Below, piece after piece: positions 1 through 26,949 of a DNA stretch of 26,949 nucleotides. Source of the stretch: an uncultured Spirochaetota bacterium (lineage in GTDB: Bacteria > Spirochaetota > B62-G9 > DRHN01). Below the pieces are notes generated by a model, which was given only the letters and a program-made list of their open reading frames with translations, had not been told where the DNA came from and searched no databases. The first letter of the stretch is position 1, and the number at the start of each line of letters is the position of its first letter. Both the position numbers and the translations under genes were made by a program. The stretch covers positions 1-26,949 of the forward strand of contig CAZPCG010000002.1 of NCBI GenBank assembly GCA_964584875.1, in the 5' to 3' direction.

Positions 1-54
1 AAAAAATAAAAATAAAAAAAATAATAAGAGACTTTTTATGAGCGGTTATTTTTC

Positions 55-83
55 TTGACCGCAGGGATTGGGGGTATTAATCT
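55..83 (+). promoter_or_regulatory. Candidate sigma70-type promoter for the rny gene run
   Basis: TTGACC (55-60), 17-bp spacer, TAATCT (78-83). A-tracts lie upstream (1-27) and an AGGGGA RBS precedes GTG118. Confidence 0.45.
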
Positions 84-117
84 AATTCAGTAGCTCACTT
101 TCATCGAAAGGGGAATC

Positions 118-1659
118 GTGGTGGTGTATATAATTCTACAATATGCACTACCATCCCTTCTCTTTGGTTTAGTCGTAGGATATTTTCTTCGCCGCTACAT
201 TGCGAAGCTCAAAATAACGTCTGCTGAGCTGGCGGCTGAAAATATTTTAAAAGAAGCGCAAAAAGAAGCAGAGGCGAAGAAACGTGAAGCGGTTCTTGAA
301 ACGAAGGATCAGCTCTTCAGGGAGCGGAGCAATTTTGAGCGGGAAACACGGGAACGGAGGGCTGAACTCCAGAAATGGGAAAAACGTCTTCTACAGAAAG
401 AGGAAAACCTCGACAAGAGAGTAGATGGACTTGACAGAAAAGAAAAATTCCTGGTAAACCGAGAGAGGGTGGTAGATGAAAAAGAGGCCGTGATAAGAGA
501 GGCTCAGGAGGGAATTCGAAAGGAACTTGAGAGAATATCCGGTCTTACCGCAGAACAAGCAAAGGAAATGCTCATTCAGGGTATGGAGGAGGAAGCCCGC
601 AGGGACGCGCAGGTCATCATAAGCAGTGTTGAAAATGATGCCAGGGCAACCGCCGAGAAGAGGGCGAGGGAAATCCTCATCTACTCCATACAGAGACTCG
701 CCTCAGAGATCACCTCGGAGATAACCGTAACCTCAGTCTCGCTCCCCAACGACGAAATGAAGGGAAGGATAATAGGAAGGGAGGGGCGCAACATCCGCGC
801 CCTTGAAACCCTCACCGGCGTTGATGTCATCATAGACGATACGCCTGAGGCGGTGGTCATATCGAGCTTTGACCCGGTCCGAAGGGAAATTGCCAGGGTA
901 TCAATGGAGAGACTCATCGCCGACGGGAGGATCCATCCCGCAAGGATCGAAGAGGTTACCACCAAGGTCACGAAAGAGGTCAGTAAGGCCATAATTGAAG
1001 AGGGGGAGAAGGCGGTATTTGATCTCTCAATTCAGGGGATATCCCAGGACCTCATTCCCTACATCGGACGTCTGCGGTACAGGACCTCCTACGGACAGAA
1101 CATTCTTGCCCACAGCCTGGAGGTGGCAAGGGTTGCAGGGATGCTTGCCGCTGAGATTGGAGCCGATGTGCAGCTTGCCAAGCGCGGTGGAATTCTTCAC
1201 GATATCGGGAAAGCCGTTACAACGGATGGTGAAGGCAGCCACGCAGTTGTGGGAGGGGAGCTTGCGAGAAAATTCAGTGAGACCTCCGAGGTGGTTAACA
1301 TCATTGAATCTCACCACATGGACAGGGAGCCGCAGACGGTTGAAGCGGTGCTCATACAGGCATCCGACGCTATCTCCGCTTCACGCCCCGGGGCCCGGCG
1401 TGAATCAATGGACACCTACATCAAGAGGCTTGAGTCTCTGGAAAAGATAGCGGACAGCTTCGAGGGCGTTGAAAGGTCCTTCGCAATTCAGGCTGGACGT
1501 GAGATCAGGGTCATTGTGAACAATGACCGCGTCGATGACGACAAGGCCAAGGAAGTTGCCCGGGAGATTGCAAGAAAGATCGAGAAGGAGCTCAAGTATC
1601 CGGGGAGGATCAAGGTAACTCTCATCCGCGAGACGAGAATCGTTGAATACGCACGGTAA
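118..1659 (+). CDS. rny: Ribonuclease Y
   Basis: N-terminal TM anchor, coiled coil, KH domain (KGRIIGREGRNIRALE), HD domain (AHSLEV...ILHDIGK) and the typical C-terminus (YPGRIKVTLIRE). Confidence 0.97.
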   Translation: MVVYIILQYALPSLLFGLVVGYFLRRYIAKLKITSAELAAENILKEAQKEAEAKKREAVLETKDQLFRERSNFERETRERRAELQKWEKRLLQKEENLDKRVDGLDRKEKFLVNRERVVDEKEAVIREAQEGIRKELERISGLTAEQAKEMLIQGMEEEARRDAQVIISSVENDARATAEKRAREILIYSIQRLASEITSEITVTSVSLPNDEMKGRIIGREGRNIRALETLTGVDVIIDDTPEAVVISSFDPVRREIARVSMERLIADGRIHPARIEEVTTKVTKEVSKAIIEEGEKAVFDLSIQGISQDLIPYIGRLRYRTSYGQNILAHSLEVARVAGMLAAEIGADVQLAKRGGILHDIGKAVTTDGEGSHAVVGGELARKFSETSEVVNIIESHHMDREPQTVEAVLIQASDAISASRPGARRESMDTYIKRLESLEKIADSFEGVERSFAIQAGREIRVIVNNDRVDDDKAKEVAREIARKIEKELKYPGRIKVTLIRETRIVEYAR

Positions 1660-1698
1660 TGGGCACCCGCATCCCCGGAGTTCCCACCATGTCGATTA

Positions 1699-1714
1699 TG
1701 GCAGGGCTTTTGCT
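1699..1714 (+). promoter_or_regulatory. Candidate sigma54 -24/-12 element
   Basis: TGGCAGGGCTTTTGCT, with GG at 1700-1701 and GC at 1712-1713 exactly 10 nt apart. Located in the rny-ymdB spacer. Confidence 0.3.
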
Positions 1715-1727
1715 ATGAGGATTGACC

Positions 1728-2522
1728 TTGGATAATGGCTGCATACATGTAGTTTTGATCGGTGATGTTATTGGAGAACCTGGAAGGAAAGCGCTGTTTC
1801 TTTCCCTTTCCGGTTTGATACATGAAAAAAAGGTCGATTTTGTCATCGCAAATGGGGAGAATGCTGCAGGTGGGTTTGGAATAACCGGCAATATAGCGGG
1901 GAAACTGTTCTCCTACGGCATTGATTGCATCACCACAGGAAACCACATCTGGCGTAACAGGGAAATCTACAAGATCATCGATGATAATTCGAGGTTACTG
2001 AGGCCTGCCAACTATCCAAACGGAACGCCCGGGAAGGGATGGACAGTTATAGAGAAGAACGGCATGAAGCTCGGTATTCTGAACCTGTTAGGCAGGGTGT
2101 ACATGGAGCCTCTTGAGTGCCCCTTTCGAACAGCGAGGAAGGAGATTTCACAGATTCGAAAAATCACAAAGAATATCATCGTCGATTTCCACGGCGAAGC
2201 AACTAGTGAGAAAGTAGCGCTTGGGTGGTATCTGAACGGCCAGGTTAGCGCCGTGATAGGGACCCATACCCATGTGCAAACGGCGGATGAAAGAATCCTC
2301 CCGGGTGGGACAGCCTATATCACAGATGCAGGTATGACGGGACCCTTTGATTCTGTTATTGGCATGGATACAGAAAAAGCCCTCCATAAGTTCATCACGC
2401 TCCTTCCTGTGAAGTTTACTGTCGCGGAGAATGACATCAGACTGAACGGTGTTTTCCTCTCTATTGAAGCTGAGACGGGAAAGTCTGTCAATATAGAGAG
2501 GATCAACATAAAGATAGTTTAG
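1728..2522 (+). CDS. ymdB: YmdB/TIGR00282-family metallophosphoesterase
   Basis: Motifs IGDVIG, ANGEN, TGNH, DFHGEATSEK and GTHTHV; sits next to rny as is usual. TTG1728 chosen for its spacing from GAGGA (1717-1721); TTG1722 is an alternative start. Confidence 0.92.
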   Translation: MDNGCIHVVLIGDVIGEPGRKALFLSLSGLIHEKKVDFVIANGENAAGGFGITGNIAGKLFSYGIDCITTGNHIWRNREIYKIIDDNSRLLRPANYPNGTPGKGWTVIEKNGMKLGILNLLGRVYMEPLECPFRTARKEISQIRKITKNIIVDFHGEATSEKVALGWYLNGQVSAVIGTHTHVQTADERILPGGTAYITDAGMTGPFDSVIGMDTEKALHKFITLLPVKFTVAENDIRLNGVFLSIEAETGKSVNIERINIKIV

Positions 2523-2535
2523 TAGAAGTCAGCCG

Positions 2536-3405
2536 ATGAAGGAACGGCTAGATAAACTTATAGCACGGCGGGGGATTCTTGAATCAAGGGAAAAGGCCAG
2601 GGCCCTAATAATGGGTGGCAGCATCACTGTCAACGGTGAAACCATCCGAAAGCCCTCAGCGCTTGTGAATACCGGCGCATCCATACAGGTCCGCCGCACG
2701 CATGATGGGTATGTCAGCAGGGGCGGATTGAAGCTTGAGAAGGCGCTCGGAGAGTTCGGCATTTCTGTCTCCGGGAAGCTGTGCCTCGATATTGGGGCGT
2801 CCACCGGCGGCTTCACCGAATGCCTGCTCCGCTTTGGGGCAGCAGGAGTCACTGCACTGGATGTCGGTAAGAATCAGATAGCCTACAGGCTCCGCATGGA
2901 CCCGAGGGTAACGGTGATAGAAGACTTCAATGCCCGCTATATCGATCGGCTCCAGCTCAATACCCGCCTCGACATCGTTACTATAGACGTTTCCTTCATC
3001 TCGGTCACATACATTTTAAAACCACTTGCCTGTATTATCGATAAAAATACCGATGTTGTAGTGCTCATAAAGCCTCAGTTTGAGCTTGGAAAGTCCTTCA
3101 ATAAATTCAGAGGGGAATTCAGAGGAAGGTTCAGGGGGGTGGTGAGGGACATGGAGGTTCACAGGAAAGTATTGAAGGAGTTGCACGGCACATTTTCGAC
3201 CGAAGGGTACACCGCCCTGGGGTACACCTTTTCGCCCCTTCGAGGCCCGAAGGGGAACATAGAGTACTTTGCCCATCTGAAAAAGGCGGATGAGGGAGCT
3301 TTGCCTGGGGAAGAATGCTCCCGACTGGACAGACCTTTCTCTGCCATCATAGACATGGTGGTTTCGGACTCCCATGGATATTTCAGAAAAAAGCAACAGG
3401 AGTAA
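2536..3405 (+). CDS. tlyA: TlyA-family rRNA 2'-O-methyltransferase (S4 + FtsJ-like domains)
   Basis: KERLDKL S4 start, YVSRGGLKL, LDIGASTGGFT, DVSFIS, IKPQFE and GPKGNIEY; the K-D-K-E tetrad is present. Confidence 0.94.
   Translation: MKERLDKLIARRGILESREKARALIMGGSITVNGETIRKPSALVNTGASIQVRRTHDGYVSRGGLKLEKALGEFGISVSGKLCLDIGASTGGFTECLLRFGAAGVTALDVGKNQIAYRLRMDPRVTVIEDFNARYIDRLQLNTRLDIVTIDVSFISVTYILKPLACIIDKNTDVVVLIKPQFELGKSFNKFRGEFRGRFRGVVRDMEVHRKVLKELHGTFSTEGYTALGYTFSPLRGPKGNIEYFAHLKKADEGALPGEECSRLDRPFSAIIDMVVSDSHGYFRKKQQE
3103..3138 (+). repeat. 3 x 12-bp imperfect in-frame tandem repeat in tlyA (KFRG-EFRG-RFRG)
   Basis: aaattcagaggg / gaattcagagga / aggttcaggggg. Confidence 0.8.
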
Positions 3406-5073
<1,668 letters not shown>

Positions 5074-5128
5074 TCCAGCCTTGCTTGAATTCCATTCAAA
5101 ATCGAAAGACGCAGGAACACGCATTTTT

Positions 5129-5692
5129 ATGATGGGTAGAATAGCCCTCGGTTATTTACTGCTATATCTTCTCTTTTTAATCGCTGCCTCCTTTTGCCAT
5201 GCTGCAGGCCGAAGGGAGTCGGGCGGCAAGGATTCTCCTGCTCAGAATCTCGATCTGCCCGATTACGTTCTTCGTGATGTGACCCACTACCACTACGAGT
5301 CGGGAGTGCTGAAGGTAAAAGCGCTGTTTGATAGCGGGTCCTTCTCCAGGGGAAGCGAGGAGTTACATGTTGAAAATTGCAGCTTTGTATATTATGATAG
5401 TAGTGGATCGGTTGTATCGAAGGGAAGTGCAAAAGAGGCTACGATCTTTCGTGATAGATCGGAGCTCATTGCAAGAGGAGAGGTTGTAGTAGTATCAGAA
5501 GTGAATGGCGGGAAGCTGGAAACGGATTACCTTGAATGGCACGGAACACAGAATCAGTTCACAACCGAGAGCTTCGTCACCATAACGAGGACGAATGGTG
5601 ATATCCTGCAGGGCATCGGAATGATATCCGACGTGGCGCTCAGGTATGTTACGATTAAAAAGAATGTTCGGGGAACCCTCAGATCGAAGTAG
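5129..5692 (+). CDS. lptC: Lpt periplasmic bridge protein LptC
   Basis: N-terminal hydrophobic anchor followed by beta-jellyroll-type sequence (KLETDYLEW...FTTESFVTIT...LQGIGMISD); position in pyrG-lptC-lptA-lptB order. Start moved from the ORF-track 4778, which overlaps pyrG, to ATG5129. Confidence 0.8.
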   Translation: MMGRIALGYLLLYLLFLIAASFCHAAGRRESGGKDSPAQNLDLPDYVLRDVTHYHYESGVLKVKALFDSGSFSRGSEELHVENCSFVYYDSSGSVVSKGSAKEATIFRDRSELIARGEVVVVSEVNGGKLETDYLEWHGTQNQFTTESFVTITRTNGDILQGIGMISDVALRYVTIKKNVRGTLRSK

Positions 5693-5702
5693 TGATCTCT
5701 AC

Positions 5703-6623
5703 ATGGTCTGGTTGAAAGCTGTCCTGCTGTGTTTCCTCTTCTTCCTGCCACTTTTATCCCTTTACGCAGATGCCTATCTGGCAGAGGACAATATTTACTA
5801 CGGAGCCGACACCTATACCCTCGATTATGACCGGAAGGTTATACGGGCTGAAGGAAATGCGTTCTTTGAAAGAGGGCAGGTAATGGTTTCTGCCCGAAAA
5901 ATAGTGATACACTATGCAAAAGAGGTGAAAAAGGCTTATTTCTACCGTAATGTCGTTATAAGGAGCGAGGCGAATAAGAGCGAGGTACGCGGTGATTACG
6001 GCGAAGCCCATTTCAGGGATGACTATTACAGGATTGAAGGGAATGTTCTCTACAGGGATGAAAAGCGCAGGATTCGCTCGAAGAAAATCGAATCAGAGGG
6101 GATGAAACGCTTCATCTTCAGCGATGATGTTGAGTACAGCGACGGCGATGTGACGGTTCGTTCGAAGTTTCTTGAGGTCGATGAGAACGATACAGCTCTA
6201 TTCAGAGAAGGGGTTGCTACCACTTTCATCCAGACCGGTGATGAGCTGTACAGCGAATCCATCAGGCATTTCTCAAGATCGGGGTACACGGAGTTCCAGG
6301 GTGATGTGCTTTTCATGCAGGATAGGGAATCCGGCGGCGATGAGGGTTCCCTGATTGCCAGGGCAGAAGCGGTAAGACATTTTCGAGATGGCGGGTACTT
6401 CTTGCTGCTCAACGATGTGTATATCATGAACAGCAGGTATGCATTCAGCGGGTCGGTGGTGAGATACTATCGGGAGAAAGGCATGCTTGAGTCGCAGGGT
6501 GGGACTGTTGTGTACGACGGGAGAAAAACCATATACTGTGATGGAATGAAGGTCGATCTCGATTCCGGGGAGGTATCGTTCTTCGACTCGGTCCGGGGGG
6601 TGATCAGTGTTCCCCGGGAGTAG
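5703..6623 (+). CDS. lptA: LptA/OstA-like exported beta-jellyroll protein, about 306 aa
   Basis: Signal peptide (MVWLKAVLLCFLFFLPLLSLYA), repeated OstA-like hairpins (e.g. IRAEGNAFF, YRIEGNVLY, TEFQGDVLF), and position between lptC and lptB. Start set at ATG5703. Confidence 0.7.
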   Translation: MVWLKAVLLCFLFFLPLLSLYADAYLAEDNIYYGADTYTLDYDRKVIRAEGNAFFERGQVMVSARKIVIHYAKEVKKAYFYRNVVIRSEANKSEVRGDYGEAHFRDDYYRIEGNVLYRDEKRRIRSKKIESEGMKRFIFSDDVEYSDGDVTVRSKFLEVDENDTALFREGVATTFIQTGDELYSESIRHFSRSGYTEFQGDVLFMQDRESGGDEGSLIARAEAVRHFRDGGYFLLLNDVYIMNSRYAFSGSVVRYYREKGMLESQGGTVVYDGRKTIYCDGMKVDLDSGEVSFFDSVRGVISVPRE

Positions 6624-6650
6624 CGTTCTGGAAGTGCGGGTATTTGAATA

Positions 6651-7373
6651 TTGAATACGATTGTTGCGGAAAATATGATAAAGATCTTCAAGAAGAGGAG
6701 GGTTGTCAAGGGGGTAAGTTTCGATATCAAAGAGGGGGAAGTTGTTGGCCTGCTTGGACCCAATGGCGCAGGTAAAACGACATCCTTCTACATGATCGTG
6801 GGGTTCATCAGGGCCGATGGAGGGAGGGTTTTTCTCAACGGAAATGAAATTACGCAGCTACCGATGTTCAAACGATCCCGGATGGGCATAGGTTATCTGG
6901 CCCAGGAATCCTCTGTGTTTCAGAAGCTCACGGTTGAGCAGAACCTCATGGCGGTGCTTGAGAACACGCCGCTGAGCAAGAGAGAGCGGCTTAAGAGGAC
7001 CGATGTGCTGATCGGTGAGCTTGGCATTGAGCAGGTGAGAAAGCAGAAGGCCTATACACTCTCAGGAGGTGAGCGGAGGAGGACCGAGATTGCCAGAGCC
7101 CTTGCTATCGAACCCAAGTTCCTCCTGCTGGACGAGCCCTTTGCAGGTATTGACCCGATTGCGGTGTTTGATATTCAGAGCATCATACAGAAGCTAAGAT
7201 TGAAGGGGCTTGGAATTCTCATTACGGATCACAACGTGCGGGAAACTCTTCGTATAACCGACCGTGCCTATATCATGAATGAAGGCGAGATACTGGTATC
7301 AGGAAGCAGCGATTACCTTGTCAATAACGAAGAGGCGAAGAGAATATATCTTGGCATCAATTTCACTATTTAG
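6651..7373 (+). CDS. lptB: Lpt ABC transporter ATPase LptB
   Basis: Walker A GPNGAGKT, signature LSGGERRR, LLLDEPFAGIDP and ITDHNVRETL; directly upstream of rpoN. Confidence 0.96.
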   Translation: MNTIVAENMIKIFKKRRVVKGVSFDIKEGEVVGLLGPNGAGKTTSFYMIVGFIRADGGRVFLNGNEITQLPMFKRSRMGIGYLAQESSVFQKLTVEQNLMAVLENTPLSKRERLKRTDVLIGELGIEQVRKQKAYTLSGGERRRTEIARALAIEPKFLLLDEPFAGIDPIAVFDIQSIIQKLRLKGLGILITDHNVRETLRITDRAYIMNEGEILVSGSSDYLVNNEEAKRIYLGINFTI

Positions 7374-7380
7374 ATTTTCA

Positions 7381-7397
7381 TGCTGCCTCAGGCAGCA
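7381..7397. repeat. Perfect 17-bp palindrome in the lptB-rpoN spacer
   Basis: TGCTGCCT-C-AGGCAGCA. Confidence 0.8.
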
Positions 7398-7449
7398 CTC
7401 ATTTTCCGGATGATTCAAATTTTTCAAGTGTGCTGGGCGGTGTTGAGCG

Positions 7450-8865
7450 GTGGACCTGAAACAAGAGTTGCATCTCAAGCAAACGCAGAAGCTTATAATG
7501 ACTCCTCAGCTGCAGCAGGCGATAAAGATGCTGCAGCTTTCAAGCATTGAGCTAACCCAGAGAATAGAGGATGAGCTTGTTGAGAATCCAGCGCTGGAGC
7601 TGGAGGAGCGGGAAGAGGGGTATGCGAATGAGCTGAGTGAGGATGAAATATATCAGCAGGTAGAAAAGACAAAGGATGAAAAAGTTACGGAGGATTTCAA
7701 CGAAGAATACCTATACCTTGAAAGGTCCTACCCCATCAGAAGCAGCGGTGATGGAGAGGATAAGAAGCGGGAGTTCATAGAGGGGACGCTCTTCAGAGAT
7801 CAAACCCTGAGGGAGTACCTCCTGCGCCAGGTACACCTCTTTGAGCTTCAGTCCGAAGAACTTGCAATCGCAGAGATACTGATCAATTACATCGATGAAA
7901 TGGGCTACCTCTCAGTTTCAGTTGAGGAAATCGCCCGGGAATTCGATATACCCGTTCAGAAGCTTGAGGAGGTGTTGAAGTTTGTGCAGAGTCTGGACCC
8001 TCCAGGTGTGGGGGCGCGTGATATCCGGGAGTGTTTGCTGGTTCAGCTCAGGGAGAGAGGGCATTACCCTCTGGCAGAAAGAATCATCATGAACCATCTA
8101 AATGAGGTGAAGTTGAAGAAGTATGATGAGGTTGCAAAGAAGCTGAAGATATCGAAGGCTAAGTTGAAGGAAACGATTGCCATAATTTCACACCTTGAAC
8201 CCTATCCCGGGAGGCAGTTTTACTCCGAAGGGATCAAATACGTTATCCCGGATGTGGTAGTTGAGAGGAGGGAGGGCAGGCTGGAGGTTATATCGAACAG
8301 CGACATGGTTCCAAGGCTGAGGGTGAACCGGTACTTCGAAGAGCTGATGAAAAGGCGGAACATAGACAGGAGGATCAAGGATTTCGTTTCAGAGGGGGTC
8401 AGGAGGGCACGTGCGTTCATCCATTCGATCGAGCAGCGCGAAAATACCCTGATCAGGGTTACAAGGGCGATTGTTGAAAAACAGCCGGAATTCTTTGAGA
8501 AGGGTCCATTATACCTTCGTCCGATGACGCTCAAGGATATCGCTGGGACCTTGGACCTCCATGAGTCAACGATAAGCAGGATTACATCTTCAAAGTATGT
8601 TCAGACGACCTTCGGCGTGTTAAGGCTGAAGTATTTCTTTTCCACATCGATACCGGCGCAGGGGCACAGGGAGTTTTCCACCAGGAGCATCAAGGAATTG
8701 ATAAAAGAGATCATTGAACATGAAGCCGGGGGCTCCAGGAAGCGGTTGAGCGACCAGAAAATTGTCGACCTGCTCTCAAAGAGGGGGATAAAGATAGCGA
8801 GGAGAACGGTTGCCAAGTACAGAAAAGAACTCCACATATTGCCATCAAACTTAAGGAGGTCGTGA
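7450..8865 (+). CDS. rpoN: RNA polymerase sigma-54 factor
   Basis: Region I (QTQKLIMTPQLQQAIKMLQL), HESTISR helix and the RpoN box ARRTVAKYR. Confidence 0.98.
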   Translation: MDLKQELHLKQTQKLIMTPQLQQAIKMLQLSSIELTQRIEDELVENPALELEEREEGYANELSEDEIYQQVEKTKDEKVTEDFNEEYLYLERSYPIRSSGDGEDKKREFIEGTLFRDQTLREYLLRQVHLFELQSEELAIAEILINYIDEMGYLSVSVEEIAREFDIPVQKLEEVLKFVQSLDPPGVGARDIRECLLVQLRERGHYPLAERIIMNHLNEVKLKKYDEVAKKLKISKAKLKETIAIISHLEPYPGRQFYSEGIKYVIPDVVVERREGRLEVISNSDMVPRLRVNRYFEELMKRRNIDRRIKDFVSEGVRRARAFIHSIEQRENTLIRVTRAIVEKQPEFFEKGPLYLRPMTLKDIAGTLDLHESTISRITSSKYVQTTFGVLRLKYFFSTSIPAQGHREFSTRSIKELIKEIIEHEAGGSRKRLSDQKIVDLLSKRGIKIARRTVAKYRKELHILPSNLRRS

Positions 8866-9206
8866 TGAACGTATCAATGATGGGCAGAAAGGTGAAGATC
8901 ACTCCAGCGTTGAGGAATTACATAGAGAAGAACATGAAGAAACTGGACCACTATTCGGATCATATCACCGATTTTAAGCTTGTACTGAAGAGGGAGAGAC
9001 ATATTTATTTTGCTGAAGTGAATATCGGTATGAAGAAGAACATCATACATATCTTTGCGAAGACCCCCGATGTGTACAGCGTAATTGATACGCTTTATGA
9101 TAAGATCGAGGTGAAGCTGCGAAGATACTGGGATAAGCTAACAAGCAAACGCTACATACCATTGAAGGAGAGCATGTCCCAGGCTGCAGAAACGGGCATC
9201 TCCTGA
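8865..9206 (+). CDS. hpf: Ribosome hibernation promoting factor HPF/RaiA (short form)
   Basis: GRKVKITPALRNYIEK...DVYSVIDTLYDKIEVKLRR pattern; directly after rpoN. AGGAGG (8854-8859) favours ATG8865. Confidence 0.85.
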   Translation: MNVSMMGRKVKITPALRNYIEKNMKKLDHYSDHITDFKLVLKRERHIYFAEVNIGMKKNIIHIFAKTPDVYSVIDTLYDKIEVKLRRYWDKLTSKRYIPLKESMSQAAETGIS

Positions 9207-9237
9207 GGGGTCTAAAAAGTGGGAAGAGAGGATAACG

Positions 9238-10203
9238 ATGGCATATACTGAGAAAGAGAAGGGAGTGACAATTGCAAGGCTCCTCGATATTGCCATGGAG
9301 GAGGACGTTCTGCACCTCCGTATCATCACGGGACAGAATACCCTGGGCAAGATGATCACGACCTACGACATAAACAGGCCGGGACTGGCGCTTGCAGGCG
9401 ATTACGATTTCTTCGATTATGAAAAGCTCCAGGTCTTCGGGCGAGGAGAATACCACTACCTTCTGAAGATCGTGAACAACAACGAGCTGTCCAGCATCGA
9501 GCGTTTTTTCAGCTATCCGGTTTCCTGCTGCATATTTTCACATGGCCATGAACCCCCGTCGATCTTCGTCGATATGGCTGAGGAGGCAAAGGTTCCCATT
9601 CTTGTCTCTTCGCTGCCGACAAATATCATGACTGCGAGGCTAACCAAGGTACTTGAGGATGCATTTGCTCCGAGGACGAGCATCCATGGGGTGCTTGTAG
9701 AGGTATTCGGTATAGGAGTTTTAATCATAGGAAAGAGCGGCGTTGGGAAGAGTGAATGTGCCCTGGAGCTGATCGAACGGGGTCACAGGCTCGTCGCTGA
9801 CGACGTGGTCGATATTTATTCCGTCTCTGATACCCTGCTGATCGGAAGCGGGGCAAAACTCATACGCCACCACATGGAGATCCGGGGTCTTGGCATCATC
9901 AATATCAAGCAGCTCTTCGGTGTAGGGGCTATCAGGGATAAGAAACAGGTACAGCTGGTTGTCAGCCTTGAAGAGTGGGATGTGAAAAAGGAGTATGACA
10001 GGCTCGGAATGGAGGAGGCGGTTTTCACAACCATGGGTGTTGATGTACCGATGCTCACCATACCGGTGAAACCGGGGAGGAATATACCGATACTGATAGA
10101 AACGGCGGCGATGAATTTCAGGCTTGCAAAAATGGGGTACCATACGGTAAAAGAGCTTAACAGGGAGCTGTTGAGTCAAATTGAAGAGGAAAAGAAGGCC
10201 TGA
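9238..10203 (+). CDS. hprK: HPr kinase/phosphorylase
   Basis: INRPGLALAG, GKSGVGKSECALELIERGHRLVADD, HHMEIRGLGII and PVKPGRN. Confidence 0.97.
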   Translation: MAYTEKEKGVTIARLLDIAMEEDVLHLRIITGQNTLGKMITTYDINRPGLALAGDYDFFDYEKLQVFGRGEYHYLLKIVNNNELSSIERFFSYPVSCCIFSHGHEPPSIFVDMAEEAKVPILVSSLPTNIMTARLTKVLEDAFAPRTSIHGVLVEVFGIGVLIIGKSGVGKSECALELIERGHRLVADDVVDIYSVSDTLLIGSGAKLIRHHMEIRGLGIINIKQLFGVGAIRDKKQVQLVVSLEEWDVKKEYDRLGMEEAVFTTMGVDVPMLTIPVKPGRNIPILIETAAMNFRLAKMGYHTVKELNRELLSQIEEEKKA

Positions 10204-10257
10204 TCATTGCAGATGAGTGTATGAGGGTCTGCTGGATGTGTGCGGGACACCTGACAT

Positions 10258-10530
10258 ATGGTTGAACGGGAAGTTGTTATCAAGAATAAAACGGGACTTC
10301 ATGCAAGACCTGCAGCGGTTTTGGTTCAGAAGGCGAATGAATTCCGTTCAGATATTTTTCTGGAGAAGGATGAGGATAGGGTGAATGCTAAGAGCATAAT
10401 GGGGGTGATGATGCTTGCGGCAGGGGAGGGCACACGTATAAAGATCATTGCAAGCGGGGAGGACGAAAAGGATGCTGTGGTAAAGATATCCCAACTTCTC
10501 GAATCGAACATTGACGGTGAGGTGAAGTGA
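10258..10530 (+). CDS. ptsH: Phosphocarrier protein HPr
   Basis: GLHARPA (His15-equivalent) and NAKSIMG (Ser46-equivalent). Confidence 0.96.
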   Translation: MVEREVVIKNKTGLHARPAAVLVQKANEFRSDIFLEKDEDRVNAKSIMGVMMLAAGEGTRIKIIASGEDEKDAVVKISQLLESNIDGEVK

Positions 10531-11012
10531 TGAAGAAGATCGTGGCCTTTTGCCTTGTGCTACTCCTCAGCCTGCTGCCATCGCTTGCGGTGATGGCGCA
10601 GAGTGAGCAGTATGTGAGGAAGGACCCAATACTTGCCGGAGCCCTCTCATGGTACGTTCCAGGGCTGGGGCAGTTTTATGCAGGCGCTTTTGTAAAAGGT
10701 GCCATCTTCTGGGTTGTTGAGGAGACACTCCTCGTAAGCACCATTTTAACGCTCGCTGAGCTGGAGTTGAATGTTACAGGCGATATTGGTCTGGGTCTGA
10801 ATATTAAGTCGAAGGAAAATCCCGCTAAAGGTGAGAGGAGAACCGCGCTTGTGCTTGGCACATCGTTGATTGTTCTTCATTTCATCAATGTTGTAGATGC
10901 GGTGAATACCACAAGGAACTACAACAAGAAACAGGGAAGGGGTCTGGTCACAGAGTTAAGATATGATGAAGAGAATAAAGTGTACAGCGTGGGAATCGAG
11001 GGTCGCTTTTGA
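10530..11012 (+). CDS. Exported membrane protein, DUF5683/Borrelia P13-like (paralog 1)
   Basis: Signal peptide, KDPILAGALSWYVPGLGQFY motif, two further hydrophobic segments, NVVDAV..YNKK, and an amphipathic C-terminus ending in F. Coupled to the ptsH stop codon. Family assignment is by eye. Confidence 0.6.
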   Translation: MKKIVAFCLVLLLSLLPSLAVMAQSEQYVRKDPILAGALSWYVPGLGQFYAGAFVKGAIFWVVEETLLVSTILTLAELELNVTGDIGLGLNIKSKENPAKGERRTALVLGTSLIVLHFINVVDAVNTTRNYNKKQGRGLVTELRYDEENKVYSVGIEGRF

Positions 11013-11076
11013 GTGCTGCGTAATGCAGCGAGGACGATTATTTTATGAATGCCGCAGGGCGGCAGGCAGGGCATGT

Positions 11077-11775
11077 ATGAAACGAGTAATCATGATTGTT
11101 CTCGGAGCATCTCTTCTCTTTTTTGGGATGTCCATCGGTTTGTGCAGTGAAGGGGATGGATTTCCCATTCAACAACTTTTTTTTGAGGGAAGCAGCCTCC
11201 ATCCTTTGGAGCCGATGTACGGTGGGTCCGGAATGAATAGCAGTACAGACGTTCAGAGCCTGATCGATTTGCCATGGCTTTCGGTCGAATCACTCCCAGG
11301 TATGACGGCCCTGGAGGAAGCTTTGAGTTTGGTGCAGGCTCCCTTTGCCAGGATGGCCGATTTCTCTCCTATAGAAAAAGACCCCTTCATTGCGGGGCTG
11401 CTCTCATGGTTCATGATGGGGATGGGGCAGATATACGCCCATGAATACACGAAGGGCTCAATCTTCATTGCTGCTGACCTTGCCAGCAAGGCATCTCTCA
11501 TCCTGCTCATCTCCCATATCAATACCAAGTATCATCCTAGTGGAAATGGGGTCATCAACATCGACTGGAAATCCTTTGACAACAACACGCGATTCCTCGT
11601 TGTTTCTTATTTCGCGGGCTCTTTCGGGTTGCGGGTTTATAATGTGATAGATGCGGTAAGATCGGCTCAGAGGTACAATGAGCGGTATTATTTACAGAAG
11701 AAGAGAAGCGGTATGTCTTTCTCAATTGAGCAGGAAAGTCTTTCTATTAACTGCAGCGTATTGTTTAAAAAGTAA
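11077..11775 (+). CDS. Exported membrane protein, DUF5683/P13-like (paralog 2)
   Basis: Signal-like N-terminus (MKRVIMIVLGASLLFFG), KDPFIAGLLSWFMMGMGQIY motif and NVIDAV..YNER. Start moved from 10963 to ATG11077. Confidence 0.6.
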   Translation: MKRVIMIVLGASLLFFGMSIGLCSEGDGFPIQQLFFEGSSLHPLEPMYGGSGMNSSTDVQSLIDLPWLSVESLPGMTALEEALSLVQAPFARMADFSPIEKDPFIAGLLSWFMMGMGQIYAHEYTKGSIFIAADLASKASLILLISHINTKYHPSGNGVINIDWKSFDNNTRFLVVSYFAGSFGLRVYNVIDAVRSAQRYNERYYLQKKRSGMSFSIEQESLSINCSVLFKK

Positions 11776-11824
11776 TTCGTTCCGCATGAGTTGATTTCAA
11801 GAGCACCGTCCGAGAGCACCATCT

Positions 11825-12391
11825 ATGAAAAAGGTACGGATATTCTTTTTTTTTACCGCCCTGTATGTGCTGGCAAGCACCTCATACCTCGTTGCAGAAG
11901 ATCTGACCATTCAGTTTTCAGGGCATACAGTTGACCGTGATACACTGCATGCCTACTTCTCTCTCAAAGGTGCAATATCCTACGATACCATCGATGCCAT
12001 TCGGAATGGAATCACTGCCAAGTTCTTCATAACTTTTCAACTTTCAAGATCAGGTGGGCTTCTAGGAATCGGGAGGAGTACGTACATCGAAAAGGTAGAG
12101 ACCTTCAACATATCCTATGATGTGTGGGAGAATCTTTTCATCATCGAGGACAGAAACAGGAAAGGCAGGCACCAGGCCCTGAGCTCATCGGATATCATCA
12201 ACAAGATCAACAGCATCATAAGTCCCCTGTCCTTGAGTCTCACCTCGACCAGGAATGCCGAGCCTCTGTACCTGAGGGCTAAGGTGAAGATGCAGACGAT
12301 AAAGCTCTTTCCACCCTTCGGAATATTTTTAATCTTTTTCGACCCCTGGAACTATGAGAGCAGATGGGTGTATACCGATATCGAACAGTAA
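11825..12391 (+). CDS. Exported protein, DUF4390-like
   Basis: Signal peptide, DAIRNGITAKFFITFQL and ISYDVWENLF patterns; lies immediately upstream of an NtrY-like kinase, the usual context for this family. Confidence 0.6.
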   Translation: MKKVRIFFFFTALYVLASTSYLVAEDLTIQFSGHTVDRDTLHAYFSLKGAISYDTIDAIRNGITAKFFITFQLSRSGGLLGIGRSTYIEKVETFNISYDVWENLFIIEDRNRKGRHQALSSSDIINKINSIISPLSLSLTSTRNAEPLYLRAKVKMQTIKLFPPFGIFLIFFDPWNYESRWVYTDIEQ

Positions 12392-12448
12392 GACCAGATG
12401 GGAGAGCTGTATCGGTTTGGTATGTCGAATTCCTGCTATGGATGAACC

Positions 12449-14179
12449 ATGAAACGCGGGAAACTGCTTAAAAATAAAAAGCTCGTTATTACTGTTCTTA
12501 TATCATTCTTCTCTTTCTACTTCGTTGCTGTAATCTATTTCAGTTTTGGCGTCGACCCGCTCATCGTCTTTCAATCGATCGTTGGGAACAGGCTGTTCCT
12601 CATTGCCCTTATCCTCTTATTCTCAATCATGCTCTTCCTTGTCCTGTACAACCTGTTCCAGGTTGTGATGGAGCGGATTAAGAACAGGGAAGGGTCGAAA
12701 TTCAGGTTACGTTTGACTGTGTTTTTTCTCGTGGTGACGCTGATACCGATAGTACCTTTGTCATTGATCTCCAACAACCTGATAGCAAAGAGCATAAACC
12801 TCTGGTTTATGAGTGGCATTGAGGGATCGCTCATGGACGCTATGGAGGTTTCAAAAGAGCTATACAACAGGTTGAGCTATGAGAGCAGGGATGAGTGGGA
12901 AGACGTCTGCGCTGATTGCAGCGAGGATGATATGGGATCCATCCCCTTCAAGGCAATCGACGGCATTCTTTCCTACACTGACGGTGGAGGGGAGGTGCGG
13001 GTGATTTTTCTCCGCGACATGCGGGTAATGGAAGCTTTTGATAAAACAATTAAGTTTCCCGAACTGGATGTCCATGGGTGGAAGAGAGTTTCCCTGGAGG
13101 AACAGGAGTTTCTCCTGATTCCGGTAAGACTCGATGATGACAGGAGCTATATTCTTGTGCGGAATGTCCCGGATAATATTAGAAGTTATACCAGCACAAT
13201 TTCGGCAGGTCTGCAGAATTACCGGACGTTGAAGATAATTCGTGAGCCTGTGAAGGGAATCATTATTCTTTTGTTCATCGTTCTTATCATGCCCTTCGTT
13301 CTTCTCTCCTTTTATCTGAGCCTCCTAATATCTCGGGAAGTTACCGATCCTATCAAAGCTCTTGCCATTGCCACTCAGAAAGTAGCAGATGATGAGCTTA
13401 CCTACACCATCGAGCTGGAGGCGAAGGATGAGCTGAAGTTGCTCATCGATTCGTTCAACAAGATGACCAGGGACCTCAGGGTGAACAAAGAACTTCTGAA
13501 GCATTCGGAGAGGAGTGCCGCCTGGCGGGATATCGCTCGAAAGATCGCCCACGAGATCAAAAATCCACTTACTCCTATCAGGCTCTCAGCAGAGCGAATG
13601 TTAAAGCTTTACAGCAAGAATGATCGATACAGGGAAGTTCTCACAAAAGGGATAGACACAATTTTCAAGGAAGTGGAAACCATCACAGATATGGTCAATG
13701 AGTTTTCAGATTTTGCAAGATTTCCTGACACAAAACTTTCCAGACATGATATTATTCCCATCATCAATGGCGTACTTGATTTTCTAAGGGATGCACATAA
13801 AGACATAGGGTTTACCTTCACCCATACCGAGGATAGTGTGTACCTTATGGTTGATGCGGCGCAGATCAGGAGAGCCCTGCTCAATATCATCTATAACAGC
13901 ATCAATGCCATCAGGGATAAGGGGTCGATTTCAATATCGTGCTATCCGGGGAAGGATACTGGAAACGGGAGTTACATAATAGCAATCAGCGACAATGGTA
14001 TCGGTATAGACCCCGACATAAGGGACAGCATATTCGATCCATATTTTTCGAAGGATGGAAGAGGGGCTGGACTGGGGCTTACCATTGTGGAAAAAATAGT
14101 GCTCGATAACAAGGGGAAGATATGGTTTGAGAGTGAACCCGGGATCACAACCTTTTATATGGAGTTTGCGAAGGCATGA
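12449..14179 (+). CDS. NtrY-like sensor histidine kinase (4 TM, HAMP, HisKA, HATPase; no PAS)
   Basis: HAMP (PIKALAIATQKVA...DELKLLIDSFNKM), H-box AWRDIARKIAHEIKNPLTPI, and N/G1/F/G2 boxes (NIIYNS, DNGIG, PYFS, GLGL). Confidence 0.9.
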   Translation: MKRGKLLKNKKLVITVLISFFSFYFVAVIYFSFGVDPLIVFQSIVGNRLFLIALILLFSIMLFLVLYNLFQVVMERIKNREGSKFRLRLTVFFLVVTLIPIVPLSLISNNLIAKSINLWFMSGIEGSLMDAMEVSKELYNRLSYESRDEWEDVCADCSEDDMGSIPFKAIDGILSYTDGGGEVRVIFLRDMRVMEAFDKTIKFPELDVHGWKRVSLEEQEFLLIPVRLDDDRSYILVRNVPDNIRSYTSTISAGLQNYRTLKIIREPVKGIIILLFIVLIMPFVLLSFYLSLLISREVTDPIKALAIATQKVADDELTYTIELEAKDELKLLIDSFNKMTRDLRVNKELLKHSERSAAWRDIARKIAHEIKNPLTPIRLSAERMLKLYSKNDRYREVLTKGIDTIFKEVETITDMVNEFSDFARFPDTKLSRHDIIPIINGVLDFLRDAHKDIGFTFTHTEDSVYLMVDAAQIRRALLNIIYNSINAIRDKGSISISCYPGKDTGNGSYIIAISDNGIGIDPDIRDSIFDPYFSKDGRGAGLGLTIVEKIVLDNKGKIWFESEPGITTFYMEFAKA

Positions 14180-15555
14180 AAACGGTAGTGGTCGTGGATG
14201 ATGAGCAGAGAATACGGGAAACCCTGAAGGATATTCTTGAGGACGAAGGCTATAAGGTTCTCGTTGCAGAAAATGGAAAAGAAGCCCTCGAAATTGTCAG
14301 CTTCAATACGGTCGATGTGGTTCTCCTCGACCTGTGGCTGCCTGAGATGGGCGGAATGGAGGTACTGAGGAAGATCAAGGAGGTTGAGGGTGACCTCCAG
14401 GTTATCATGATTTCTGGACACGGTACCATAGACTCGGCCGTTCAGGCGACCAAAAGTGGCGCTTTTGACTTCCTGGAAAAACCCCTGTCGATCGGGAGGG
14501 TGCTCAAAGTCGTAGACCATGCAATCAAGATCAGCGGGCTTCGGAAGGAAAACATCGCCCTGCGGCAGAGGAATCAGAATATTTACTACATGGTCAGGGG
14601 CACATCCAGGGCTTTCGAGGAAATCGAGGGCATCATCAACAATTGCGCTGCAAGCAATTCACGCGTCTTAATCAGTGGTGAAAACGGAACAGGAAAGGAA
14701 GTCGTGGCGAGAACTATCCATCTCAAAAGCCCGCGGCGGGATGGACCCTTTGTCGCTGTGAATTGTGCGGCGATTCCACAGACCCTGATAGAATCTGAGC
14801 TGTTCGGATATCAGAGGGGGGCCTTCACGGGAGCGGTGAGCGATAAAAAGGGAAAGTTCGAGATTGCAAGCGGCGGGACGATTTTCCTCGATGAGGTTGC
14901 CGACATGAGCCTTGCCGCACAGGCAAAGGTGCTGCGTGTGCTTGAAGAGATGCAGATCGAGAGAATTGGGGGGGTGGCACCTATCAGGATCGATGTTCGG
15001 GTCATAGCGGCAACGAATAAAGACATAACGAGGGAAATCAGGGAGAGAAGGTTCAGGGATGATCTGTATTATAGATTGAACGTTGTTCCCATGCACGTAC
15101 CACCCCTTCGTGAGAGGCGGGAAGATATACCCCAGCTCATCGAGTACTATCTTGCATATTTTGCCAATGAGAGCAACAGGAAGAGAAAGACGATGAGCGA
15201 GGAGGCACGATCATACCTCACCGAAATGTATTCCTGGCCGGGTAATATCAGGGAATTGAAAAATCTGATCGAAAGGATTACGATTCTCACGAAAGGTGAT
15301 ACGATAATGCTGCGTGATGTTGAGCAAAACCTCCCAAGACTCACCGAAGAGGAGGCAGCATCCGCTCTATTGACAGAGCTCCAGTACAATCTAGAGCTGA
15401 AGAAGGCCAAAAAGCTGTTCGAACGGAAGTACATTACGAATGTGTTGAGGGAGAATGAGTATAATATCACCAAGGCGGCTAACGTTCTCAAGGTTGAAAG
15501 ATCAAACCTGTACAAACTCATGAAGCGGTTGAACATAGCATATGCAAAAGAGTAA
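14176..15555 (+). CDS. NtrX/NtrC-like sigma54-dependent response regulator
   Basis: REC domain (VVDDE, LLDLWLP, FLEKP), AAA+ domain (GENGTGKE, ELFGYQRGAFTGA, FLDEV, WPGNIREL) and a Fis-type HTH; ATGA overlap with the kinase. Confidence 0.93.
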   Translation: MKTVVVVDDEQRIRETLKDILEDEGYKVLVAENGKEALEIVSFNTVDVVLLDLWLPEMGGMEVLRKIKEVEGDLQVIMISGHGTIDSAVQATKSGAFDFLEKPLSIGRVLKVVDHAIKISGLRKENIALRQRNQNIYYMVRGTSRAFEEIEGIINNCAASNSRVLISGENGTGKEVVARTIHLKSPRRDGPFVAVNCAAIPQTLIESELFGYQRGAFTGAVSDKKGKFEIASGGTIFLDEVADMSLAAQAKVLRVLEEMQIERIGGVAPIRIDVRVIAATNKDITREIRERRFRDDLYYRLNVVPMHVPPLRERREDIPQLIEYYLAYFANESNRKRKTMSEEARSYLTEMYSWPGNIRELKNLIERITILTKGDTIMLRDVEQNLPRLTEEEAASALLTELQYNLELKKAKKLFERKYITNVLRENEYNITKAANVLKVERSNLYKLMKRLNIAYAKE

Positions 15556-16573
15556 ACCCACAACAACGATTCCACCGGCAAAGCTCCTGCAGGAGCTTAA
15601 AAAGGGCATGGTGCACCCGGTGTACCTCCTTCTCGGAGAAGAGAGAGGAGGGAAGGAGGAGTTCATCCGCCACCTTCAGCGCAGGCTCTCCTGTGATTCG
15701 ACTGACAGGCGGTCGATGAATACAACGGTGTATCACGGCGATGACGCCATTCCGGAGGAAATCGTTGAAAATCTCAACACCTATTCCTTCTTTTCAGGCA
15801 GGAAGCTTGCTGTAGTGCATGATTTCGACAGGATGAAGAGCAGCAGAGCCGTGCCCGAGTACCTCGGCTCACCGAATGTTGGGGCTGTCCTTGTTCTGCT
15901 GTCCGATAAGAAATCAGTTTCGAAGCAGGTGATGGAGCTGGTCGAACAGCATGGAAGGGTGAGCATCTTCTGGCCTATGTTTCGCCACGAGGGTGAACGG
16001 TGGGTCGCAGAGAAGTTGCAGGAGCTTGGAATAACCGCTGACCGTGAAACTGTCCGGTACATCGTTGAGCTTTCAGGAACTGGCATGGAGGACCTGAACA
16101 ATCAGATACTGAGTATCAGGGATTACCTCGGCGAGGGGGAAAAGCTCACCCTTGAAAAAGCACGGTCAATTGTATCCTCGATCTACAATCACACGGTGTT
16201 TGACCTTGTGCAGTCCCTTTTTCAGAAACCACCGGGGGAGATGATCTCGATCTATCGCAAGCTCATCGATAATGGTGAGTTCCCTTCCAGGATACTCTTT
16301 TCCTGCATCAGGGAGATTCTGAAAATCTTCTCCGTGTATGCACTGAAAAAGGGAGGGTATGATTTCCCGTGGATTGTAAAAAAGCTCGGTCTTAGAAAGA
16401 TGGAGGCTGAACGGATACAGAAGATCGTTGGCAGGGTAAACCTGAGGACCTTCCGGGCGCTGTTTGCAGCGGTGACAAAACTGGATTATACGATGAAATC
16501 CAGCCCCGCCGAGCTGGGAGAGGTTGAGTTTGAAAGGTTCCTGGCGGAGCTTTTGTCGTACGGGGGAAATTGA
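15542..16573 (+). CDS. holA: DNA polymerase III delta subunit
   Basis: PVYLLLGEE, YSFFSGRKLAVV, NHTVFDLV and C-terminal LDYTMKS..EVEFERFL patterns; length 343 aa. Confidence 0.8.
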   Translation: MQKSKPTTTIPPAKLLQELKKGMVHPVYLLLGEERGGKEEFIRHLQRRLSCDSTDRRSMNTTVYHGDDAIPEEIVENLNTYSFFSGRKLAVVHDFDRMKSSRAVPEYLGSPNVGAVLVLLSDKKSVSKQVMELVEQHGRVSIFWPMFRHEGERWVAEKLQELGITADRETVRYIVELSGTGMEDLNNQILSIRDYLGEGEKLTLEKARSIVSSIYNHTVFDLVQSLFQKPPGEMISIYRKLIDNGEFPSRILFSCIREILKIFSVYALKKGGYDFPWIVKKLGLRKMEAERIQKIVGRVNLRTFRALFAAVTKLDYTMKSSPAELGEVEFERFLAELLSYGGN

Positions 16574-16574
16574 A

Positions 16575-17582
16575 ATGCCCGATGTTGTGAGCATAGGCGA
16601 GGCGTTGATCGACTTTCTCTCTGTGGAGAAAGGGGTGCTGCTTGAAAATACTTCGGGTTTTACGATCGCTCCTGGAGGAGCCCCTGCAAATGTTGCCGCC
16701 GCAGTTGCCAGGCTCGGGGGCAGTTCGGGGTTCATAGGCAAGGTGGGTAGCTATTCCTTCGGGAGGTTGTTCAGGAATACCCTTGCAAAAGCGGGTGTGG
16801 ATATCGAACTGCTCAGGGTGGGAAAAACGGTCAATACAACGCTGGCATTCATAGCGGTAAAGCCTGATGGAGAACCAGATTTCACCTTCTACCGGAAGCA
16901 CGGAGGGGCTGACATATCCCTCAGACAGGATGAGCTCGATAAGGGATACATACTTGACTCGAAAATATTCCACTTCGGGTCCTTGAGCTTCACCGACGAA
17001 CCGTTGAGAAGCACAACGTTGAGTGCCCTTGAGATCGCAAGAGGGGCGGGAAAGATCATTTCCTTCGACCCCAACCTCAGGCCGTCGCTGTGGGAAAACC
17101 TCGGGCAGGCAAAGGCAGAGATGGAGAGGGGCCTCCAGTACGCCGACATTGTGAAGATCACCGTTGAAGAGCTCGAATTTCTTACCGGGGTAAAACATCT
17201 TTCGGGATTCGATCGGAGATTCGATCTCATCTTCAAGCATGGACCAAGGATGGTTTTAGTGACGAGAGGTGAGAGCTCCTGCTCCTTCAGCAATGGGACG
17301 ATCGCAATTGAGGTTCCCGCCTTCCGGGTGGACCTCGTCGATGCAACCGGTGCAGGCGACGCCTTTGTTGGAGGGGTGTTGTGCAAGATGCTCCAGAGAA
17401 TAAGGGAGGGTCAGGCTGCCTTCGACCTTGCGAAAGACGAGGCAGAGGATATGCTTCGCTTTGCCCACGCCTGCGGGGCCATCACGGTTACAAGGAAGGG
17501 TGTGATTCCAGCCCTTCCCACCCTCCAGGAGGTGAACGGCTTCCTGGAAAACATCCCTAAGGCACCCTTTTCAGACCAATAG
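16575..17582 (+). CDS. PfkB-family carbohydrate kinase (fructokinase-like)
   Basis: IGEALIDF, PGGAPANVA, ISFDPNLRPSLW and VDATGAGDAFVGG. Start set at ATG16575. Confidence 0.9.
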   Translation: MPDVVSIGEALIDFLSVEKGVLLENTSGFTIAPGGAPANVAAAVARLGGSSGFIGKVGSYSFGRLFRNTLAKAGVDIELLRVGKTVNTTLAFIAVKPDGEPDFTFYRKHGGADISLRQDELDKGYILDSKIFHFGSLSFTDEPLRSTTLSALEIARGAGKIISFDPNLRPSLWENLGQAKAEMERGLQYADIVKITVEELEFLTGVKHLSGFDRRFDLIFKHGPRMVLVTRGESSCSFSNGTIAIEVPAFRVDLVDATGAGDAFVGGVLCKMLQRIREGQAAFDLAKDEAEDMLRFAHACGAITVTRKGVIPALPTLQEVNGFLENIPKAPFSDQ

Positions 17583-17600
17583 AGATTATACAGGCGACCC

Positions 17601-18593
17601 CTATTTTTTCAGCCAGGCCATCATAGCCCTCAGCTCTTTTCCGACCCTTTCAATGAGATGTTCTTCGCCCATTTTCTTCAGCTTGTTGTACACAGGCCTG
17701 TTAGCCTGATTTTCCAGGATCCATTCCCTCGCAAACTCTCCGCTCTGAACTCCCCTGAGCATCTTCTTCATTTCAGCCCGCACGTGATCATCGATGATCC
17801 GCGGCCCCCTCGTGTAGTCACCGTACTCGGCGGTGTTGCTGATAGAGTAGCGCATGAGCGACATGCCGCCCTCGTTCATGAGGTCGACTATGAGCTTCAT
17901 CTCATGCATGCACTCGAAATAGGCTATTTCAGGCTGGTAGCCGGCTTCAACGAGTGTCTCGAAGCCCGCCTGGATCAGGGCGGTGATCCCCCCGCACAGA
18001 ACGGCCTGCTCCCCGAAAAGGTCGGTTTCTGTTTCTTCCTTGAAGGACGTCTCAATTACACCGGCCCTCGTAGCACCGATGCCCTTCGCATAAGCGAGGG
18101 CGTGCTCCTTCGCTCTCCCCGATTTATTCTGGTGGACGGCAATCAGGCTCGGCACACCCTTCCCCTCTACGTACATCCTCCTAACAAGGTGCCCGGGGCC
18201 CTTTGGAGCTATCATGATAACATCGATCTCAGAGGGTGGCACGATCTGATCGTAGTGGATGTTGAAGCCGTGGGAGAAAACGAGGGTGTTACCGGCTTTC
18301 AGGTTTTTCTCTATGGATTCCCTGTAGATTCGTGACTGCAGCTCATCAGGCAGGAGAATATGGATGAAGTCAGCTCTCTCTGCCGCTTCAGTGGCACTCA
18401 GAGGGTCGAATCCGTGATCCTTTGCAAGCTTCCAGTTATCGGTGCCCTTCAGTTCAGAAACGATGATGTTTAGACCGCTGTCCCTGAGATTCTGCGCCTG
18501 TGCGTGACCCTGGCTTCCATAACCGATTATTGCCAGGGTCTTTCCCTTCAGCAGAGACAGGTCTGCATCGCTGTCGTAGTACATCTTTGCCAT
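17601..18593 (-). CDS. ilvC: Ketol-acid reductoisomerase, class I (330 aa)
   Basis: [43 protein letters not shown] and [22 protein letters not shown] lies 7 nt before the ATG at 18593 (the ORF-track start 18746 is too far upstream). Confidence 0.98.
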
Positions 18594-18717
18594 AGCTCCA
18601 TCCTCCGGATAAATTTTATAATCAAGTGAATTTGTCAATCTTCCCCAGTAAATATTATGTTGTGCCGAAAAATCGAAGAAAATGTGCCGTATACAGGGAT
18701 GAAAATACGGTAGTGCC

Positions 18718-18746
18718 AAGGTAACATGAAACATCCCCTGTGTCAA
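18718..18746 (-). promoter_or_regulatory. Candidate sigma70-type promoter for ilvC
   Basis: On the minus strand: TTGACA (18746-18741), 17-bp spacer, TACCTT (18723-18718). Confidence 0.4.
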
Positions 18747-18821
18747 TTCATGAATCGTCTGAACAGAGGAGCATCACAGGCTTGGAAACCCGGCCTTTTT
18801 GCCTGCCGATCCAAAAATCCC

Positions 18822-18850
18822 TTGACAATGATGGTTATTGTTCGCAATTT
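18822..18850 (+). promoter_or_regulatory. Candidate promoter for the V/A-ATPase operon
   Basis: Perfect TTGACA (18822-18827), but only a weak -10 (CAATTT) at 17-bp spacing. Confidence 0.3.
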
Positions 18851-18923
18851 TAGCACAGTCCGGCGTATTTTGAAGCATATAACGGTGCACGGCAGATGCG
18901 GCAGGAGCCAATAAAGGATATAC

Positions 18924-19244
18924 ATGAAGGATATAGTTACTGAAATACTTGAAACAGAAAAAAGGGTCGAAGAGCTTCTTCGCAGAGCCCGTGAGGAAAC
19001 CAGCAGCATAAAGCAGAATACCGAAAGGGATGCAAACCGGAGAATAGCCGATGCCAGAAGCCAGGCCCAGTCGATCATCAGGGATGCCGTGGCAAAGGCG
19101 GTAAAGGAAGCGGAGGAAACCCGTAAAAGAGCACTGCATCAGGCCGAGCAGGAAAGCAGGGTGAAGATTGACCGGGTGAAAGGATCCGTGGACGAGGTCG
19201 TTGAGCAGATCGTCGCGATGATACGGGGAGGGGTGTTCGAGTAA
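18924..19244 (+). CDS. V/A-type ATPase peripheral stalk subunit H/G
   Basis: 106-aa charged coiled coil (ILETEKRVEELLRRAREE); first gene of the operon. Confidence 0.75.
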   Translation: MKDIVTEILETEKRVEELLRRAREETSSIKQNTERDANRRIADARSQAQSIIRDAVAKAVKEAEETRKRALHQAEQESRVKIDRVKGSVDEVVEQIVAMIRGGVFE

Positions 19245-19250
19245 GGAAGG

Positions 19251-20324
19251 ATGCTGATGGCATCACAGGTTCAACGGTATGCTTTCATAAATGCGAAGCT
19301 CCGGGCGCGTATCTCAAAGCTCCTGGGCGAAAATCTCCTCGAGCGTTTTATAGATGCCCCGACATTTCACGACGCTCTGGCACTCCTCAGAGGCACTTCC
19401 TACAGCATGATTGGGGAAATCTACACCAAAACGGGGGACGTAAAAGCAGGGGAGTTGGGGCTTTTCAGGCAGGAAGTCGAGCTCTACCGCGAAATCGAGA
19501 AGTATGTAGAGCATGAAGTTCGTGATGTTGTGAGGGCGCTTGCTGCATCCTATGAGATTGAGAATCTGAAAACTGCGCTCCGTCACTTTTTTCGCCAGAG
19601 GATCAGGGAAGAGGGCAGTGGGAAAGAGCCTGAGTACCTCTTCTTAGAGAAGATCCTCCATGAATTTGATCCGATCAGAATCGCCGATGCTCCGGGTTTC
19701 ACCCGGATAATCGAGGAGCTCCGGGATACCCCCTACGGTCAGCTCGTCGAGGAGAACAGGGATGCGGTTGAGAGGGAACGCTCCCTCTTTCCACTTGAGA
19801 TTGCACTCGACCATTACTATTACAGGGAGCTCATCGCTTCTGCTGAGCGTTTGAACAAAACCGACCGCCGTGAAGCCCTCAGGCTCATCGGGGTTGAAAT
19901 TGACCTTCAAAATATAAACTGGATTATCCGCTTTAAAAGCTTTTACAACCTGCCTCTTGAAAAGGTTGTGGCACTAACCATTCCTTCGGGCTTCCGGGGC
20001 ACTGAGAAATCGGTAATGGAAGCGTATGCCTCCCAGAGCGTGGCCGGTATACTTGAGGGGGTCATAAAGAAAAAGTATCCAGGAGTTGCAACTCTCCTTG
20101 CAACACCCACCGCTGATACCCATTCCCGCCTCCTCCTGATAGAGCGCATCCTGGAGCAGATTCTTGTACATGAAGTGGGACGGATACTTGCAGGGTATCC
20201 CTTTACGATTGGCATCATCCTTTCCTATTTTATCTTAAAGAAGAATGAGGTGAGGATGATCAGGACCGTTTTGCTTGCAAAGCAGTACCGACTTCCGAAA
20301 GAGAGGATCAGGGGTCTTGTCTGA
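19251..20324 (+). CDS. atpC: V/A-type ATPase subunit C (d/AC39)
   Basis: YAFINAKLRARISKLL, LEIALDHYY and GVEIDLQNINWIIR patterns; 357 aa; operon context. Confidence 0.88.
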   Translation: MLMASQVQRYAFINAKLRARISKLLGENLLERFIDAPTFHDALALLRGTSYSMIGEIYTKTGDVKAGELGLFRQEVELYREIEKYVEHEVRDVVRALAASYEIENLKTALRHFFRQRIREEGSGKEPEYLFLEKILHEFDPIRIADAPGFTRIIEELRDTPYGQLVEENRDAVERERSLFPLEIALDHYYYRELIASAERLNKTDRREALRLIGVEIDLQNINWIIRFKSFYNLPLEKVVALTIPSGFRGTEKSVMEAYASQSVAGILEGVIKKKYPGVATLLATPTADTHSRLLLIERILEQILVHEVGRILAGYPFTIGIILSYFILKKNEVRMIRTVLLAKQYRLPKERIRGLV

Positions 20325-22402
20325 TGTTTACGACGCCGATGGTACAACTGCTCGCTGTCGTGCTTGATCGTGATGCTGACAGTGTCACCGAGGTGCTTCT
20401 GCGGGAGGGTGTCATGCATTTCATGAACGTGTCCGACGTGAAGGAGCGGTGGTCGGATAAGCTGCATGCAATAAATCCAAAGGTCTCACTGAACAGGATT
20501 GTGGAGACCAGGAAGCGTGTTGAAGGGCTGCTTGGGCAGGCAAACGGCCAGGAAGGTGTGGAGCCTGAAATTGTTGAAACCCGGTATCCCCAGCGTCCAC
20601 CATCAGCAGCGGAGCTCGATATCGGGGAAAGGGAGCCTTTGAACCTCGACGAGGAGACAAAAAGACTCGACAGCATAGTGAATGAGATCGAGCAGTTGAG
20701 AGAGAAACAGCGCAGAATCCAGCAGGAAATTGCAAGTTATTCTGAGATAAAATCGCAACTGGAGAAGTACGGCTCACGCCTCAGGGAGCGCGGCATAGGA
20801 GGACAGTACTCCTTCATCGCGATTCGCCTGGGACGCCTGCCGCACGACAGCATCGAGCTTTTTTCAAGCGAGCTCAGCACAACGCCCTCGGTTGCCATAC
20901 CGCTGCACACCGAGGAGGGATTTGATCATTTTCTGCTCGTGACAATGAAGCGGGATTCCGCTCATATCGAGGGCATACTTGAGAAGTCAGGCTGGGAAGA
21001 TGTTGAGGTCTCAAAGGATGTCGGTGACCTGCGGGCAGGTATCAGTGGCAATCTTGATGGAAAGATAGCACGTCTCAGAGAGGAGCACTCCAGGCTTGAG
21101 AATGAGAAGAGGGAGGTTGTCGAGAGGAACAGGAGCGGTTTGATCAAGCTGTGGAAGCAGCTCAGGATAAACGAGCTTTTCTATAAGATACAGACCTATT
21201 TCAGGAGAACCTCACGTACAGTTCTCTTTTCGGGGTGGCTGCCATCGGAGAAGCTTCCCCCGCTTGTAAGAGACATCGAATCCGCCACCCAGGGTCGTTG
21301 CTTCATTGAATGGAACGACCCGAAAGCGCTGTTGCGGCGGAAACTGGACCAGCTCAAACCCCCGGTTCAGCTTCGCAATCCTAAGTTTTTGACACCCTTT
21401 CAAATGCTCGTCACAAACTACGGGGTACCGGAGTACGGAACAATCGATCCAACCCCCTTCGTCATGGTTGCCTATCTCATCATGTTCGGGCTCATGTTTG
21501 CGGATGTTGGCCAGGGGTTGATACTCATGCTTCTAGGGATTATCGGAACCATGCTCATCAGGGCACAGAAGGAGGGGTTGAAAAACCTTTCGAAGTTGAT
21601 AATCTGGTGTGGCATGGCTTCGGTAGTCACCGGAGTGCTGTTTGGCTCCTATTTCGGTATGGAGTGGACGAAGCCTCTGTGGTTTGATTTCCACGGTATC
21701 GTTTTAGGGAGTCCCCATAAGCGATCCTTTGTGAATGATATTTTCGACATTCTTACCATAACGGTCATCTTTGGCATTGCCGTTATAGGGGTTGGCCTCC
21801 TGTTCAACTGGATCAACCTTTTCAGAAAGGGTAAGTGGGTAGAGCTCATTCTGGATAGAGGCGGGCTGATCGGTGGGTGGCTATTTGCCGGAGGCATCTA
21901 TACGGCATGGTATCTTGTCCGGCATGGATATCGAAGCCTTCCGCAGGCTTCGCCACTCTTCTACGCCGTGGGCCTGCCTGCTGTTATGATATTCGTAAAG
22001 CATCCCCTGCTCTTTGCCCTCGAGCGAGAGAGGGGTAGCGGGGAACCTTTCACCATGTTCACTCCTCTTCACTTCATAATGGAAGGGGTGGTCGAGCTCC
22101 TTGAGGTATTCAGCGGATATCTCTCGAATACCCTGTCGTTCATGCGAGTTGCGGGTCTGGGGATAGCCCATGTTAGCCTGATGACCGCCTTCTTTGAGCT
22201 TGCCAGGATGGCAGCCCGTGGAGGTGGATACAGCGTCTGGTCAGTTCTCATCCTGATCTGCGGGAATGTGCTCGTCATCGGGCTTGAGGGATTGTCTGCA
22301 GGGGTTCAGTCCCTCCGACTGAACTACTATGAGTTCTTTACGAAGTTTTTCAGCGGAACCGGTAGGCTCTATTCACCCGTTTCGCTGCGAAGCCGTGGTT
22401 GA
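20324..22402 (+). CDS. atpI: V/A-type ATPase subunit I (a)
   Basis: Soluble N-terminal half, SGWLP, YGVPEYGTIDPTP, FGLMFADVGQG, essential Arg in NTLSFMRV, and LRLNYYEFFTKF. Confidence 0.95.
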   Translation: MFTTPMVQLLAVVLDRDADSVTEVLLREGVMHFMNVSDVKERWSDKLHAINPKVSLNRIVETRKRVEGLLGQANGQEGVEPEIVETRYPQRPPSAAELDIGEREPLNLDEETKRLDSIVNEIEQLREKQRRIQQEIASYSEIKSQLEKYGSRLRERGIGGQYSFIAIRLGRLPHDSIELFSSELSTTPSVAIPLHTEEGFDHFLLVTMKRDSAHIEGILEKSGWEDVEVSKDVGDLRAGISGNLDGKIARLREEHSRLENEKREVVERNRSGLIKLWKQLRINELFYKIQTYFRRTSRTVLFSGWLPSEKLPPLVRDIESATQGRCFIEWNDPKALLRRKLDQLKPPVQLRNPKFLTPFQMLVTNYGVPEYGTIDPTPFVMVAYLIMFGLMFADVGQGLILMLLGIIGTMLIRAQKEGLKNLSKLIIWCGMASVVTGVLFGSYFGMEWTKPLWFDFHGIVLGSPHKRSFVNDIFDILTITVIFGIAVIGVGLLFNWINLFRKGKWVELILDRGGLIGGWLFAGGIYTAWYLVRHGYRSLPQASPLFYAVGLPAVMIFVKHPLLFALERERGSGEPFTMFTPLHFIMEGVVELLEVFSGYLSNTLSFMRVAGLGIAHVSLMTAFFELARMAARGGGYSVWSVLILICGNVLVIGLEGLSAGVQSLRLNYYEFFTKFFSGTGRLYSPVSLRSRG

Positions 22403-22419
22403 AGCAGGATGGCGGCAGC

Positions 22420-22452
22420 AATATCCGAGTGATATCCGGGTAATATCCGGTG
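22420..22452 (+). repeat. 3 x 11-bp direct repeat upstream of the subunit K RBS
   Basis: aATATCCGagt / gATATCCGggt / aATATCCGgtg, with the ATATCCG core at 22421, 22432 and 22443. Confidence 0.85.
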
Positions 22453-22464
22453 GAGGAAATCAAC

Positions 22465-22872
22465 ATGAATGGTAGTGACCCGAGAGTTGAGAGAAGAAAA
22501 CAGCTGAGGAATCGCATTCTTGTAAGCGTTGCAGTACTTTTTTCTGTTCTTGCCATTGCCGGTATGATCGCTGGTGTAAGACTCTTTGCTCAGGAGGGAG
22601 GGCCGGGCGTCGAGGGAGCAGTGGCGGTTCAACCCTCTGTTTCTGGTGAGCGGGCAGAGGTTTCAAAGTTTGCCTTCATTGCTGCCGCAGTGGCCTTCGG
22701 GCTCGGGGCGCTCGGTGCCGGCCTTGCGATCGGCAATGTTGGGGCTGCAGCCATGGGGGCTGTCGCTGAGAAGCCAGAGATAGCCGGGCAGGCCCTGATA
22801 TTCGTCGCACTGGCAGAGGGGCTTGTCATATTCGGCTTCATCACTGCACTGATGATCCTGGGTAAGGTGTGA
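22465..22872 (+). CDS. atpK: V/A-type ATPase proteolipid subunit K/c (single hairpin with N-terminal extension)
   Basis: Gly/Ala-rich hairpin, AVAEKPE loop and conserved Glu in VALAEGL. GGAGGA RBS lies 7 nt before ATG22465. Confidence 0.93.
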   Translation: MNGSDPRVERRKQLRNRILVSVAVLFSVLAIAGMIAGVRLFAQEGGPGVEGAVAVQPSVSGERAEVSKFAFIAAAVAFGLGALGAGLAIGNVGAAAMGAVAEKPEIAGQALIFVALAEGLVIFGFITALMILGKV

Positions 22873-22892
22873 TGTGATGGTGGAGTGAAAAC

Positions 22893-23198
22893 GTGAAGTA
22901 CTTCGTCATAGGCGATGAAAATACCGTTTTAGGATTTTCCATTGCCGGTGTTGGGGGCCAGGTTGTACAGAGCAAAGAGCAGGCCCAAAGGGCTTTTGAG
23001 GAGGCGCTGAAGGACGAATCTATTGGCATCATCATCGTAACAGAGCGAACGGCGGATCTCATCAGGTCGATTGTCAACCGGTATACCTTCGTGGAGCGTT
23101 TTCCCCTCCTGGTCGAAATACCGGACAGGGAAGGCCCGAAGGCAGACCGTCCCGGCATACGCGACATGGTGACTGCGGCAATTGGAATCAAGCTGTGA
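22893..23198 (+). CDS. atpF: V/A-type ATPase subunit F
   Basis: VIGDENTVLGFSIAGV, IGIIIVTE and PLLVEIPD. Confidence 0.93.
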   Translation: MKYFVIGDENTVLGFSIAGVGGQVVQSKEQAQRAFEEALKDESIGIIIVTERTADLIRSIVNRYTFVERFPLLVEIPDREGPKADRPGIRDMVTAAIGIKL

Positions 23199-23213
23199 GG
23201 AAGCGAGGTCGTG

Positions 23214-23885
23214 ATGACAGAACGGGGAGCCAGCTCTGACCCTGGATCGGAAAAGAAGGAAGGGGAGGGAAAGGGAGCGCTGATAACGGGTATTGAGCAG
23301 GAAGCATCAGGTGAGGCTGAGCGGATCATCGCTGATGCGAAAAAGCAGGCAGAGGAGCGGATAGCAGGCGCCCAGCGCCAGGCTCAATCGATTCTGGAAG
23401 AAGCAGGCCGGCGGGCAGAAGAGCAGTCGCGCAATGCCAGAGCAAAGATACTTGCGGGCTTGAAGATAGAGATAAAACGAAGATCGATGCGTGTGAGGGA
23501 ATCGGTTTTACAGGAGGCAATAGGGCGGGCAAAGAGTGAGGTTCGCGCGATGGCGTCCAGGCCCGGGTACAGGGAGGTGCTGCAGAACTGGATTGTTGAG
23601 GCCGCCGTCGGTCTTGGGGCAGGGTCGGCAGTGGTAAATGGATCGGCTTTGGAACGTCCACTCATCGATGACGCGATGCTTCGGTCCGCCTGCCGGAGGG
23701 TGAGGGAGCTTACAGGAAGAGAAGTGCGGCTTGAGCTTTCAGGAGACCCACCGATGACAAGGCAGGGCGTGGTTCTCACGGCATCCGATGGAAAAACGGC
23801 TTTCAACAACCAGGTCGAAACGAGGTTTGTGCGCTACCATCCCCGGATTCGCAGTCTTATCTACGAGAAACTCTTCGGGGAATAG
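23214..23885 (+). CDS. atpE: V/A-type ATPase subunit E
   Basis: N-terminal coiled coil followed by GVVLTASDGKTAFNNQVETR; operon position. GTG23211 is an alternative start. Confidence 0.85.
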   Translation: MTERGASSDPGSEKKEGEGKGALITGIEQEASGEAERIIADAKKQAEERIAGAQRQAQSILEEAGRRAEEQSRNARAKILAGLKIEIKRRSMRVRESVLQEAIGRAKSEVRAMASRPGYREVLQNWIVEAAVGLGAGSAVVNGSALERPLIDDAMLRSACRRVRELTGREVRLELSGDPPMTRQGVVLTASDGKTAFNNQVETRFVRYHPRIRSLIYEKLFGE

Positions 23886-23919
23886 TCGCATGGCCAGACT
23901 TAAGCGTGGAGAGTGGTGC

Positions 23920-25686
23920 ATGGAGAGGGTTGTCGGACAGGTGTACCGGGTGAACGGCCCGGTTATAGAGGCGATGGGCGTCAAAGAGGCCATGATGTTC
24001 GAGCTCGTGAGGGTTGGGGAGCAGCATCTTGTGGGGGAGATCATCAAGCTTGAGAGGGAGAGAGCAATCATTCAGGTTTATGAGGATACTACAGGCATTG
24101 CCCCTCTCGATCCGGTATACGGGTCGGGAATGCCGCTCTCCGTGGAGCTTGGGCCGGGGCTGATCGGCACCATCTATGACGGCATTCAGAGGCCCCTTGA
24201 GGATATAAGAAATCTTTCGGGCGAATACATAGAGCGGGGGGTTCAGCTTCCCTCCCTCAACAGGAACGTAAGGTGGGAGTTTCACCCGCTCCTTTCCCCT
24301 GACGATCAGGTGTCAGGGGGGACTGTCATCGGCACGGTGCAGGAAACCGAACGCGTTGAGCAGAGGATAATGGTGCCGCCTGGACTGGAGGGTGTTATTG
24401 AGTTCATCGTTCCTGAGGGTGAGTACGCCGTTGATGAGCCTGTTGCCAGGATGCGAACCGAGGACGGGGTGAGTGAGCTTTTCCTCCTGCACCGCTGGCC
24501 CATACGAAGGCCGAGGCCGGTGCGCAGGAGGCTCCCCCCTGACCTTCCGTTGATTACAGGCCAGAGGGTGATCGACACCCTGTTCCCCGTGGCAAAGGGG
24601 GGGACGGTTGCCGTGCCGGGCGGGTTTGGGACAGGCAAGACCATGACCCAGCAGGCCCTTGCGAAGTGGTGCGATGCGGACATCATCGTCTACATCGGCT
24701 GCGGTGAGCGTGGGAACGAGATGACCGATGTACTGACGGAGTTTCCAGAGCTGACCGATCCTCGCACGGGCAGAACGCTCATGGAGCGGACGGTTCTCAT
24801 CGCCAATACCTCGAACATGCCGGTATCGGCACGGGAGGCAAGCATTTACACGGGCGTGACAATAGCCGAGTACTTCCGCGATCAGGGGTATCATGTCGCC
24901 GTCATGGCAGATTCAACCTCTCGCTGGGCCGAGGCGCTCAGGGAACTGGGGGGAAGGATGGAGGAAATGCCGGCGGAGGAGGGTTTCCCCGCCTATCTCC
25001 CGACTCGCGTGGCTGAGTTCTACGAGCGGGCAGGACACGTGGAGACCCTGTCCGGGGGAATAGGCTCGGTCACCATAGTGGGCGCCGTATCTCCGCCAGG
25101 AGGGGATTTTTCCGAGCCCGTCACCCAGCATACGAAGAGATTTGTTCGATGTTTCTGGTCCCTCGATAAGGGCCTTGCAAATGCGCGGCACTATCCCTCC
25201 ATCTCCTGGCTTGAAAGCTACAGTGAGTACCTGAACGATATCGGTGCCTGGTGGGAGCGGCATATTAGCGGCGAGTGGGTGAAGGACCGCAGGGATATTA
25301 TGGACCTTCTGCTCAGGGAGGTGAAGCTCCAGCAGGTTGTGAAGCTGGTCGGGCCTGACGCCCTGCCCGACAGTCAGCGCTTCATCCTCGGTGTGTGCAC
25401 CCTGTTCAAGAATGGCTTTCTCCAGCAGAATGCCTTTGATGAGATCGACCGCTACTCGACCCTTGAGAAGCAGGTGAAGATGCTGAGTATAATACTGACC
25501 TACTACAGGAGGGGGGCGGAGGCGATAAAGCGGGGTGTAACGCTCGTGAAGCTTCGCCGCATGAAGGTGTACCAGGATATCGTCAAGATGAAGTTTACCG
25601 TGCCCAACGATGATCTTTCAGAGCTTGACAGAATAGAGGCAAGGCTTGAGCGTTCCATGGAACAGCTTGAGGCGATCTATGCCTGA
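23920..25686 (+). CDS. atpA: V/A-type ATPase catalytic subunit A
   Basis: VNGPVI, PLITGQRVIDTLFP, P-loop GGFGTGKT, GCGERGNE, ADSTSRWAEALRE and PAEEGFPAYL. GGAGAG RBS favours ATG23920. Confidence 0.98.
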   Translation: MERVVGQVYRVNGPVIEAMGVKEAMMFELVRVGEQHLVGEIIKLERERAIIQVYEDTTGIAPLDPVYGSGMPLSVELGPGLIGTIYDGIQRPLEDIRNLSGEYIERGVQLPSLNRNVRWEFHPLLSPDDQVSGGTVIGTVQETERVEQRIMVPPGLEGVIEFIVPEGEYAVDEPVARMRTEDGVSELFLLHRWPIRRPRPVRRRLPPDLPLITGQRVIDTLFPVAKGGTVAVPGGFGTGKTMTQQALAKWCDADIIVYIGCGERGNEMTDVLTEFPELTDPRTGRTLMERTVLIANTSNMPVSAREASIYTGVTIAEYFRDQGYHVAVMADSTSRWAEALRELGGRMEEMPAEEGFPAYLPTRVAEFYERAGHVETLSGGIGSVTIVGAVSPPGGDFSEPVTQHTKRFVRCFWSLDKGLANARHYPSISWLESYSEYLNDIGAWWERHISGEWVKDRRDIMDLLLREVKLQQVVKLVGPDALPDSQRFILGVCTLFKNGFLQQNAFDEIDRYSTLEKQVKMLSIILTYYRRGAEAIKRGVTLVKLRRMKVYQDIVKMKFTVPNDDLSELDRIEARLERSMEQLEAIYA

Positions 25687-25747
25687 AGTGACGGGGCCGA
25701 CCCTAGCCGTCCGAGCTGAATGCGATTTTATATCGAGTAAAGATTAA

Positions 25748-25836
25748 GCGAACTTCGAGTTTTCATTATAAACAAAATGGACCAATACATTATCATGAAT
25801 TTATAATAGGGCAGGTACATAAAATTCGAAGTTCGC
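25748..25836. repeat. 89-bp AT-rich element bounded by 16-bp inverted repeats (MITE-like or RNA hairpin)
   Basis: GCGAACTTCGAGTTTT (25748-25763) and AAAATTCGAAGTTCGC (25821-25836) match at 15/16, and the mismatch can form a G-U pair. No target-site duplication seen. Confidence 0.7.
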
Positions 25837-25886
25837 AGGCACTGCCAGGTCTATGATTACCTTTTTTTTTACAGGAGTAACTGAGG

Positions 25887-26949
25887 ATGACCGATGTTTC
25901 GGGGGAACGAAATTCCCTGTCACAAAATCCACCTGGTGAATCTCATGGGCATCTTTCGAAGAGTTTACATGAGATAGAAAGGGAACTCATAAAGGGCAGG
26001 GAATACATCGGCGTTGAAAAGATCGATGGTCCCCTCCTCTTTGTGAGGAACACACATCCGGTCGGGTACCGCGAGCTCATCGAGTGTATGGATGCTGAGG
26101 GTAATACAAGGCTCGGTATAGTGCTTGAAACCTCCCGTGATATGGTCGTTGCCCAGATCTTCGAGGGCACAACGGGTCTCACCATACCGAAGACCAGGGT
26201 GCGGTTTACAGGCGGCCCGCTTGAGGTTTTTGTCTCGCGTGATATGCTCGGGCGCATCTTCAACGGGCTCGGCCATCCGATCGACGGCGGCCCTCCGCCC
26301 CGGGGAGAGGTTCTGCTAAACGTCAACGGAAGGCCGATTAACCCCACGGCGAGGGAGTATCCCAGGGACTTCATCCAGACGGGAATCTCTGCGATTGACG
26401 GGATGAACACCCTTATCCGCGGTCAGAAGCTGCCCATCTTCTCGGGGAACGGCCTCCCACACAACGAGCTTGCGGCCCAGATTGCCCGTCAGGCCAAGAT
26501 TCGCGGGGAGGAGGCTCAGTTCGCCTGCGTGTTTGCGGCGATGGGCGTCAAGCACGACGTGGCGCAGTTCTTCATCCGCTCCTTCGAGGACTCCGGCGTT
26601 CTTGAAAACGTAGCCCTGTTTCTCTCGCTGGCGGATGATCCATCCATAGAGCGGCTTATCACACCGCGCACTGCGCTCACCCTTGCCGAGTACCTCGCTT
26701 TCCATGAAGAGATGCACGTGCTCGTCGTCATGACTGACATGACTAACTACTGCGAGTCCCTGAGGGAGATCTCAACGATACGCGGTGAGATACCCTCCAG
26801 GAAGGGGTACCCTGGCTATCTCTATTCCGACCTTGCCGAGGTTTATGAGCGCTCCGGGATGCTTAAGGGGTGCAGGGGTTCAATAACGCTGCTCCCCATC
26901 CTGTCCATGCCAAACGATGATATCTCCCACCCTGTGCCTGACCTGACCG
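25887..26949 (+). CDS. atpB: V/A-type ATPase subunit B (partial; runs off the window end, absent from the ORF track)
   Basis: Translated by hand from ATG25887 (AGGAG RBS at 25873-25877): [70 protein letters not shown] and [14 protein letters not shown]. Confidence 0.96.

Follow-up and report, generated by a model that had tools for sequence, protein, structure and literature searches.

The ketol-acid reductoisomerase (KARI) encoded by the ilvC gene in the window, i.e. the whole 26,949-nucleotide stretch of DNA from an uncultured Spirochaetota bacterium that was analysed, probably has a clear preference for NADH over NADPH. NADH-type KARI activity is classified separately as EC 1.1.1.382, and the query KARI would be an enzyme of this kind. 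We infer this preference, and the atomic contacts proposed for it, from the cofactor-specificity loop, which belongs to the type found in the NADH-preferring KARI from Thermacetogenium phaeum (Tp-KARI), an enzyme to which the query is homologous over nearly its full length.

A reverse-strand open reading frame (ORF, 17601..18746) encloses ilvC, the likely ATG of which is at 18593..18591, the gene itself (17601..18593, - strand) coding for 330 residues plus a stop codon. A ribosome-binding site (GGAGGA, 18601..18606, - strand), as read from the sequence, lies 7 nt ahead of the start codon at 18593; otherwise only weak promoter-like matches were found upstream of ilvC. A + strand ORF (17658..18335) overlapping ilvC is a shadow of it. 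The identification of the product as IlvC in the original prediction is borne out by the ORF and its translation, by Pfam matches to KARI_N (residues 15-178, 3e-75) and KARI_C (residues 184-327, 2.5e-67), and by matches to the NCBIfam ilvC equivalogs NF004017 (557.5 bits, cut-off 336), NF009940 (496.6 bits, cut-off 406) and TIGR00465 (462.6 bits, cut-off 226). The domain plan is that of an N-terminal Rossmann domain followed by a single knotted C-terminal domain, and the best PDB matches are class I KARIs, with E values down to 1e-147.

The overall conservation of functional residues is consistent with this assignment. In an alignment of 31 sequences including the query KARI (A1), the Mg2+-ligand residues of the knotted C-terminal domain (D191/E195/E227/E231, in the region 17901..18023, - strand) are invariant, and published descriptions of Sac-KARI and MtKARI assign their metal ligands to the same residue numbers. 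Also invariant are H108, K131, S250 and S252, which we take to be catalytic residues. The glycine motif for Rossmann dinucleotide binding, G24-Y-G-S-Q-G29 in translation (18507..18524, - strand), has G24, G26 and G29 invariant in A1 and, in an AlphaFold model of the query KARI built from that alignment, is placed between β1 (residues 19-23) and a helix (residues 27-38). On the combined evidence of the Pfam, NCBIfam equivalog and PDB matches, the invariant metal ligands and the invariant H108, K131, S250 and S252, the ilvC product is an intact class I KARI; it is predicted to turn 2-acetolactate and 2-aceto-2-hydroxybutyrate into the corresponding dihydroxy acids with the help of a nicotinamide cofactor and a pair of Mg2+ ions.

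The stretch S46-W54, on which the original prediction focused, reads SELKGTDNW at 18432..18458 on the - strand, the codon table reproducing both residues and coordinates exactly: S46 (18458-18456), E47 (GAA, 18455-18453), L48 (CTG, 18452-18450), K49 (AAG, 18449-18447), G50 (18446-18444), T51 (18443-18441), D52 (18440-18438), N53 (18437-18435) and W54 (18434-18432). In a published structure-guided alignment, strand β2, ending 'V-x-V-G', leads into the loop and then into helix αB, which starts 'W-x-x-A'; on this scheme the query has β2 as N42-IIVS46, the loop as E47-LKGTD-N53, and then W54-KLA. These boundaries, together with an ungapped alignment to the DIPSSEN loop of Tp-KARI and the AlphaFold model, define the β2-αB specificity loop as the seven residues E47-L48-K49-G50-T51-D52-N53 (18435..18455, - strand). 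In the model, the N-terminal domain has pLDDT values >90, with β2 formed by residues 42-46, coil by residues 47-51 and a helix starting at residue 52, so that E47 is the first residue after β2; T51 is immediately before the helix and is probably a helix cap. The knotted C-terminal domain, which has pLDDT values of about 50-60 in the monomer model, was not used, such values being expected since this domain intertwines in the dimer.

In the canonical NADPH loop, L-R-x-G-S-x-S, the 2'-phosphate is contacted by the Arg and the two Ser residues (positions 2, 5 and 7), i.e. R162/S165/S167 in the spinach enzyme and R58/S61/S63 in the Slackia (Se) enzyme (PMC5940873). By contrast, there is no Arg within residues 45-55 of the query; the replacement of Arg by Leu and the gain of acidic residues described in the original prediction are both evident, in that L48 occupies the position of the 2'-phosphate-binding Arg, E47 directly follows β2, and D52 is at position 6. 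In Rossmann folds, an acid directly after β2 is at the classic NAD(H)-selecting position. Canonical NADPH class I KARIs, including those from Slackia exigua (4KQW, LREGSSS) and A. acidocaldarius (4TSK, LRPGSS) and B. anthracis IlvC2 (8EP7), have the same fold, length and catalytic residues as the query, which with the loop masked is 63-64% identical to the A. acidocaldarius and B. anthracis structures; within the loop, however, neither the position-2 Arg nor the terminal Ser is present in the query, and Glu and Asp have been gained at positions 1 and 6, respectively. The equivalent of A. acidocaldarius R84, a residue mutated in an engineered NADH variant, is L85 in the query; this position does not track loop class and was dropped from consideration.

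The sequence of Tp-KARI was obtained via the cluster members of a Thermacetogeniaceae homologue. It is that of T. phaeum DSM 12270 IlvC (AFV12179.1, UniProt K4LVZ1; P0242 in our set), for which the source name is 'Ketol-acid reductoisomerase (NAD(+))', and its loop region reads VVVADIPSSENWKKA, in agreement with the ADIPSSENW-type loop given in the original prediction. A kcat/KM ratio for NADH/NADPH of 74 is tabulated for Tp-KARI (Brinkmann-Chen, Cahn & Arnold 2014), with its loop given as DIPSSEN, in PMC5940873; the data of the Arnold laboratory are used here as cited in that paper and in PMC5817062. Pairwise alignment of the query with Tp-KARI gives 70% identity and 83% similarity, with 0 gaps over 328 residues, the Tp-KARI segment VADIPSSENWK aligning without gaps to the loop region of the query. 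Position by position, the loop residues (query/Tp-KARI) are E/D, L/I, K/P, G/S, T/S, D/E and N/N, so that ELKGTDN differs only conservatively from DIPSSEN. The two enzymes, both of ~330 residues, share acidic residues at positions 1 and 6, an aliphatic residue at position 2, a hydroxyl-bearing one at position 5, and a final Asn (position 7) that precedes Trp. They differ at position 3, which is Lys in the query and Pro in Tp-KARI, at position 4, which is Gly in the query and Ser in Tp-KARI, and in their hosts, i.e. a Spirochaetota metagenome-assembled genome (MAG) and a thermophilic Firmicute, respectively. When a back-translated ADIPSSENW pattern was searched for in GTDB genomes, the sole match was in a Nostoc sp. 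contig (L081, 6721..6747) and is taken to be due to chance; no Thermacetogenium contig was matched, the genome being either absent from the collection or masked in this stretch.

The criterion of Brinkmann-Chen and colleagues (2014), as quoted in PMC5940873, is that one or more acidic residues occupy conserved positions of the loop that bind phosphate. The query has two such acids, E47 after β2 and D52 at position 6, where Tp-KARI has Asp and Glu, respectively. The original prediction of an NADH-type enzyme is therefore supported by comparison: the ELKGTDN and DIPSSEN loops are of equal length and align without gaps in proteins that are 70% identical, the position-2 Arg is lost in favor of L48, and an acid directly follows β2. 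[quoted passage not shown] A phosphate might nonetheless receive hydrogen bonds from T51 and N53. A literature search found no kinetics for the query KARI or for any protein with an EL[EK]GTDN loop.

Other natural exceptions to the canonical NADPH loop are listed in the kinetics table of PMC5940873; these include Af-KARI (loop LPEWDKAT, NADH/NADPH ratio 13), Ua-KARI (loop ETEILGGNKNPS, NADH/NADPH ratio 152) and Do-KARI (loop QLEGDAY), which uses NADH and for which the table gives no NADPH values. The loop of the NADH-preferring Ua-KARI likewise opens with Glu in the published structure-guided alignment. Do-KARI, from Desulfococcus oleovorans, which was compared by its loop alone, resembles the query in having no loop Arg and in having Leu at position 2. 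Its L-E-G at positions 2-4 also occurs in ELEGTDN, the commonest loop of the clade to which the query belongs, the query itself having Lys at position 3; by contrast, Do-KARI has Gln where the query has Glu at position 1, and positions 5-7 also differ. The second-best solved structure, PDB 8k32, is 69% identical to the query outside the loop and has a 12-residue loop, LRKPEDDFTTAE, that is similar to the one in the bispecific Syntrophomonas wolfei KARI, LRKPFDEASEKE (compare L043, from Syntrophomonadaceae). The occurrence of this longer loop on a near-alike backbone indicates that very similar KARI backbones can carry 6-, 7- or 12-residue loops.

The loop type is strongly conserved. Amongst the best 120 database homologues of the query, which are 72-92% identical to it and whose named members are Spirochaetota, Poribacteria or Armatimonadota MAGs, all but one (P0087) have the pattern [SA]-[ED]-[LIV]-x-G-[TS]-x-N-[WYF]. 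A KARI with exactly EL[EK]GTDNW is present in 10 GTDB species genomes, mostly labelled Spirochaetota, these enzymes being 80-86% identical to the query. Given the occurrence of the motif in 119 of the 120 best homologues and in these 10 genomes, the letters of the query loop are, on comparative grounds, not a sequencing accident. Amongst GTDB relatives of 60-70% identity in the matches listed, the same loop type is also found in more distant KARIs of other groups, and it occurs in most of 120 homologues of the Syntrophaceticus KARI, these coming from Thermodesulfobacteriota, Planctomycetota, Omnitrophota, KSB1, Aerophobetes, Leptospirales and Thermacetogeniaceae. In a collection of 314 KARIs, which was assembled on the basis of similarity to two acid-loop queries such that its proportions are not those of a census, an acid is present at loop position 1 in 237, an Arg at position 2 in 54, and both in only 1. 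The comparisons show the acid-type loop to be common, rather than rare, in the sampled lineages, which comprise several phyla of mostly uncultured bacteria; in this regard, the original prediction, according to which such loops are rare, did not hold.

Within the 237 acid-type loops, position 3 is Pro in 104, Glu in 102, Lys in 20 and Gln in 7, and the closest relatives of the query split between Lys and Glu at this position. By contrast, 234 of the 237 have Ser or Thr at position 5. Since position 5 is also Ser in Tp-KARI itself, T51 is, in terms of the alignments, uninformative on cofactor choice. Thus, of the two residues that the original prediction suggested might, on alignment, prove to substitute for the lost phosphate contacts, T51 can be set aside, whereas K49 does align with an established contact, R49 of Ia-KARI, albeit at a variable position.

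K49 is the main caveat to the NADH reading as judged from sequence comparisons, because its counterpart in alignments with the Ia/Sac-type enzymes is R49, which binds phosphate. In Ia-KARI (loop LERQGDS) and Sac-KARI (loop LEREGNS), which are bispecific or NADPH-preferring, it is the third loop residue (R49), not the second, that binds the 2'-phosphate and stacks on the adenine (PMC5940873). The archaeal KARIs with LERxGxS-type loops, i.e. those from Ignisphaera aggregans (4XDZ), Metallosphaera sedula and Sulfolobus acidocaldarius (5YEQ), resemble the query in having a 7-residue, acid-containing loop and a basic residue numbered 49, and the query is 56% identical to Ia-KARI with the loop masked. 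It could thus be that the query is a bispecific, EC 1.1.1.383-like KARI using NADH and NADPH about equally, with K49 partly replacing the lost Arg, and T51 and N53 hydrogen bonding to the 2'-phosphate, so offsetting repulsion by E47 and D52. In keeping with such a possibility, several natural acid-containing loops, namely LERQGDS, LEREGKS and LDDKSPH, are bispecific rather than NADH-specific according to PMC5940873, which also lists LRKPFDEASEKE as a bispecific loop, and the query, along with a minority of relatives, has Lys where Glu predominates. However, Ia-type loops have a hydrophobic residue at position 1 and an acid at position 2, whereas in the query, as in Tp-KARI, the two are the other way round (Ua-KARI also has an acid at position 1). 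The archaeal loops run from Leu to Ser and that of the query from Glu to Asn, such that E-L-K-G-T-D-N does not fit the L-E-R-x-G-x-S pattern of the EC 1.1.1.383 type, the basic residue at position 3 being the only feature shared. Further, the phosphate contacts in canonical 7-residue loops are made from positions 2, 5 and 7, not from position 3, even when the latter is Lys, as in the spinach loop LRKGSNS (PMC5940873). The free interchange of Lys with Glu and Pro at position 3 among close relatives argues against a conserved functional contact for K49, and overall we consider a bispecific enzyme unlikely.

Considerably less probable is that the query is a conventional NADPH-preferring KARI despite the letters of its loop. 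There is precedent for error in reading cofactor preference from the loop, since Sac-KARI was predicted on this basis to be bispecific but has an actual preference for NADPH of about 20-fold (PMC5940873), and the KARI of M. tuberculosis, which has Lys instead of Arg, is NADPH-dependent. In the query, however, the loop has no Arg and two flanking acids, and the closest characterised enzyme, Tp-KARI, with the same loop type, favors NADH 74-fold according to the tabulated values. Engineered switches from NADPH to NADH have used the kinds of change that distinguish the query, i.e. replacement of the Arg by a non-basic amino acid and, towards the loop end, of Ser by Asp. A clear preference for NADH therefore remains the favored reading.

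The original description of ilvC as an orphan is correct for the region analysed, in that none of the other ilv genes (ilvB/N, ilvD, ilvE) is present among the ORFs scanned, which cover most of the 27 kb window, and the solitary site is conserved in relatives. Scattered ilv genes are, however, common in bacteria, which argues against explaining the isolation of the gene by a different role for its product. That the product is a KARI-fold paralogue with such a role (ketopantoate-reductase-like or BurG-like) is most improbable, for although the syntenic loci of relatives also lack ilvBN, ilvD and ilvE, and recruitment of KARI-fold enzymes to other chemistry is exemplified by BurG (PMC9359912) and by the PDB 7pcc family, the query matches three ilvC equivalogs over its full length and far above their cut-offs, shares 60-70% identity with bona fide KARIs as against a match to BurG-like chains at E 1e-44 only, and has all the metal-binding and catalytic residues invariant.

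The gene order in the window is rny, ymdB, a tlyA-like methyltransferase gene, pyrG, lptC, lptA, lptB, rpoN, hprK, genes for a histidine kinase and an NtrC-type regulator, holA, a pfkB kinase gene, ilvC (on the opposite strand) and a V/A-type ATPase operon. The convergent neighbour of ilvC encodes a pfkB-family sugar kinase (16524..17582, + strand; Pfam PfkB, 3.7e-61), and the same neighbour is found in relatives. The divergent neighbour, the V/A-type ATPase operon, starts 330 bp from ilvC and spans 18924..26949 (+ strand) of the window, with the Pfam matches vATP-synt_AC39, V_ATPase_I and ATP-synt_ab assigned to the section 18924..25686; its ORFs include one of 106 residues without a Pfam match and those for subunits C/AC39 (19251..20324), I (20324..22402) and A (23788..25686). 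The full operon is annotated in two syntenic loci, L082 and L084, where subunits c, F, E, A, B and D and a Usp gene complete the order. The arrangement in which ilvC diverges from the V-ATPase operon and converges on pfkB-holA is kept in both of these, the KARIs of which are 91% and 84% identical to the query, respectively. The GC content of ilvC (0.537) is close to that of the window (0.51) and of a neighbouring gene (0.54). Horizontal transfer as the cause of the solitary site was therefore rejected, and the matching GC content and conserved synteny indicate that the solitary position of ilvC was inherited within the lineage rather than created by recent insertion.

Some further features of the region were noted. 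In L084, a gene for a 571-residue protein with mannitol dehydrogenase domains and a C_GCAxxG_C_C match (11218..12933) lies between ilvC and pfkB; it is absent from the window. The ORFs of holA, encoding the DNA polymerase III delta subunit (15542..16573), and pfkB, both on the + strand, overlap by 50 bases; the true start of pfkB is probably further downstream, since the ORF opens with TTG and the product in relatives has 325-329 residues. Two + strand ORFs between hprK and a DUF4390 gene (10527..11012 and 10963..11775) have no Pfam match. Pfam-less ORFs of like size occur at the same place in L082 and L084 (160/228 and 155/196 residues), from which the two ORFs are probably real conserved genes. 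No Rfam elements were found across the whole window.

The one exception amongst the 120 best homologues bears on how cofactor loops may evolve in this family. P0087, which is 79% identical to the query, has AQREGSRNW, in which loop position 2 is once more Arg and position 6 is Arg as well, although the Spirochaetota clade around it is otherwise uniformly of the acid-loop type. Among the 314 collected KARIs, in a loop-masked neighbor-joining tree, i.e. a distance tree without support values, acid-type loops ([DE][LIV]xG[ST]xN) and Arg-containing loops (QR/NR-xGxxN) interleave; in the same tree, which is not robust, the Thermacetogeniaceae group is not adjacent to that of the query. This interleaving, together with P0087, suggests repeated natural switching between the two loop states. 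A change from E-L to Q-R would require just two single-base changes, GAR to CAR and CTN to CGN (compare 18450..18455 in the window). If the loop states do correspond to use of NADH versus NADPH, it may tentatively be proposed, although we regard it as doubtful, that natural switching of KARI cofactor preference is frequent and cheap in anaerobes, with the Lys49 sub-variant of the query perhaps being an intermediate, bispecific form.

The use of NADH by KARIs lifts an NADPH bottleneck in the anaerobic production of isobutanol, valine and leucine, and natural NADH-using enzymes have been sought, and engineered ones made, for this purpose; the NADH-utilising enzymes found in nature and characterised by 2018 originated in thermophilic, acidophilic or halophilic organisms (PMC5940873). 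By its sequence, the query is probably a further member of the NADH-type class I KARIs as described by Brinkmann-Chen, Cahn and Arnold (2014), and, being a Spirochaetota enzyme 70% identical to Tp-KARI, the best of these, would be a reasonable extra candidate. Because the rule by which such enzymes are recognised has already been published and applied, the practical and conceptual gain from a single gene is small. It may be, however, that the loop class, rather than any single gene, is the object of interest, and that NADH-type KARIs are far less rare in uncultured lineages than the 2014 description implies.
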